Virus record (IMG/VR): IMGVR_UViG_3300028887_000067
Span: 96,001-160,000 of that record
Strand: one strand, 5' to 3'
Source: a virus
Lineage: Duplodnaviria > Caudoviricetes
Length of the DNA stretch: 64,000 nt
Below, piece after piece: positions 1-64,000 of this stretch. Within the stretch, counting starts at the first letter, position 1. Each line of letters begins with the position of its first letter. The notes beneath the pieces were generated by a model, which saw only the letters and a list, made by a program, of their open reading frames with translations, searched no databases and was not told the DNA's origin. Both the position numbers and the translations under genes were made by a program.

Positions 1-4
1 CTAC

Positions 5-559
5 ATGATAATGACCTTGATGACCGGCATTGTCCCGAAGTGGCTCGACAATATGAAGGCTGATACAAAGGATGTCGACCTGTGGAAGTCTGAGAACGTG
101 CGCGATGTGATGAAGGCCATTGTCAAGATGTACCATCCTGACATCCAGCTCAACCGTATGGTCAAGCTCGCTGATTTCGGCTATGTGACTATGGATACGT
201 TCCGCACCATGTGCAACTATGCCTATATGAAGGCGTCCGAGGCCGGACTAACGGCGCAGTCTGTTTGTGAAAACTTCAAGGTTGCCGAAGAAGTCCTTAC
301 CCGGCAATCTATGGACAAGGAAGGTAAGCCTGTGTATAGTCTTGATGACCTGCAACGCGAGCATATGTCCCGTGATACAACTCCAGAGACTTCTCCTGAA
401 GATTCTTCTACCACGGAAACCACCAATGCGGTGAAACCATCAGAACCTGTTGAAGTGTCCGTTGGTGGCCCTGTCAAGAAGTCAAAGCCAGTCGCCCAGC
501 CCGTCGGCAAGGACGACTATGACGATGTAGTTCCCGAAGTACACGGCGCTGGAGAATAA
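5..559 (+). CDS. hypothetical protein, probably 5'-truncated by the window edge
   Basis: Frame is open from the window start; low-complexity acidic C-terminus; stop overlaps the next start (TAATG). Confidence 0.6.
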   Translation: MIMTLMTGIVPKWLDNMKADTKDVDLWKSENVRDVMKAIVKMYHPDIQLNRMVKLADFGYVTMDTFRTMCNYAYMKASEAGLTAQSVCENFKVAEEVLTRQSMDKEGKPVYSLDDLQREHMSRDTTPETSPEDSSTTETTNAVKPSEPVEVSVGGPVKKSKPVAQPVGKDDYDDVVPEVHGAGE

Positions 560-1035
560 TGAGTACCTTGCACATTATGGTCGGCGTCCCAGGCGCCGGC
601 AAGTCCACGTACTCGACCAAGCTGGCCGAGTCGCTTGGGTGTACTCGCGTGTCGTTTGACGTGATCATGGAGGAGATCCGTAGCAACCGTGCCCTCAGGG
701 CGCATTGGGTTCGTGGCGAGAAGGTTCGGGAAGAATACTACGAACGGATCGCTTCGTCTTTGGCATCCGGTGACGTGGTCGCTGATTCAACTCACGTCCA
801 TACACGGGACTTGCAGAAGTTGATGGCGATATCGCCAGAAGGCACGGACTTCAAGGTGTACTGGTTCGATATATCGCCCGAAGTCGCCGTTGAAAGACAG
901 AAACAGCGCAAGAGACAGGTTCCTGCGCCGGTTATCCGGATGATGTGGATGGCAATGCAGACTTGCTGGAAACAGCTAGGCAGAATGCTGCCGGAAGACC
1001 ATATTGTCGTGATTGACGAGACGGTTAGCGCCTGA
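559..1035 (+). CDS. P-loop kinase, AAA_33 / polynucleotide-kinase-like
   Basis: Walker A GVPGAGKST, SFD after it, VVADST, RQKQRKRQVP lid motif. Confidence 0.8.
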   Translation: MSTLHIMVGVPGAGKSTYSTKLAESLGCTRVSFDVIMEEIRSNRALRAHWVRGEKVREEYYERIASSLASGDVVADSTHVHTRDLQKLMAISPEGTDFKVYWFDISPEVAVERQKQRKRQVPAPVIRMMWMAMQTCWKQLGRMLPEDHIVVIDETVSA

Positions 1036-1600
1036 TTGCCTCGTAGTCGAATCCGGTGTAATTCTTGAAAGCGTTTAGGGCCGATTCGCACGAAGCCGCC
1101 AACGCGGATACCTGCGACTCGTCGATTGGGGACGGGTTCGCCGATTCAGTCCTTGGTGTAGCGACTCCGTCGCAGCTGTGGTAGAGTACTCCGTTTCCTT
1201 TTTTGACGTTTTCGAAGAGCCGGCGGATTTCCGGCACGATGTCGCTTGACGGGTTTTCCTTTTCGAAGCTCTCTAGAACGGCTTCGACGCCGAACTTCTC
1301 GACGGCCTCGCCAGCAGGGGAGCCGTCGCCGCTGAGGCCACCGGAACCCATGCCGATGTCGGCTACCGGTCCGGACGTGCCGACCGTGCTGGTACCGAGC
1401 ACCACGGGATGGGTGCTTGCGGCGGGGCCCGGAGCGTGCCCGAAATGTTCACCCGGAACAGAACTGAATCCGTATTCGGGGAATCCGACCTTGGCGTGCT
1501 TACGCTTTTCCTTTCCCTTCTTGGGTTGGAACGAATCCCTGATGGCCTTGCCGTTCTTGCAGGCCGTCTGGCAGTCCTTGATAAATTTGAATGCGTCCAT
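1025..1600 (-). CDS. hypothetical late protein (possible internal head protein)
   Basis: 191-aa ORF preceded by TATAAACT at 1625-1632 (minus); contains VLES and LFEN motifs. Confidence 0.65.
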   Translation of the reverse strand: MDAFKFIKDCQTACKNGKAIRDSFQPKKGKEKRKHAKVGFPEYGFSSVPGEHFGHAPGPAASTHPVVLGTSTVGTSGPVADIGMGSGGLSGDGSPAGEAVEKFGVEAVLESFEKENPSSDIVPEIRRLFENVKKGNGVLYHSCDGVATPRTESANPSPIDESQVSALAASCESALNAFKNYTGFDYEAIRR

Positions 1601-1646
1601 TGGTTCACCGGATTCTTTTGATGTAGTTTATAAGCTGAGGTATTAT

Positions 1647-2606
1647 ATGACCGCTTACGAAGTACTTGGTGTCGACGTGAAGGCGACCGACGAAGAAATA
1701 CAGAAGGCCTACAAGGCTATGGCTAGGAAATATCATCCCGACAAGAACAACGGGGACGACAGCAAGATGGTCGAACTCAACGAGGCTATGAAGATGGTCG
1801 GGACTCCGGAGGCTCGTAAGAAGTATGACGAGAACAACGCGAATACGGCAGTTTTCCGTATGATGGAGACTGTTTTCGGCCGGCCTACAGTGGCTCGTGA
1901 TTTCGGTAAGGCGCCAGTGAATCAGGATCCGAAGATGAAGGACGGAAAGGACATCAACCTCAAGGTTTCGATTCCGTTGGACGTGTATCTAGGTGGTATG
2001 GAACGGGCTCCCATAAAGTTTTGCCGGAAGTGTGAATGTTTGGACTGCAGCGGTACGGGCGGAAACAGGAAAAGTACGTGTCCCGTATGCGGTGGTTATG
2101 GCTACGTCGTGAAGGACGGAAAGAAATCTTCATGTACCCGTTGTAATGGCACCGGTAGCGTAGTGACCAAGAAATGCAAGACGTGTAACGGCAAGGGTTA
2201 CCTGAAGAACAAGGTCGAAAAGATTATCGCGTATAGGCCGGGTTCACTCACGGCTACCATAAAGGGAGCCGGTGACAACGGTATGCACGGTGGCGCCAAC
2301 GGCGACCTGTTAATAACCTTCAACGTCAAGCCGGTAGGCGACGCCTTTTTCGACCCAGCAGACGAGACGGTAAACCTCCGGACTAGCTTCGACATCGAGG
2401 ATTTAGTGCTCGGCGTCACGAAGCGGTTTATAATTGGCAACTGGTCGGCCTATGTTTCCTTCACGCCTGACGACATGAAGAAGATTCCTATTATCAAGAC
2501 CGTAGGACGATTCAAGTTCAAGGTATCTGTGGCCTTGGAAATCAACAAGAATGATGCTATTTTTGCCCAAGAACTCCGTAACAGCCGGATAAATGAGCTA
2601 ATTTAA
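1647..2606 (+). CDS. dnaJ: DnaJ-family co-chaperone (J domain + zinc finger + C-terminal domain)
   Basis: YEVLGV...KYHPDKN J domain; four CxxCxGxG repeats (CLDCSGTG, CPVCGGYG, CTRCNGTG, CKTCNGKG); GxNGDL; ATG 1647 after GAGG. Confidence 0.92.
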   Translation: MTAYEVLGVDVKATDEEIQKAYKAMARKYHPDKNNGDDSKMVELNEAMKMVGTPEARKKYDENNANTAVFRMMETVFGRPTVARDFGKAPVNQDPKMKDGKDINLKVSIPLDVYLGGMERAPIKFCRKCECLDCSGTGGNRKSTCPVCGGYGYVVKDGKKSSCTRCNGTGSVVTKKCKTCNGKGYLKNKVEKIIAYRPGSLTATIKGAGDNGMHGGANGDLLITFNVKPVGDAFFDPADETVNLRTSFDIEDLVLGVTKRFIIGNWSAYVSFTPDDMKKIPIIKTVGRFKFKVSVALEINKNDAIFAQELRNSRINELI

Positions 2607-2627
2607 ACATCAAAACGAGGTCACACG

Positions 2628-3092
2628 ATGTCCGAAAATATTGAAACTACAGCGCAGGAAGCTCCGGTCGAAACCCAGGCTGAACCAAAGAAGGAACCAA
2701 GGATTCTGAAGATATCGGTTCTTGATCGTATCCTCGGTATTCGTTTCGTCCAGGTGCTCCATTGTACGTGGACGCTTCGCGTCGCCTACCAAAAGGTGGT
2801 AGACATCCTTACCCCGACCGACGACGAGAAAACTAAGGCAGGCATCTATTTCGACAACAACGGGAATCCGCACGCGAAGTCCGACTTTATCACCGAGGTC
2901 GACTTTGCCGATTTTCCACCTGAAATCATAAAGGCTATCCGCACCCAGATAGAGTTCTTCGAGGAAGCGCGTCGTAGGGAACACGGCGACATCATCCACA
3001 AGATCTATCACGACTGGTGCAGGGTTTACGGCGAGGTTATCGGATATGAAGAGATTCCGGATACGAATCGTCCTGAGATCGTTTACGAATAA
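2628..3092 (+). CDS. hypothetical protein
   Basis: 154-aa ORF with GAGG RBS. Confidence 0.7.
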   Translation: MSENIETTAQEAPVETQAEPKKEPRILKISVLDRILGIRFVQVLHCTWTLRVAYQKVVDILTPTDDEKTKAGIYFDNNGNPHAKSDFITEVDFADFPPEIIKAIRTQIEFFEEARRREHGDIIHKIYHDWCRVYGEVIGYEEIPDTNRPEIVYE

Positions 3093-3186
3093 AATTGGAC
3101 AACTCACGAGGAAGGTGGTCGGTATCCCCGGCCGTCTTTCTTCGTTTTTGGTCAACGGCTGGAACCGGTCTTTAACTGGCAGGACA

Positions 3187-4215
3187 ATGGGCAAGTTGAC
3201 CAAGTGGATTTATGGTAACTGGATAGAAGGCCGTACGTTGACTACGCTGGACAGGGGATTCACTACATTGGATTCTACCAAGACCCTGTACTGCTCTAAC
3301 ATTGACGGCGACGATATGGCGACTGATTTCCGCAAGTTCATAGAGATGGCGGTAAATGACAAATCCATGTGGAATCGCCCGATTAAGTGCTTTTTCAATA
3401 CCGGCGTGTATCAGGTGAATGCGAGGACTGAATACGCAATCCTGTTCGTCATGGGCGGTGTTCCCTATATTTTGACGACAAGAATTTGCCTTGCCGGAAC
3501 GGATGAACATGACCCAGAATTTATGACGGCCGACAACTCGGTAATTGCGCAGATAATTTCCGAAAATGCCAAGAACGTTGCTTCTGTTGGATTTGTTGAC
3601 CCGAGTGAAAACGTGACCAACTATGTATCGGAGTTTGTAAAGAGCAATCCGGTAATGAAGAATCCGAACATCAGCTATGCGCTGGCATTGGATTTCTCCA
3701 TTAGCGGGGCGATGAGGTATCACGGGGCCATCTACAAGCCCGGCGCTTTCCTGTACGACATTTTCACGACGAATAGGGTAGTGTCGCTGGCCATCAGGCC
3801 AAACAAGGACTTCGCCACCGGCGATACGATGAACGAGAATGCGTCGTTGCCGGATGGGATGGAAATATTGCTGGTAGGCGGCGAACCCGACTTGGTGTCT
3901 GTCGGGACGGTATGCACGCCGAATGGATGTATGTTTGATGTGTGGGTTCCCAACAGGAAGAACTTCTACAAGTCGGCCGTGAATGCCATGGCTAACGAAT
4001 ATCTTCCTTGTGATGCGTTCGAGCTTAATGAGGAGGATTTCATCAAGTCATATGCTATACTGGTAACGACTCTTCGTGAAATCGATGAGGAGCGCAACGG
4101 GCCCGACGATGATGAGATGGAGGCCGATGGCGTCAACGCTACGATGATTACCGACGAGGTCGACGACGGCGACGAAGCTCCCGTCCTGATAGAGCTTCCC
4201 GAATACCTGATCTGA
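3187..4215 (+). CDS. hypothetical protein with acidic C-terminus
   Basis: ATG 3187 after AGGA; followed by a terminator hairpin. Confidence 0.7.
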   Translation: MGKLTKWIYGNWIEGRTLTTLDRGFTTLDSTKTLYCSNIDGDDMATDFRKFIEMAVNDKSMWNRPIKCFFNTGVYQVNARTEYAILFVMGGVPYILTTRICLAGTDEHDPEFMTADNSVIAQIISENAKNVASVGFVDPSENVTNYVSEFVKSNPVMKNPNISYALALDFSISGAMRYHGAIYKPGAFLYDIFTTNRVVSLAIRPNKDFATGDTMNENASLPDGMEILLVGGEPDLVSVGTVCTPNGCMFDVWVPNRKNFYKSAVNAMANEYLPCDAFELNEEDFIKSYAILVTTLREIDEERNGPDDDEMEADGVNATMITDEVDDGDEAPVLIELPEYLI

Positions 4216-4236
4216 TTACGGATATTGCCAATATTT

Positions 4237-4260
4237 GAGCCGGCATCGCCGGCTCTTTTT
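4237..4260 (+). terminator. intrinsic terminator
   Basis: GAGCCGGC-ATC-GCCGGCTC followed by TTTTT. Confidence 0.75.
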
Positions 4261-4281
4261 CGTTTTGGGGGCCGGAAATCG

Positions 4282-4289
4282 TATAAACT
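4282..4289 (+). promoter_or_regulatory. late-type promoter motif TATAAACT
   Basis: Recurrent intergenic motif, 25 nt upstream of ATG 4315; resembles the T4 late promoter TATAAATA. Confidence 0.7.
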
Positions 4290-4314
4290 GCGGATAGCAT
4301 TTGGGAAATGACCT

Positions 4315-5397
4315 ATGACGGCATATATCGACGACGCAGCTCGCGCTAGGGAGGCCATCCGTCAGTTCAATCAGCAGAAGAACGCGTTCAACGAACGTAC
4401 GAGGGAATCGGCTGACCCGGATAATCTGGCGAAGCGCATCATTAGTCAGATGTTGTTTGCGTTTAAGTACAATCCGAACAATCCTTCGATGACTGACCTT
4501 GCGCCCAATGAAATTATGGACAGTATCGACTATCTGTCCAAAAACGGGGCATTCCGTTCTTTCGGTGTAGATCCCGATAATCTGGCTCGATATATGGCTG
4601 TCGCGTACAAGGAGCATGGCGCCAAGGAGTCGCAGGTCGCTCTGGACAGAGCTGCCAAGGAATCCGACCTGTTCAAGGCTCATCAGGCCCAGACCAGGAT
4701 GGCGGACGAGGCCGAGCTGAACAAGACCGCAAAGTTCAAGAGTATGGACGGGGTCAACATGGGCGTGCTCTACAAGTTGGCTTACGAACAGGGCGGCGTT
4801 CTGTACAGAAAGGATTTCGTGTCCAGTGTATGGGATGCCGTGCTGAAGGTCCGCGAATTTACGTTCAAGATGACGTGCGAGATTTTTGGACGTTCCGACG
4901 ACGGAACCGAATATACGGTCGAACGAGCGAACGTTGCGAATGCCGACAAGGTTACTTTTAAGAACTTGTTTTCCGACGACGTGAACAACTCACAGCCGAT
5001 GACAAATGATGCATGGTCTCGTACAGGATTCTTCTCGGACGACGAGCATACTAGGAAGCTGCACGAAATTGCACTTACCGACGAAACCCAGCAGTGTAAT
5101 GCGAAGGTTCTCGGTATGTTTGGTCGCCAGCGTAACGATTCCGGTGCGATTATTGTTACGGCGTATGGCCAGTTTGCCGACGATGATTCGTTTACCCACG
5201 TAATCAGTGGTGCGTATCTCCTTTCGTCGGGCCTTGCCGTTATGTATGCCAGACAAAAGAATGCTGACGGAGAACTTGTCCCGGTTATGGATGGCGACGA
5301 ACCCGCTGTGTATGCGGGCGGTTCCCTCCTGCTCACTGATATGTTACAGATTGCCGGACGTTATCGTAGTGCCGATGAAATGCTCGGTAAGGAATAG
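4315..5397 (+). CDS. hypothetical late protein
   Basis: 360-aa ORF after the late-type motif. Confidence 0.7.
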   Translation: MTAYIDDAARAREAIRQFNQQKNAFNERTRESADPDNLAKRIISQMLFAFKYNPNNPSMTDLAPNEIMDSIDYLSKNGAFRSFGVDPDNLARYMAVAYKEHGAKESQVALDRAAKESDLFKAHQAQTRMADEAELNKTAKFKSMDGVNMGVLYKLAYEQGGVLYRKDFVSSVWDAVLKVREFTFKMTCEIFGRSDDGTEYTVERANVANADKVTFKNLFSDDVNNSQPMTNDAWSRTGFFSDDEHTRKLHEIALTDETQQCNAKVLGMFGRQRNDSGAIIVTAYGQFADDDSFTHVISGAYLLSSGLAVMYARQKNADGELVPVMDGDEPAVYAGGSLLLTDMLQIAGRYRSADEMLGKE

Positions 5398-5408
5398 GGG
5401 GATTTCGT

Positions 5409-7508
5409 ATGGAACACAATAAGTATGCCTCGATGGTCAGAATGGCCTTGATTACGCTTGTAACTGCTTGGCAACGCAAGCATAAGTCCATACGGCGTCC
5501 GACGATTACTGGAGACAATATAGCCGACTGGTGGTCCCTGCTTTTGAACGTGGTTTACCGTAATGGTGACTCGTTGCTTCCTGAGGACAAGCAGCAGGAA
5601 TATAATAGGCTTATGTCTGCATCTGACGACGAGAACGCGATGAAGCAAATCGCTAATCGTGTGACTATGGCTATGACCGACCCGAACAGCTTTGCGAATT
5701 TTGTTGAAAAAATGCACGGCAGTATAATCGCGATGTACAAGCATGATAAGGGTGCTCGCGACGTTTCCAAAGATACACGAATATATGACGTAGGCTCCCG
5801 TAGTTACAGCAAGGGTGAAATAGTGTGGTTTACCACGCCGGAAGTATTTCAGATGGTTAAGATGCACCTCGAGAGCAAGTTGCATAGGAAGCCGTCTAAT
5901 AGCGAAGTCGTATCGAAACTTGGCGAGCGCGGACAGCTTTGCACCTATATGCTTTACGACCCGGAAGATAATCGGAATGGGCGTACTGGCCGTTTCATCC
6001 TATGTCCATCCAGAATCGATGGTTATAAGTTCGATATTCCGGCGTCGATAGCAAAGACGATCAACGACGCGGTTGGTGAAAACGTTGCGTCTGTTGTAGA
6101 TCCGAAAACGGCTACCTACACGCGAAAAGTTACTAATGAGCGCGGAGTGGTCTCTTATCCGACTCGCGTACTCGGTAAGTCTACGCAGGGAATGTCTGGC
6201 TGTGTGGAGATTACGAGCGATTTCTTCATTAAGAAATCTACTCCGCACGGAATTGTTGATGTTGAACCGCGTGAGATTGTGAGCGAATTGATTACTCGAA
6301 ATTCCGACCTGTTTGTCCTTGTACAGATGTCTAAGGGAGGTGTCGCATCGTCCGATATTTCTGCCGATACGGGTGACGCGGATGACGACGCCGTTGCAAA
6401 TAATAGGGCCGAAGGCAATATTGCGACTTCCCATCAACGCCTTGGTGAGCAGATGGATAATTCCCTACTGAACAAGACGCTGTCTGCTGTCGTGGACAAG
6501 CATAACGGTCTGCCAAAGCGTATCGCAATTCTTAACACCTTGGCAAAGGAAGTCGGTTTCCAGAGTCGCGCCGAGCACTCGAAGTCTCTTGACGATGGTT
6601 GGTGCGTATCCAAGTTTGAACCACCGCAAATTCAATCAGGTGACGACGACCTTGACAAGATAGCCAAGATGGTGACGAGCGTCAGCAATTACCTGGTAGG
6701 CACCGCTGTTACAGCGTCCGGCAATACGATAATGTCAGACGCGATTGCCCCGAAGCTGTATCGGGCTCTGTACGGAAAGGCCAACAAGGTCAGCTTCGCC
6801 ACCAACAAGATGCCCAAGACTACAAAGGATCGTATCTCGCTGGAAGGCTATACCAATACGATGAAGGCCGTTATCGACTCGGTTATCGCCAATAACGAGC
6901 TGAACAGGTCTTTGGCCGGACTTTTGAAGGACGGCAAGACCGCGTTTAACGACTTGAGGAATTATGTCGAATCGGCCTACGCCGCAATGAGCATGTTCTC
7001 GTTGAAGCCGTATGGGGCGGTTGACATTGGCCAGGCCGAACGCGAGCAAAGCGCTATGAATACGGCCAAGTCGTTCGACCAAGTCATGATTGACCCAGCC
7101 AAGTTCAGCAAGTACACCGGAATGACCTGTGGCTATTCCAAGCCGACCCCGCTGGGCGAAGTGCTGAATTTCGTGTCGCTGATGGCTGAAGAGGACGATG
7201 AGGATTCTCCGTTTGGTAATGCCGATTCGGATATCCTTCACAAGAACCCGATTATCAACAAGGTACTTGTCGCGCTTAACCACGTGATGACCAACAAGGG
7301 AACCGACTCTGACGGAAAGGTACTGAAGGAGTTTGTCGAAAATACCAAGTATACTCCAGAACAGCCTAAGCCTGAACCCGAGACGAAGGTTGAAGAACCT
7401 AAACCGGAACAACCGAAGGAAACTCCGCAACCTCAGTCCAAGCCGGAAGAACCTCAACCCGAACCGGAGCCTGATGACGACGATGACGACGGCCCGCTGA
7501 TGATGTAG
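5409..7508 (+). CDS. hypothetical protein with Pro/Glu-rich C-terminal tail
   Basis: 699-aa ORF; ends in PEQPKPEPE...PEPEPDDDDDD. Confidence 0.75.
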   Translation: MEHNKYASMVRMALITLVTAWQRKHKSIRRPTITGDNIADWWSLLLNVVYRNGDSLLPEDKQQEYNRLMSASDDENAMKQIANRVTMAMTDPNSFANFVEKMHGSIIAMYKHDKGARDVSKDTRIYDVGSRSYSKGEIVWFTTPEVFQMVKMHLESKLHRKPSNSEVVSKLGERGQLCTYMLYDPEDNRNGRTGRFILCPSRIDGYKFDIPASIAKTINDAVGENVASVVDPKTATYTRKVTNERGVVSYPTRVLGKSTQGMSGCVEITSDFFIKKSTPHGIVDVEPREIVSELITRNSDLFVLVQMSKGGVASSDISADTGDADDDAVANNRAEGNIATSHQRLGEQMDNSLLNKTLSAVVDKHNGLPKRIAILNTLAKEVGFQSRAEHSKSLDDGWCVSKFEPPQIQSGDDDLDKIAKMVTSVSNYLVGTAVTASGNTIMSDAIAPKLYRALYGKANKVSFATNKMPKTTKDRISLEGYTNTMKAVIDSVIANNELNRSLAGLLKDGKTAFNDLRNYVESAYAAMSMFSLKPYGAVDIGQAEREQSAMNTAKSFDQVMIDPAKFSKYTGMTCGYSKPTPLGEVLNFVSLMAEEDDEDSPFGNADSDILHKNPIINKVLVALNHVMTNKGTDSDGKVLKEFVENTKYTPEQPKPEPETKVEEPKPEQPKETPQPQSKPEEPQPEPEPDDDDDDGPLMM

Positions 7509-7515
7509 GTTTGAT

Positions 7516-9549
7516 ATGGAATGTATAACTTCATATAACGCCGTCAACAAGCAATTTACCATTGATGTGTCTAATGAGCCGTCGAATGTTTTTAGGGCTC
7601 GGTTGTTGCTAAATTATGGCGGGATTTTGTCTTATTCCGGCTCTAACGGTAGCGGGATAGTTGCTAGTGTAACCACGCCAGGTGATAACGTCATCGGGTA
7701 TGACGATTGGAATAGCTCTTTCCGCCCGCCCCGTATAGATTCCCAGGACAGCAATTTTAATTGTGAAATCGATATCGAGCTGCATGATTCTGCGGAACAT
7801 ATAATTACTCTATCCGATGTGATAAATGATGATTCGGCTTCGATTGCCGGCGTCCTTGTTGAATATCTTCCGGACGAGAGCCGTGGATCAATTGACCGTA
7901 TTCGTGTAATAGGCAACCGGGTCATTGTCCAGACGAATGGCGTGCATCCGTTTCAGGTGGGCGAATCCGTCGAGATTAGCAATGAATCGTTGGCAAGTTC
8001 CCATCTTCTTGGCCCCAACGGACTTAGACTCTGTGGAAACTTCATAGTGCAGTCCAGAACTGACCATTCGTTCACGTATTATACCAAGCATTACATAGAC
8101 CCGACCTCCGAGGTGGTAATTTCCGATTCTGGCTGGCAATATACAAAGTGGGTTGCAGGTCACGGCGACAGCTACATTCCATCTATTCCGTCGGCTGCGA
8201 TTCCGGTGAACTGGGACCAGGGATTCGAAAATATTCCCGCGTACGACCATATGTCGAATACGTATTTAGTCGAGCCAACCCTTGACACGTATTTCACCGA
8301 AGGTGACACAGCCGTCCATATCGGTGAATCTGTTCTCAAGTGCAGCGGTGGCGCAAGCCGGTCGATGGTCTGTATGAAGTTCCCGAAGATAACGATGGAT
8401 GTAGACTACGGGCAGGCAGCTGTGCTCAAGATGTTTGCCGCTTCAATCGACACAAGTGAGGCGACCCTCACTCTTTATCAGATGGATTCGAACGGGTGGC
8501 GCGACGATATGTCCTACGAGGAGGCCTTGGCCCACGTGACCCAGGTGCCCGTTTCGTCTTGTCGAGTGGTAAACCCGGCCTTGAAGAAGGATAACCGGTC
8601 GGCCGACACGCCGAACGTAGGTAACTACGGGAACTACGCCGAGTTTCCAATTGACTCCGCCATCGTTTCTGCGTGGCTTTCCGGAAGCAATTCCTACTCC
8701 CCGTCAGTGGCTATGAAAGTTGTCGGCGAGGCGTCCTCGACCGTCGAGTTCAACTCTACCGACGCGGGCGCTTTACCCCCGTATTTCGTGATTAGCGGCG
8801 GTGAGGCCGCTATGGTCGACCCTGTACCATTCGATATTGTAATTACCAGCCCGTCGGCGGAGCCCGGACAGGTGGTCCGCATCGAGGTGAACCAGCCGGA
8901 CTGCACTTTCGGAAACAGCCTCTACGACAATGTGGTGACGTTCAACGGGGAATCTGCCATTATTATGTCGGGTTCGCCGTACTACATCGATGCGGTAGTC
9001 CCCGACACGGTGGCCGGACCCACGCAGGTTATGGTACTGCGTAAGCTCCGTACCAGGCCTGGCAATCCCGTCCAGATAACGAATCCGGCATCGGTATACG
9101 TGGTGAACGACTTGGCCAAGCGCGACGTACGACTCGCCGAGAAGAAGATTCCCGGTGAAATCATGACCAAGGTCAGTCGTTCAGCTCTGTACAACCGCGA
9201 TCTCGGTTTTAGCAACTTTACTGAAATTACCGACGAGACCAGCCTGTTGCAGAATGTCTATTCATGCCTTCTGACTAGCCGTGGAGAGCGTCTGTTTAAC
9301 CAGAATTTCGGCACACGCATTGAAGAAAAGATATTCACGCTGGGGGACGCCACCGAGGAAACTGAGCTTCTGAAGGAATGTATCCAGGCTGTCGAGACAT
9401 ACGAACCCAGGGTGACGATCGACCCCGAGCGCAGCTCCTGCAATTTCGACGAGGCCGGACAATATAATTTAATCCTTGCGGTCATATTGCCGACGGCAAG
9501 GACCGAGATGTTGAAGTTTACATTCAAGAGCCGTGGACGGTATGTCTGA
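7516..9549 (+). CDS. baseplate wedge gp25-like domain fused to a long beta-rich N-terminal region (DNRLRE-like and IPT/TIG-like segments)
   Basis: C-terminal SLLQNVYSCLLTSRGERLFNQNFGT...IQAVETYEPRV matches the gp25/GPW signature; upstream DTY...R..MKF and SAEPGQVVRI...VTFNGE..I segments. Confidence 0.75.
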   Translation: MECITSYNAVNKQFTIDVSNEPSNVFRARLLLNYGGILSYSGSNGSGIVASVTTPGDNVIGYDDWNSSFRPPRIDSQDSNFNCEIDIELHDSAEHIITLSDVINDDSASIAGVLVEYLPDESRGSIDRIRVIGNRVIVQTNGVHPFQVGESVEISNESLASSHLLGPNGLRLCGNFIVQSRTDHSFTYYTKHYIDPTSEVVISDSGWQYTKWVAGHGDSYIPSIPSAAIPVNWDQGFENIPAYDHMSNTYLVEPTLDTYFTEGDTAVHIGESVLKCSGGASRSMVCMKFPKITMDVDYGQAAVLKMFAASIDTSEATLTLYQMDSNGWRDDMSYEEALAHVTQVPVSSCRVVNPALKKDNRSADTPNVGNYGNYAEFPIDSAIVSAWLSGSNSYSPSVAMKVVGEASSTVEFNSTDAGALPPYFVISGGEAAMVDPVPFDIVITSPSAEPGQVVRIEVNQPDCTFGNSLYDNVVTFNGESAIIMSGSPYYIDAVVPDTVAGPTQVMVLRKLRTRPGNPVQITNPASVYVVNDLAKRDVRLAEKKIPGEIMTKVSRSALYNRDLGFSNFTEITDETSLLQNVYSCLLTSRGERLFNQNFGTRIEEKIFTLGDATEETELLKECIQAVETYEPRVTIDPERSSCNFDEAGQYNLILAVILPTARTEMLKFTFKSRGRYV

Positions 9550-10454
9550 TGTTGATACAGCAAATTGCCGACAAGCAGCTGGTCTATGTACGCGATTACA
9601 AGACCGAATACAAGGATGTCGCCGAAGAGTTCGGAATGCTTGACGAAACGGGTGCCTTTAATAAATACGTAAGAATATCTGAAGAAAATTATATCAACAA
9701 GAACGGCATCGCCATGCCGGCTTTCCACATCGTCGGAAAGACGGTGAACGTGTACGTCGTGAACGACCGCGTAGAGGCCGAGTCCAACGATGCGGAGGGC
9801 ATCGCCAAGGCGCTCAACTACTTCCCGCCCGATTCCCGGTTCAACGTGGGCGACCACGTTTTCGTGTCGAAATTCTCGACCAAGACGGGAATCCTGAAGG
9901 ATTCCGTCCAGAGGGGAATATCGGTGAAAAGCGGGTACAAGAAGGACTTGTCCAAGATTTACGACTTGATGATGCACCTTGACCTGAACAATGGGAAACT
10001 GTTCGAGCCGGTCATAGCTAGGTACGTCTATACGGACAGGGAAATGCCCTCCAGGATGCGACTGGTCGGCTATTTCGACCTGGAGAAATACCTTAGGGTA
10101 CTGAGAGACCCGAAGGCTGACTATTTCCATCATCAAAGCGGCGATTTGTTGGCTTATTTCGAGATGGGCGACAAGAAGTTCGCCGCGACTGTCGTCAAGG
10201 TGGCCAGGGAATGTTGCATTCTCGAGATATCCGGGCCCAAGGGAATATACGATCTTGACAAGATGAAGGAGTTCCACCCGCTGGTCGTTTTGAGCAAATC
10301 CCCGCTGAAAATCAAGGAGGCCCGTTTTCCGTGGTTTAAGGTCAAATTTGACCATACTGACGTTTTTATGACCCCCCTGATGTCCAAGATGGACGCTTGG
10401 AAAAGCCTGCAGGGGGCACTCGATTTGCTGTCTTTGCCGGAGAAAAAGAAATGA
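9549..10454 (+). CDS. hypothetical protein
   Basis: 301-aa ORF translationally coupled (TGATG) to the gp25-like gene. Confidence 0.7.
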   Translation: MLIQQIADKQLVYVRDYKTEYKDVAEEFGMLDETGAFNKYVRISEENYINKNGIAMPAFHIVGKTVNVYVVNDRVEAESNDAEGIAKALNYFPPDSRFNVGDHVFVSKFSTKTGILKDSVQRGISVKSGYKKDLSKIYDLMMHLDLNNGKLFEPVIARYVYTDREMPSRMRLVGYFDLEKYLRVLRDPKADYFHHQSGDLLAYFEMGDKKFAATVVKVARECCILEISGPKGIYDLDKMKEFHPLVVLSKSPLKIKEARFPWFKVKFDHTDVFMTPLMSKMDAWKSLQGALDLLSLPEKKK

Positions 10455-10496
10455 TCGAGTGATAAACGTGTCTTTGCAGAGCCACCCCTTCCCCGT

Positions 10497-10525
10497 TTGT
10501 AATTCAAATTCCCTTTTGCTACCTT
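10497..10525 (+). promoter_or_regulatory. sigma70-like promoter with conserved TTCAAA element (uvsX)
   Basis: TTGTAA-17 nt (ttcaaattcccttttgc)-TACCTT; near-identical copies precede gene 32, gene 43 and the sigma gene. Confidence 0.7.
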
Positions 10526-10577
10526 CCTCGTTGTAATTTTTTTTAAACCCCAAAACCCATATAAAGGACTAATCCCT

Positions 10578-11879
10578 ATGGCAACAGCAAAGAAAACCGG
10601 AAAGGCAACCGTCGCTGACGACGGATTCGCATTCTTCCAAAACATCAAGGTCAACGACCGTTACGCGGACAAGTTGATCCGACACCCGAATTTCGGATTT
10701 TGCGACTCGGGTTCCTACGCCTTCAATGCCCTCCTGTCGGGCGACATTTTTGGCGGATTCCCCCTTAACAGATTCATCATGGTGGCCGGTAAGCAACAGT
10801 CCGGTAAGTCCTTCATCGCGAAGAACAATTTCGCCTATGGACTGATGAAGAAAGGCTACTACATTTTCTGGTACGACACCGAAGGTGAAACGACAGAAGA
10901 GGATTTGGAAGAACAGAACGGCTTCGTTCCGGGTCAGTACCGCTTGATCAAGGAAATCACGACGGTCGAAGACTACTTCATCTCGGTTAACGGCATCATC
11001 AACAAGCTCGAAGTAGACCGAGGCGACAGCATCGAGCTCAAGAGAAAGTGCGCCATCGTGCTTGACTCTCAGGGTGAGCTTTCTACCGAGAAGGCGATCA
11101 ACGACGCTACCAAGGGCGAAATCAAGTCCGACATGACCAAGGCCAAGATTCTGGCCGGTATGTACCGCTCTATTACGAACCGTTGTGCCAACCTCGGCAT
11201 ACCGATGTTCATCACCAACCATATCTACATGGACTCCAGTGGCGCCATGTTCGGTAATCCCGAAAAGATTGCCGGTGGTGAAGGCGCTCAGTTCTCCGCC
11301 TCTATCATTCTCAGCCTCTACAAGACCTATGAGAAGCCGTCTAAGGATGGCGATATCACCGGTGTCGTGCTTAATGCCACGATTACCAAGAGCCGTCTCG
11401 TGAAGGCCAAGCTCAAGGCGCCGATTTACGTTGACTACAACCACGGAATCGACCGCTACTATGGTCTCCAACGAATTGCAGAGAACGCCGGTCTGGTCGA
11501 AGAATGGAGCAAGGAAAAGTACGGCAACCTCGAAAAGCCGATTGACGAGGATACCGGCAAGAAGACCCTGAAGACCTGCTATGTCATCAAGGACCCGAAC
11601 AAGGAACCCGATCAGTGGATCGTATGTACCATGAAGGGTCTTATGAAGAAAACGGGACTGGGTACCATTCTTGAACCTTTGAACGAGTACGTTAAGAGCG
11701 AGTACAAGTTCCGCCCGCCGAAAATACGTCGTGACGACGAAGACCTCGACCTCGACGAAGAGCAGGTTAAGGTCGCCACAAAGAAGGCTGAACATAACAT
11801 CAAGGCCGAAGCCAAGTACATGGCGGAGACCGCGAAGAAGATGTTGCAGCCCGATGAATCGGTTGACGCAGCTGAGTAA
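10578..11879 (+). CDS. uvsX: UvsX RecA-like recombinase
   Basis: DSGSYAFNALLSG..FGG.P, Walker A GKQQSGKS, YDTE, IVLDS, TNH.Y, GGEG..FSAS, KSR. Confidence 0.92.
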   Translation: MATAKKTGKATVADDGFAFFQNIKVNDRYADKLIRHPNFGFCDSGSYAFNALLSGDIFGGFPLNRFIMVAGKQQSGKSFIAKNNFAYGLMKKGYYIFWYDTEGETTEEDLEEQNGFVPGQYRLIKEITTVEDYFISVNGIINKLEVDRGDSIELKRKCAIVLDSQGELSTEKAINDATKGEIKSDMTKAKILAGMYRSITNRCANLGIPMFITNHIYMDSSGAMFGNPEKIAGGEGAQFSASIILSLYKTYEKPSKDGDITGVVLNATITKSRLVKAKLKAPIYVDYNHGIDRYYGLQRIAENAGLVEEWSKEKYGNLEKPIDEDTGKKTLKTCYVIKDPNKEPDQWIVCTMKGLMKKTGLGTILEPLNEYVKSEYKFRPPKIRRDDEDLDLDEEQVKVATKKAEHNIKAEAKYMAETAKKMLQPDESVDAAE

Positions 11880-11885
11880 TCATAT

Positions 11886-11909
11886 GGGGTGTCACTTGGG
11901 TGACACCCC
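11886..11909 (+). terminator. perfect 10-bp hairpin between uvsX and the helicase gene (terminator, attenuator or processing site)
   Basis: GGGGTGTCAC-TTGG-GTGACACCCC with only a weak TCTTT tail. Confidence 0.55.
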
Positions 11910-11929
11910 TCTTTCCCCATTTAATCCAT

Positions 11930-13447
11930 ATGCAGCAAGTTTACGACTTAACAAGAGAAGATATCGTTCTTCGCACGTTTTTCAGCGACAAGCAGTTGTC
12001 CCAGAGGATGATGCCGTTCCTCGACCCGACTCTGTACGAGGACAAGACTAATCAGAAGCTTGCCGAAATCGTTAACAAGTTTGTGCGAAAGTATCATCGC
12101 CCGCCTGAGGCGCAGGAAATCGTCGTTGGCCTTGAAAATGCCGAAACGTATGGAGAAGTTCGTAAACACATCATTAACATCTATAACGCGAACGTGACCA
12201 CCCTGAGGCCGAACATGCTTGTCGAGCTGCTCGAAAAGTTTTATCAGGAAAAGGCCGTATATAACTTGCTGCGACAGTCTGCTGTGTCCATATACGAAAA
12301 CAACGTGGACGCAGTCCGGGAACTAATTCCCCAGATAAAGAACAAAATCAACTTTTCCCTGCATATGTCGCTCGGTCTCGACCTTATCGAGGATATCGAC
12401 GAGGCGAAACGCAGGCTCAAGGAAATTTCGCATCCTATCCCGTCCGGAATCACCGATGTCAACGTGTGGACCGCGCAGAGGAAGGACGACCCGTCGACAG
12501 GCGGATATCCCAGAAAAACGCTGTGCCTGTATGTAGGCCAGCCCAACGTCGGTAAGACGCTCGTTTTGTGTTCCGAGGCGTGCTATGCTGTACGCGCCGG
12601 CTACAACGTTATGTACATCTCGCTCGAGCTTTCCGAGGAATACCTGTGGCGACGTATGGCGGCGAACCTTACTGGCATCGACCAGTACCAGGTCACGGAG
12701 CTCTCTACCGAGGAATGCAAGCAACGCATCGAGAATGCAAGGCTTGCCTCCGCCGAGAAGATGGGCTGCCTGAAGATCAAGCGCATGAAGACAACCACCA
12801 CGCCGTACGAAATCGAGGCTGTCCTCGACGAGTACGAATCCGTTGTCGGCGCCCCGGTGGATATGCTTGTCATCGACTATATCGGCATTATGCGACCGAA
12901 TCAGCGTGCTGGTATGCTCGAGAATATGTACAAGGATGGTCAGGCCAAGGCTGAACAGATCAGAGAGATTTGCAACGAGAGGAACATTGTCGGACTCTCC
13001 GCCATCCAGTTCGGCCGCTCCGGTTATTCTTCGCTTGACGCCGGTCTTGAATCCGTGCGCGAGTCGTCCGGCTATAACGAGACCGCTGACTTGATGATTA
13101 CTATCACGATTGACTCGATTCTCAAGGGTCTGGATATGTACTATCACGTTATCAAGAAGAACCGCTTCGGCGAGAACGAGGTACCGTTCTACACAAAACG
13201 AAACTACGGCACCATGCTGTGGTATCCGGCTACCCAGGAGGATGTCGAGGAGGAGCACCGTCGTCGCGAGGAATTTGACGTGGTCACTTCGGCCACCTCC
13301 AATATGTTCGGTTCCTCGGTCAACACGGGGTTCGGTAGAACACAGAGGAGTCGTCCCGCCCCTCCGAAGAAGTCCCATCCGCCGATGACCGCCGCCGAAC
13401 AGAAGGAAGCGCTCGGGGCGCTTGACGACATGAGTGCGCTGGTGTGA
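11930..13447 (+). CDS. gp41-like DnaB-family replicative helicase
   Basis: GQPNVGKT Walker A, YISLELSE, VIDYIGIM, SAIQ, ES......ADL, KNRFG; follows uvsX as in T4-like phages. Confidence 0.9.
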   Translation: MQQVYDLTREDIVLRTFFSDKQLSQRMMPFLDPTLYEDKTNQKLAEIVNKFVRKYHRPPEAQEIVVGLENAETYGEVRKHIINIYNANVTTLRPNMLVELLEKFYQEKAVYNLLRQSAVSIYENNVDAVRELIPQIKNKINFSLHMSLGLDLIEDIDEAKRRLKEISHPIPSGITDVNVWTAQRKDDPSTGGYPRKTLCLYVGQPNVGKTLVLCSEACYAVRAGYNVMYISLELSEEYLWRRMAANLTGIDQYQVTELSTEECKQRIENARLASAEKMGCLKIKRMKTTTTPYEIEAVLDEYESVVGAPVDMLVIDYIGIMRPNQRAGMLENMYKDGQAKAEQIREICNERNIVGLSAIQFGRSGYSSLDAGLESVRESSGYNETADLMITITIDSILKGLDMYYHVIKKNRFGENEVPFYTKRNYGTMLWYPATQEDVEEEHRRREEFDVVTSATSNMFGSSVNTGFGRTQRSRPAPPKKSHPPMTAAEQKEALGALDDMSALV

Positions 13448-13488
13448 TATGATATAATTTAAGTGGTAAGCTGTAACTGGATGACCAA

Positions 13489-14055
13489 ATGGATTTATCG
13501 GTTTACACCCATGCCACGGAGACGAACGATCGGATTCCCGTATCAAACGAGAACCTTGACGAGCTCGTATTGACTAATGCGAAGAACTCTTCAATCCTGT
13601 CGTTATTGGAAAAGTATCTCCAGACGCCGAGATATGAAGGCGACGCCTGTATCGTGCTGTCGATGCCGGACGCTGTGCTGAAGAAGTATAGGGAAAAGCT
13701 CAATTCGGCTCTCTGGTGGCTATACAAGCGATATTGCAAGAAGGATTTCGGCATGATGGAGCTGCTTGTCGCAGTAGAGACTATGGTGGACGCCAGCAAG
13801 CTCACGGCTATGCTTGACAACGATATCAAACTGCTAGTGGCTAAGGAGAAGGGCATAACAATCTCCATCGACGAACTAGAAGTCGCCGCCAAGATGGCGG
13901 GAAGCAAGAAGCAACAGAAGGAAGACGCTGCTCCCGTTGAAGATGCGGAGCCGTCTATCGAAATGGACCCAGATCCTGACAAGTTGCTTGAGGATGACCC
14001 CGACGAGGAAGCCGAGATTTTAGGCGGCCTTGGCGTAATGGACGAGGAAGAATAA
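13489..14055 (+). CDS. hypothetical acidic protein; weak resemblance to gp33 late-transcription coactivator
   Basis: ELLVAVETMVDASKLTAMLDNDIKLLV loosely fits the gp33 core pattern; preceded by TGATATAAT (13450-13458). Confidence 0.4.
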   Translation: MDLSVYTHATETNDRIPVSNENLDELVLTNAKNSSILSLLEKYLQTPRYEGDACIVLSMPDAVLKKYREKLNSALWWLYKRYCKKDFGMMELLVAVETMVDASKLTAMLDNDIKLLVAKEKGITISIDELEVAAKMAGSKKQQKEDAAPVEDAEPSIEMDPDPDKLLEDDPDEEAEILGGLGVMDEEE

Positions 14056-14957
14056 TGTCTAGATTCAATGTGAAGAAAAGCGTGAACGCCATTGTCGAGC
14101 GACACGAAAAGGATGTTGCCGAATACACCGAAAAGGTGAAAGAGGAAAACCAGAATCTCACTAACGCTATCGTGAATATGGGTAGCGCGAAGGTTGGCGG
14201 TGCCGGAACAGGTGTGCTTGTCGAGACGCCCGCCTACAAGAAGTGGCTCACTAATATCCAGTCGAATAACCCGTTCATCGGAAAGTCCTACATGCAGAAG
14301 GCGACCGAATACGAACGCGACGACGAGGATGCAAAGGGTCAGTCCGAGATGACCGACGAGGAAGCCGCAAAGATAATGTTCAAGGACGAAAACGGCAAGC
14401 TGCATATTCGTGACGACTACGACCCGAACTGCATTGACGAAGAAGTCGAGAACGAGAAGTTGACAGGCGACGCGTCGAAGTTCGCCGACCTGTGCGAGAT
14501 TCGCAAGATTGTCGCCCCGAGATTGACTTGGGACTTTGACAGCCTTCTTGCCGAAGTGGAGGCGAAGCTCGAGGAACTGCATGCGGACGAGGACGACTAT
14601 GTTCTTCCGGAAAACCTCGGCGAACAGCTGCAGGCCGCGATTGACCATGCCAAGAACATCGAGGCACTTACCTGGAAGGCCGAAGGCGCCAAAAAGGAAG
14701 AGGAACCTCAAAAGGACGTGACCTCGGTCACGAAAGATGTGAATTACGTGAGCGCCGACAGGTTTGCTGATTACCTGATAGAGCTGTCCTACTGCAAGAA
14801 GAAGGATATTGCCGATATCGATAAGCTGGTTGACGCCACGATAGAGCAGGCACGCCGCGACTGGCCCGAATATGTTGCCGCCGACGAAGGCGAGATTAAC
14901 GACGAGATAGTCGAGGCCGGCCGACAGAAGCTCAAAGAATATTTGGCAAATGTATAA
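14055..14957 (+). CDS. hypothetical acidic protein
   Basis: 300-aa ORF coupled by TAATG. Confidence 0.7.
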   Translation: MSRFNVKKSVNAIVERHEKDVAEYTEKVKEENQNLTNAIVNMGSAKVGGAGTGVLVETPAYKKWLTNIQSNNPFIGKSYMQKATEYERDDEDAKGQSEMTDEEAAKIMFKDENGKLHIRDDYDPNCIDEEVENEKLTGDASKFADLCEIRKIVAPRLTWDFDSLLAEVEAKLEELHADEDDYVLPENLGEQLQAAIDHAKNIEALTWKAEGAKKEEEPQKDVTSVTKDVNYVSADRFADYLIELSYCKKKDIADIDKLVDATIEQARRDWPEYVAADEGEINDEIVEAGRQKLKEYLANV

Positions 14958-14998
14958 ACTCCGTTCGGATGGCTAGAAAAAGGGTGGTTTGTAATTGT

Positions 14999-15027
14999 TT
15001 GCAATTCAAATTTCCTTTTTCTACAAT
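14999..15027 (+). promoter_or_regulatory. sigma70-like promoter with TTCAAA element (gene 32)
   Basis: TTGCAA-17 nt (ttcaaatttcctttttc)-TACAAT; a late-type TATAAACT also lies at 14953-14960. Confidence 0.75.
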
Positions 15028-15081
15028 ATCCAATAATCAGTTAAACCCGAAACCCTAAACCCTTAGAAAGGAATAATCCCT

Positions 15082-16191
15082 ATGGCAACTGATGATATCT
15101 CCCTTGACCTCCTTACCATTGATGGGGTCTCCAACCTGGCCCAGGCAACTGGCGACAACCGTGAAAGCGATCCGCGTCTGTGGAAGCCTCGCGTTAGCGC
15201 GAAGAATCCGACTTACGACGCAATCGTCCGCCTGCTTCCGCAGGGCGTTGAAGGTCTGAAGAACAAGACCTATCCCGGCGTGAAGGTAATCTACCACCAC
15301 TTAAGATCTGGACAAATGCACCGTGAAGTGAAATGCTGCAAGAGCATTCCCGGTCAGACCCATTGCCCTATCTGCGATGCGATCTGGAACCGTTACGACG
15401 AATTTGTCAAGCTCTACGGCAAGGATGATGCCCGTACGAAGGCTGTCGTGTCCATGGGTGCCCGCCCCGAATGGTTCACCAACGTCCTCGTGCGTCAGGA
15501 CGACAATGTCCCCGACAACAACGGCAAGGTGAAGGTGTGGCGTCATACCGATGCTATCGACCGCGAACTCCGTGCACCGTTCGATGACAGTGCCAACACT
15601 GAATCGAAGGGCAACGACCAGACCGTCCGTCCGGGCAGTCTGCGTGACCGCAAGAACAAGGAAAAACGACGTTTCTTCCCGCACTCCCCGACTACCGGTG
15701 TCGACTACGAAGTCACCGTCAGCTGGGATCCGGCCAAGAAGATGACGACGTACGATGGTTCTTGCTACGCAACGGAAGCCACTCCGCTGGCCGACACCAA
15801 GGACGAGATGTTGGACATCTTGAACAAGTGTTACGACCTCACTGACTTCCTCAAGGACGTTCCGTCCGAAGCCGAAGCCGCTAAGATCTACGCTGACTTC
15901 ATGAACGAAGTGTCCCGTCGCAATGAAAACGCCGCGTTCAACAAGGCCGGCTTTGCTCCCGAGGCTAATCCCAACTATGCCCAGGGCGCACAGGTCAGCA
16001 CCGTGAATGCCACCGAATTCCTTGGCTCCCAGAAGCCGGCTACCGAAGCCGCTTCCCAGCCTAGCGACGATGACCTCGTGAACCTCGCCGCTTCCAACAA
16101 GGTCGCCGCTTCCAAGGCAGCGCCCGTTCAGGAAGCAGCTCCTGCCGACCTTCCGGCGGTAGGTGGCGAAGACGACGACTTGCCGTTCTAA
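15082..16191 (+). CDS. gp32-like single-stranded DNA-binding protein
   Basis: DPRLWKP, AIVRLLP, H..C..CPIC zinc ligands, NVLVRQD...NGKVKVW, acidic tail EDDDLPF. Confidence 0.9.
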   Translation: MATDDISLDLLTIDGVSNLAQATGDNRESDPRLWKPRVSAKNPTYDAIVRLLPQGVEGLKNKTYPGVKVIYHHLRSGQMHREVKCCKSIPGQTHCPICDAIWNRYDEFVKLYGKDDARTKAVVSMGARPEWFTNVLVRQDDNVPDNNGKVKVWRHTDAIDRELRAPFDDSANTESKGNDQTVRPGSLRDRKNKEKRRFFPHSPTTGVDYEVTVSWDPAKKMTTYDGSCYATEATPLADTKDEMLDILNKCYDLTDFLKDVPSEAEAAKIYADFMNEVSRRNENAAFNKAGFAPEANPNYAQGAQVSTVNATEFLGSQKPATEAASQPSDDDLVNLAASNKVAASKAAPVQEAAPADLPAVGGEDDDLPF

Positions 16192-16216
16192 GTCTAATCA
16201 TCGAAATCCTGGTTCA

Positions 16217-16250
16217 GAATGGCGGCCATCTCACGGTGGCTGCCATTTTC
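16217..16250 (+). terminator. intrinsic terminator after gene 32
   Basis: AATGGCGGCCAT...GGTGGCTGCCATTTT stem with G-U pairs. Confidence 0.6.
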
Positions 16251-16264
16251 TCTGAGGTACACAG

Positions 16265-17410
16265 ATGTCCTTTTCTTATGAAAACATACCGTATGGAGCT
16301 CTGGATGAGGCTGTTCAGGAGCAATTTAGCCAGTATGCGATGAAGGAAAAGTCGTCCGAATACAACTTCGTGTGTCCTTTCTGCGGCGACCTAAACAGAC
16401 CTAACAAGAAGAAGGCTTACATATACAAGGACACTTGGCGTTTTAAGTGCTATCGGTGCGGCTATTCCAAGCACGTGATGCAGTATTTCAAGGAAAATGA
16501 TGATGCTACGTATTCGCGCCTGTTATTCATGGGATTCGATAATAATCGCGACCGCTCCGATAAAGATAACAACGATAAGGCCAAACCGAACATAATCCTC
16601 CCGTTTGAGGATGGTGAACTTGTGTCAATTCTTGACAATGTTCCTCTGGCGAGTGATGCAATCGCGCTTTGCAAGAAACGACTGATTCGTCCGGAGGTGT
16701 ACGAACACTGGTTTGTCTGTCTTGAAGGTGAACAGTTCCTGAAGCGTGACTCGGGAGGGGCATATATCTATGACGAGAACGGCCGCCCACTTGGAAATAA
16801 ATACAAGAACAGGATAATCATTCCGTTTTATAAATTTGGTGGGATGTGGAACCAATTCGACGCCCGTGCTATCGATCCTCAGAATCCGAATCGCTATATG
16901 AACTTCGAGGGTGTCAAGCGCGAGGCATACAATATCGACTTTGTCGATTTCACAAAGCCGTTCTACATTCTTGAAGGAACCGTTGACTCTACGTTTGTAA
17001 AGAACTCGATCGCCATAGGTGGAGTCAACCATCTCCAGGAAGTGCTCGCCGATAATCCAGATATCGAGCGAAATAAAGAAAATTGTACCATCATCTGGGA
17101 TAACGACGACCCCGGACGTAGTGCCCGCGTCGATACAGTTAGGAAAGGTTTCCGGTGGTTCGACTGGTCAGAAATCAAGAGCAAGGACATAAATGCCGCC
17201 GTGATGAATGGCGAGATGCCATTGGTCTCGTCTGGCTACGTAAATCCCGACTTCATTGAGGCTCGTTCGTGTAAGCCTGAAGGCGCCGAAATATTGTTCT
17301 CGTTGACCTATGGTGACATTAAGAAACGTGAACGCTCGGCACGGAAGGCTAATCAGGAGTTACTCCGCGCAAAGTTCTCCGCCAAGCGCAACCTAGGGAT
17401 ATATTTCTGA
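16265..17410 (+). CDS. gp61-like DNA primase
   Basis: CPFCGD...CYRCG zinc ribbon; RIIIPF; TOPRIM ILEGTVDS and WDND; KDIN. Confidence 0.9.
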   Translation: MSFSYENIPYGALDEAVQEQFSQYAMKEKSSEYNFVCPFCGDLNRPNKKKAYIYKDTWRFKCYRCGYSKHVMQYFKENDDATYSRLLFMGFDNNRDRSDKDNNDKAKPNIILPFEDGELVSILDNVPLASDAIALCKKRLIRPEVYEHWFVCLEGEQFLKRDSGGAYIYDENGRPLGNKYKNRIIIPFYKFGGMWNQFDARAIDPQNPNRYMNFEGVKREAYNIDFVDFTKPFYILEGTVDSTFVKNSIAIGGVNHLQEVLADNPDIERNKENCTIIWDNDDPGRSARVDTVRKGFRWFDWSEIKSKDINAAVMNGEMPLVSSGYVNPDFIEARSCKPEGAEILFSLTYGDIKKRERSARKANQELLRAKFSAKRNLGIYF

Positions 17411-19524
17411 TGCTTCAAGGAATCCGAAGATTTGGCGTGCCCGAATACGTTACCGCTCAATATGTAGCGGACTATCTGGGTCGTCCGCTCGAAGCGATGC
17501 ACCAAAGTGGATTTTTCGACGGGATTCCTTACAGGCTGACCGCGAACCGAGTAAAGCATTATCATCTGAACAGCTGCATCAAGATGATGCGCGTCTACAA
17601 TATCGACCCGCCTTGCCGGGTTCACCCGTATGCGAAGTGGAGGCCGTCTGAGATAATTGCCGACCTTGACGTGACGGCATGTGCCTATTTAAATCTTGTC
17701 AAGGCAGGCAAGCTGGTTGAACAGGAGCCCGACCATCGGGGAAAGTTCGTGTACTACAAGGACTACGAGCGATTCATCAAGAACTACGTGCCTATGAAGA
17801 TGATTCCTTGGCTTCCCGCGAAGCTGAACATTAGGGACGCGGCTGAGTTCATCGGCACTACACCGAACCGGCTCAAGGCGGAAGTACGCAGGGGCAATGC
17901 CGACGCGGTTTGGTATAACCGCACCACCGACGGAAAACGTCGGTATCGCTGGATGACACGGGAGCAGATTATTCAGTATATCACGAAGCAGATCGAAGGC
18001 GCGGGGCATCGTTCGAAGAAACTCATTAGGAAGAACCCTCTGTCCGACGTACTTACCGTACCGCTTACAGCAATCTACCTGAAAACGACCGAGGTCAAGG
18101 TCAAGTCGATGGTCAATTCGGGTTATCTCGAACCCGGAAAGGCCTCGCTGTCCAAGAACAAGTCCCGACTATATAACGTATTCGACAAGGAATATCTTGA
18201 CGCGAAATACGATCATTATTGCAAGGTAAAATACTACAACGAGGGCAAGTGCTATTACACTCGTGCGGCGATCCGCAACAAGTTCGGCAAGACGAACTAC
18301 TGGATTACTACCTATATAGTCGGTAAGTGCCATGAGTTGCTTTCGAATGACGGAAAGCTGTATACGCCCGAGGAACGCGCCGAAGAGAACCGGAAGATGG
18401 GCCGTATACCCGAGGCCAGTATGGGATGGTCGCAAAAGGAAGTCGAGGCCATCGTGGAGAGCGGTGTCGAGATAGACCCCGTCGTCGAGCTTTCCGAATA
18501 CCGGATGAAACATTTGGAAGCGCTTGACAAGACAAACTATAACGAGCTTCGCCGAAAATTGAGGATGTACCGCGAGAAGAAGTACGCGAAGGTGCTCGTC
18601 AAGCCGGTAAAGGACCCAGTCGAGATCGCCCTGCGTGCCGCTTTCGAGGAGAAGGTGTTCCGTCGCGAGGCCCGCATCAGCGAGATTCTGGCCGCCGCCG
18701 CAGAGAAGCGTGCCGAAGAAAATCAAATTCGCTCCCTGCTCGGTATAGATCCGAAGACAATCGTTACCTTGACGCCGGACATTATCCTGAAGAACAACTT
18801 TGAACCGGAGAAGGTACTTATCCTTTATAGCCGTAACGGATGGAACGACGTATACACGAAGCATTCGGTCGAGCCCGTTGAATGTACGTATAGGGCCAAG
18901 GACGCGGCCATCGTTACCACCCGTGTCAAGACGAAAGTAATCTCGGTATTCAGCAACATAGCCAGAGTTGCTCGCAAGATTTCGAACCTCCCGCCAAAAG
19001 TGTCTCCGTCGTGGATAATCCTGGCCCCGTCCAGTTCAATAGTGGCGGACCCGTCATTTTACCTGAAGCTGGACAATGTCCCGACCGAGTATGGAGCGGT
19101 TGGCCCGTTCGGGTATGAATATGTCCTACCCAATGGCAGCTGGATCAACTGTCCGGCCACTTATGGGATGTTCAGTGAATACTCTCTGACGGATCAGTCG
19201 AAGTCCCGACGGATTGCAGGTACCCGTAGCGCGGTCGGTACTCACGAGGTTGCCGTGCTCGACGGCCCGTTTGTTGCCGTTCGCGGTGGATATTTGAAAC
19301 TGCTTTGCGAACTTAAAAATTTCAGCGTATTGGGCGACGGGCGGTCGTTTGTCCCGTTCGCCATATCTATGATTATGCGCCGCCTGGGGGTGAAAATGTT
19401 GCAAATCGAGGTGGATTCCATGCGGTGCAGCGATTTTGAGCCGGATAGGTATAATGTGCAGTGGAACAGGGCCGAACGCATGCTAATCGGCTTTGCGAAC
19501 CCGAGTTTGAAATTCAAATCCTAA
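17410..19524 (+). CDS. multi-HTH (excisionase/MerR-like repeats) protein fused to a degenerate GT-A glycosyltransferase-like domain
   Basis: About five repeats such as LNIRDAAEFIGTTPNRL and VLTVPLTAIYLKTT; C-terminal GAVGPFG...EVAVLDGPFVAVR resembles GT2-like families. Confidence 0.55.
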   Translation: MLQGIRRFGVPEYVTAQYVADYLGRPLEAMHQSGFFDGIPYRLTANRVKHYHLNSCIKMMRVYNIDPPCRVHPYAKWRPSEIIADLDVTACAYLNLVKAGKLVEQEPDHRGKFVYYKDYERFIKNYVPMKMIPWLPAKLNIRDAAEFIGTTPNRLKAEVRRGNADAVWYNRTTDGKRRYRWMTREQIIQYITKQIEGAGHRSKKLIRKNPLSDVLTVPLTAIYLKTTEVKVKSMVNSGYLEPGKASLSKNKSRLYNVFDKEYLDAKYDHYCKVKYYNEGKCYYTRAAIRNKFGKTNYWITTYIVGKCHELLSNDGKLYTPEERAEENRKMGRIPEASMGWSQKEVEAIVESGVEIDPVVELSEYRMKHLEALDKTNYNELRRKLRMYREKKYAKVLVKPVKDPVEIALRAAFEEKVFRREARISEILAAAAEKRAEENQIRSLLGIDPKTIVTLTPDIILKNNFEPEKVLILYSRNGWNDVYTKHSVEPVECTYRAKDAAIVTTRVKTKVISVFSNIARVARKISNLPPKVSPSWIILAPSSSIVADPSFYLKLDNVPTEYGAVGPFGYEYVLPNGSWINCPATYGMFSEYSLTDQSKSRRIAGTRSAVGTHEVAVLDGPFVAVRGGYLKLLCELKNFSVLGDGRSFVPFAISMIMRRLGVKMLQIEVDSMRCSDFEPDRYNVQWNRAERMLIGFANPSLKFKS

Positions 19525-19554
19525 ACAGCTATTATTCCGCATAAAGGTGAGTAT

Positions 19555-20427
19555 ATGCAAGAAGATATTAAGTCGATTTCCATCAAGTATAGTGAGCAGT
19601 ACGCCGAGCTGCTGAAGACCGTCACCAACGTGACCAAGGCCGGTTGCACGATTATGCAACACGTCGATGACAAGTACCGCATAAGCATACCGAACCAGGC
19701 GCTCCTGACTCACATAGCGGCCGGAGAGAAAGATCTTTATTTCGACGCGCAACGTATCAACGTGTTCTCTATGACCGAGTTCATGAAGTATTCGGAGGCC
19801 GTAGGGTATCCGAAGCGAGGCGAAGTGTCTCTGTCCCAGATGATTTCCATTACCGGCAAGCGATACGAATATATCAAGTTCGCTTCGAGGGGTCTCACCT
19901 GCTTAACGCCGACCGCCGACCCGAGCTGCTTCAAGAAGACCGCCACAAAAATTCCGGGTGACCGGAACAATCCGGGAAAGAAGATTCGAGTCGCCGAGAT
20001 TTGCTTTACCGAGGAATCTATCAAGGATTTCGAGAAGAAAATCAAGCTGGTGCCTACATGCAAGTTTGTCACCCTGTTCATCGACGAGGGTGGGGTCAAG
20101 TTCTATATCAAGGGAAAGCTGGCTCAGCAGATTACTTATTGTGTCGAGTCGACATGCACGAGGCATCTCGACGATAAGCTGGTGAAGAAGCTTTTCCGCC
20201 CCGGACGCGTGGCGATGTTCCCCGCCACGTATTTCAGCATGTTGAAGGGGTTTGGCGGTACGTTCGAAATCGATATTATGTATGTCCCGAAGGACGATGG
20301 CTCCGACCAGATGACTCTCGTGGGGTACAGCTATGTCAAGGGAGCTGACGAGAACCAGCCGATTTTACTATATTCTGCAGCGTCGGAATGTTCCGCAGCA
20401 TCGATTGGATTTGATTTAATAATCTAG
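19555..20427 (+). CDS. gp45-like sliding clamp
   Basis: ELLKTVTNV, INVFSMTEFM and TADPS fit the gp45 patterns ILKNFxxIN, IYDLxEFL and ADPS; replication context. Confidence 0.65.
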   Translation: MQEDIKSISIKYSEQYAELLKTVTNVTKAGCTIMQHVDDKYRISIPNQALLTHIAAGEKDLYFDAQRINVFSMTEFMKYSEAVGYPKRGEVSLSQMISITGKRYEYIKFASRGLTCLTPTADPSCFKKTATKIPGDRNNPGKKIRVAEICFTEESIKDFEKKIKLVPTCKFVTLFIDEGGVKFYIKGKLAQQITYCVESTCTRHLDDKLVKKLFRPGRVAMFPATYFSMLKGFGGTFEIDIMYVPKDDGSDQMTLVGYSYVKGADENQPILLYSAASECSAASIGFDLII

Positions 20428-20451
20428 CAAGAGCAACTCATTCGAAAAAAC

Positions 20452-20476
20452 AAAGGTGGCCTTCGGGCCACCTTTT
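20452..20476. terminator. bidirectional intrinsic terminator with UUCG loop
   Basis: AAAGGTGGCC-TTCG-GGCCACCTTTT between convergent genes. Confidence 0.85.
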
Positions 20477-20495
20477 CCGTTTTCTTGGTTGAATG

Positions 20496-20948
20496 TTAGC
20501 GTTTGGTTGCGCGGTACAGGGATATGGTGGATTCGACGAGATGTTTGTTCTTGCAGGACTTAATGACCGATTCCTCAAATACGTCGATGTCGCCTATGTC
20601 GCCGTTCATCCGGTCGTAGTGGTCCATCATCGCTATGTCGATGTCGTCGCCAAGCGACTGGTCCGGCTCGTATTTGAGACCCTCTCGTTCATATTGGCGG
20701 ACGAGCCCGCCGATGGCGTCGATGGCGTACTGCAGGCAGTCGCATTCGGTCTTGTTCTCGTCTCCCCAGTAGATGAAGATGCTTCCATACTCATCGCCCT
20801 GTTCGTCTACGCCGATCGGCTTGTACTCTACTTTTCCCGAGTGGGCGCCCGGAAGCGACAGGTCAAACGTGTATTCGCCGGTTCGTGTCGTTTTTGTAAG
20901 TTGGCTGGCATCTTGGACCAGTGTCTCGAATTGCTTTGGATAGAACAT
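20496..20948 (-). CDS. hypothetical acidic late protein
   Basis: 150 aa; GAGG RBS; TATAAACT at 20969-20976 (minus). Confidence 0.7.
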   Translation of the reverse strand: MFYPKQFETLVQDASQLTKTTRTGEYTFDLSLPGAHSGKVEYKPIGVDEQGDEYGSIFIYWGDENKTECDCLQYAIDAIGGLVRQYEREGLKYEPDQSLGDDIDIAMMDHYDRMNGDIGDIDVFEESVIKSCKNKHLVESTISLYRATKR

Positions 20949-20968
20949 GGCTTACCTCTGTTTCCCGT

Positions 20969-21007
20969 AGTTTATAGGCCGATGTCTTTGAGGACACATT
21001 ATAAACT
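20969..21007. promoter_or_regulatory. divergent pair of late-type promoters
   Basis: AGTTTATA (20969-20976, minus) and TATAAACT (21000-21007, plus). Confidence 0.7.
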
Positions 21008-21036
21008 TGATGAAAACGGATATAGGTGTTCATACC

Positions 21037-22590
21037 ATGGAAGTCAAATTCAATAAGGATGCCCTGATTAAGGCGATGAAGGAAATGAGCTACGTGTCTA
21101 CGCAGAGCGGACCTATCGAACCTTCCAAGGCCAAGGTGATAAAGATGCTTACCGAGAAGGTGCCGAAACCGGTCTCCAAGCCGCAGGACGGCGAGGACTG
21201 GGACAAGCGTGAGTACAAGCAGAACGACGACCTGTCTTACGGAAAAAACCTGATAACGACCAAGACGCTGTACAAGAAAGTCGTTACCGAGGCCGTATCT
21301 AATACCGAGTATCGCGGTTGCCGCCTCAATCTGCAGTCAATCGACATGAAGGAAACCCACTGCAAGTTCATCATCGACCGCCGTGGGCATGAAATCATGG
21401 TTGAAATGTACTACCCGAACACCAACAAGAACATCAGTGTCCGTCTGGAAAGCGACAACCACCTGTCCAACCTGTACGAGGTTCCCCTCGACAGCGAGCA
21501 ATTTATCAACAATTTTGGCTATACCATTCTGAAGACTTGTGACGAGCTCTTGGAGAGCGGTAGCAAGTATGACCTTGGCGCCGATCTCGATACTATGCAG
21601 TTTACCAATGGCATGGGGTCGGCGGTATACGACGTGAATGATTCTATCGTGCAACCGAGTAACTTGTTGCGCGAATCGGTCGACGGACACCTTGCCCGAC
21701 TCAGGAACCTTTGCGACGCGGTCAACATTATGGAGGCCGACGAACAGGCACCTGGCGCCGAGGCGTTCAGTATGGGAGCGCCCGAGGATGTTCCGGTTCC
21801 CGACAATATTCCTGGTATGAACGGCGGTCAGATCGGTGCCGAGGACGTCAATGGCGACGACACCTCGCCGAACACGACGGTCAACTTCGCCGACTGGATT
21901 CACGATAATATTTCTGATATCGAGACTATCAGCACCGACGGCGACAGCCCGATTGGTGGTACGTCCGCCCTCGACCGACTGGGCAAGATGGTCGCCGAGC
22001 GTATGGCCCGAAACAACAACAAGTCCGACGGCAAGGGAGCTGCGGTGACCGGCGACGAATTGTATTCCGGATTCTCGGGTATCAAACAGGAAGGTCCGGG
22101 TGCTATTTGGAACAAGTTCTTCGAACTCTATTCCGAACTAGCCGACCATTCGGTGACTATCCAACAGATTACAGACTTCAACAAGTTCCTTGAGAATCCA
22201 GGAACCGACGAACTCACACTCGATAAGTTCGACCGGAAACTGCAGGAGATCTTCCCCGAAGCTTACGGTGGTTCCGGTCTCGGAACCAACATGAACACCG
22301 ACAACGTGTCCGTCGATGGCGAGCAAAATTTTGGAGCCAACGAGGGATTGTCCGGCGATGTTGCCGTGGATAACATCATCGGCGGCACAGGTGGCTTGGG
22401 TGGTGGTTTTATGAACGATGGGTCCACCGAGTCCATGATGGCGAAGGTTAACCCGGAAGTTGACGCCGCTACCGAGGAACCGGTCGATTTCGGTGATTTT
22501 CCTAAGGAAGGCGAAGACGGAGAAACTGCGGTGGGCGACTTAGAGGTGTCCAACGAGGACAACGTGGCCGACTCGCTAGGCAACGTCTAG
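21037..22590 (+). CDS. hypothetical acidic late protein (possible head core/internal protein)
   Basis: ATG 21037 after AGGTG; very D/E/G-rich; LLES, LRES and IMEA motifs. Confidence 0.7.
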   Translation: MEVKFNKDALIKAMKEMSYVSTQSGPIEPSKAKVIKMLTEKVPKPVSKPQDGEDWDKREYKQNDDLSYGKNLITTKTLYKKVVTEAVSNTEYRGCRLNLQSIDMKETHCKFIIDRRGHEIMVEMYYPNTNKNISVRLESDNHLSNLYEVPLDSEQFINNFGYTILKTCDELLESGSKYDLGADLDTMQFTNGMGSAVYDVNDSIVQPSNLLRESVDGHLARLRNLCDAVNIMEADEQAPGAEAFSMGAPEDVPVPDNIPGMNGGQIGAEDVNGDDTSPNTTVNFADWIHDNISDIETISTDGDSPIGGTSALDRLGKMVAERMARNNNKSDGKGAAVTGDELYSGFSGIKQEGPGAIWNKFFELYSELADHSVTIQQITDFNKFLENPGTDELTLDKFDRKLQEIFPEAYGGSGLGTNMNTDNVSVDGEQNFGANEGLSGDVAVDNIIGGTGGLGGGFMNDGSTESMMAKVNPEVDAATEEPVDFGDFPKEGEDGETAVGDLEVSNEDNVADSLGNV

Positions 22591-22656
22591 TATTTTCGAC
22601 ATTTTCCTTGCGTTTGATGTAATTTATTATGTGGTTACCAAACGCAAGGATTTTTT

Positions 22657-23859
22657 ATGTCCGAAAAGTCTACTCTCAGTTCTATGTTCATCGACGAGAC
22701 CGAACCGACTACGCCGGTCGAGCCTGTCGTACCTAATGCTGAAGATACCCAAGTCATGATGTTCCTGACCAACGGCCGTCTCGGGCAGGGTCTGGCTCTT
22801 GTCGAATCCTCACTTACCGACAAGGAAACTACCGCCCGTCTCCGTACGGCTATTGACAAGGACGGCGCCATCTGGCTCGAGATCGAGACGCAGAATGGAG
22901 TCCACGTGATGGCGGACGCCTTGCCTCTTTCCAACCGCTTTACCGAATCTGTCTACGTCAATGCGGCCGACCTTTGCCACGCGGTAAAGGAGCTTGCGAA
23001 GGAAGCGCATATCGGCCTCTGGGTCGACCAGGGCAAGCTCTATCTCGGCGCCTACTACAACGACGAGTTCGAAGGTTTCGAATTGGAGTGCGGCTTCGCT
23101 CCAGCCAAGGAGTTTACCCCGGACGGGGAGAACGAGTACGATACCTCAATCGAGATTGACCAGGCGAGCTTCAATACAATCCTCGACGCGGTGTACGAGT
23201 TCGAATGGGTTGAAATCTACCGGATGAAGAACACGGTGTCGTTCCGTACAGGAAACGACAAGTGTACCATCGCCACGGTGATGCAGAATCAGGTCCGTAC
23301 CGATGACATTCTCCCCGATCTCAGCGTAAGGATTCCGGCAAAGGTGTTCAAGACTCTCCCGCTGGTCAACGCGCTTGACGACGGCATCGCCATGTCCGTA
23401 ACGCTGAAGATGAACACCAAGTATCACGTGATGAAAATCGAGGGGCAGTATTCCCACCTGTTCTGCCAGTTCTCCGAAGGCCAGCTGAAGACGTTCAACA
23501 ATGACGGCATGTCCCGCCAGTTCACCATTATGTCCGACGCGATTGCCGCCGCTATCGGAACCTATTTCAACATACATAGCACCGACCCGACTGGCCTTGT
23601 CCGTCTCTACGCGGTCAACGACGGTTTGCTCGGCATCGAGACGGTAGACAAGTCCAGAATGGACATCAACCTGACCGTCGGCAACGTCACGATTGACAAT
23701 ATCGATATGTCCCTGCAGATGCCGATGGATGTGCTGACGATGATGATTCGAAATTCCGGATGCCCGAAGCTCGACTTCCTCTACAACAAGGAAGCTGGCC
23801 GTGTGATGATGGCTTACGGCAACGGCTACTTCCTCCGCAAGTGTTGCTACCAGGCATAG
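22657..23859 (+). CDS. divergent DNA polymerase III beta-clamp (DnaN)-like protein
   Basis: About 370-aa core with three clamp-like units: SVYVNAADLCHAVKEL, SIEIDQASFNTIL, SVRIPAKVF, FSEGQ, FTIMSDAIAAAI, LQMPMDVLTMMI. Confidence 0.55.
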   Translation: MSEKSTLSSMFIDETEPTTPVEPVVPNAEDTQVMMFLTNGRLGQGLALVESSLTDKETTARLRTAIDKDGAIWLEIETQNGVHVMADALPLSNRFTESVYVNAADLCHAVKELAKEAHIGLWVDQGKLYLGAYYNDEFEGFELECGFAPAKEFTPDGENEYDTSIEIDQASFNTILDAVYEFEWVEIYRMKNTVSFRTGNDKCTIATVMQNQVRTDDILPDLSVRIPAKVFKTLPLVNALDDGIAMSVTLKMNTKYHVMKIEGQYSHLFCQFSEGQLKTFNNDGMSRQFTIMSDAIAAAIGTYFNIHSTDPTGLVRLYAVNDGLLGIETVDKSRMDINLTVGNVTIDNIDMSLQMPMDVLTMMIRNSGCPKLDFLYNKEAGRVMMAYGNGYFLRKCCYQA

Positions 23860-23862
23860 ATG

Positions 23863-23889
23863 AGAATGGCCGGCGAGAGCCGGCCTTCT
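23863..23889. terminator. hairpin between convergent genes
   Basis: GGCCGGC-GAGA-GCCGGCC stem-loop. Confidence 0.6.
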
Positions 23890-23890
23890 G

Positions 23891-24490
23891 TTAAGCGTTT
23901 TCAATCGGCTCGGACTCGTCCGGGCCGTTTTCTTTCGGTGGCTCGGGCGGTGTCTCTGCGTTTACTTCGTCGCTGGATTCGACGTCACCGTCGGCTATTT
24001 CCTCCAATTCGTCCATGCCTAGCGGGGCAAGGTCCTCCTCAGGCTGTTCCGGATTGTTCGCGTTGATCTGGTCGATATCCGCCTGTACTTGCTGGAACAC
24101 GTCCTGCTCGGCTGGTGGAAACAGGTCGAACTCCCCGTTGTTGGAATCCGCGAACGGGTCCTGCTCTGGAGTAGTAAGCTCGTCGTAGGTGATTTCGTCG
24201 GATTCTTCCTGCTTCTCCCTGTTCTTGTAGATATCGAGAAGTTTGTCGAACGCCATATCGCGGATAGTCTCGCCGATGTCCTTGCCGTCCATCGAGTTCG
24301 GGGGATTCTTCATAAGTTCGTCGGCGGCTACGCGCTCCTGCTCGCCGAGCTCGACCTTTATCTCATTGAAGTCCTTGCCGGACGCATCCTTGAGCGTCTG
24401 CATGTACTTCGGCTGGTTGCTGGTTAGGACGGTCGTGGTCTCCGGCGTCAGCAGGGTCTTGTCGTATGTTCCGTTGAATGGCAAGGTCAT
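23891..24490 (-). CDS. hypothetical highly acidic late protein
   Basis: 199 aa; GATAAACT at 24517-24524 (minus). Confidence 0.7.
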   Translation of the reverse strand: MTLPFNGTYDKTLLTPETTTVLTSNQPKYMQTLKDASGKDFNEIKVELGEQERVAADELMKNPPNSMDGKDIGETIRDMAFDKLLDIYKNREKQEESDEITYDELTTPEQDPFADSNNGEFDLFPPAEQDVFQQVQADIDQINANNPEQPEEDLAPLGMDELEEIADGDVESSDEVNAETPPEPPKENGPDESEPIENA

Positions 24491-24516
24491 AATTAGTCAC
24501 CTGGTTGTCTTGTTGT

Positions 24517-24555
24517 AGTTTATCGGGCGACGGTTTTTTGGCCACCTAATAAACT
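24517..24555. promoter_or_regulatory. divergent pair of late-type promoters
   Basis: AGTTTATC (24517-24524) and AATAAACT (24548-24555). Confidence 0.65.
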
Positions 24556-24587
24556 CAAAATTAAACGAACATTTTCAGAGGTACCCA

Positions 24588-25178
24588 ATGTTCCACATTT
24601 GCGACGAAGAGAATTTTAAGGGTCTGATCGATAAGGTTGCAGCTGAACCCATCGACGAAGAACCTTACAACATCGTCCGCGACCCGAAGCCCGTTGTAGA
24701 GACGGTCTGTACTTTTGATGGAGTGCAGATCAATCTCGAGAGCTGGACGAAGGGTGGCGGTGTAGCGGAAGACTCCGCAAAGGTCGGCAAGGCCAAGACC
24801 GCCCCAGATGCCAAGCTGGCGAAATCCGCCGGCAAGACCGACGGGGAAAAGAAGGACGACGGCAAGGTCGTCGAGGAAGTCGTGGCCGACGACAAGAAAA
24901 AGAAGGACCAGGTTGTTGAAGTAGACGCGAGCGTCGAGGTCAAGGCCGAGGACGCCCCGTCCGTCGGAAAGGGCAGTAATTTTGACTCTGTCGCGAAATC
25001 CGCCAAGACCTCCCAGGAAACCGAGGCCAAGTCCAACAAGAAGTTTGAGAAATGTTGCGACGATCAGAAGCGTATCGACATCTTCAAGGAAGGTGTGCGT
25101 AAGCTTGGTGTTGATTCCAAGACCAAGGCCGATGCCGACAATGTCCTGAAGGAGTTCGACAAGCTTATGAAGAAGTAA
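24588..25178 (+). CDS. hypothetical K/D/E-rich late protein
   Basis: 196 aa; GAGG RBS; followed by a terminator. Confidence 0.7.
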   Translation: MFHICDEENFKGLIDKVAAEPIDEEPYNIVRDPKPVVETVCTFDGVQINLESWTKGGGVAEDSAKVGKAKTAPDAKLAKSAGKTDGEKKDDGKVVEEVVADDKKKKDQVVEVDASVEVKAEDAPSVGKGSNFDSVAKSAKTSQETEAKSNKKFEKCCDDQKRIDIFKEGVRKLGVDSKTKADADNVLKEFDKLMKK

Positions 25179-25217
25179 TCGGTATTCCATAGCCGTCTTA
25201 GCCGACGGAATCTCTCT

Positions 25218-25239
25218 ACCGCCGAAAGGCGGTTTTTTT
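25218..25239 (+). terminator. intrinsic terminator
   Basis: ACCGCC-GAAA-GGCGGT followed by a T run. Confidence 0.8.
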
Positions 25240-25256
25240 GCCCAATTTCCCCAAAA

Positions 25257-25285
25257 TTGCAATTCAAACTCCCTTTTTCTACCTT
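25257..25285 (+). promoter_or_regulatory. sigma70-like promoter with TTCAAA element (gene 43)
   Basis: TTGCAA-17 nt (ttcaaactccctttttc)-TACCTT. Confidence 0.72.
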
Positions 25286-25304
25286 CGTCCCGAGGAAACC
25301 CCTT

Positions 25305-28268
25305 ATGCCCGTAACGAATGAATCAGTGACCAAGAACGTGAGGCCGATGTACAGGTCGGTCTACCACGACACGGCGAACGACCGCATGTACATATGGTAC
25401 GTGGACGGCTCGTTTGACGCGGTTCCGGTCAAGCACCAGTTCTACACGACGCAAAAGGGGCAGTACGACGCCATAGAGTGCGGGATGAAGAACATCTGGG
25501 GCGAGGAGGTCTACAGGGTAGACGTTCCGAAACGATCCGGTCTCTCCGCGTACGAATTTGAAAAACGAATCAAGCAGGAGCACGAGGGGTCAGACAACAA
25601 CCTCGCCGAGATTGATATCGACCCGAGATGCCGATTCCTGCAGTCTCACTACGCCGACACGGGCATGATGCACCCGAACATGGATGACATCAACCTGTGC
25701 TTTATGGATATCGAGAACGCCACGACCGGCCGATTCTCCGCGCCCCTAGAGGCCTTGTACCCAATTAACGTCGTCACGCTTTCTTTTTCCAAGGACAAAC
25801 GACGATACACGTTCGGCCTGAAGCGGGATATCGACGACGAGACCAAAGAATTTTTCCGATCCAAGAACTGTACCTATACAATCTGTTCCGACGAGGCCGA
25901 CCTTATATCGAAGGTAATGTATTGTATCGGGTCCAACGACGTGGACATTCTGTCCGGTTGGAATTTCGAGTACGATACCGTTTACATGGCCACGCGCATA
26001 AAGAAGCTCAACGAGAACCTTCCGCGTTCCAGCCAGCTATCGCTTGACCTTATGTCGAGGATGCGCGGTCAGAACAAGCACGCGTATATCAATAAGGAAA
26101 ACCAGCTAGTCATCAACGGCACCGAGGTCATTGACTTCCTCGCGCTGTACAAGAAGTATACGTTTTCCGAAGAATCTTCCTACAAGCTTGACTATATCGG
26201 TGGCAAGGTCGCCGGACAGCATAAGGCCCCGCTTCCCGACGGCTACCAGTCGTGGATTAATCACTGGTCCATGTATGTGAAGTACAACTTCATCGACGTC
26301 GAAATTCTGGAAATGCTCAACGAGAACACCCAGATGTTCCGGCTCGCCGTCACGTCGTCTGCCGCTGCACGTGTCCCGTTTTCTTTCGTATTCGCTTCCA
26401 AGAAGATGCTGACCGGCTTCATGCTGGACCACCTGCATCATACAAATCGCGTTTTTCCTCCCTATCGTACCCAGCACAAGGAAGAGTTTCCTGGTGCGTT
26501 CGTGTATTCCGTCCCCGGCTACAAGGAATATCTAGTATCGTACGACTACCGGTCGCTATACCCGTCGATTATGATGACTTTCAATACGTCGCCCGAGATG
26601 AAGGTGACGTTCCCGATAGACTACGTCCTTACCGACGAAGAGCGGGAGAACCTTATCAAGAGTCCGTGGGACCATAACGGCAAGTATCAGGTGTATTACA
26701 GGAAGGACCGCGTCGGCGTTGTTCCCGAAGTGACTAGGTTGCTGTTCGATGGCCGTTCGGAACTCAAGAAGCAGATGAAGAAGGCCAAGAAAGCCGGCAA
26801 CAAGGAACAGGCGGCTGTCTTCGACATGATGCAGAAGGTGTACAAGGTTCTAGGAAACTCTCTCTACGGCCTGCTCGGTTCCGAACATTTTGCCCTATAC
26901 GATGTTGACAATGCGGCGTCCATTACGGCATACGGCCAGCGTCTCATCAAGTTCACCATCGAGTGCCTCGCCGAGTACATCAACAACGACCTGAGCACGG
27001 ACGACCGGTTCTACAACGTGTTCGGTTATCGTCCCGAAATCGACCCGAAGATGGTCGGCACGTTCGAAGATTCCGAAGGCGAGGTAAACTATCGCCGTAT
27101 GAGCCATGGCGATACCGACTCGTTCTTCGTCCACTTTGGCGATATTTACGAGCCGTTCCGGCAACGGCAGGGCACGGGTACGTCGGTATTCGTGTTCAAG
27201 AAGAACGAGATGATTACAAAGAAGGAGTTCGATTCGGAGCACGAACTTGACTCGAAGAAGTTCTTTAACAAGATGTGCCTCGAGTACGGGGGCGACTCGT
27301 GGCGGTCGGCCGATATGAGGACTCCGGACGAAAAGACCGGATTTACCAAGTGTCAGATCACGTTCGCCGACGGCATATATTTCTCTGGCGAGTACAGGGT
27401 TATTTACAACCGATACCGGCTCACCGACTTCTGCAGAATCCTCGACGCGTGTATCCTTGAGGAGGAGCTGGACAAGTATATGCTGGCCTATGCCAACAAG
27501 TGGAACTACCTCACCAATGAGCTGTTCCTCAAGCGGGAAAAGTGCATATACAAGGCCATCGTTACCGCAAAAAAGAAATACATCTGCCTGGTCGAGAGTA
27601 TGGAAGACATCGTGTATCTCGACCAAGGACACAAGGATGACGAGGGCAAGTGGGTCAAGGGCGACCTGTCAGTCAAGCCGGAATATGCGATTACCGGTCT
27701 CGAACTCGTGCGCAGCTCCACAGCCATGTTCGGTCGCGACCGTATGATGGAAATGGTGAACTTGATGATGGACGGTCTCGACCGCAACAAGGTCCGCGCC
27801 CGCCTCCTAGAGATGAAGAAGGAATTCTTCGATGCCGTTAATGAGGGCAACATCAACTATATCGCCTGTCCGAGCGGTGTCAAGACTTGTCCGCCCCCGT
27901 TCGAAGTCCTCGAGAAGATGACGACTGAGCAAAAGCTCGAGAACAAGTATGAATGGCGATGCCAGGGAGCGTCCGTCTGGAATTACCTGATCCTGCATGA
28001 CCCGGAACTATCGAAGCATACCTATGAGCCGGTTGCCGCCGGTTCGAAGATCAGATTCATCAAGAAGGCCGACAACCTGTTCGGCGTGTCGATTATCTGC
28101 TACACCGGTGATGAATGCCCGAAAAGGTTACTTGAGATATTCCATCCCGACTGGGAGGAACATTGGAAGACCAGCGTTGCACAGATTCTCGGACGACTTT
28201 TTGATGCAGTCGGTTGGGACGAACAGCTCGAATATGACGAAAGCGATTTTATAATGGATTACCTATGA
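25305..28268 (+). CDS. family B DNA polymerase (gp43-like)
   Basis: ExoI DIE, ExoII GWNFEYD, ExoIII YNFIDV; DYRSLYPS, KVLGNSLYG, GDTDS, KKKY, GLE..RSS; ATG 25305 after GAGG. Confidence 0.95.
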   Translation: MPVTNESVTKNVRPMYRSVYHDTANDRMYIWYVDGSFDAVPVKHQFYTTQKGQYDAIECGMKNIWGEEVYRVDVPKRSGLSAYEFEKRIKQEHEGSDNNLAEIDIDPRCRFLQSHYADTGMMHPNMDDINLCFMDIENATTGRFSAPLEALYPINVVTLSFSKDKRRYTFGLKRDIDDETKEFFRSKNCTYTICSDEADLISKVMYCIGSNDVDILSGWNFEYDTVYMATRIKKLNENLPRSSQLSLDLMSRMRGQNKHAYINKENQLVINGTEVIDFLALYKKYTFSEESSYKLDYIGGKVAGQHKAPLPDGYQSWINHWSMYVKYNFIDVEILEMLNENTQMFRLAVTSSAAARVPFSFVFASKKMLTGFMLDHLHHTNRVFPPYRTQHKEEFPGAFVYSVPGYKEYLVSYDYRSLYPSIMMTFNTSPEMKVTFPIDYVLTDEERENLIKSPWDHNGKYQVYYRKDRVGVVPEVTRLLFDGRSELKKQMKKAKKAGNKEQAAVFDMMQKVYKVLGNSLYGLLGSEHFALYDVDNAASITAYGQRLIKFTIECLAEYINNDLSTDDRFYNVFGYRPEIDPKMVGTFEDSEGEVNYRRMSHGDTDSFFVHFGDIYEPFRQRQGTGTSVFVFKKNEMITKKEFDSEHELDSKKFFNKMCLEYGGDSWRSADMRTPDEKTGFTKCQITFADGIYFSGEYRVIYNRYRLTDFCRILDACILEEELDKYMLAYANKWNYLTNELFLKREKCIYKAIVTAKKKYICLVESMEDIVYLDQGHKDDEGKWVKGDLSVKPEYAITGLELVRSSTAMFGRDRMMEMVNLMMDGLDRNKVRARLLEMKKEFFDAVNEGNINYIACPSGVKTCPPPFEVLEKMTTEQKLENKYEWRCQGASVWNYLILHDPELSKHTYEPVAAGSKIRFIKKADNLFGVSIICYTGDECPKRLLEIFHPDWEEHWKTSVAQILGRLFDAVGWDEQLEYDESDFIMDYL

Positions 28269-28735
28269 TTAAGTTTCTGAAGAAAATAATTGAAAAGATT
28301 GCGCTAGTGCCGGTGTGTTGGCGGAACCGGCGCATCGTCGCGAAGTACCCGTTCCTAAAGTGTTATTCGGCAGATCCCGACGATTTCAGTTGGACCCAGC
28401 TGGACTACCTGCCCGTGGGCTGGCGACGTGTCGTCCTTGATTACATGAAACGACTGCGCGACATTCTTGTCAAGCACAACGAGCTTTACAATTTCAAGAT
28501 TGTCGAGGTCAAGGAAAAGTGGGGAGTCGCGTGTATCTATCATGCTGGCCTGTACAGCGGAGAATGCGACAACGAGGTCGACGTACTGATGGCCGAACTG
28601 TCGAGGGAGACTTCGAAGATATGTTGCTACTGCGGAAAACCCGCCACCGTGCATTCCGTTGGCTACATTCTTCCATTCTGCGACAGGTGCGCACGGAAGA
28701 CGAAGTTCAAGGTGAAACCTCTTTCAGAGAACTAG
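28265..28735 (+). CDS. conserved phage protein with KEKWG motif and C-terminal CxxC..CxxC
   Basis: P.GW...EVKEKWG...ICCYCGKP...CDRC; ATGA overlap with gene 43. Confidence 0.65.
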   Translation: MIKFLKKIIEKIALVPVCWRNRRIVAKYPFLKCYSADPDDFSWTQLDYLPVGWRRVVLDYMKRLRDILVKHNELYNFKIVEVKEKWGVACIYHAGLYSGECDNEVDVLMAELSRETSKICCYCGKPATVHSVGYILPFCDRCARKTKFKVKPLSEN

Positions 28736-29052
28736 GAGCCAGCCGTGGCAGTGTCAGCAGAGACGTTTTCGGGGAACTGGTTGCCCATGATTCCGAGGGA
28801 TGTGCGCCCAGCTTCCGGATGCAGTGCCGATTTCGCACCCTGCTTCGCCGCGTGCGACTTCGCTAGGATTTCGTCGGAAACCGTCTGTTTGTCGAAGTAT
28901 TCGTTCTCGTCGAGCTCGTCGGTGCAACAACCCGGCTGTGGGATCGCTTGCGGGGGGTTGACGTCGGAACAGACCTGCTCGTACAGCTTCTTTGCGGCAT
29001 GGCCACTTGCGCGGTCGATACTAGAAACAAAATCATAAAACACATTAGACAT
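28732..29052 (-). CDS. hypothetical small late protein antisense to the replication operon
   Basis: 106 aa filling the gap exactly; AATAAACT 6 nt before the ATG. Confidence 0.55.
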   Translation of the reverse strand: MSNVFYDFVSSIDRASGHAAKKLYEQVCSDVNPPQAIPQPGCCTDELDENEYFDKQTVSDEILAKSHAAKQGAKSALHPEAGRTSLGIMGNQFPENVSADTATAGS

Positions 29053-29066
29053 ACTAGGAGTTTATT

Positions 29067-30104
29067 ATGGTAAATCTGGGAAATTTCGAAGATGAAGATG
29101 GCATCGGAGCTGCCGTCAAGAAAAACGAGCCATGGACTAAGAAGTACGCGGCTCACGACCTTGATGGGCTTGTGTTGCCTAGCGAGATTCGCGACGAGAT
29201 CGAGTTCGCGATGAAGGAGAACAGCTTTACCGATTATATCTTCCATTCCGGTGCTCCGGGCACCGGCAAGTCCTCTCTGGCAAAGGTCATCCCCGAGATG
29301 CTGGGGGTCGACTACAAGTTCTTCAAGTGTACGAAGGATGCCGAAATCATGGCCGACATCGAGGAGTTCATCATGTACGGCTCCAGCGACGGCAAGCCGA
29401 GATTCATTATTATCGACGAGGCCGATAAGCCGAAGGACGCGGACAGAATGTTCCGCTTCCTGCAGGCGACCATTTCCGAGGACACCCGTACCGTCAGGTT
29501 CATCCTCACGATGAACGATTTCCATCGTATGCCCGACGCGATGATTTCCCGTTGCCACGCGATCGAGTTCGTCGTCCCGTCTCTCGAGGAGAGCGACTAC
29601 AAGAACAGACTTTACGCCCACCTGATGAAGATAGCGAAGGCGGAAACCGAACCGTACGGCGGCATCGTCGAGAAGAATACAATCATCAGCCTTATCAAGC
29701 AGTACTTTCCTGATATCCGTCAGATGATTGTCTGCATGCAGTCCATCTTTAACCGGAACAAGGGAAGCATTAAGGGTGACCTTCCGCAGGTCAGCGGTGA
29801 CCTCATCAAGACCATCTACGATATGACCATTAATTGCCAGCATCTCGACCTTTATCACTACATCACGGCCAATGTGAAGTTCCCGCGAAGCATCTACAGC
29901 CCGTTCGGCCGTTATTTCGTGGATCACATCACGGAGAAGTTCTCCCCGTCCATCCTGATTCCGTTTGGTATCAAGCTGGCTGATTACCAGGACAAGGCCT
30001 CCCATTCCGTGGACCAGATGTTCAACCTCTGGGGATTCTTGCTCAACCTGATGCAGATTCTCCAGACGGCCAAGAAAGAGGCTGCCAATGGCGTTCGACC
30101 ATAA
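29067..30104 (+). CDS. gp44-like clamp loader AAA+ subunit
   Basis: PWTKKY, GAPGTGKS, IIIDEAD, RFILTMN, SRC motif, FPDIR. Confidence 0.92.
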   Translation: MVNLGNFEDEDGIGAAVKKNEPWTKKYAAHDLDGLVLPSEIRDEIEFAMKENSFTDYIFHSGAPGTGKSSLAKVIPEMLGVDYKFFKCTKDAEIMADIEEFIMYGSSDGKPRFIIIDEADKPKDADRMFRFLQATISEDTRTVRFILTMNDFHRMPDAMISRCHAIEFVVPSLEESDYKNRLYAHLMKIAKAETEPYGGIVEKNTIISLIKQYFPDIRQMIVCMQSIFNRNKGSIKGDLPQVSGDLIKTIYDMTINCQHLDLYHYITANVKFPRSIYSPFGRYFVDHITEKFSPSILIPFGIKLADYQDKASHSVDQMFNLWGFLLNLMQILQTAKKEAANGVRP

Positions 30105-30525
30105 AAAATTCATTATGGACAGGGTCGCCGGAAACCCGGTGACGGCGGCAGATATTGTCGATTTCGACACGTTCGCCGCCATATACACGCTTTCTATGAC
30201 GCCTGCCCTGACGAACATTGCCAACGCCCTGAACACCATCGAGTTCACGAAGCTGCCCAAGCACGTCCAGGCGAAGGTGTTCGAGGGGTTCAACAAGATG
30301 CCCATCAGCGACGGGTACATACGCGCCTACCCTTCGGAAATCAATGCCGTGAACGAGCGGCGCGAGCTTATCATGGACACCTACGACGTGTCGATGACCG
30401 AGGCCGACATGCTTTACCGATACGGCCTTGTCGACATGAAGCTCCTGAAGGAGTATCACGACTACCGTTTCGAGGGCATCTTGCCGAAGACGAAGCGCAC
30501 CACGAAGGTGAAGAAGGAAAAATAG
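30088..30525 (+). CDS. gp62-like clamp loader small subunit
   Basis: Overlaps gene 44; LS.......ANALN...LP...Q and LIMDTYDVSMTEA patterns fit gp62. Confidence 0.6.
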   Translation: MAFDHKKFIMDRVAGNPVTAADIVDFDTFAAIYTLSMTPALTNIANALNTIEFTKLPKHVQAKVFEGFNKMPISDGYIRAYPSEINAVNERRELIMDTYDVSMTEADMLYRYGLVDMKLLKEYHDYRFEGILPKTKRTTKVKKEK

Positions 30526-30526
30526 G

Positions 30527-30769
30527 ATGGCTAACTGGACGAAGACAAGCGATTCCGTGCCGGCCCACCGGAACGCAGTCGCTATATTTCCTCCGTGGCA
30601 GGGGCATGAGTTTGCCTGTTGGAACGAGTATGAACAATGCTGGGACGGCGATGACGGCGACGATTTCTTGTGCCACAAGAGTGCCGTGTTCTGCTGGTAC
30701 GAAATTCCCGAGGTTCCGGCCGAACTGAAGGCCGAATATTCAGCAGGCGATATATGCCCGAAGACATAA
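30527..30769 (+). CDS. small Trp/Cys-rich protein (DUF551-like)
   Basis: W.K..D..P start and V..W.EIPE.P end. Confidence 0.6.
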   Translation: MANWTKTSDSVPAHRNAVAIFPPWQGHEFACWNEYEQCWDGDDGDDFLCHKSAVFCWYEIPEVPAELKAEYSAGDICPKT

Positions 30770-30972
30770 AGCTAGTGATGGATACGTTTCATGTCGACGA
30801 GGAAAAGGCGCGGATGATGATTGACGCAGGCCTGAATGTCGACTATATGAAAAACGGCTTCAAGGAAACCATTGAAGCCGAAACGAATCTTGGTGACAAG
30901 CTGAAAACTATGGATGAGTCCGTCCGGTCATCACTTGAGCAGGCTGCCAAGTTTGAGAAGGACTTTGAATAG
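30754..30972 (+). CDS. hypothetical small protein
   Basis: 72-aa ORF from ATG 30754 (MPEDIKLVMDTF...). Confidence 0.5.
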   Translation: MPEDIKLVMDTFHVDEEKARMMIDAGLNVDYMKNGFKETIEAETNLGDKLKTMDESVRSSLEQAAKFEKDFE

Positions 30973-31797
30973 GTTCTGGGCGTCGCCTTCGCCCCCTTCG
31001 TCGGATTCCGGTTCGGCAGGCCTGTAGTTCCCGTCTTCGTCCAGTTCGATTGCCCCCTGTGCGTCGACGTCGCCGGCCACGTCCAGCTTTTCGGTGGCAT
31101 CTTCCGTATTTTCCTCGTTTGGCTCCATTTCGGGGGTCTTTTCTTCTTTCTTGCCCGTCCCGTCGTCGACGAACGGGCTTTCCTTTTCCTCTTCCTCGCC
31201 TTCCATCTTCAGCGCGGATTCGGCGTAGCGCTCGAACAGGTCGAGGAGTTGTAGATTCTTTTCCTGCCCCTCGAAGGCGCCTTCCCCTGCGGCGAAGTCG
31301 TACAGGTGCTCGGCCACGGTCTTCCCGTCAAGGTCCCGCTCGTACCAGGCGTTGCCCGGTTCGGTATTTTCGGTATCGCCCGGGACGGTGACGGCGTTGT
31401 AGTTCATGTCCTTTTGGAGAAGCTGCCGGAGGAAGTCGTAGTCTATCATTTCCGTCATACGGCCCAGTGCGGCGTCCACGAGGCACTTCAGAACGCAGTC
31501 GTCATTGGAGTCTTTGGCGGTGAGCACGATTGGGTCGATCATCAGGAGCTCGGGAAGCTTGTGGGCGGCCCAGATGTGTAGCTGTGTAGTCCAGTCTCGG
31601 TCGGAAGTGCGGAGAGGCTGTACGAACTGCATCGGGAACTTCAGCAGGGCACGCCTCGCGTCGGGCGATATGAGCTGAGCTTTCTTGTTCATGCTCGTCT
31701 GGAACGACTCGATGACGGCCCGGTCGTCCGGACGGGCAGCCTTGAGCTCGTTCAACTTGAAGTTCATAATCCTGTAAAAATTCGCCGTTTCCGCCAT
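30931..31797 (-). CDS. late protein with degenerate ankyrin-like repeats and acidic tail
   Basis: DRDWTTQLHIWAA, KDSNDDCVLKCLV, RDLDGKTVAEHL; GATAAACT at 31828-31835 (minus). Confidence 0.5.
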   Translation of the reverse strand: MAETANFYRIMNFKLNELKAARPDDRAVIESFQTSMNKKAQLISPDARRALLKFPMQFVQPLRTSDRDWTTQLHIWAAHKLPELLMIDPIVLTAKDSNDDCVLKCLVDAALGRMTEMIDYDFLRQLLQKDMNYNAVTVPGDTENTEPGNAWYERDLDGKTVAEHLYDFAAGEGAFEGQEKNLQLLDLFERYAESALKMEGEEEEKESPFVDDGTGKKEEKTPEMEPNEENTEDATEKLDVAGDVDAQGAIELDEDGNYRPAEPESDEGGEGDAQNLFKVLLKLGSLLK

Positions 31798-31827
31798 GTC
31801 GGAGCCGTATGGGTACTTGCTAACCGC

Positions 31828-31873
31828 AGTTTATCGGTTTTTGAGCGAAAAAAACGTGACCACTCCATAAACT
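31828..31873. promoter_or_regulatory. divergent pair of late-type promoters
   Basis: AGTTTATC (31828-31835) and CATAAACT (31866-31873), the latter before the sheath gene. Confidence 0.7.
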
Positions 31874-31905
31874 TTGATGAAACAAACGTACCATGAGGTA
31901 TAAAT

Positions 31906-34900
31906 ATGGGAACTAAGATGGGTTTTCCGCCTGGTGTACGCATCCAGCTGAGGGACAACTCCGCATACTCGGTGGAAACGAGTCCGTTTACTACCGCCGG
32001 TATCGTCGGTTTTGCCTCGAAGGGTGAACTGAACAAGATCATCCAGGTGAACTCGACGGCCGAACAGGACGCGAAGCTGGGTTACGGCTATCAGAGTTAC
32101 AAGTACAACCAGGGTATGTACGCTGCCCGTGCTGTGCTCGACGCCGGTGGCGTTGTCGAGTTCGTGCGTCCATACGGCGAGGAAATCGACCGTACTGACC
32201 CGCGCAAGCGCGACTTGAAGACGGACGCCTTCGTGGTGACGTTCGACAAGAATGCCGGCCAGAAAGTCGAGGGCGGTGCGTATGAAAACGAGGCTAACCA
32301 GAACTCGTTCAGAATCGAACACTTCGCTTCGACCCGCTACAAGACCGACGGGGCGTCTTCGTATGGCTTGACCCGCAAGATCAACAATATTTCCGAAGCT
32401 ATCGTTTCCGGAAACAACGTTGACTTTGGTCTCACGGCGTCCGAAGATTTCGCTGACAGCCCCAAGGCTCGTAAGTGGGACGGCTCTCATTGCACCGACA
32501 TGGTGCTCTTCTCGATTCTGAATCGCGATCCGAGCTATGCTTACCGCGCTTATGACCGCTTTGAAGTTGTCGGTACCAAGTACACCGACAGCACTACGGT
32601 ACAGGCTACGCTTTCCTCTAACCCGACCTTCGTGATTGGTGACGAAGTTCTCCTTCCTGCTACGGGCGGTAGAAACAGCACCGTCGACCTGAAGGCCGAA
32701 GTGGTTGACATTGTCAACGAGCGCGACATCACTTTGAAAATTCAAGTGGATGGGGCAAGCAATCCCCCGGCTCCGCAGTATTTCTCCGCTGTTATCTTCT
32801 CTCCGGACCAGGCGACTGCCATTGAAGATGGTTTTGACTATATGAACATCAAGACCGCTGTTGCTGGTCAGGGTGTCAAGAAGTTTGACGCAATTCAGTG
32901 GGGCGTAACCGGTGGAAGCCTTGTCGCTTTTGATCTGGGCTTGATTAAGACCGGAACCGCATTTACTTTCAAGAACAAGAACGGAAACGATATTGACATC
33001 CGTCTGTGGAAGGCCTCTCAGGTAACCGCAACCGTTACGGTGGATGGCGATAACCTGAAAATTGCCGCTACTGGTGCCGAATTTGTCGAAGGCGATGTGC
33101 TGTCCTTAGGTTACAACGACGTTATGTATACCGACCTGTTCGTAAAGGCGATTGACGAAGGCGTAGCCGTTGTTGACAAGCCTCGCGAATTTAGTGTCGG
33201 AACCGGCACCGCCAAGGTGACCATTTCGGAGTGCTCCGAGGCTACGTTCTATGCCGATGTAACGAACGCTGCTTGCTGGAAGGACGTGGCCGACGCAGTT
33301 GTCAAGGTTCTGAACAGTTCCTCGATTGGTTTCGCAAAAACCGCTGTTGTCAATGACATCAATGTTGCTGAAGGCGATGTGTTTATTGTTGACCCGAGTG
33401 CCGCATTTGACTATGCCATCGGTGACAAGGTGATCGCCGTTCTTGGTAGTGATGACGAAGCGACCGTGAACGACGCCATACTCTCCGCCAAGTTGGAAGT
33501 AACCGACGTCAATACATTCAATGGTACGATTAAGGTTAATGTAGCGCACAATGTGACCATTCCGGAAGGCGTGAGGGTGCAACTCCTTAACTTGTCGACG
33601 ACTTCCGCCGTTGCATACAACGCGGTTGTATCGGCAATGGATGTTGAACGCGGTACTACTGTTACCAAGACTGTAACGATTGAAGCAGGCCAGACTAGCG
33701 CAACCACCACACTTAGCGCAACCGCTGGTTATACGCGGTATGCTTTGGTGACTTCTCCAGACACGGCAACCGCTACTTGGAATGGAACTGATATGTTGAC
33801 GGTTTCGATTGCCGAAGCTGCTGGAAGTGATACGGTGGTTACCGTTACCGCAACCCCTGAACGTGATGTCGTTCGTGATATGGTTACTACGTATATCGTG
33901 TCGAGCTACACGATGTATGTCAACCCGACCGAACAGATCGAAAGCGTTGTTGTAGAGAACACCCCGAATGCGTTGGATGCCTTCACTACACACAAGGCTC
34001 TTTGGAACATTGACGTGGAGAAGTCCAAGAAGGTCCTCGCCGACGGCGATATAGGTGCTACCTTCCTCGGGCTCGGCCTTGCCAAGACGAGCTACCTGGA
34101 CGTCGATTTTGACAACAACCCGCGCCAGGTCTATGTTCTGACCGACGAAGGTGTCAACATTGCACGTATGTACCTCTCGATTCGTTACCGCTTCAACGGA
34201 AAAGTCTACGAGTTTGACGGAACTATCATCCCGTACAGCACTTCTTCCCGTATCCAGCTCGGCATCAAGTATGCGGCTGATTATGAGCTCACCAACAGCG
34301 GGCTCGAGTTCGTGCTGAACGATTCTGGAGTCCTCGAGTACTTCCTCGAGAACAGCTCCTACGACCTGTCCCAGTCGCTCGTCGGCGGAACGCTGAACGG
34401 CTCCGTGACTTGCGTTGCCTACAACGAAAATGACCCGGCCATCAAGTATGACGCGGTTTGGTCCTACAACCCGCTCAACAACCGCTCCGGCAGCACTCTC
34501 TCCGCCGTGTGGAACCTCTTCCTCAATAAGGACGGTTCCGACGTGGATATGCTCGTCGCCGCCGGTATGGCCATCAATAATCCGTTCATGAACAAGATTG
34601 AGACGCTGAATACCCAGGTTATGCAGGCGATGTTGAATGTCTGCGAGGCCCGTAAGGACTGCTTCGCTCTCTTCGACGCCGTTTCCGAACCTGATATCGA
34701 AAAGGCTATCAAGAAGGATATGGATGCGGATGGATTTGTGTCTACCATTGGCCGTTGGGGATTCATCTACGACGGACGTGGCCTCGTCATGGATTCGGTG
34801 TACACGAACGGCGAAGCCGAAATCATGAAGTCCATCCAGCTTGCGTCCATCATTACCGGCAACCGCCAGTCCGGCGTTTACTGGCAACCGCCTAGCGGTT

Positions 34901-35430
34901 ACGACCAGGCGCCAGTTCCGTCCGCTTGGGGCACGAAGGAAAAGTACACCCGTACCTATAGCGCCGAGGACAAGAACTGCGACGTTGGCCGCCTGAACGA
35001 TATACACGTCAACGCTACCCGCGTGAACCGCGAGGGAATGATTATCTGGGGCGATTTTACCATGCAGATGGAAGATACCGCATTCAATCAGGCCCACGTG
35101 ACCATGCTCGTTGCCGGAATCCACAAGTCGTTCTATAAGTACCTCGACCACAAGGTGTTCCGCCTCAACACGACCAATCTCCGTGCCCAGATCACGTCCG
35201 ACCTGCAGGGTCGCCTGAACGTGATTAAGCGTGGCAACCCGCAGGGATTGGTCGATGGAAAGGTGATTTGTGATGATACCAACAACACTCCGGACATTGT
35301 CGAACAGAACTTCCTCATCGTCGATGTGAAGCTTTTGCCGACAAAGAGCGCCCGCTGGATCATCCTCCGTACCTCGGTCGAATCTACCCAGAACGGAAAC
35401 AAGATTTCCACCGAAATCATCATGGGTTAA
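31906..35430 (+). CDS. tail sheath protein (gp18-like), enlarged
   Basis: PGVRI...D.S, GIVGFASKGELN; C-terminal CEARKDCFALFD, W.PPSG, IIWGD.T, VICDDTNNTPDIV, LPTKSARWI. Confidence 0.92.
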   Translation: MGTKMGFPPGVRIQLRDNSAYSVETSPFTTAGIVGFASKGELNKIIQVNSTAEQDAKLGYGYQSYKYNQGMYAARAVLDAGGVVEFVRPYGEEIDRTDPRKRDLKTDAFVVTFDKNAGQKVEGGAYENEANQNSFRIEHFASTRYKTDGASSYGLTRKINNISEAIVSGNNVDFGLTASEDFADSPKARKWDGSHCTDMVLFSILNRDPSYAYRAYDRFEVVGTKYTDSTTVQATLSSNPTFVIGDEVLLPATGGRNSTVDLKAEVVDIVNERDITLKIQVDGASNPPAPQYFSAVIFSPDQATAIEDGFDYMNIKTAVAGQGVKKFDAIQWGVTGGSLVAFDLGLIKTGTAFTFKNKNGNDIDIRLWKASQVTATVTVDGDNLKIAATGAEFVEGDVLSLGYNDVMYTDLFVKAIDEGVAVVDKPREFSVGTGTAKVTISECSEATFYADVTNAACWKDVADAVVKVLNSSSIGFAKTAVVNDINVAEGDVFIVDPSAAFDYAIGDKVIAVLGSDDEATVNDAILSAKLEVTDVNTFNGTIKVNVAHNVTIPEGVRVQLLNLSTTSAVAYNAVVSAMDVERGTTVTKTVTIEAGQTSATTTLSATAGYTRYALVTSPDTATATWNGTDMLTVSIAEAAGSDTVVTVTATPERDVVRDMVTTYIVSSYTMYVNPTEQIESVVVENTPNALDAFTTHKALWNIDVEKSKKVLADGDIGATFLGLGLAKTSYLDVDFDNNPRQVYVLTDEGVNIARMYLSIRYRFNGKVYEFDGTIIPYSTSSRIQLGIKYAADYELTNSGLEFVLNDSGVLEYFLENSSYDLSQSLVGGTLNGSVTCVAYNENDPAIKYDAVWSYNPLNNRSGSTLSAVWNLFLNKDGSDVDMLVAAGMAINNPFMNKIETLNTQVMQAMLNVCEARKDCFALFDAVSEPDIEKAIKKDMDADGFVSTIGRWGFIYDGRGLVMDSVYTNGEAEIMKSIQLASIITGNRQSGVYWQPPSGYDQAPVPSAWGTKEKYTRTYSAEDKNCDVGRLNDIHVNATRVNREGMIIWGDFTMQMEDTAFNQAHVTMLVAGIHKSFYKYLDHKVFRLNTTNLRAQITSDLQGRLNVIKRGNPQGLVDGKVICDDTNNTPDIVEQNFLIVDVKLLPTKSARWIILRTSVESTQNGNKISTEIIMG

Positions 35431-35445
35431 TAAAGGAGGTTCATC

Positions 35446-36162
35446 ATGGCACTTAGTGAAGAACAAAAAAAGAAGGTCTTCTGGGCTGGCGCGATTGACC
35501 ACCTCGTTGACCCGGTGCGAAGCACCCGCTGGCGCATGGTCGTACCGACGGATATTTTCCATCTTGTCGGCGTGAACTGCACGAACGGCGTTCATTTCGG
35601 TAAGGAAGGCGGCGAGGACGAGTACGCCCTGCACGTGCAGGGTGGTGCCAAGATTCCGGCCGTGAAGATCAAGGATGCCGCGATTAAGTACATGGGTTTT
35701 GAGAAGTTCTTCCCTGTTCAGCAGGACGGACTCGCCGGAACCATGGACATCAAGGTGTTGCTCTTGGAAGACATGCGTGCGTTCGAGATGATGCTCGCCT
35801 GGAACCAGACTTGCTTCAACCAGGGTATCCTCTCCAATACCGGTACGAACGACGCCATCCACGAGTCCGACCGTACGGCGAACGAAGGCAACAACCACAT
35901 CAACCTGGGTCTCGGACAGCAGGAGAACCACAACAACACCTACGCGGGTCTGTTGCGCAACGCCTCCGTCCGTCTCGAGCTCTACGACTGGATGTACGGT
36001 AACGTCATCCTGAGCGTCCTGCTCGTGAACTGCTGGCCGAAGAACGTCGACGCGTCCAGCTTCGCCCTCGACTACGAGAACGCGAAGCTCGGTACCTTCA
36101 ACGTCCAGTTCCGTTACGACCGCTTCAACCTTTATATCCCGCCTGGATATAAGGTCATCTAG
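35446..36162 (+). CDS. tail tube protein (gp19-like)
   Basis: Directly after the sheath; DPVR..RW, L.NCWPK.V...LDY, F.VQFRYD; strong GGAGG RBS. Confidence 0.85.
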   Translation: MALSEEQKKKVFWAGAIDHLVDPVRSTRWRMVVPTDIFHLVGVNCTNGVHFGKEGGEDEYALHVQGGAKIPAVKIKDAAIKYMGFEKFFPVQQDGLAGTMDIKVLLLEDMRAFEMMLAWNQTCFNQGILSNTGTNDAIHESDRTANEGNNHINLGLGQQENHNNTYAGLLRNASVRLELYDWMYGNVILSVLLVNCWPKNVDASSFALDYENAKLGTFNVQFRYDRFNLYIPPGYKVI

Positions 36163-36181
36163 CGGACTAGCAAGAACAATT

Positions 36182-36208
36182 AAAACGGCGCCTTCGGGTG
36201 CCGTTTTT
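36182..36208 (+). terminator. intrinsic terminator with UUCG loop
   Basis: AAAACGGCGCC-TTCG-GGTGCCGTTTTT. Confidence 0.85.
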
Positions 36209-36264
36209 CGTGTTTTTGGAGAAATTTGCACTATAAACTGGTATTTACTATTCTTGAACTGACT

Positions 36265-36753
36265 ATGAAGTGCGAAGTACGCGATCCGGAAAACATCACG
36301 CCCGTGTCCAGCAAGGATATCGGGGCGATGCGCCGTTACGTGTCCAAGGCTATATCGATGACCGATTCCAAGGGACGGCACGACATCGCTACGCTGCTGG
36401 ACAACACGGCCTACTGCATGGGCGAGGGTTCCGTGATAATGCTGACGCTGATGTTCCAGGAGCGACTGAAGCTTGCCGTACTGGAATATCTGCTCAGGAA
36501 CGCGCAGCGCAACAAGTATATGGCCAGTATGAATATGAAGTATGGTATCGGCCTGATGGACAAGGGGGAACCCGCTGCCCGAAAGATGAACGTCGCCGAA
36601 CTGAAGCAGAAGATTAAGAGGGTGGAACGTTTCATCGAGTTCCTTGACCCGTCTCTGAAGAGGATTCTATCGTACCCGAAGGATGCTGACTACTTGATTT
36701 CCAAGTCGAAGCCCGGCAGGGAAATCGGCGAGATACTGTATATAAACAGCTAG
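36265..36753 (+). CDS. UvsY-like protein, paralog 1
   Basis: TATAAACT at 36232-36239; colinear similarity with the next ORF. Confidence 0.5.
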   Translation: MKCEVRDPENITPVSSKDIGAMRRYVSKAISMTDSKGRHDIATLLDNTAYCMGEGSVIMLTLMFQERLKLAVLEYLLRNAQRNKYMASMNMKYGIGLMDKGEPAARKMNVAELKQKIKRVERFIEFLDPSLKRILSYPKDADYLISKSKPGREIGEILYINS

Positions 36754-36764
36754 GAGTTTTTATT

Positions 36765-37259
36765 ATGGATTCTACGATTCCGGAAGAACTTGTCAATAAC
36801 AACGCGAATCAGCTCATCGATGACGAGGAGATCAAGAAACTCCGCGACTTCATGACGCAGACGTTGAAGAGTACTGACGATAAGGGAAAGCCGGACATGG
36901 AGCGCATTCGGGACAATTCCGCCTTCAATATGGGCGACAACGCTTTCGAGATTACCGGCCTCCTGTTCCAGGAAAGCATAAAGCTGGAGACTATGGAAGC
37001 CCAGTTGAGGGAGCTGATGGGGGTGAAGTACGATACGCTGATGAATACGAGGCTGGGATGGTCGCCGACCAACGAGGGAATCCGTATAATGCTCGAGGGC
37101 GACGAGGACGTGTCGAAGCTTATGCTTGAAGTGGCGAAGCAGAGGCTATATGTCAAGCTGCTGTCGACATCGCAGGAAATCATTCGTTTCTATCCGAAGA
37201 ACGCCCAGTGCCTGATTAATGTGGCATCGTACGGAAAGGAAATCGGCAAGATTCTGTAA
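36765..37259 (+). CDS. UvsY-like recombination mediator, paralog 2
   Basis: Helical; E..KL...EAQL, LEGDEDVSKL..EV..Q...V..L pattern resembles UvsY. Confidence 0.6.
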   Translation: MDSTIPEELVNNNANQLIDDEEIKKLRDFMTQTLKSTDDKGKPDMERIRDNSAFNMGDNAFEITGLLFQESIKLETMEAQLRELMGVKYDTLMNTRLGWSPTNEGIRIMLEGDEDVSKLMLEVAKQRLYVKLLSTSQEIIRFYPKNAQCLINVASYGKEIGKIL

Positions 37260-37268
37260 GGTAAATGT

Positions 37269-37934
37269 ATGGAAACTGTATTAATCGGTATAGCCATAGA
37301 CATCGCGTTCGCAATAGTGGCGTACTTATGCAAGGATATGTTCACCAAGGTGAGGGCGTGGTGGCGTACCCAAGGGTCGACTAGCATCACAATCTCGACT
37401 TCGTGCGAACAGACACACAACGACGCCCCCAAGGCTGACCAAGGCGAACCCGTCGACGTAGAGAAGGTCGCCGAGGATGTGGCGGAGCGTTTCCTTGTCG
37501 AGGATGCGGCGAAGCGTTTCCTAATGAACAGGGTTCCTGGGCTGGCTACGAATATATTGAATAGTATTGCTAGAGCCTACGGGACATACGCAAGTTCCGT
37601 TTCCGACCAGCACGTGCTGAAACTGGGTAAACCCGGAGACATTGTCGGCGTCGTAAACAACCCGTGGGAAACTCCCCGGGGCATTCCTTTCGAAAATAAT
37701 ATGTGGTCTCAGGGTTGCTCGTTCGAGGTCGACTCGTCGAGGTCTGTACCGAATTCTGGGTTACCGTCTCTATCGTTCGAGTCTGGCGCGTTGGCATTGG
37801 ATACGCCGAATCGGATGGCCGAATACGTGCAAGCTACAATCAACAATAATCGACGCTGGGTGGCAGAGCGCAAGGCGGCAGAGCGGGCAAAAATGGGTAA
37901 ATTGATGCACAAGTGGAATGCAGTGTTGGAGTGA
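37269..37934 (+). CDS. hypothetical protein with N-terminal transmembrane segment
   Basis: VLIGIAIDIAFAIVAYL hydrophobic N-terminus. Confidence 0.6.
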   Translation: METVLIGIAIDIAFAIVAYLCKDMFTKVRAWWRTQGSTSITISTSCEQTHNDAPKADQGEPVDVEKVAEDVAERFLVEDAAKRFLMNRVPGLATNILNSIARAYGTYASSVSDQHVLKLGKPGDIVGVVNNPWETPRGIPFENNMWSQGCSFEVDSSRSVPNSGLPSLSFESGALALDTPNRMAEYVQATINNNRRWVAERKAAERAKMGKLMHKWNAVLE

Positions 37935-37936
37935 TT

Positions 37937-38635
37937 ATGGCCGATACAGTAGATCCGAATTCTTTTTTTAGCCTATCGAAGGTAGGCGTACAGCCGACCC
38001 AGAAACCGTCCGGAGATAATGTTTTCGGCGCTTTCGAGCATCATCTCAACCTTCCGAGCGGTTCGACGAAGGACGCTCTCGACAGTGCCAAGAGTCTGAT
38101 CGCGCAGTCTAATGCGCTCGTCCAGCAGAACCAGGAACTTGATTACAAGGAATCGAAGTTTGACGAGTTGGAAGCCGACGACATCAACGATGACCTGCTC
38201 CGTAAAGACCGCGCACGAATCCGCAAGGAGGCGCACGAGCTCTACGACCTTAACAAGAACCTCCTGATGAACCTCTACACCCGCCTCAACTCGCAGGTTG
38301 ACCCGAGCGACAAGATGTGGGCTGCGGTCGCGAGCATGATTTCCGCCCTCAGCAATTCGCTTACGGGCCTAAACAAGATGACGAAGGAGTTCCGCGAGGA
38401 AACGGAGCACGATACGGAGAAGCGCATTCTTGCCGGCGAAATTTCTGAAAATGATACACAGGAATACGATATGTCGCCGACCCAGGCCAACAAGCTTATC
38501 GACGCATGGACTGCGGAGAGCGAGGAGAAAATCCAGCAGGAACTTAAAGAAATGGCCGAGCGCAACGAGAAGACCCTGATCGAGAACCACATCAAAGAAA
38601 CCGAGCAGAAATTGCTCGAACAGGAAAAGAAATAA
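37937..38635 (+). CDS. terminase small subunit (gp16-like), putative
   Basis: D..RIR....L...L...L...DPSDKMWAAVASMI..L...L..L.KM.KE fits the gp16 helical core. Confidence 0.5.
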   Translation: MADTVDPNSFFSLSKVGVQPTQKPSGDNVFGAFEHHLNLPSGSTKDALDSAKSLIAQSNALVQQNQELDYKESKFDELEADDINDDLLRKDRARIRKEAHELYDLNKNLLMNLYTRLNSQVDPSDKMWAAVASMISALSNSLTGLNKMTKEFREETEHDTEKRILAGEISENDTQEYDMSPTQANKLIDAWTAESEEKIQQELKEMAERNEKTLIENHIKETEQKLLEQEKK

Positions 38636-39750
38636 TGAAGATTGCAATAGTAGGAGACCTCCACCTTGGATTCACTTGCCGCAAGGGGCCGATTATGTCG
38701 GCCGTCGTCAAGGGGCAGTACGCTTATATCGACGCTATGATAGCTGAATGGAAGGCTCTCGGCGTGGAACGGGTCGTTTTCCTTGGCGACATTTTTACCA
38801 ACGAGGCTTTCATCACCACGGATGTTCTGGATTATGCTCTCAGGCTTTTCCGTGACAAGCTGGCCGACTTCAAGGTTCACATCATTGCGGGAAACCACGA
38901 TATGCGCTATGTCGACAGCGCCGACGTGTGCTCAATTAGTTTCCTCGGCGCGTTGCCCAATGTCAGCGTTTATGTGAACAGCGTCGGTGTCGAGAAGTTC
39001 GACGGCAAGACTTGGTATTTTGTTCCGTGGGTATTGCCGGCGAACATGGACAACGTATCCAAGTGGTTCGTCAAGATGTCGAGGGGCGACATATCGAATA
39101 GGGTTATTGTCGGCCATTTCGACATAGTAGGGGCCAATATGGGCGCCGGTAACGTCGCGAAGGTCGGGTTTGACCCGAAACGCCTGCTTAATGCCGCCGA
39201 GTGGACTTTCTCTGGGCATTACCATGTCCCGTCCGAGATAACCAGCGACGGGGACGACGGCAAGGTTTCCCGCCTGCTCTACACGGGTTCTCCCTATCAT
39301 ATGAGCTTCTCGCATATCGGAACTGACTGCGGTTATTACTTGATGGATGGCGATAAGCTGGAATTTCACGAGAACAAGGTATCGCCTAGATTTATTTCGG
39401 TCAAGGACACGGAACTCGACTCGTTACCGGATGACCTGTCTTCGTGCATAGTCAAGTTCTCCGCCGATTCCGCACAGTCTGCGGACGCGTTGTCCGACAT
39501 GAAGTTGCGCATTTCGTCCAAGAACCCGGTCTACATTGACCAGGCCTATTACGGCGAGGACGGCAATATCGTCGATACCACCGAGGAGGTGGACGAGGAA
39601 GAAGCGAGGCGCATAATGTCGGCTACGTCCGTCGAGATGGCCGAAATGTACATGGACAAGTATCCCGACATCTTGCCGAAGCTTAACGACGCCACGGCTG
39701 ACCCGAAGCAGAAAATCGTAAGCATGCTTACCGAATACGACGCTAAATAA
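38635..39750 (+). CDS. gp47-like Mre11/SbcD recombination nuclease
   Basis: GDLHLG, LGDIF, GNHD, GHF, SGHYH, YTGSP phosphoesterase motifs. Confidence 0.92.
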   Translation: MKIAIVGDLHLGFTCRKGPIMSAVVKGQYAYIDAMIAEWKALGVERVVFLGDIFTNEAFITTDVLDYALRLFRDKLADFKVHIIAGNHDMRYVDSADVCSISFLGALPNVSVYVNSVGVEKFDGKTWYFVPWVLPANMDNVSKWFVKMSRGDISNRVIVGHFDIVGANMGAGNVAKVGFDPKRLLNAAEWTFSGHYHVPSEITSDGDDGKVSRLLYTGSPYHMSFSHIGTDCGYYLMDGDKLEFHENKVSPRFISVKDTELDSLPDDLSSCIVKFSADSAQSADALSDMKLRISSKNPVYIDQAYYGEDGNIVDTTEEVDEEEARRIMSATSVEMAEMYMDKYPDILPKLNDATADPKQKIVSMLTEYDAK

Positions 39751-39787
39751 TCATTTTGAACTAATTTGAGGTTAAAACCAATTGCAG

Positions 39788-41089
39788 ATGGATATGAAGC
39801 AACTGAATATTCAGAAACAGATCGATGAATTTGTCGCGACTGCGTTCACGGGGAAACTGTCGTTCAACGTCCTCCTGATTTCGGACGAGGATTCCCGTCT
39901 TTCGATTCTTCGTGGCTATAATGCCTTCAGCTATGTCAAGAAGGCTTTTTCTTCGCTGGGCGTCAGCATCAACATCACTTCGATGGGAAGTGCGGACTTC
40001 TGCCGTAACGATCCGGACATCACGAAATTCGACGTGGTCTGGATTGACAACGTCGAGAACGCGAAAATGACTTTCAATATCGCTGACAAGCTGGATGACT
40101 ATGCGTCTTCCCTCGTCGGCACCAATGTGTTCGAGCTTGACGAGGAAAACCAGGCGCTTGCCCGTAAGTTGCGTTCTCTTCATCTCCGTGTCATCTACGC
40201 GCTCGACGAGTTCGTCTGGAACGCGCCGGCTGGTCGTCAGAAGAAACTTGGAGAATGCCTCCTTATCGAGGACGCTTTGTACATGTCCGACATTATCGTC
40301 GTGCCTACCCGTGAGCTCCAGCAGCTCCTGTTTGACTGCCATTTGGTGGACAGCGACAAGGACGTGGTTTCCATCCCGTCGTTCGTGAGCGACTGGTTCT
40401 ATCCCGTCCACAAGATATTCAACCGCAGTTCCAACTACTCCACGTCCATCCGTACGCCGAAGATTCTCGTAAAGGGTGTCATCCTACCGAAAAACGTGCA
40501 GGAGTTCATCGTCCAGAACTACAAGGAATACAGCATCACCATCTGCAGCGTGGTTGACCTCCGTAAGGACATATACAAGCTTATTCAGGAAGGCAAGGTT
40601 TCTGTCCTCCAACACTGGGCGAGCCCGTTCCTCAAGAAGGAGAACCTCCTCGAGACTATGGCCTACGAGCGCGACTACGGCTTCGATTTCGTTATCAACA
40701 CGGTACCACCCGATATATCCGAAGACCCGTACGAAATCGCCAACCTCGATACCGACTGCATCATAGCCGTCGCCGAGGGCGCCGTGGCGATTGCCGGGGT
40801 GAAGGACGCCAAGTTCTCCCCTGAAAGCCACATCTGCGTTGCCTGCGGTCTAGTGTACGGGAGCGAGGATCCGGCGAGCAACATCCGCGCACTGGTCGAG
40901 CGCTACCGCCGTTCCATCGACTGGGACACCGCTTACCAGAAACAGCGTCTCCTGCTCAACCAGCGCCTTGTTAGCAGCCAGAGTGTCGTCGGTGGCTATT
41001 TCCATGCGATGCTCGGCCGTACCCTGTCCAACAAGTACGCCAACCAGCTTAGCCAGATGGTGGCCAAGCAGAAGGCGTCGGCGAAGTAG
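39788..41089 (+). CDS. degenerate GT-B glycosyltransferase-like protein
   Basis: RVIYALDEFVW, ALYMSDIIVVPTREL, VVSIPSFV resemble phage GT-B N-domains; C-domain K/E motif not evident. Confidence 0.5.
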   Translation: MDMKQLNIQKQIDEFVATAFTGKLSFNVLLISDEDSRLSILRGYNAFSYVKKAFSSLGVSINITSMGSADFCRNDPDITKFDVVWIDNVENAKMTFNIADKLDDYASSLVGTNVFELDEENQALARKLRSLHLRVIYALDEFVWNAPAGRQKKLGECLLIEDALYMSDIIVVPTRELQQLLFDCHLVDSDKDVVSIPSFVSDWFYPVHKIFNRSSNYSTSIRTPKILVKGVILPKNVQEFIVQNYKEYSITICSVVDLRKDIYKLIQEGKVSVLQHWASPFLKKENLLETMAYERDYGFDFVINTVPPDISEDPYEIANLDTDCIIAVAEGAVAIAGVKDAKFSPESHICVACGLVYGSEDPASNIRALVERYRRSIDWDTAYQKQRLLLNQRLVSSQSVVGGYFHAMLGRTLSNKYANQLSQMVAKQKASAK

Positions 41090-41090
41090 T

Positions 41091-41342
41091 ATGAAGTATT
41101 GGGTAGTTCGATACGACGTCAAGGGATTTGACGCGAATGCGGAACAGGGCTTGCACGACCTCGAAGTGCCGGCCCCTGCCATAATGAACGAAATTCCCTA
41201 TGACGAACCCGCGCTGGCGCAGGAGGAGTGCGACCGGCTCGGAGCTGTAGAACCGGGCGAGACCATCGAGCTCGACCTGAAGAACGGAAAACATTACAAG
41301 GGGCCCCGGTACATATACCGTATCGGAAACTCCGACAAGTGA
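41091..41342 (+). CDS. hypothetical small protein
   Basis: 83-aa ORF MKYWVVRYD... filling the gap. Confidence 0.6.
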   Translation: MKYWVVRYDVKGFDANAEQGLHDLEVPAPAIMNEIPYDEPALAQEECDRLGAVEPGETIELDLKNGKHYKGPRYIYRIGNSDK

Positions 41343-41349
41343 GGCTGAC

Positions 41350-42825
41350 ATGGACCCTTCTGTGAATTTGGCCAAGTATGACCAGGAAACGATTAACTAC
41401 ATGAAGGCTGCCAAGAGCATGATAGCCAACAATCACGGTATGGCGATTGACCGCGATCCGAAGGACATCATGAAGGAAAATAACGGCAAGTTGCGCGATG
41501 CGGCTAGAATCGTTAAGCGCAAGAAGGGGATGGTCCGCCAGAACACTGTACGCAATGTCCAGATGTCACGGATTCCCGAACAGGTCGCGCAGCCTGTGCA
41601 GACTGCACAGCCGAGCGATACGGCGATGACCGCCCAGGGATACGACCACTACATGGAAACGTTGATGGGGAGGTCGGGTTTCCCGCCCGTCGCCCAGCAC
41701 AATGTCGAACCGGCACAGGAACTATCCGAGATACCGGCCGAACCGATGCAGTCGCCCGAGCCCGTGCAGGAAGTTCCTCGCGTGCCGGACACGCCGCAAC
41801 AGCCCATGTTCGCCCCGAGGGTCGCCGACCGCGTGGATGCGGACCGGTTCGCTCCGAGACAGATGGTTCCCCAGCAAGCGCAACAGGTGCCCCCTGTCGT
41901 GCAATACCCGCAGGCAATGATGCAGGATGTGTTCCAGCGGGAGCCGGAATACAATCAGCGCCCATTGCCGCAGGCCTACCAGCAACCCGTTGCCCCGCAA
42001 ACTCGTCCCGAATTTGTCGCCACGCCGCCTCGTCAGGTAGTGCCGGAACCGGTTCGGGATTTCGATGCGTTTACGGACGTGCGCGGGCTCCCTTCTACCG
42101 GTGCCGTCTACGGCTCGCCCATATCGGGTCAGGCCTTCAAGATGGTGGACCTGTTTATGTTGAACGACCTTGATTCGGAAAACTTGACATCGGTGTTCAG
42201 CGAGATATTCGCACGTCGCCTGCGGGGTGTCTCTCCGGAAGACATCCTGTCGTGTGACGAGCCGTACTTGCTTCACTGGCTCAGGGCGTCCTCCTTCCCC
42301 GACCAGCCGTTACCAGGGATTGTCTGGTTCGAGTGCCCAGAGTGTCACAAGCGCAACGAGGCACCGCAGGGGAGCGACGGGTTCCCGGTGGGGTTCTACA
42401 ACCTCAATTTCCGGATTCAGGGCAACGTAAACGAAATTCTCGCCAAGCACGCGCCGGGTTATTACGCGTTCAACCTTCCCGACGGCAGGGAGTGCGACGT
42501 GTACCTCCGCAGGCGCTATCACGCCAGACTTGTGGACGAGGCGTTGGCCGAGTACCGCAAGAGTATGGGGCACGAGATGCCGTCCTACTTGCAGGAAATC
42601 GTGAAGGTGGCCGTTATTCTCGAGATTCAGGAGTGCGAGGGGTTGAACGAGAAGATCAACTTCCTTTCCGATATGAACGTCCATGTCGCAACGAAGATGT
42701 TCGAGGAAATCAACAGCGCAAGCCTGATCACGCAGATTACCGCTAGTATGAAGTGTCCGAATTGCGGGAAGGAGGTGTTGGTCCACTATCCCTTTCGTCT
42801 CGAACAGTTTATTCCCAGTCTATGA
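41350..42825 (+). CDS. gp26-like baseplate hub / tail assembly chaperone with Q/P-rich N-terminal extension
   Basis: LPSTG..Y, ILSCDEPYLL.WLRA.S, CPEC, LPDG, CPNCG near the C-terminus; precedes the tape-measure candidate. Confidence 0.75.
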   Translation: MDPSVNLAKYDQETINYMKAAKSMIANNHGMAIDRDPKDIMKENNGKLRDAARIVKRKKGMVRQNTVRNVQMSRIPEQVAQPVQTAQPSDTAMTAQGYDHYMETLMGRSGFPPVAQHNVEPAQELSEIPAEPMQSPEPVQEVPRVPDTPQQPMFAPRVADRVDADRFAPRQMVPQQAQQVPPVVQYPQAMMQDVFQREPEYNQRPLPQAYQQPVAPQTRPEFVATPPRQVVPEPVRDFDAFTDVRGLPSTGAVYGSPISGQAFKMVDLFMLNDLDSENLTSVFSEIFARRLRGVSPEDILSCDEPYLLHWLRASSFPDQPLPGIVWFECPECHKRNEAPQGSDGFPVGFYNLNFRIQGNVNEILAKHAPGYYAFNLPDGRECDVYLRRRYHARLVDEALAEYRKSMGHEMPSYLQEIVKVAVILEIQECEGLNEKINFLSDMNVHVATKMFEEINSASLITQITASMKCPNCGKEVLVHYPFRLEQFIPSL

Positions 42826-43015
42826 CAAGATTAAGCTGGTAAGGGACAAGTGTCTGGTGTCCGATATGCTCCATACGTCGGTGCTGGACTGCGAAAGGCT
42901 CTTCATACCGGAATTCCTCGAAATCAAGAAATACTGCGTTGAGAAATTCAACCAGCTCAATGGTGTCGAGGACGACGATTCGGGTTCGGAACTGGCTGGA
43001 ATGCTGGGGAGGTGA
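42791..43015 (+). CDS. gp51-like short ORF in the +1 frame, probably a frameshift extension of the gp26-like gene
   Basis: Open +1 frame PFVSNSLFPVYDKIKLVRDKCLVSDMLHTSVLDCERLFIPEFLEIKKY...GR*; first ATG only at 42866; not in the supplied ORF track. Confidence 0.55.
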   Translation, partial: PFVSNSLFPVYDKIKLVRDKCLVSDMLHTSVLDCERLFIPEFLEIKKYCVEKFNQLNGVEDDDSGSELAGMLGR

Positions 43016-43037
43016 GGTCAAAAGGCCCCACCTTTTT

Positions 43038-43045
43038 TATAAACT
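43038..43045 (+). promoter_or_regulatory. late-type promoter motif TATAAACT
   Basis: 25 nt before ATG 43071, right after a hairpin-T run at about 43011-43038. Confidence 0.7.
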
Positions 43046-43070
43046 ACGATTAACTGATTTTGGGTAGCTG

Positions 43071-44891
43071 ATGGCCACCGATATTGACTTGAAGTCGGTT
43101 GTAAAGGAAGGCGTTCTTGAAGGAATGGGCGCCGTGTTCGGCAGTATCGACGCGGCAAATGACCACGACGACCTTATCAAGTTCCATAACGAGGCGAACG
43201 GGATCGAGACCCCCGAAGAGGCCGTCCAGTCCCGTCTTAACTCGGTCATCGAGAACCAGCGCTCAATCATCGAACTATTCAGGACCTATAACGAGCGCAC
43301 CTCCGGCGTGGAATCGTCCGGGGAACCCATAGGGCAGTCTGGATTCGCCCAGCAGGCAACTGCTTCCAGCCAGAACGGGATGTCCCTCGGCTCGGGCCTT
43401 TCTACGGGCTCCTTCATGGGGACGCCGGGTTCCATTCGTACCTATATCGTGAACCACGGCGTTGTAGTCGCTGACGGGGCGGGTATTGTTCAGGGAGGCT
43501 CCTCTGACATTGGCGCGGCCGAGACATCGGTTCCTGCAGCTTCACGTGACGATTCTGACCGGGTGTCTTACAAGGCGGGCATCGGCGATGCGACGGAACG
43601 GGAGAACGCTGCTCGATTCGACCAGGAAAAGCGAAACTACCAAGAGTACACGATGAAGCCGACGATGAGCAAGCTCTCGCAGGCCCTCGACAAGTATCTG
43701 GAACAGCAATCCGGCCCCGACAATGGGTCTGGTATGTTCGACTTCCTAGGCAAAGGACTAAGTGCCCTGATTGGTGGCCTGGGCGGGCTGGCCATCGGCT
43801 GGATTTCCGGTCTCAAGACGCAATGGATGAACGTGGGCAGGTCTTTTGTCAAGACGTTTAATTCTGCAGTCGGATGGCTCAAGGACACCAAGCTTGCCAA
43901 GAGTATGTCTGACTTGGGCAAGACGTTCAAGGGCGTGGTGTCCGGCATGAAGGACGCTGTCGTCGGTAAGTTCCGTGGAATCGCCAACACGGTCGAGTCC
44001 TCTCTGGGAAAGGTCAAGACGTCGTTCGTGAAGACGCTGTCGGGATGGAAGAGTGCAATTTCCGATAGTGTGATTGGAAAGGCTGCTGTCGCCGTCAAGG
44101 ATGGCGTAGGCAAGATAATGGGCGGTGTTACCAAGGCTGTGAAGACTGCTGCTAGTGCCGTGGCTCATTCGCCGATAGTGAAGGCGGGTGCAACGGCTGG
44201 AAAGTTTGCTATGGGCATTGGTAAGCGACTCCCTGTTGTCCAGGGTGCCGTCGGTCTGGCCGACACCGCCAAGAACACCTACGACGTGTTTAAAAAAGGC
44301 GGGAACATCAAGGACATCATGTCCACCGGTCTCGCCGGTACTACCGACGCCCTTGTCAACACGCTCGCCGTACCCGAGATAATCGGCGCGGTTAAGGGTG
44401 CCGTTCGCGGTGCCCGCAAGGACGGCCTGTCCGGAATGTTCAAGGGTGCAGGCGCCGGCATTATGAATGCCCATGACCCGAACAAGGTTTCCATCGGGCA
44501 GGCGTTCGCCTCCGAGGTTGCCCATTGGTCGGGTAACGAGACCGAGACTACGAGACGGATGCGTACGGCGAATATGTACGGGCTTACCAAGTCCGAAGTC
44601 GGCCTGAGCAACATCAACGGGAACGCGGGCGGTTTCGGCACGGCTGCTTCGCTTTATACCGGCGACCGAAAGCTTGCCGCCGGATCCACCGAGAATATGA
44701 ACATGCCGAACGCGTCTACGGGTGACGAGGTATCGTCGAAGCGTATGAGCGACGAGGAGCGCATCAAGGAAACCGCCGACCTGTTCAAGGTCAGTTTCAT
44801 AGAGGCTCTGACTAGCGACGAGGTGAAACGTGTCAACGCGGAGCAGGCAAAGGCCGCCGGCGAGGCAATCAACACTTCTCTGATGGGGTAG
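43071..44891 (+). CDS. tape-measure / gp29-like protein
   Basis: G/A/K-rich amphipathic repeats (GKRLPVVQGAVGLA) between the gp26-like and baseplate genes. Confidence 0.65.
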   Translation: MATDIDLKSVVKEGVLEGMGAVFGSIDAANDHDDLIKFHNEANGIETPEEAVQSRLNSVIENQRSIIELFRTYNERTSGVESSGEPIGQSGFAQQATASSQNGMSLGSGLSTGSFMGTPGSIRTYIVNHGVVVADGAGIVQGGSSDIGAAETSVPAASRDDSDRVSYKAGIGDATERENAARFDQEKRNYQEYTMKPTMSKLSQALDKYLEQQSGPDNGSGMFDFLGKGLSALIGGLGGLAIGWISGLKTQWMNVGRSFVKTFNSAVGWLKDTKLAKSMSDLGKTFKGVVSGMKDAVVGKFRGIANTVESSLGKVKTSFVKTLSGWKSAISDSVIGKAAVAVKDGVGKIMGGVTKAVKTAASAVAHSPIVKAGATAGKFAMGIGKRLPVVQGAVGLADTAKNTYDVFKKGGNIKDIMSTGLAGTTDALVNTLAVPEIIGAVKGAVRGARKDGLSGMFKGAGAGIMNAHDPNKVSIGQAFASEVAHWSGNETETTRRMRTANMYGLTKSEVGLSNINGNAGGFGTAASLYTGDRKLAAGSTENMNMPNASTGDEVSSKRMSDEERIKETADLFKVSFIEALTSDEVKRVNAEQAKAAGEAINTSLMG

Positions 44892-44894
44892 CGT

Positions 44895-46082
44895 ATGGCC
44901 AAGGGTAACCGTACTAACGAGTTGAAGAAATACAAGGTCAGGGTTGGGCACACGTCCGGCATGATGCGGGAAGCCCTGCCGAAGCCCAACGTCGTTCGCA
45001 TACAGGTGCTGGATGGTCCGGCACGCCGTTCGTTCATGGGCGGGTTCCATAGCACGCTGGATGAGTTCAGGACGACTATGCAGGATGCCGTAGCGGCGGC
45101 GAGCCATTACAATATGTACGAGCCTTTCTACGGGATCCTCGATAGCTCCGAGGGTCAGGGGCCCAGCCTTAACGTGAGCGCCAAGTGGGCCGCGCAGAAC
45201 GCGACCAAGAGCGGTTTCGCCATGATGAATACGCTTCTGACTTCTGAAGGGCAGGGCGGTATCGTTGGCCTGCTTCCTTTTATTGGCGGAAATCTTTCTG
45301 ACAAGATAAATACGGCTCTTGGTACGATTGATAAGGTTGCCACGACATCAATGGGGTTCGCCGGCATGAACAACTACGCTACCGGTTCGACGACTATCAA
45401 GCAGTTCACTGGCACGACGATCGATGCCAATATGCCGCTCAAGTTCAAGTGGTACTTGCCTGAACAAGAACAGATGTGCCGTATATCGATTAAGCGTCTG
45501 ATCACGATGGCTTACGTGCGCCCGATGGATATGGACGCGGCCACCATCGCGAACGGCATCATAAATGCCGTCGTCCAGACCGGTTCGTCCGTTTATGACG
45601 CTGTTACCGGCTCAATTACGGGATCCTACAACGAAGGCACGAGCAGCCAGAACAGGGGCAAGCAGGCATCCAGCAATAAGGAGGAGTCCGCCGGCCACGA
45701 TTCGATGCTCGGTAAGTGGGCGAAGAATGCCGTTAAGTACGGCGTGAACGTGTATAATAGCATCAATAGTTATTTCGGCGGAGAGATTACGGCCAACCCG
45801 TTACCCGTCCGCATAAGCATCGGCCATTATCTCGACATCGAGCCCGTCGTGATTACCGACGTCAGGATAACCGCTTCTAGGGAGCAGTTCATATCGAAGG
45901 ACGGTACCCACCTGCCCATATGGGTGGAAGCCGAGGTCAAGTTCGATTACTGGATGCAGCCGGGCCCGACCAAGGACTTTATGTCGTTCCTCGGCTCGGA
46001 GGTGTTCGACGAATGGGTCCGACGGGACCCGAAGACCGACAAGAATCAGAAGGCCGGCGGATTGGCCGGGGCGAAGAAGTAA
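44895..46082 (+). CDS. baseplate tail-tube cap/initiator-like protein (gp48-like)
   Basis: FKWYLP, P.PVRISIG...IEPVVITDV, LPIWVEAEVKF tube-initiator-type pattern; position after tape measure. Confidence 0.55.
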   Translation: MAKGNRTNELKKYKVRVGHTSGMMREALPKPNVVRIQVLDGPARRSFMGGFHSTLDEFRTTMQDAVAAASHYNMYEPFYGILDSSEGQGPSLNVSAKWAAQNATKSGFAMMNTLLTSEGQGGIVGLLPFIGGNLSDKINTALGTIDKVATTSMGFAGMNNYATGSTTIKQFTGTTIDANMPLKFKWYLPEQEQMCRISIKRLITMAYVRPMDMDAATIANGIINAVVQTGSSVYDAVTGSITGSYNEGTSSQNRGKQASSNKEESAGHDSMLGKWAKNAVKYGVNVYNSINSYFGGEITANPLPVRISIGHYLDIEPVVITDVRITASREQFISKDGTHLPIWVEAEVKFDYWMQPGPTKDFMSFLGSEVFDEWVRRDPKTDKNQKAGGLAGAKK

Positions 46083-46091
46083 GGGGGGCAT

Positions 46092-46526
46092 ATGGCAGCA
46101 GACGAAAAATTTCCCAGGATAAGGGAGGACAATTTCAACGTAGCCGGCGTGTTCCACATTCCGATGGTGCAGAATGGCCGTCTTGACCGCGTCATCGGTG
46201 ACCTTTACGGCACGCCGACGATGTACAAGGCGTTCGCCGCCGTGAACAACATCAGGAATCCTATGCAGCTCAGGGGGACTATTCGTCCGGCGCCGGAGGC
46301 TATACGCAATGAGCTAGTTTTAAAGGGGTACCGGGGGGCTGAACTAGAGAAGGCCGTCCGCGAAGCCAACGACGATGTCGTGTGGGGCGACCGCGACTGG
46401 CTCGGATATAGCGACGTGTTCAACGGAGTGATTACCGAGGCGGCAGGCGACGCTAACTACATCATGCCTGACCCGAACAGCGTTATTGATTGGCATACGA
46501 AGTACAACGAAGTCGAACAGGAATAA
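46092..46526 (+). CDS. gp53-like baseplate wedge protein (LysM-like)
   Basis: GRLDRVIGDLYGTP...FAAVNNIRNPM. Confidence 0.7.
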   Translation: MAADEKFPRIREDNFNVAGVFHIPMVQNGRLDRVIGDLYGTPTMYKAFAAVNNIRNPMQLRGTIRPAPEAIRNELVLKGYRGAELEKAVREANDDVVWGDRDWLGYSDVFNGVITEAAGDANYIMPDPNSVIDWHTKYNEVEQE

Positions 46527-46528
46527 TA

Positions 46529-47863
46529 ATGACCAGTACAGGAACAAGTTTCAGCGTCACCGTCATCTTGGATGACCGTATCTTCGACTCGAGTGACCTC
46601 AGCGAGCTTTCGATGAACATTCCGCTCAACGAGCTCCCCTATGGCACGGCGACGCTTCTCGTGACTAATCTCCCCGAGTTCAGGCTCGACAAGGGATGTT
46701 TCGGAAGATTCCTGTTCCTCAATACCGGCTACAAGGACGTGGACGGCAGCGGGTTTTCTTTCATGGTGCTTTCCGCGTCACAGTCCGTAGTCAACGAGGG
46801 CACGATTTCTATCAAGTTTGATTGGAAGATGGCATCCCCCGAAATCCTGAAGAAGGACACAGTGGCTGTCAAGGGTTCCAGCCTTGACGCTATGCTGGAC
46901 GTGCTGAAGAGCTACGGCGATAATATCCCGCATGTCAACCTGATTACGGGCGAGGCAGCGAACCTTACCGACACTATGACGTGGAGGTACGTTAACTGCA
47001 ACCTCGTCGACAAGTTACGAACGACGGTTGAACACTCGGCTATGGTGGGCGACTACATGTTCTGGTGTTACGATATTGTCAGCCGTTCGATAATCATTTC
47101 TTCTCTGAACACGTCCAAAAAGGTCAGCACGCCGATGGCCTGCATCTATTCGCAGGACGCCATCACTTCTACCGCGAGTTCACGTTTCGTCGATACGAAC
47201 ACGGGAAGCGAGGCGTGGCTGTACGCGCAGGAGGAACGCGTCACGAACAAGGGCGAGAACTTCTCCGCGTCGTTCCCGAACATAGTATATTCCAGCGTCG
47301 ACTCGAAGGGACGCGCAGACGTGTCGAACTGCTACGGCGACTGTTACGATTCGGTTATGAAGCATTACGGCGCCATGGGTTCCGAGCAGGTCGCCGCTAA
47401 ATACGGCATCAAGGATACCAAGTCCGTATATGGTGACTTGAAGGTGGTGAACAACTTCCCGGGGAACGTGCATAATTCATACTGCATCGCAGGCGACGTC
47501 CGTCTCCGTCACTTGTCGGAATATTCAAAAATCATGGCGATCGGCCTTATGAACTGCGTCGGCCCCTCGGTAGGTAGCCGTGTATACGTGTATGCCCTGA
47601 AACCGTCGAAGAACGGAGGTACGGACGGTCCGGATATGTACTACACGGATGAGTATATCGTCATCGCCAAGCGTATCAAGAAGGAGACCAAGGTTTCCGC
47701 AGGTACGCTAGGTTCGGCCCATATGGTGCAGAACCCCGACCATATGACCGTATTGACTCTCGTTTCGAACCACGACGGCACGATGGGCTACGATACGACG
47801 ATGAAGAAGCTTGATGAAATCGCGTCGGCCTGTAAGGTAGAGGCCGAAAAGGCTAAGCGGTAG
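46529..47863 (+). CDS. baseplate hub protein (gp27-like), putative
   Basis: About 445 aa between the gp53-like and gp5-like genes; GPSVGSRV...YYTDEYIV hub-like C-terminus. Confidence 0.5.
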   Translation: MTSTGTSFSVTVILDDRIFDSSDLSELSMNIPLNELPYGTATLLVTNLPEFRLDKGCFGRFLFLNTGYKDVDGSGFSFMVLSASQSVVNEGTISIKFDWKMASPEILKKDTVAVKGSSLDAMLDVLKSYGDNIPHVNLITGEAANLTDTMTWRYVNCNLVDKLRTTVEHSAMVGDYMFWCYDIVSRSIIISSLNTSKKVSTPMACIYSQDAITSTASSRFVDTNTGSEAWLYAQEERVTNKGENFSASFPNIVYSSVDSKGRADVSNCYGDCYDSVMKHYGAMGSEQVAAKYGIKDTKSVYGDLKVVNNFPGNVHNSYCIAGDVRLRHLSEYSKIMAIGLMNCVGPSVGSRVYVYALKPSKNGGTDGPDMYYTDEYIVIAKRIKKETKVSAGTLGSAHMVQNPDHMTVLTLVSNHDGTMGYDTTMKKLDEIASACKVEAEKAKR

Positions 47864-47866
47864 ATT

Positions 47867-49096
47867 ATGTACAACGTGTTACCGGACGTAGACTATATTG
47901 CGGTGGTTGTCGAGGGAAGCGTCGACACCATGCACCGTGGTGCTGTAAAGGCTCGCGTGCTTGGCGTCACCGACGAGTTCGATGACGACGACCAGCCGTA
48001 TTTCTACCCTGCATTGTCAGGAGGCTTGCAACAGGTTCCGCAACCGGGATATTTTCTCCGCGTCCGTCTGGAGGACGGCGACATCAACCGTGGGTTCTAC
48101 TACGGGATATCGGCTACCCCGTCTTATCTCCCGCCGGAATATTCGGACAGCTATCCTGATGTCGCCGTGGCAAACCTCGGCGAGGATGGGTTCTTCTACA
48201 CCCACAACAGGCAGACCCACGTGACGACCATCGACAATCCGGGGAACAACTCTAGTGTCCTGTGGGACGCTGCCGGTTTCGTGACATACGAGTCCACGGC
48301 CGCTCACCCGAACGCGGGGATGGGCGCCAAGGAGGGAGGCGGGTCCAACACTCAGCACGTGCTGACGGAGGCGACAATCGACATTTTCACCGCTATGCCG
48401 GTCGGCGGCAATAGGGACACGTCCGGTATCGGGCAGGGAAGCGAGTATCTGCGGGTACCGCATATATCTCAGGCAACCATTGACGCGTTCAACGGCCAGC
48501 CACCGCAGGATGATACGTCGAAGGCCCCGGCAATATCCGACACCATAGACGATAGCCTCCAGTACAACGAGCTTGTCAACGCGTCCGGCGAAGTCGTGGC
48601 CAAGGTACCCGTAGAACTTACTGACACAATGATAAACCGTAACGGCAAGGTTATCAAGCGCATACTTGTCTGCCACACTGAAGGCGAGTGTTTCCCCGTG
48701 ATGGCGTCCAAGATCATGACTACGGGTAACACGGCGCACTATCTTGTCGGACAAGTTGAAGGCGAACCCGAGATTATGGGCGAGGGAACCGATAAGGATT
48801 CCTTGATGAATAGCGGGTTCTACCAGTTCATCGATCTCGACAACGACGGCGGTGCTTATAGCGGTTCCACGATATACGGAAAGAAGGCCAATGTTGATTC
48901 TGTCATTGTCATGTTGGTCGGTGACGCCGCCCATGCCCCGACCCCGTACCAGCAGGAAATGCTCGGCATTATCGTCGAGCACGTTCGCACGGTTGCTGGT
49001 GACGACGACATTCCGGTTATGTCGCCTAACGATTTCGATATTCCGAGCCTGAAATCCGCTATGCCGCTCTTCACGACGGAGGTCTACAATGGCTGA
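47867..49096 (+). CDS. gp5-like baseplate spike OB-fold fused to an amidase-2/PGRP-like domain
   Basis: YIAVV...D..HRGAVKARVLG, VPQPG..VRLEDGDINRGFYYG; C-terminal ILVCHTEG, AHYLVG, YQFID, N.DS, T.YQ. Confidence 0.75.
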   Translation: MYNVLPDVDYIAVVVEGSVDTMHRGAVKARVLGVTDEFDDDDQPYFYPALSGGLQQVPQPGYFLRVRLEDGDINRGFYYGISATPSYLPPEYSDSYPDVAVANLGEDGFFYTHNRQTHVTTIDNPGNNSSVLWDAAGFVTYESTAAHPNAGMGAKEGGGSNTQHVLTEATIDIFTAMPVGGNRDTSGIGQGSEYLRVPHISQATIDAFNGQPPQDDTSKAPAISDTIDDSLQYNELVNASGEVVAKVPVELTDTMINRNGKVIKRILVCHTEGECFPVMASKIMTTGNTAHYLVGQVEGEPEIMGEGTDKDSLMNSGFYQFIDLDNDGGAYSGSTIYGKKANVDSVIVMLVGDAAHAPTPYQQEMLGIIVEHVRTVAGDDDIPVMSPNDFDIPSLKSAMPLFTTEVYNG

Positions 49097-51047
49097 CGCT
49101 AAGAAAAGGATGGAATGCGAGAAGCCGCGAAATGCGGCGAGCGATGGTGTACAGGCCTCTGTCAACAGCTCTGTCGTGTCTTCGCCCACCCCGTCGACGT
49201 CCTCTCAGATGGCCGGTACCAGTGGCTATCCGGTGAAGCCGGGGTTCGTGTCCGCGCTCGATTCCGGCGTAAACACTATTATGGATAGTGCCGAACGGGT
49301 CGCTGCCGCTATGGACGTCGGTACGAGACGCCTGAATGCCATCGACTGCAGTGACGCCCTGTACGAGTATATCATGGCGAAGCTCCCTCCTGTATGCACA
49401 TCGTTGCTGAATGGTGGAAAGTCGTTCATGAACAACGCCACCAATTTCGCGCACGGAATTACATCTGGGGCGTCGATAGGAAACCTCATACGGACTCCGG
49501 ATTTTGTAAAAAATGTGTGCTCCTTCATCGAGATGTGGGGAGGCACCATCGACGGATGGCTCGATGTCGTGGCCAAGGCCGCCATCGTCCTGTTCAAGAA
49601 AATCGACGCCGCCAGGGAACGTCTCGAGGATGCTACGCTTGACTTTACTGAAGCGGTGCGCAACTGCGTGCTCGACGTGATAAATGCGATACAGGACAAG
49701 CTCAACGGACTACTCAATTTCTCGATGGCCATCAACTGGGATGACCTTGGAAAGTACATGAACCAGTGCCCGTGTCTGGCAAAGGTCATCGCAACCCTTA
49801 CTGGCTGTACTAAGGACGCCGACGGAAATTCCACCGATGGAAGGCCTTGGGCCGTCATCGCCTGTATCAAGGACAAGTTTTCTTTCCTTAATGTCGAAGA
49901 TCTTAAATTCGGTCTCGACACGATGATAACGAAATATATCAAGAATTTCATCAACAAGGTGTTCAACCTGATCGATTCGTGGGTGGTGTATGTTTATCGG
50001 TTGCTCATACGCCCGTTGCGCAGCTTGATAAAGGCTTACGCGAAGCTGCTTACAAAGAAGATGAATGTCAACGCGTTCATCGATATGGTTGGCCCGTTTG
50101 AGTGCTTCTTCGTCTACACCAAGGAATATGACCACGGCTCGTCCTACTATGGGATGTCCGCAGTCGACATGATCAAAACTTACAAGGGATGGGTGAGCTG
50201 TCTGGAAATAGCCTGCCCTAACCTGTCTGAGAAGATAAAGAACCGGACGAAGCAACTTTACAAGGACTTGCGCCTCGAGGATAAGTATTGGCGTCGGGCG
50301 ATGGAGGCCGACATATACACTTGCTGTCTTGCCATAGAGCTTGACGCGCCTACCGCAAGGGAAAGCGTCCTCCGACAGCTTTACAAGGAGAACCCGTGGG
50401 ATACCCTCATGTCCTGGATTCGCAAGGCGAAAAACAAGGACGACAAGGTTTCGCATGCCGAGGAAGAGGCGGAGAAGTACGACGAGAGTCGCCCGTTCAC
50501 GTTTACTGATTTCCACGGGTCGGAAATGCCGGTGCAGTCACCCGTGAAGGAGTCCGTTACTTTCACCTATTCGTCGGACACGGAAAACGAAGTCCAGACT
50601 GGCCCGCTCAAGATTTCATCCGACGAGGAGGAATCGTTGAAGATGATTCTGGACAGCATGTTCTCGCAGAAAGACGATTCGTACTACGTCGAGCACATGT
50701 ACCAGCTGATCCGCTTCACCAACAAGTACGCGACTTCGAAAGGGTATGTCGAGTTCGCGTCAGGGAAGCTTGACGGGATAGAGTCGCTTACCGGAGACTA
50801 TTCCCAGACCGATACCGGCATGAACGAGAGCGCGTCTAGGTCGCCATACTACGTGGACGACCCTACCGGTTACGCCACTGCTGACGGGTCGGTTACTACG
50901 CCGGCGCTCGTGGCCACTTATGACATCAGGAACGATTTTGACCCGGCCCGTTCTGACAAGATATCGTTGTACAAGTTTACCCCGAAGGGACGCGACGAGG
51001 CTCTTTCGGACTATTACGCCAGGATGTACTCGTCGGCGACGGCATAG
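49089..51047 (+). CDS. hypothetical helical, Cys-rich protein in the baseplate module
   Basis: 652-aa ORF overlapping the gp5-like gene. Confidence 0.7.
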   Translation: MADAKKRMECEKPRNAASDGVQASVNSSVVSSPTPSTSSQMAGTSGYPVKPGFVSALDSGVNTIMDSAERVAAAMDVGTRRLNAIDCSDALYEYIMAKLPPVCTSLLNGGKSFMNNATNFAHGITSGASIGNLIRTPDFVKNVCSFIEMWGGTIDGWLDVVAKAAIVLFKKIDAARERLEDATLDFTEAVRNCVLDVINAIQDKLNGLLNFSMAINWDDLGKYMNQCPCLAKVIATLTGCTKDADGNSTDGRPWAVIACIKDKFSFLNVEDLKFGLDTMITKYIKNFINKVFNLIDSWVVYVYRLLIRPLRSLIKAYAKLLTKKMNVNAFIDMVGPFECFFVYTKEYDHGSSYYGMSAVDMIKTYKGWVSCLEIACPNLSEKIKNRTKQLYKDLRLEDKYWRRAMEADIYTCCLAIELDAPTARESVLRQLYKENPWDTLMSWIRKAKNKDDKVSHAEEEAEKYDESRPFTFTDFHGSEMPVQSPVKESVTFTYSSDTENEVQTGPLKISSDEEESLKMILDSMFSQKDDSYYVEHMYQLIRFTNKYATSKGYVEFASGKLDGIESLTGDYSQTDTGMNESASRSPYYVDDPTGYATADGSVTTPALVATYDIRNDFDPARSDKISLYKFTPKGRDEALSDYYARMYSSATA

Positions 51048-51049
51048 CT

Positions 51050-51580
51050 ATGACTAAGAACTACTATACGGACTGCAGTAAGGGACGCTACGACCTCCTC
51101 CATCCGGAGAAGTATATGCCGAACGCGCCCACTCCTTGGTACAAGTCCGCCTGGGAAAAGAAGATGTTCATCCTGTGTGACGTGCATCCGATGATCACCC
51201 TGTGGGGTTACGAGCCGCCTCCGATATCCATTGTCTATATGTCGCCGAAGTTCCAGAAGCTGGCCACGTACAAGCCCGACCTTTATGTCGAGGTGACGGA
51301 CGCGGACGGGGCCAAGAGCAAGTACCTGATAGAAATCAAGCCGACGACGTATTCGGTGGTTCCCAAGATGCCGCACCCTCCGGCGAACCAGGCCGACGAG
51401 GCCGCTTGGGAACGGTACAGGAAGCGCAAGGTGTCCTACGAGACCAAGCTCATGGACGTTATGGTGAACCACGCCAAGTGGGCCGCTGCCGAGGAATGGT
51501 GCCGTCAGAGGGGCGTGAACTGGTTCATTGCCAACGAAAAGAATATGGGCCACCTGTTCGATTGTAACGTTCACTTCTGA
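51050..51580 (+). CDS. gp4-like head completion protein (TnsA-like nuclease fold)
   Basis: PEKY, YKSAWE, W..E, Y.PD, IEIKP, VNHAKW.AA..WC. Confidence 0.88.
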   Translation: MTKNYYTDCSKGRYDLLHPEKYMPNAPTPWYKSAWEKKMFILCDVHPMITLWGYEPPPISIVYMSPKFQKLATYKPDLYVEVTDADGAKSKYLIEIKPTTYSVVPKMPHPPANQADEAAWERYRKRKVSYETKLMDVMVNHAKWAAAEEWCRQRGVNWFIANEKNMGHLFDCNVHF

Positions 51581-51621
51581 TTTTGATGTAATTTAACACA
51601 TAACCAAGGATTTACGATACG

Positions 51622-52047
51622 ATGTCTTGTTGCAGTGATGCGGCGGTCATCAACGGCGGTTATACCCCGTTGAGTCAGCGACTGCTCGAATACGGTATGG
51701 ACGCCTACAGTGACCTCGCGCCGAACAGGCAACGGGTCATTATGTGGGTATTCATATTCTACGACCAGAACGACCAGTGCCCCACTTGCAAGCAGGCCTT
51801 CGACGGCATGTTCTCGTGGTTCAACAAGTACCACTTGCTGGACGACCCCGTGAGATGCGTCCGGACCGTCGTCGAGCCGGAGCCGGAAAAGAACCTGATC
51901 TTCGTTGACAGGGGCTCGCGGAAGCTGCCGATGGTATTGTTCTGCAACGAGAAGGGAATGATTTTTGACGAACTGTTCGAGTTCCCAGGGGCGAAATGGC
52001 TCGAGGAATACATCTTGCCGTATATCCAAAATGATGGACGTTTGTGA
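51622..52047 (+). CDS. thioredoxin-fold protein
   Basis: FY....CPTC, later LPMVLF cis-Pro strand; preceded by TGATGTAAT. Confidence 0.65.
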   Translation: MSCCSDAAVINGGYTPLSQRLLEYGMDAYSDLAPNRQRVIMWVFIFYDQNDQCPTCKQAFDGMFSWFNKYHLLDDPVRCVRTVVEPEPEKNLIFVDRGSRKLPMVLFCNEKGMIFDELFEFPGAKWLEEYILPYIQNDGRL

Positions 52048-53093
52048 TGGAGAACAAGAATACTATTTATATCATGGGTTACAGCCTTGACGCGGTCATC
52101 GAGGCCGTTCGACGTAAGATGAACGGCGACTCGGTTCATTTCCTAGCCACGGCCCATCTGGGCGAACCGCTCGACCGGTTCAACGATATGCTGTCGGCCA
52201 GGACGGTCGCGTTACTTAACGTCATTTCGCCCGTTAAGGTCGAGTACAAGGAATATCATAATCCACGGTTTCTCTACATTCCTTACGACAAGGTCCGCAT
52301 CAAGAACACCAACAACGGCATCATCCAGTTCCCGCTCAACAAGAACTCGTTCGAGGACGAGGCCGAGTGGAAGGGCATCTGCGACGCCTTCAACAAGGAG
52401 CCGGTGAGCTCCGTGCTTGCCGACAAGGGTAACCTTCCCTCCAAGCTGGTTAGCGCGATGAAGGCCAATATGCCCGTAGCCTTTGTCGATACCTTCTGCA
52501 AGGCGATGGGCATGACCAGGTGGCGCGGGATTCAGCTTTCGCACCTGACTATGATTGGCTTCCACTACGAATACCCGTTCTCCTTCCTATGTACCGACTA
52601 TACCGAGACATTCTACAGGCCGAACATGAGTTACGAGGAAATGTGTAACGGCATGCTCGCATCGCTCGGGATTCCTATTACCTATGTCAACGCGAAGGCC
52701 TGTTCCAGCATGATTCTGGATAGGAAGTTCACCGACCCCCTCATCATAATGGACAACAGGGTCGACGCCTACCTCAATTACATATGTGGCCGGTTTGACC
52801 GCATCCGCATGTTGTCGGAACAGGTCAAGATGCCGCCACAGCTTGCGACCGGCCGTAACGGCCTCTACTACACTCCGTACAGCACCGATTTCTGGGGAGT
52901 GATAATCATCGACGACAAGGCGTTCAAGCTCACATCGGAACTCGTGACTACTCTGTATGACACGTTCCTGTCCGAAATTCCGCTGAGTCGCACAAACGCC
53001 AAGATGTACAACCAGTACGAGACGATGGTCAAATTCTACGGCCAAAACAAAACGCTGGACGTTCGCCAGCGCGTAGAAACAATGGTGAAATAA
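52044..53093 (+). CDS. divergent UDP-galactopyranose mutase (Glf)-like protein
   Basis: FPLN.NSF, RW.G..L, P..SYEEM...ML, VDAYLNY..G, N..MY..Y pattern of Glf; N-terminal IMGYSLDA lacks the GxGxxG motif. Confidence 0.5.
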   Translation: MMENKNTIYIMGYSLDAVIEAVRRKMNGDSVHFLATAHLGEPLDRFNDMLSARTVALLNVISPVKVEYKEYHNPRFLYIPYDKVRIKNTNNGIIQFPLNKNSFEDEAEWKGICDAFNKEPVSSVLADKGNLPSKLVSAMKANMPVAFVDTFCKAMGMTRWRGIQLSHLTMIGFHYEYPFSFLCTDYTETFYRPNMSYEEMCNGMLASLGIPITYVNAKACSSMILDRKFTDPLIIMDNRVDAYLNYICGRFDRIRMLSEQVKMPPQLATGRNGLYYTPYSTDFWGVIIIDDKAFKLTSELVTTLYDTFLSEIPLSRTNAKMYNQYETMVKFYGQNKTLDVRQRVETMVK

Positions 53094-54107
53094 TTAGTCG
53101 TCCTTCTTCTTGAAGCTCCGGAGCCCGTACTCGTTGTAATAATCGGACGGGTCGAACGTCTCGTACGTGTACGCCTTCGCCGTGTACTGGAGTTGCTTGT
53201 AGCTGTCCTCGTAGAAGGATTTTCTGTACGTGTTCATGTTCGTGTTCGGGTCCATTGCGTTCTGGTCGGATCCGTCCCTCGTGTTGTCGCGCAAGTACCG
53301 CAACTGATTCTTGAAAGACCCGTGGAAGGCGTTTGGGTAGCTGAACCCCACGGTGAACTTGCATGGATTCGTCTCGCTGAAGCTCACCGTAACATCGGGA
53401 GAGTTCTTCAAGACGGCCGAATTGAACTCGAACATCTGGTTCAGCGCGATGTCGGTTACGAACGGGTTGCTTTCCGTTGCGTAGGCCCCGTTGCCGCTCC
53501 GCTGCATCGTGGTGGATTCCGAATACACGTCCACGGCGACGTTGATCTTGTGCCAGGTGCTACGAGCCTTCAACACCAGCGGACTGAACTGCACGTTGAA
53601 TAGTGCGTTAAAAAACTGGTACCACATCATATACGGGTCATCGACTATCGAGAGATTCAGCACTTTCGGGCCTTCGTCGCCGTTGACCAACGGGTACTTC
53701 ATTTGCTTCGTCGTGTCGATGCCGCCGTAGTTCACAATCTTTGCCGTGTTGCCGATAATCTTCGCCGACTCGCAGGCCCAGTACATGTTGAGAACCTTGT
53801 TGTTTCGGTCATAGAACAGGTCGAGCCAGTCGTTGAACGCGTATTTCCAGTGAAGGTCGCCCGTGCCGTGGAATGTCTTCGTCGAAGATATGTTGTACTT
53901 GTCGGCATAGGCGTTTCTGTCCATGACGCGCAACGCCTCCGAGACATAATCGCCCCAGAAGCCGACGCAGTATTTGTTCAGAAGGTGTCCACGTGCGGAC
54001 GCGTAGAACTTTTCCATATAGTAGGAGAGGTAGGATTCGCCCGACACGTCGCGACGGGCCGTATCACCGAGCCCGGATGCAGTCCCGTTCATGTAGTTCG
54101 TCGGCAT
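53094..54107 (-). CDS. tail-tube-fold baseplate protein (gp54-like), putative
   Basis: WACES, LNLSIVDD, F.F.SAV...PDV..S, FTVGFSY tube-family pattern. Confidence 0.5.
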   Translation of the reverse strand: MPTNYMNGTASGLGDTARRDVSGESYLSYYMEKFYASARGHLLNKYCVGFWGDYVSEALRVMDRNAYADKYNISSTKTFHGTGDLHWKYAFNDWLDLFYDRNNKVLNMYWACESAKIIGNTAKIVNYGGIDTTKQMKYPLVNGDEGPKVLNLSIVDDPYMMWYQFFNALFNVQFSPLVLKARSTWHKINVAVDVYSESTTMQRSGNGAYATESNPFVTDIALNQMFEFNSAVLKNSPDVTVSFSETNPCKFTVGFSYPNAFHGSFKNQLRYLRDNTRDGSDQNAMDPNTNMNTYRKSFYEDSYKQLQYTAKAYTYETFDPSDYYNEYGLRSFKKKDD

Positions 54108-54116
54108 ATCCTATCC

Positions 54117-54812
54117 TCACTTGTCGTAATAACTGTCTGACCCGTACGACACACAAATCGCGTCCATCAGTTCGTTCGGGTCCGGAAGCCTGATGAGGCG
54201 CCTGTCCTCGAACTTTATCGTCAGGTTGAAAGGCACCGTCTGCAGGACACCCGGCTTGAACTTGAGCGGCCCGATCGCCGTGAAATGGCAACGTTCCAGA
54301 CGGACAATCATATACTCCTGCGCGACGTCGTCGGCTAGGTGCATATCGATCCACTGGACATACGTGAGCCTGTTGCGGTAACGCTTGTCGTAGCCGTAGA
54401 CCCTGTGGTTACGGTCTTTGACGGGGTCGGCGTCGGTCTGTCCGCTCTGGACGGTCTCCATGTACCGGTTGATTCCCCAGTAGTTCTCGTAGTGGTTGTC
54501 GGTCAGCATGGTGACGGAAATCGTCTCGTCGTACTGGTTGTCTTCCTGCGTCGGGATGTAGGTCACGAACTTGTAGTGGCCTTCCCTTTGTAGGGAACAC
54601 TGGAGGCCGGGGCAGTACCAGTCCTGGATGTTGGCGTTGATGGTTTCCTGGGCGTCGGTGGTGTACGGGTCGGTTACGCTCTTGCGCCCCTCCTCGTAGT
54701 TTACGGGAAGTTCCGATATGCGCAGACGGCCGAACCCCTGATGCACGGGCACGGGGTTTCTTGCCAGCCGTCTGGCGTGTTGCTGGAGCTCTTCTAGTGC
54801 GCCCTGCGCCAT
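54117..54812 (-). CDS. gp3-like tail completion / tube terminator
   Basis: IQDWYCPGL, ISVTMLTDNHYENY..I..YM, IGPLKF, FNLTIKF resemble gp3. Confidence 0.6.
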   Translation of the reverse strand: MAQGALEELQQHARRLARNPVPVHQGFGRLRISELPVNYEEGRKSVTDPYTTDAQETINANIQDWYCPGLQCSLQREGHYKFVTYIPTQEDNQYDETISVTMLTDNHYENYWGINRYMETVQSGQTDADPVKDRNHRVYGYDKRYRNRLTYVQWIDMHLADDVAQEYMIVRLERCHFTAIGPLKFKPGVLQTVPFNLTIKFEDRRLIRLPDPNELMDAICVSYGSDSYYDK

Positions 54813-54824
54813 GATGGGCCCCGC

Positions 54825-55652
54825 TTACTTGGCGGTTTCGAGTTTCTTCGGCTTGACCGCGCCTGACTTGTCGGGAAGTGTATTGCCCTTGGACGGGATG
54901 GCGTCCTTCACGACGACCTTTGTACCCGGTAGCTCGGGCATCTTGGTCGGCGCCTTGTCCTTCACGACGACGGTCGCGCCGGACATGTCGATAATCTTTG
55001 GCTTCTTGTCGATCTTGCCGAGCCCGTCCTTCGGCTTCACGGCGCCGGTCTTGTCCGGCAGCTTGTTGTCCTTGGACGGGATGGCGTCCTTCACGACGAC
55101 GGTCGTACCGGACATGTCGACAATCTTCGGCTTCTTGTCGATCTTGCCGAGGCCGTCCTTCGGCTCAACGGCGCCGGTCTTGTCCGGCAGCTTGGTGGCC
55201 GAGGTCTTTGCCATCTCGCGGAACAGGCCCAGTTCCTCGGTGGTCGAGGTGGTCTTTCCGTTGATGCCGGTCACCTTCGTGGTCTGCAGTGCCTTGATGG
55301 CGCTCGCAACCTTTTCCGGAGTCGGGATCTTGTCGCCGTTCTTCACCTCGAGACGCCCGAACTTGTCGCCGTCGCCGGTGTTGGCGCTCGCCTTGCTCTT
55401 CATGTTGCTCTTGAAGTCGTCCCACGCCGTGATAACGTCGGATGCGCGGAAATCGTTCTTGGGCTTCACGACGCCGGTCTTGTCGGAAACGACGTTGGAG
55501 TTCTTCTTGGCCTTGGCCTCGGTAAGCGGCTGGCAGAACGGGAAGATGTCGTGGACACCTATTGTGTTGTCAGTCTTGCTCGGTTGTTTCTTGGCCTCCA
55601 AGATGACCTTTGCAAGCTCGGTTTCGTTGGGCAAATCAAACATATCGTACAT
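54825..55652 (-). CDS. Lys-rich repeat-containing late protein
   Basis: TATAAACT at 55681-55688 (minus); internal ~43-aa repeats. Confidence 0.7.
   Translation of the reverse strand: MYDMFDLPNETELAKVILEAKKQPSKTDNTIGVHDIFPFCQPLTEAKAKKNSNVVSDKTGVVKPKNDFRASDVITAWDDFKSNMKSKASANTGDGDKFGRLEVKNGDKIPTPEKVASAIKALQTTKVTGINGKTTSTTEELGLFREMAKTSATKLPDKTGAVEPKDGLGKIDKKPKIVDMSGTTVVVKDAIPSKDNKLPDKTGAVKPKDGLGKIDKKPKIIDMSGATVVVKDKAPTKMPELPGTKVVVKDAIPSKGNTLPDKSGAVKPKKLETAK
54850..55195 (-). repeat. coding tandem repeat, ~129-bp unit, about 2.5 imperfect copies
   Basis: KLPDKTGAV(E/K)PKDGLGKIDKKPKI(V/I)DMSG(T/A)TVVVKD repeated, then VVVKDAIPSK..LPDKSGAVKPK. Confidence 0.85.
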
Positions 55653-55680
55653 GGTTGACCTTTATAGTGCTTTACCTCCT

Positions 55681-55718
55681 AGTTTATATCGAGGTTTGTC
55701 TGTTTAAAGTCATAAACT
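55681..55718. promoter_or_regulatory. divergent pair of late-type promoters
   Basis: AGTTTATA (55681-55688) and CATAAACT (55711-55718). Confidence 0.7.
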
Positions 55719-55736
55719 ACGGGCAGAGGTCTACCG

Positions 55737-56840
55737 ATGAAAGCCAAGAAAGTAGCGGGAATCCGTCTTATCAACTATATCAATGCTGGGATAACGTGGG
55801 ATTCCCATAAGGACATCATACTTGATTTCTGGATCCTCAACAAGTGTCGCGAGGACGGGTTTGCCCCGCACGACTTCGACGGCATATCCCGTGTGGTCGA
55901 CCTGCCTACCGTGGCACAGAAGAAGTTTGCCGAGTGGTTCGCCAAGTACGACTTCCAGAATGAAGACCCGCAATGGATAAGCTTTGTAAACGGCACGCTT
56001 AACTTATTTTACCACACGTCGGAACCTCGCGAAGAGGAAGACGGCGAATGGTACATCGAGCTGATGCAGTCCGAGTTGGAGGCGCGTACAATCTGCGAGA
56101 CGCAGGTGTACCACGGGCTCCCGAACCTCAATACGTTCTGGAAAGTTGACACTAACTCGAAGACCGAGGAAGTCGGTGGACGCCGTAATGGCTACATCTA
56201 CACCGTGAAGCTGAAGGAACTTAGCCCGGTCGACACGAAGAATTTCTACTGGGGCGTCGTGTTTCAGTGCGACGAGACCGTTAGCCTGGCGTATAATGAC
56301 CACGGGGAGACCAAGCGCAAGTGCATCAACTGGGCCGCGAACGCGGAACACATGACACTGGTGCAGGTGAACGCCGACGGGCGACTGAAGATTGTGCCGG
56401 TGAAGGTTCCGGGCAAGTCATGGCGTGCCGACCGAAACGTACCCGAGGGTATCGTCAATATGAACCCTATGTCCCCGTCGGCTCTCCACAGCTATATCGT
56501 TGCGCACTATGATAACTTGTACGGCGTGTGGGATAGAATCGACGAGGTCGTGAAGACTGCCCGTGAAAACACCACGGCCCGTATTAACGCGCTCAACACG
56601 ATGAACGACGAAGAGGTCAAGGTGTCCAAGGTAATCGGCAATCTGGACAAGTTCATCAAGGAAGGTAACGTCACCCCCGAGCGACTGGAATACAACAAGG
56701 AAGTGCGAAAGGCGCTGCTGAAGAAGTTGCGCATTCGGGACAAGGAAGAAAAGAAGGAACTGCGCGACATCGTCAAGGCGGAGAAGCGCAAGGAAGAGGC
56801 GAAGCACAACAAGTTCCACGTCTCAAGTCAGCTGACATAA
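55737..56840 (+). CDS. hypothetical protein with basic coiled-coil C-terminus
   Basis: 367 aa; GAGG RBS. Confidence 0.7.
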   Translation: MKAKKVAGIRLINYINAGITWDSHKDIILDFWILNKCREDGFAPHDFDGISRVVDLPTVAQKKFAEWFAKYDFQNEDPQWISFVNGTLNLFYHTSEPREEEDGEWYIELMQSELEARTICETQVYHGLPNLNTFWKVDTNSKTEEVGGRRNGYIYTVKLKELSPVDTKNFYWGVVFQCDETVSLAYNDHGETKRKCINWAANAEHMTLVQVNADGRLKIVPVKVPGKSWRADRNVPEGIVNMNPMSPSALHSYIVAHYDNLYGVWDRIDEVVKTARENTTARINALNTMNDEEVKVSKVIGNLDKFIKEGNVTPERLEYNKEVRKALLKKLRIRDKEEKKELRDIVKAEKRKEEAKHNKFHVSSQLT

Positions 56841-56841
56841 G

Positions 56842-56867
56842 AAAAGGCGGTCATCGGCCGCCTCTTT
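56842..56867. terminator. bidirectional terminator between convergent genes
   Basis: AAAAGGCGGTC-ATC-GGCCGCCTCTTT. Confidence 0.7.
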
Positions 56868-56869
56868 CG

Positions 56870-57253
56870 TTAAATGATATCTTCCGGCAACGGTTCGTCG
56901 GGAAGCGGTGGTTCGCCGTCTCCCGGTAGGTTTGCGAAGTCGTCCTCCTTGGGAAGGTCGATCGCCATCGGCTTTAGTTTGGCGACGTCTTTCGCCACGG
57001 CGTTAACGATTTCGTCCTCCTGTTCAGGGAGCGAGTTGTCCCCGTCTATTCCCGCCTTCGCCGCAAGGCCGACAACCTTGGTTCCATCGTCGACCTCGTT
57101 GGGATTCTCGCCGACGGTCGCCTTGAGGCGTGCTACCGCGTCCTTGCTGTCCGGCTGGCCGAAAACGGCCTCGTGTATGCAGATTACGGCGTCGCGCATT
57201 TTCGGGCTTATGGTGTCGAGGACGGGCCGGAGTTCTTCGAGAGATACGTACAT
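56870..57253 (-). CDS. hypothetical acidic protein
   Basis: 127 aa; GGAGG RBS; IHEAVFG motif. Confidence 0.7.
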   Translation of the reverse strand: MYVSLEELRPVLDTISPKMRDAVICIHEAVFGQPDSKDAVARLKATVGENPNEVDDGTKVVGLAAKAGIDGDNSLPEQEDEIVNAVAKDVAKLKPMAIDLPKEDDFANLPGDGEPPLPDEPLPEDII

Positions 57254-57265
57254 GGTCGCCTCCGT

Positions 57266-57538
57266 CTAGATGAACCTGGTGATGTTCGGATTTTGACAGA
57301 TAATGGCAGCGGAGAGCTTCTTGGCCGTCTTTTTCCTGATGCGCACCCGCTTCTTCTTTACCGGAGTGGGGGCCTGCGGTGGCGCCTGCACGGCAGGCTC
57401 CTTGACGACCTTCTTCTCGGCCGGTGCTTCCACCGCCTCGACGGGCGTCTCGTTTTCTTGAATGTCTGTGGACGGGGCGGCGAACAGGGCGTCGTCGAGC
57501 TCGTCGGTGTCGATGGAATTGATTTTTTTCTTTGCCAT
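57266..57538 (-). CDS. hypothetical small protein, possibly leaderless
   Basis: 90 aa; GATAAACT 6 nt before the ATG. Confidence 0.6.
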   Translation of the reverse strand: MAKKKINSIDTDELDDALFAAPSTDIQENETPVEAVEAPAEKKVVKEPAVQAPPQAPTPVKKKRVRIRKKTAKKLSAAIICQNPNITRFI

Positions 57539-57641
57539 GCCCGTAGTTTATCAATTATTTTCTTTAAAATAGTTCCGACTCGGAACGGAATGGACTAATT
57601 TCCTTATTACTGAAGAAAAAATCCTATAGGAGAAAAACCCC

Positions 57642-58208
57642 ATGAGCACAGTTCTCACCATAATCCTTATCGCGGTGGCTGTCGCGCTGGTAATCTACGG
57701 CGCGAAGGCACTGTTTTTCAAGCCGAAGGCTAACGACTTCGTCAGCGTCGACATGTCCACAACCAACACACAGGTCGTCGAAGACGTCCCCGCCGTCACC
57801 GAGCCGGAAATTCCGGTTGTCGAGGCGGACATTGGTTGCACACCCGCTCCCGTTACTGATGATCCCGTTGCCACGGAAGCGGCGCCGGAGACTGCGGTAA
57901 CGGAAGAAGTGGCGAATACTACCGACAGTGTCGAAACTGTCGACGCCCCGATTGGTGACGCCGCCCCTGAAGTGCAGGCCGCCCCTGAAGTGCAGGTCGC
58001 GCCGGCTCCGGTCAAGGCCAAGCGTACCAAGAAGGCCGATACGAAGAAGGCCAAGAAGTCCAAGTTGAAGAAGGCCGAACTCGGCGAAGTCGGCGTGTTC
58101 CTTGCCGGACTCGACAAGACTTCCACCAAGCGTCCCCGCAAGGCTACCAAGAAGGCCAACGTCAAGAAGGCCGACAAGAAGCCTGCCAAGCGCAATAAAA
58201 AGGCCTAG
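57642..58208 (+). CDS. membrane-anchored protein with acidic linker and Lys-rich histone-H1-like tail
   Basis: N-terminal VLTIILIAVAVALVIYG; E/T/P/A-rich middle; KKA-type repeats; AGGAG RBS. Confidence 0.7.
   Translation: MSTVLTIILIAVAVALVIYGAKALFFKPKANDFVSVDMSTTNTQVVEDVPAVTEPEIPVVEADIGCTPAPVTDDPVATEAAPETAVTEEVANTTDSVETVDAPIGDAAPEVQAAPEVQVAPAPVKAKRTKKADTKKAKKSKLKKAELGEVGVFLAGLDKTSTKRPRKATKKANVKKADKKPAKRNKKA
57960..57995 (+). repeat. perfect 18-bp direct duplication (AAPEVQ x2)
   Basis: gccgcccctgaagtgcag twice in tandem. Confidence 0.9.
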
Positions 58209-58255
58209 CCGTTCATTGGCTAGGTCCCGAACCGCTGCCACGCGCAGCGGTTTTG

Positions 58256-58474
58256 TCATTTGTAGCGGTAGGTGATACGTCCCCTGCTCAGGTCGTATGG
58301 CGTGAGCTCGACTATTACCTTGTCGTTCGTCATCACGCGGATGAAATGTTTTTCCATCTTGCCCGATATTCGGGCTATCAGCGTATGCCCGTTGGCCAGC
58401 TCGACCGTGAAGAACCCGTTGCCGCGTTCCTCGACCACGATCCCGTCGACCTGTATGCCAGCTTCCTTAGCCAT
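58256..58474 (-). CDS. infA: translation initiation factor IF-1
   Basis: 72 aa: MAKE..I.V.G.V.E...N..F.VEL.NGH...A.ISGKM...FIR....[19 protein letters not shown]; AGGAG RBS. Confidence 0.93.
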
Positions 58475-58811
58475 CTTTCTCCTTCTTGGTTATGCCGGCG
58501 AGCAGTGACTTGATGTAGTCTTCCACGAAAATGAACTCATGGTTGATGCTGGACACGTTGCCGTTCAGCTTCGCGTATAGGAGCACGCTGGTCCGGTTAC
58601 GATACACGTTGCAGGATTGCCTGTCGTGCGAGACCCGGATGGTGACCACATAGTCCGAATAGTCGTAGCCGGGGCCAGTCTTGCAGCCAAGAACGGGCAC
58701 GGACCGCGAATACTTGGTGAGCTTCTCGGCAGCTTCGTTGACCAGCTTCGCGAACGCGAACTGGTCCATGGTGAGCGCCAGCGATGTGAAATCCTTGTTC
58801 ATGCTTGCCAT
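58467..58811 (-). CDS. hypothetical protein co-transcribed with infA
   Basis: 114 aa, overlaps the infA start; GATAAACT 7 nt before the ATG. Confidence 0.6.
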
Positions 58812-58840
58812 AATCCGCAGTTTATCGTGTAAACAAAAAT

Positions 58841-58869
58841 TTGCATTTCAAATTGGCCGGAATTATATT
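58841..58869 (+). promoter_or_regulatory. sigma70-like promoter with TTCAAA element (sigma gene)
   Basis: TTGCAT-17 nt (ttcaaattggccggaat)-TATATT. Confidence 0.65.
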
Positions 58870-58896
58870 TATCGCAACCCCACATAGGTGTAGTGG

Positions 58897-59709
58897 ATGA
58901 AGACCTATGAAGAAGACCCTTCTACAAAGAAAATCATTGAGGAGACCCTGAAATACAAGATTCTCGGCAAGAGCGCCGAGATGAAGCTATTCAAGGAATA
59001 CTATTCCCCCACGACAAACGAGGCGAGGCGACAGGAGATAAAGGTCGCCATCGTCCAGTCCAACCTCAGGTTCGTCCTTGCCGTGGCCAGGGCCTACAAG
59101 AAGTCGACCGGGTTGCCGATCAACGACTTTTATTCCGAGGGGAAGCTCGGCGTCCTCGAGGCGTTCAACAAGTACGACTACCGCAGTGGTACCAAGTTCG
59201 GCTCCTTCGCCGTGTTCGAGGTGAGGCGTCACATGGACCTCATAGTCCACAACAGCGACCAGGTATACGTCCCCGTGAGGCTCAGGAAGCGGGTGCTGGC
59301 GAGCAAGAAGCGCGGCGAGAGCGTCGACGGCATACGGTATGGCAGGCTTGCCGACAACGCCGTCTCTGAACCCGCCTCGATAGAGACCAGCGTCCTCGCC
59401 TTCCCCTCGTCACCCGCCCCGCTCGTTCTTGGCGACACGCTCAAATCGTCCGATTCGACCGACGTGGGGGTCATAGATAGCGACCGGGTGGCTAAGCTAA
59501 AAAATATACTGGATGACACTCTCACGCCGGAAGAAAGTAATTTACTTCGCAGACTGTATGGTTTGGACGGCTATGAGGACACGGTCAGCGAGATTTCCTC
59601 TGCGAGACACATGAGCAAGGAAGTCATACGCCGGGCGAAGAACCGAGCGTTGAGTAAGCTACGGGATGTTCCAGCTGTCGCCGAACTGCGCGATTCGCTG
59701 GATGGATGA
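58897..59709 (+). CDS. sigma70-family RNA polymerase sigma factor (regions 1.2-4, no region 1.1)
   Basis: SNLRFVLAVARAY, D...EG.LG..EA..KYD...G.KF.SFA, LTPEE..LLR..YGLDG, T..EI......E.IR....RAL.KLR. Confidence 0.88.
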   Translation: MKTYEEDPSTKKIIEETLKYKILGKSAEMKLFKEYYSPTTNEARRQEIKVAIVQSNLRFVLAVARAYKKSTGLPINDFYSEGKLGVLEAFNKYDYRSGTKFGSFAVFEVRRHMDLIVHNSDQVYVPVRLRKRVLASKKRGESVDGIRYGRLADNAVSEPASIETSVLAFPSSPAPLVLGDTLKSSDSTDVGVIDSDRVAKLKNILDDTLTPEESNLLRRLYGLDGYEDTVSEISSARHMSKEVIRRAKNRALSKLRDVPAVAELRDSLDG

Positions 59710-60587
59710 TGAGTTTCATAAAGAACATAGCAGCACGGATTTTTGGCCGAAAGAACGATGATACAGTCGAAGTACAACATATCAAAAGCAGGTCCCCTAT
59801 GGCAGAAGATGATTTCGGATCGACTATAATTTTCAACAACGGTGTACCGGACACCAATGTCACCCTCGGTACTACCGGCGAGGGAGAGCGGGTTTCCTCG
59901 GCCGCCATCATGCGTACGCAACGGGAGACCGAAATGATTAACCAGAACAACCGCATCGGTGGAAGGGGCGTCGGGCTCAATACGATGGCGCAACAGCCTC
60001 CCCCGAACCAGCAGTTTGCTGGAAATTACGCGCTCCAGCAACCGCCACCGAATGGCTACGCCCAGCCGGTCCAGCCAGTCCAGCAACCGCCGTATTACCA
60101 GCAACAACCTGTGCAGATGGCGGCACCGCCTCCACCGCAGGGGACGCCGGTGCCTATCCAGGGCGTGGCTCCGCAACAGGGTTCTACAACGTACCTCGAG
60201 GAACCGTTCTCCGAGCTCGCCATGACCGACGACCTGTGTCACGTCATCGTCGACCTTCCGGGCGTGCGCAAGGAGGACACCAAGGTCGTCCTCACGCAGA
60301 ACAATGAGATTGCCATCACCTTCACCAGGAAGACGTTCGTGAGCAAGCTGTCCGCCGAACTGCGGAACGCCAAGAAGAACGCCTCGGCGGGTAAGTCCCG
60401 TGCCAAGACGAAGGTCGTGTCGCAGGTGAATATACCCGACTATATTCTCGGTACCCATACGGTCATCTACCCGATTCCTCGTCCCGTCGACGACGACAAT
60501 ATGAAGTGTACGTTCGAGAACGGGCAAGTACACGTGGTGCTTCCTTTCAGGACTCCTCCTGAAGGAAAGACCATATCCTTCGGTTAA
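59706..60587 (+). CDS. Hsp20/alpha-crystallin small heat-shock protein with Q/P-rich N-terminus
   Basis: VIVDLPGVRKED.KV, P.PVD...C.FENGQVHVVLP. Confidence 0.8.
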   Translation: MMSFIKNIAARIFGRKNDDTVEVQHIKSRSPMAEDDFGSTIIFNNGVPDTNVTLGTTGEGERVSSAAIMRTQRETEMINQNNRIGGRGVGLNTMAQQPPPNQQFAGNYALQQPPPNGYAQPVQPVQQPPYYQQQPVQMAAPPPPQGTPVPIQGVAPQQGSTTYLEEPFSELAMTDDLCHVIVDLPGVRKEDTKVVLTQNNEIAITFTRKTFVSKLSAELRNAKKNASAGKSRAKTKVVSQVNIPDYILGTHTVIYPIPRPVDDDNMKCTFENGQVHVVLPFRTPPEGKTISFG

Positions 60588-60602
60588 CTTTTCCGAGAAC
60601 TC

Positions 60603-60631
60603 TTGACATGAAGCGGTGTTGAATGTATATT
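60603..60631 (+). promoter_or_regulatory. near-consensus sigma70 promoter
   Basis: TTGACA-17 nt-TATATT upstream of the RNA ligase gene. Confidence 0.75.
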
Positions 60632-60664
60632 TAGCACCGATTTCTTATTAATAGCGAGGAAACA

Positions 60665-61471
60665 ATGGCACAATATCAAAAAATCAACACGATTTTTATG
60701 CGTGACGAAAGGAACGTCATTATGCCGTACCACGAGTTCGTCCGTCCGGAGCTGACCTATCTCCGCAGTTTGAAGTTCCGTGGCGAGGAAAAAATCGACG
60801 GCACGAATATCCGACTCGAGGTCGTAGGCACGCTTCGCGGTGACGAAGCTGCCGAGTTCAGCGTGTCCTACAAGGGCAAGTCAGAAAAGGCATCCATCCC
60901 GGCGAATCTGGACGAATACTTGAAGGCTACTTTCCCGCCGGAGAAAGTGCTCGCCTCCCTTAACCTGAAAGCCGTCATCCCCGTGTCCGAGTTTGCCGAA
61001 CATGAGTGGATCGACGGAAACGGCAACCCCGCTTTTGGCAAGGTGCCGACGTTGATCACTATTTACGGCGAAGGCTACGGGTCCAGGATCCAGAAGTGCG
61101 GCGGACGCTACATCAAGGATGGCGTGTCGTTCCGCGTGTTCGACGTCAAGGTCGGCGATTGGTACCTGCTCACCGAAGCCCGCGACGAGATTGCCGGCAA
61201 GCTCGGCGCCGAGACCACGCCGCTAATCGGCTACTTCACGCTGGACGAGGCGATCGACTTCGTCAGGAAGGGTTTCAAGTCCACCGTCGCCGAGGACAAG
61301 ACTCTCAATGCCGAGGGACTTGTGCTTCGTACTGACCTCGGTCTCCGTTCTCGCAACGGGGAGCGCATCATGACGAAGATCAAGACCTGCGACTTCGAGA
61401 AGTACCGCACCATATACGGGACGGACGAGCCGGTCGATCAGACGCCGAACAAGTTCATAACCGGCGAATAA
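60665..61471 (+). CDS. RNA ligase (Rnl2-type nucleotidyltransferase domain)
   Basis: Motif I EKIDGTN, III YGE, IIIa FRVFDV, IV EGLV, V KIK. Confidence 0.85.
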   Translation: MAQYQKINTIFMRDERNVIMPYHEFVRPELTYLRSLKFRGEEKIDGTNIRLEVVGTLRGDEAAEFSVSYKGKSEKASIPANLDEYLKATFPPEKVLASLNLKAVIPVSEFAEHEWIDGNGNPAFGKVPTLITIYGEGYGSRIQKCGGRYIKDGVSFRVFDVKVGDWYLLTEARDEIAGKLGAETTPLIGYFTLDEAIDFVRKGFKSTVAEDKTLNAEGLVLRTDLGLRSRNGERIMTKIKTCDFEKYRTIYGTDEPVDQTPNKFITGE

Positions 61472-61491
61472 TTCGCCCCCCAAAAAATGAG

Positions 61492-61522
61492 AAACTCCGT
61501 GTGATTTGCACACGGAGTTTTT
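61492..61522. terminator. bidirectional terminator
   Basis: AAACTCCGTGTG-ATTTG-CACACGGAGTTTTT between convergent genes. Confidence 0.8.
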
Positions 61523-61536
61523 TAATTGTATATTTC

Positions 61537-61887
61537 TTAGTGCTTGCCGCAGTTGCAGCCTTTATTCACCATGCCGTAAGTCTTCCTGACGACGCTGCTC
61601 GCTTTGTAGACGATTTTCATCGCGGCCAGCTTGAACTTCTCGGGCAACGCCCACATGTAGTCCTTGACCTCGGGGAAGTCCTTCACCAGAGCCTCTATCG
61701 CGTCGGAACCGGTGTGGGTCTTTCCGTCGGCGCCGATGTACGAAAAGTCAGACGCCCCCTTGGGAGCGGACAAGTACTCGGCTCGGTCGCCTATCTTGCG
61801 CTGTATAAGCCTCTTGTACTGGGTGCATATGGGGCACCCGTTGTCATAGAAGAATCTAGGCTTTACAGGGACCAGTTCCATTACCAC
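61537..61887 (-). CDS. DCC1/DUF393-like thiol-disulfide oxidoreductase
   Basis: FYDNGCPIC; DGKTHTGSDAI. Confidence 0.75.
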   Translation of the reverse strand: MVMELVPVKPRFFYDNGCPICTQYKRLIQRKIGDRAEYLSAPKGASDFSYIGADGKTHTGSDAIEALVKDFPEVKDYMWALPEKFKLAAMKIVYKASSVVRKTYGMVNKGCNCGKH

Positions 61888-62795
61888 GCCCCGAAACTGA
61901 TGGAACCGGCAGACTGTTTGGTCTCCACCGACCCGTCGTCGTTCACCTTCGTGGTCTTCGGCGTGCCGTAGGTATAGGTCTTCATCGGACCGCAGATTTC
62001 GTCAAGCATTTCCTTGAGGTCGCCATAGTCGCAGAACTCGCCTTCCTTGCAGTTCTCGGCGCCGTACAGGCGCTTGTCCTTCATCATCCCGTTAGTCCGG
62101 TCGGCGGCATCCTTCATCGGGGTCTCGTCGACGGACGAGTCGGTCAGGCTTTCCATCTGGGCGTCGTTGAACGCCATGAGTTGGAGGATTTTGTTGAGGT
62201 CAATACCTTCAATGGGTTCGATTTCGTCCTGGTTGAACTGGAACTCAGGCCAGCAACCGTTGGAACCCTCGCAGTACTCGTCCATGTTGTTGGTTGGCTT
62301 CGCGGCGGTGATGACCGGGCCGTCGGAGCTCTTGACGATGAGGATGACGGGGAACGCGTTGGTACGCGACTTGATGCAGTCGCCCGGATGGTATTGGAAC
62401 TCGCAGTCGGGGTCGCCGTCGATACAGCAGCTCTCGCGCAGACCCTTCTTCAGGGATTTCGCCACGCTGAGCCCGCCGAGACCCTTCGCGAGGATACTTT
62501 CGACCGTGCTCTCGTCAATCTCTTCCTCGGGGTCGTTCTCGAAGATGGGACGCTTGGCCTTGCGCTTTCCAGTGATGTTTCCGGAGCTGCCCGCAACGCC
62601 GGCGTCGGCAGTGCCGTCCACCTTGACAATGGTCGTTTCGTTGCCCTTCTCGTAGGGACGCGAATCCATCTCGCCATCGATTACGAGTGCGCCCTGGTCG
62701 GCGTCGTCGGCGTCGTCCTTTTCCTTGCTAAAGTCGAGCGCCTCCATTGCCACTACCTGGGTGAGCGCCTTCAAATCGTCGAGCTCTCTGAACAT
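61881..62795 (-). CDS. hypothetical acidic late protein
   Basis: 304 aa; GAGG RBS; TATAAACT at 62824-62831 (minus); AMEA, IFEN, TVES, LRES motifs. Confidence 0.7.
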   Translation of the reverse strand: MFRELDDLKALTQVVAMEALDFSKEKDDADDADQGALVIDGEMDSRPYEKGNETTIVKVDGTADAGVAGSSGNITGKRKAKRPIFENDPEEEIDESTVESILAKGLGGLSVAKSLKKGLRESCCIDGDPDCEFQYHPGDCIKSRTNAFPVILIVKSSDGPVITAAKPTNNMDEYCEGSNGCWPEFQFNQDEIEPIEGIDLNKILQLMAFNDAQMESLTDSSVDETPMKDAADRTNGMMKDKRLYGAENCKEGEFCDYGDLKEMLDEICGPMKTYTYGTPKTTKVNDDGSVETKQSAGSISFGAW

Positions 62796-62826
62796 CTGTA
62801 CGTATCCTCGTGTGCTTAACCGCAGT

Positions 62827-64000
62827 TTATACCGGTTGGGGATTTCTTTCCGGCCTCAGACGCATATCGGGAAGCTCGTAGGCGGCGCCCTGGTTGTACT
62901 GGATCCTCGATATGCCATTCTGTTCCTCGACGGCATCTTTGTCCCTTACGAACTCGATGGCGGCGTCCTCGGCACCCTTGTGCCCGGACATCGAGGTGAA
63001 CATTAGCTCGAGTCCCGTGAGGAACGGGAGCTCGACCTGGTTGCCCTGGAACCAAGTGGATGCCGCGTGATAGATGAGCCAATAAAGTGCCGTCACGTGG
63101 TCGTCATGGTTTCCTCCACCGCCACCCCAGTGCTTCTTCGTGGTCTCGGTGAATGACATCAGTTCCTGTATGGTGGACTCGTCGTGGAGTTTCACGTAGA
63201 ATCGCTGTACATACAGCTTCAGGAGCATGACGGCCGTCTGCTTCAGCGTGTCCCCGGACCAGAGGCCACGGAACTTGTTGTCGTAGTTCACCAGGTGTTC
63301 ATACTGCAGGTTCTCGAAGAAACGGTTGTACATCAGTGCGCCCGGACCGTTGTACTCGATGGTCAGGTCGGGGTCGTAGTAACCGTGGAGGACCATGTTC
63401 GCTATCATCGCGAAATCCTCGATGGTCGCCTCGTTCGACGACAGAACGCATACCTGTTCTAGGTCTGTACTGCTCCTTGCGAGAAGAATCTGGAGAACGT
63501 GGTAGTCCTGACGGATGCCGTAACCTGTGTCTATCGAGGCGATGTACACCCAGTTGTTGACTTCCAGCTTCTGTTTCGACATTGGCTCTTGGAATATTCG
63601 CAAGCTGTACATCTTGTCGAGGCCCCTCACGAGCTTCGGCTTTGACGGAGTAAGCTCCTGTAGAATCTTGTAGTCGATGAGCGTAATTGCGGAACCGATG
63701 AACTCGCATTCGTATTCCTGCCTGAATTTCTGTTCGCCGATACGCGCCATTTCATCGATGCCCCACTGCTCGGTACGGCCAGGAACTTCTTTCCATTTCA
63801 CCGTAGAGCGCACGTATTTTGACATCAAGTCGTGATAGGACGCTTTGTCTTCGTCAACCCCGTCTTCCCACATTTGGTAGAATTTATTAAGGCCACACGG
63901 GGTACTTGTAATTATCACGCGGGTCTTCTTACCGGCCGAAATAGCTGGGAACACGGACGCGCAGAATTCTTCCGCCATGCCGGAGCGCAAGAACGCGAAC
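62827..64000 (-). CDS. terminase large subunit (gp17-like), 5' part outside the window
   Basis: FAF....EF..SVFPAISAG, IITSTP.G.N.FY..W, FRQEYECEF, nuclease IDTG.G..QDY and HDD. Confidence 0.93.
   Translation of the reverse strand, partial: FAFLRSGMAEEFCASVFPAISAGKKTRVIITSTPCGLNKFYQMWEDGVDEDKASYHDLMSKYVRSTVKWKEVPGRTEQWGIDEMARIGEQKFRQEYECEFIGSAITLIDYKILQELTPSKPKLVRGLDKMYSLRIFQEPMSKQKLEVNNWVYIASIDTGYGIRQDYHVLQILLARSSTDLEQVCVLSSNEATIEDFAMIANMVLHGYYDPDLTIEYNGPGALMYNRFFENLQYEHLVNYDNKFRGLWSGDTLKQTAVMLLKLYVQRFYVKLHDESTIQELMSFTETTKKHWGGGGGNHDDHVTALYWLIYHAASTWFQGNQVELPFLTGLELMFTSMSGHKGAEDAAIEFVRDKDAVEEQNGISRIQYNQGAAYELPDMRLRPERNPQPV

Follow-up and report, generated by a model that had tools for sequence, protein, structure and literature searches.

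T4-type replisomes are a textbook system whose list of protein parts is, to our knowledge, thought to be complete, and we know of no case in which a glycosyltransferase fold and arrayed DNA-binding units of the excisionase type act together in replication. Both Xis and BldC assemble on DNA into head-to-tail oligomers. Glyco_tranf_2_5 (PF13712), together with majastridin (PDB 2nxv/2qgi), forms a "glycosyltransferase-like" family of GT-A fold that phages commonly encode. Phages are also known to encode GT-A enzymes that glycosylate DNA; these are often found near polymerase, helicase or clamp genes, and the known examples keep the motifs R...DDD...EDY/F and adjoin a hydroxymethylating enzyme (bioRxiv 10.1101/2023.12.21.572611).

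The window analysed here (64,000 nucleotides, positions 96,001 to 160,000 of the IMG/VR record IMGVR_UViG_3300028887_000067, a virus of the Caudoviricetes) contains a gene, P0001, whose product begins with a tandem array of excisionase/MerR-type HTH units, continues with a linker of helices and ends in a GT-A fold from which the canonical DxD and xED motifs are missing. The units of the array have the same topology as those of the Pfam families HTH_17 (PF12728) and MerR_1 (PF13411) (lambda Xis, Tn916 Xis, BldC), and orthologues of P0001 exceed the thresholds of these families for units 1 to 4. Unlike Xis, MerR and BldC, however, P0001 fuses four or five units in one chain that is joined to a GT-A fold, and unlike the Xis and MerR systems it has no recombinase or MerR-type effector domain. 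Such a covalent tandem array would mimic the head-to-tail oligomers of Xis and BldC. P0001 shares its GT-A fold with the phage DNA glycosyltransferases associated with 5mYOX/TET or ThyS and with the kinetoplastid base-J glucosyltransferase JGT, and like those phage enzymes it is phage-encoded and lies beside replication genes (bioRxiv 10.1101/2023.12.21.572611).

A conserved gene adjoining the primase gene

The gene and its immediate neighbours are as follows.

16265..17410, + strand: gene for a gp61-like DNA primase, the upstream partner (phrog_47 DNA primase, E 5e-37)
17408..17412, + strand: TGATG overlap of the primase stop and the P0001 start (translational coupling), read directly in the sequence
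17410..19524, + strand: the whole 704-aa ORF P0001 (ORF, homologues and AlphaFold2 model)
19555..20427, + strand: conserved downstream neighbour of 290 aa, syntenic in all loci

P0001 is a real and conserved gene. Its ORF lies exactly where an earlier reading of the window, made from the sequence only, had placed it, and has 10 full-length homologues (43-99% identity) in a set of 5.8 billion proteins and 44 matches in an exhaustive search of representatives. No Pfam or PHROG family matched P0001, sequence searches of the PDB with P0001 and with its profiles gave no match, and no relative was found among GenBank phages or in any cultured phage. An alignment-based AlphaFold2 model of the protein reached a pLDDT of 91. 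Residues 541-660 and the beginning of the fifth HTH unit described below are the most conserved.

The sequence-only reading had further proposed that the gene is coupled to primase and belongs to a replication module, and both points were upheld: the ATG of P0001 overlaps the TGA of the primase gene, and synteny is kept across a deep phage clade. The primase, in addition to its phrog_47 match, has weak Pfam matches to Zn_ribbon_DnaG and DNAG_N. The gene order uvsX-helicase-x-x-gp32-primase-target-o290-o527-o400-o196-polB, with the P0001 gene as the target, is identical in 16 loci and also occurs in 7 further loci that carry the long form, and in 10 more distant loci a 345-aa short form is encoded directly 3' of the primase gene. 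The primase gene is immediately 5' of the P0001 gene or of the short form in 33 of 33 related loci, from at least 33 related phage contigs. These results indicate that the replication module of a deep lineage of T4-like jumbo phages, all of them uncultured, has a gene of the P0001 type as a fixed component.

What the more distant phages carry at the P0001-equivalent locus, the short form, consists of a GT-A-like domain and has no HTH array. It follows that the GT-A-like domain is what stays constant among these proteins, and that this domain rather than recognition of DNA sequence forms the conserved core of their function. P0001 probably functions in DNA replication; its adjacency to the primase gene is in itself no proof of a physical or functional link to primase.

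The product of the downstream neighbour had been called the clamp in the sequence-only reading, a putative identity that gained no support: the protein had no match to a clamp family in Pfam or PHROG, and its profile had none in the PDB. Neither of two Pfam models for gp45 matched the genome and the gp59 Pfam models had no match on the contig, each of which is weak evidence of absence in a phage so diverged.

The HTH array and the helical linker

The N-terminal half and the linker comprise the following parts, with predicted strands and helices given as E and H.

17437..17607, + strand: winged-HTH unit 1, residues 10-66 (predicted E13-15, H16-23, H27-32, E41-43, E49-52, H53-63)
17635..17790, + strand: winged-HTH unit 2, residues 76-127 (predicted H79-86, H90-98, E105-108, E111-115, H116-126)
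17815..18003, + strand: winged-HTH unit 3, residues 136-198, from Pfam matches in orthologues and hhalign
18043..18240, + strand: winged-HTH unit 4, residues 212-277, from an HTH_17 match in the orthologue P0032 (30.7 bits) and hhalign
18250..18465, + strand: putative winged-HTH unit 5, residues 281-352, with an extra helix inserted in the wing, from predicted secondary structure (H285-292, H296-303, E309-311, H320-330, E337-341, H342-351)
18466..18744, + strand: charged helical linker, residues 353-445, with two long helices (H357-391, H403-444) and low pLDDT at 394-399

DSSP assignment of the predicted model gave a strand-helix-turn-helix-hairpin-helix topology five times in succession, at approximately the residue ranges listed, and these five modelled units coincide with the five motifs quoted in the sequence-only reading. 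P0001 itself lies below every Pfam threshold and has no HTH_17 or MerR_1 match at E <= 0.1, and HTH_17 matches 16 of 52 family members at E <= 1. At the equivalent places in orthologues, unit 1 is matched by MerR_1 in P0032 (23.5 bits; cut-off 21.6), unit 2 by HTH_17 in P0024 (27.8 bits; cut-off 27) and below threshold in P0017 and P0025, and unit 3 by HTH_17 in P0016 (31.6 bits) and MerR_1 in P0028 (25.0 bits). Besides the match to unit 4 in P0032, sub-threshold matches at its place occur in P0009 to P0011.

Profile-profile comparison with hhalign indicates that units 2, 3 and 4 are homologous to one another (93-96% probability, E 1e-8 to 4e-7), with a probability of 93% for unit 2 against units 3 and 4 and of 95.6% for unit 3 against unit 4 (E 1e-8). 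Unit 1 shows weak similarity (E 5e-4 to 5e-3; E 5e-4 to 1e-3 against units 3 and 4). The repeats were not detected by self-comparison of a shallow 10-sequence alignment (E 0.17) and emerged with a deeper one. Unit 5 was matched by no Pfam model, and hhalign did not relate it significantly to any other unit. A fair count is four supported units and one putative unit: of the "about five" proposed earlier, the first four are borne out by above-threshold Pfam scores in orthologues, and units 2 to 4 also by hhalign, whereas the fifth is recognised from its predicted structure.

With a net charge of +18 to +31, the N-terminal half is strongly basic in 27 of 28 orthologues, and unit 3 is the most canonical of the units and, at +6, also the most basic. 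Sequence change is fastest in units 3 and 4, and the first 20 residues of unit 5 are the best-conserved part of the N-terminal half. The charged coiled coil that had been noticed from the sequence corresponds to the two long predicted helices of the linker, whose C-terminal end is an N-x-x-R-x-x-L-G-I motif common to the short form (alignments A1 and A4).

An array of this kind could belong to a regulator that acts at specific sequences, either on transcription or by binding origins. In the sequence-only reading, a pseudo-enzyme domain lets such a protein sense nucleotide sugars or read glycosylated DNA; by responding to the sugar or to a DNA modification, the protein would tune the early/late programme or origin firing. 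HTH units of the excisionase/MerR type are typical of site-specific DNA binders, an array suggests repeated sites, and the rapid change of units 3 and 4 is as would be expected if they were co-evolving with DNA sites. However, the short form stands at the same locus without any HTH unit, so that the function which is conserved cannot be the recognition of specific DNA sites. TTCAAA, the promoter sequence for which P0001 had been put forward as a candidate binder, shows no enrichment: the window has 21 sites, where 35 would be expected. Only one repeat array with a helical period was found in the genome, at 280.9 kb (11 bp, about 9 copies), and it was dropped as a candidate site for a five-unit reader after it proved not to be conserved in the closest complete relative. 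We consider it quite unlikely that P0001 is a regulator of this kind.

The GT-A domain and its motif sites

The C-terminal domain and the two places at which catalytic motifs would be expected are these.

18745..19521, + strand: GT-A-fold domain, residues 446-704, nearest to the Glyco_tranf_2_5/majastridin type
19027..19038, + strand: P540-S541-S542-S543 at the GT-A DxD place after strand beta4 (family columns x-[ST]-[ST]; collinear hhalign to the GT2 DGD)
19348..19356, + strand: F647-V648-P649 at the place of the xED catalytic base (collinear hhalign to the canonical GT2 YED)

Whether the C-terminal part, called GT-A-like from its sequence, would model as GT-A had been set as a test beforehand, and the predicted structure confirmed a GT-A fold. 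Foldseek matched the modelled domain to 2nxv, SpsA and others in the PDB (E 1.4e-5, probability 1.0) and to viral glycosyltransferases in BFVD (E 2.5e-8). Identity to majastridin and PF13712 is approximately 10%, and the PF13712 HMM gives 11-22 bits (11 bits on P0001 and 21.6 bits on P0028), below the cut-off of 27, in a match limited to profile positions 83-149, after the DxD, that leaves the nucleotide-binding half unmatched. PF00535 did not match P0001, and no canonical PF13712 protein that might bridge the alignment was found in five related phage genomes. P0001 also differs from majastridin and PF13712 in having no D-x-D after beta4, in its fusion to a DNA-binding array and in its place in a replication module, and from canonical GT2 enzymes (SpsA 1qg8/1h7l; PF00535) in lacking their DxD and xED.

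The sequence that follows strand beta4 is WIILAPSSSIVAD, without a DxD, and residues 535-549 read WIILAPSSSIVADPS, with no D-x-D; the one Asp here, D547, caps the helix that follows. In an hhalign comparison with a 122-sequence GT2 profile of the same phage the C-terminal domain was collinear, with DGD falling on P540-S541-S542 and YED on F647-V648-P649, an alignment that was not significant overall (probability 0.1%) and had high local posterior confidence at the DxD site. The equivalence of the DxD and xED residues is thus drawn from motif order, predicted secondary structure and a non-significant hhalign; comparison with single GT2 ORFs of the phage was uninformative. Family columns 541-543 are [ST][ST]x, a conserved hydroxyl pair at the DxD site, and the xED place is FVP in P0001 and Y-M in the short form. 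The earlier assignment of PSSS to the DxD position and VP to the catalytic position accords with these family columns and with the collinear GT2 alignment. Three ordinary GT2 genes elsewhere in the same phage have intact DGD and YED/GED motifs, which indicates that the erosion of these motifs is specific to the P0001 gene.

The nucleotide-binding half is the least conserved part of the GT-A domain, and neither its beta1 motif nor its beta2 Asp is conserved across the family. This argues against a preserved NDP-sugar pocket and hence also against the nucleotide-sugar sensor of the regulatory reading. Other positions are strongly retained: D547 and R625 are invariant and S653 is conserved across the whole family, H612, D618, E667 and D669 are conserved among the long forms, as is D643, five residues upstream of the xED place and conserved in these forms only, and the block 561-626 (GAVxPFGYE...GPFVAVRG) is highly conserved. 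The canonical metal-dependent apparatus is missing, as had been claimed, but to call the glycosyltransferase "dead" is too strong, because the conserved [ST][ST], the invariant D547 and R625 and the conserved block make a non-canonical activity possible. To judge from the pattern of conservation, D547, R625 and the hydroxyl pair could form a non-canonical active site.

P0001 might then be an active transferase, metal-independent or otherwise rewired, that is held on DNA by its HTH array. Its substrate, glycosylated or otherwise modified behind the fork, would be nascent phage DNA or a protein of the replisome. The GT-A fold of P0001 is intact in a high-confidence model, the polar residues named above are conserved, small hydroxyl residues are kept at the DxD site, and a DNA substrate would fit with the fusion to DNA-binding units. 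Phage GT-As that glycosylate DNA are known, often from the vicinity of genes for a polymerase, helicase or clamp (bioRxiv 10.1101/2023.12.21.572611). However, P0001 has PSS(S) and FVP where those enzymes keep R...DDD...EDY/F (bioRxiv 10.1101/2023.12.21.572611), its nucleotide-binding beta1 and beta2 elements are not conserved in the family, and the short form lacks the HTH array. Moreover, on the 308-kb contig, which is estimated to be 81% complete, there was no match to the thymidylate-synthase/hydroxymethylase family PF00303, for which 10 control genomes were positive, and none to Tet/JBP (PF12851), for which the control was silent too, so that this second absence weighs little in so diverged a phage. 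There is therefore no sign of hydroxymethylated DNA open to glycosylation, and an active DNA-held transferase seems unlikely.

A proposed role at the primosome

We propose instead that P0001 is a DNA-anchored accessory protein of the primosome or replisome with a repurposed GT-A fold, a reading to which we assign a probability of roughly 0.45. The HTH array would lie along duplex DNA with approximately one unit per helical turn, in the manner of head-to-tail Xis or BldC oligomers, and the two long helices might dimerise the protein or serve as a spacer. The GT-A-derived domain, which is the only part common to P0001 and the short form, would have lost sugar transfer by the canonical mechanism and may serve instead to bind either a small ligand or a partner protein, be it primase or another component of the replisome. 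Its conserved face would be the block 561-626 rather than the nucleotide-sugar pocket.

A bolder version of this proposal, which we regard as rather doubtful, is that in many jumbo phages, which make up a large and uncultured lineage, the T4-type primosome has the GT-derived pseudoenzyme as a core subunit not recognised before, for example as the missing gp59-like helicase loader or a factor that regulates primase, and that one branch gained a covalent five-unit Xis-like array that clamps duplex DNA.

A deep lineage of giant phages thus keeps an extra gene locked to primase in which an excisionase-type array is paired with a motif-stripped glycosyltransferase fold. Should P0001 prove to be a replisome component, it would provide a new case in which an enzyme fold has been taken over as a subunit with a structural or regulatory role, and the primosome would be tethered to DNA in a new way. 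Should it prove to be an active transferase, it would define a class of GT-A enzymes that lack DxD and are tethered to DNA.

The phages that carry genes of the P0001 type are giant phages of the gut and rumen, and within their lineage the gene is fast-evolving yet never lost.

A conserved gene within a T4-type replication module

The 704-aa ORF P0001, our target, is a real, conserved gene. Ten full-length homologues with 43-99% identity were found in a set of 5.8 billion proteins, and an exhaustive HMMER search with a profile of these ten returned 44 proteins, of which some 26 span the full length. The P0001 sequence itself has no match in Pfam, PHROG or the PDB, and tblastn found none among 50,697 phage records. 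The surrounding genes form a T4-type replication and recombination module.

Genes of the module in the window
10578-11879, UvsX-like recombinase
11900-13447, DnaB/gp41-like helicase
15082-16191, gp32-like SSB
16265-17410, gp61-type primase (phrog_47, E 5e-37), directly 5' of the target
17410-19524 (+), target ORF P0001, 704 aa
19555-20427, o290, 290 aa
between target and polymerase, four unassigned conserved ORFs in total, o290 included
25257-28268, family-B polymerase (polB)
29067-30104, clamp loader, then tail sheath and tube genes

The coupling to primase described in the sequence-only reading is confirmed, as the primase TGA and the target ATG share one base (TGATG at 17408-17412) and the upstream gene is a phrog_47 primase. 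A profile of this long form (HTH array plus GT-A-like domain) retrieved 16 viral contigs, all 16 of which have one gene order (uvsX-helicase-o188-o300-gp32-primase-target-o290-o527-o400-o196-polB), and seven additional long-form loci keep the identical order. At long-form loci where target identity drops to 26-30%, polB retains 55-58% identity. This phage has no close cultured relative; its 308-kb contig is estimated to be 81% complete, and its primase shares no more than 28% identity with those of T4-like cyanophages and Klebsiella phages. Several TTCAAA copies lie 40-80 nt 5' of gene starts (10503, before uvsX; 15005, before gp32; 19513, before the 290-aa gene).

The downstream gene o290 is conserved in 33 of 33 loci. 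It had been labelled the clamp, a label for which we find no support: o290 has no clamp (gp45) match in Pfam or PHROG, its 12-sequence profile has no match in the PDB, and across the 308-kb contig neither the gp45 nor the gp59 Pfam models have a match. Because the phage is very diverged, these gp45 and gp59 negatives are weak, and they leave room for a role of the target such as helicase loading.

The N-terminal HTH array

AlphaFold2 gave a mean pLDDT of 91 with a 52-sequence alignment (A2) and a pLDDT of 31 with single-sequence input. The secondary structure of the model comprises five successive (strand)-helix-turn-helix-beta hairpin-helix units, followed by two long helices (357-391 and 403-444) and an alpha/beta domain (446-704).

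Predicted units (approximate residues) and orthologue scores above Pfam gathering cut-offs (HTH_17, 27; MerR_1, 21.6)
Unit 1, 10-66: MerR_1 23.5 (P0032)
Unit 2, 76-127: HTH_17 27.8 (P0024)
Unit 3, 136-198: HTH_17 31.6 (P0016); MerR_1 25.0 (P0028)
Unit 4, 212-277: HTH_17 30.7 (P0032)
Unit 5, 281-352: additional helix within the wing in the model

P0001 itself scores under every Pfam threshold. HTH_17 matches 16 of the 52 family members at E <= 1, and several orthologues exceed a gathering cut-off, their matches falling on different units. In profile-profile comparisons of unit sub-alignments, units 2, 3 and 4 are homologous to one another (93-96% probability, E 1e-8 to 4e-7), unit 1 shows weak similarity to other units (E 5e-4 to 5e-3) and unit 5 has no significant match to any of them. 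Based on the orthologue scores and these comparisons, we count four excisionase/MerR-type winged HTH units as supported and the fifth as putative. All five units of the model coincide with the motifs quoted in the sequence-only reading. ESM Atlas features of the N-terminal half also led to HTH_17 clusters, many of them from Bacteroidota, with lead-level scores of about 0.9.

In 27 of 28 full-length orthologues, the net charge of the N-terminal half lies between +18 and +31. The most canonical, most basic and fastest-evolving units are 3 and 4, and conservation within this half is highest at the start of unit 5.

A GT-A-like domain lacking canonical motifs

Residues 446-704 are predicted to adopt a GT-A fold, on which three structure searches agree. 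Foldseek matched the PDB entries of majastridin (2nxv/2qgi), B4GALNT1, LH3, SpsA and others with probability 1.0 and a BFVD search matched viral 'glycosyltransferase like family' proteins (E 2.5e-8), which upholds the earlier assignment; ESM Atlas features of these residues reach 0.98 to viral PF13712 clusters. PF13712 (Glyco_tranf_2_5) itself matches P0001 weakly (560-625, E 0.037) and, in P0028, aligns profile positions 83-149 of 210 to the equivalent block with E 2e-4; there is no match over the nucleotide-binding half.

The sequence after strand beta4 (535-540) reads P-S-S-S-I-V-A-D-P-S and contains no D-x-D. Among about 50 family members, columns 541-543 read [ST]-[ST]-x, and D547, which caps the next helix, is the sole invariant acid. 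The helix preceding the last core strands begins S-F-V-P-F-A-I-S-M where GT2 enzymes have x-E-D. An hhalign comparison of a 65-sequence C-domain profile with a 122-sequence canonical GT2 family profile from the same phage was collinear, placing DGD onto P540-S541-S542 and YED onto F647-V648-P649. Locally, at the DxD site, its posterior confidence is high, but the alignment as a whole is not significant (probability 0.1%). For this reason we only infer residue equivalence with DxD and xED. The original assignment of PSSS to the DxD and VP to the catalytic-base position is consistent with all computations. In GT2 enzymes, a beta1 motif and an Asp after beta2 contact the nucleotide; here both (the Asp being D498) are conserved among close relatives only.

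The description of this domain as a dead glycosyltransferase goes further than the evidence: many residues are invariant or nearly so across the whole family (W535, D547, G568, G576, G586, G619-P620-F621, A623, R625, S653 and Q665) and block 561-626 is the most conserved region of the protein.

The same phage also carries three ordinary GT2-type genes with intact DxD (DGD, or DVND) and YED/GED. One of the three is a fusion with a helical repeat region, and the first listed has homologues on many 200-470 kb contigs.

GT2-type genes on the 308-kb contig (G000:C1)
189748-190662 (-)
235665-236573 (+)
about 26367-26648 (-)

A shorter form and the proposed role

When only the C-terminal domain was used as a profile, a second architecture came to light. 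This protein of about 345 aa combines an acidic N-terminal tail (consensus FEGDGxI) with a basic helix, which has an N..R..LGI-type junction as in the long form, and the GT-A-like domain, which reads Y-M at the x-E-D place. HTH units are absent from this short form, as are Pfam matches. It lies directly 3' of primase in ten further contigs from more distant T4-like jumbo phages (loci L021-L030, e.g. L022:8001-9086 and L028:7956-8990), whose polB is 39-47% identical to that of this phage; o290, o527 and polB lie downstream as in long-form loci, and one extra acidic ORF (217-336 aa) is inserted after the short form. Since the short form occupies the same locus without the HTH units, the GT-A-like domain is the constant, primase-linked element, to which one branch has added the array. 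The N-terminal peptide of the short form, acidic and hydrophobic, might be a docking motif.

Primase coupling, a constant position in the module, the basic array and a GT-A domain without canonical motifs point, with a probability of roughly 0.45, to a DNA-anchored accessory protein of the primosome or replisome. The array would lie along duplex DNA, akin to a covalent head-to-tail Xis/BldC filament, the long helices would dimerise the protein or serve as a spacer, and the GT-A-derived domain would bind a replisome partner or ligand via its conserved 561-626 face. Both component folds are already known. What is new, and described nowhere in Pfam, PHROGs, the PDB or the literature searched, is an HTH_17 array of four to five units joined to a GT-A fold, the apparent erosion of the GT-A motifs and the conserved primase-coupled place in a T4-type replication module.

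A rival reading is a non-canonical active transferase tethered to DNA, which we consider unlikely. GT-A DNA glycosyltransferases are known from phages, where they occur close to replication genes, but those enzymes keep R...DDD...EDY/F and accompany ThyS or a 5mYOX enzyme (bioRxiv 10.1101/2023.12.21.572611), whereas the target lacks these motifs. No PF00303 homologue (thymidylate synthase/dCMP- or dUMP-hydroxymethylase) was found in the 308,245 bases of this roughly 81% complete genome, while 10 control genomes were positive; a Tet/JBP model had no match on the contig, its control being silent too. T4-like phages this large usually have a PF00303 gene, but part of this genome, about 19%, is estimated to be missing from the contig.

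The sequence-only reading had instead favoured a ligand-sensing transcription or origin regulator, which we consider slightly less likely still. That the short form lacks HTH units speaks against a core function in site-specific DNA recognition, and TTCAAA, its candidate site, is not enriched but somewhat depleted in the window (positions 1-64000; 21 sites versus 35 expected from shuffles). The sole helical-period repeat array of the genome lacks a conserved counterpart in the closest relative (G001, 355 kb), where TRF did not find it in the syntenic region. This 11-bp-period array (G000:C1:280879-280970, outside the window) has about nine copies, three of them perfect copies of the core CCAGACCCATG; its period is not divisible by 3, and it adjoins an AT-rich stretch.
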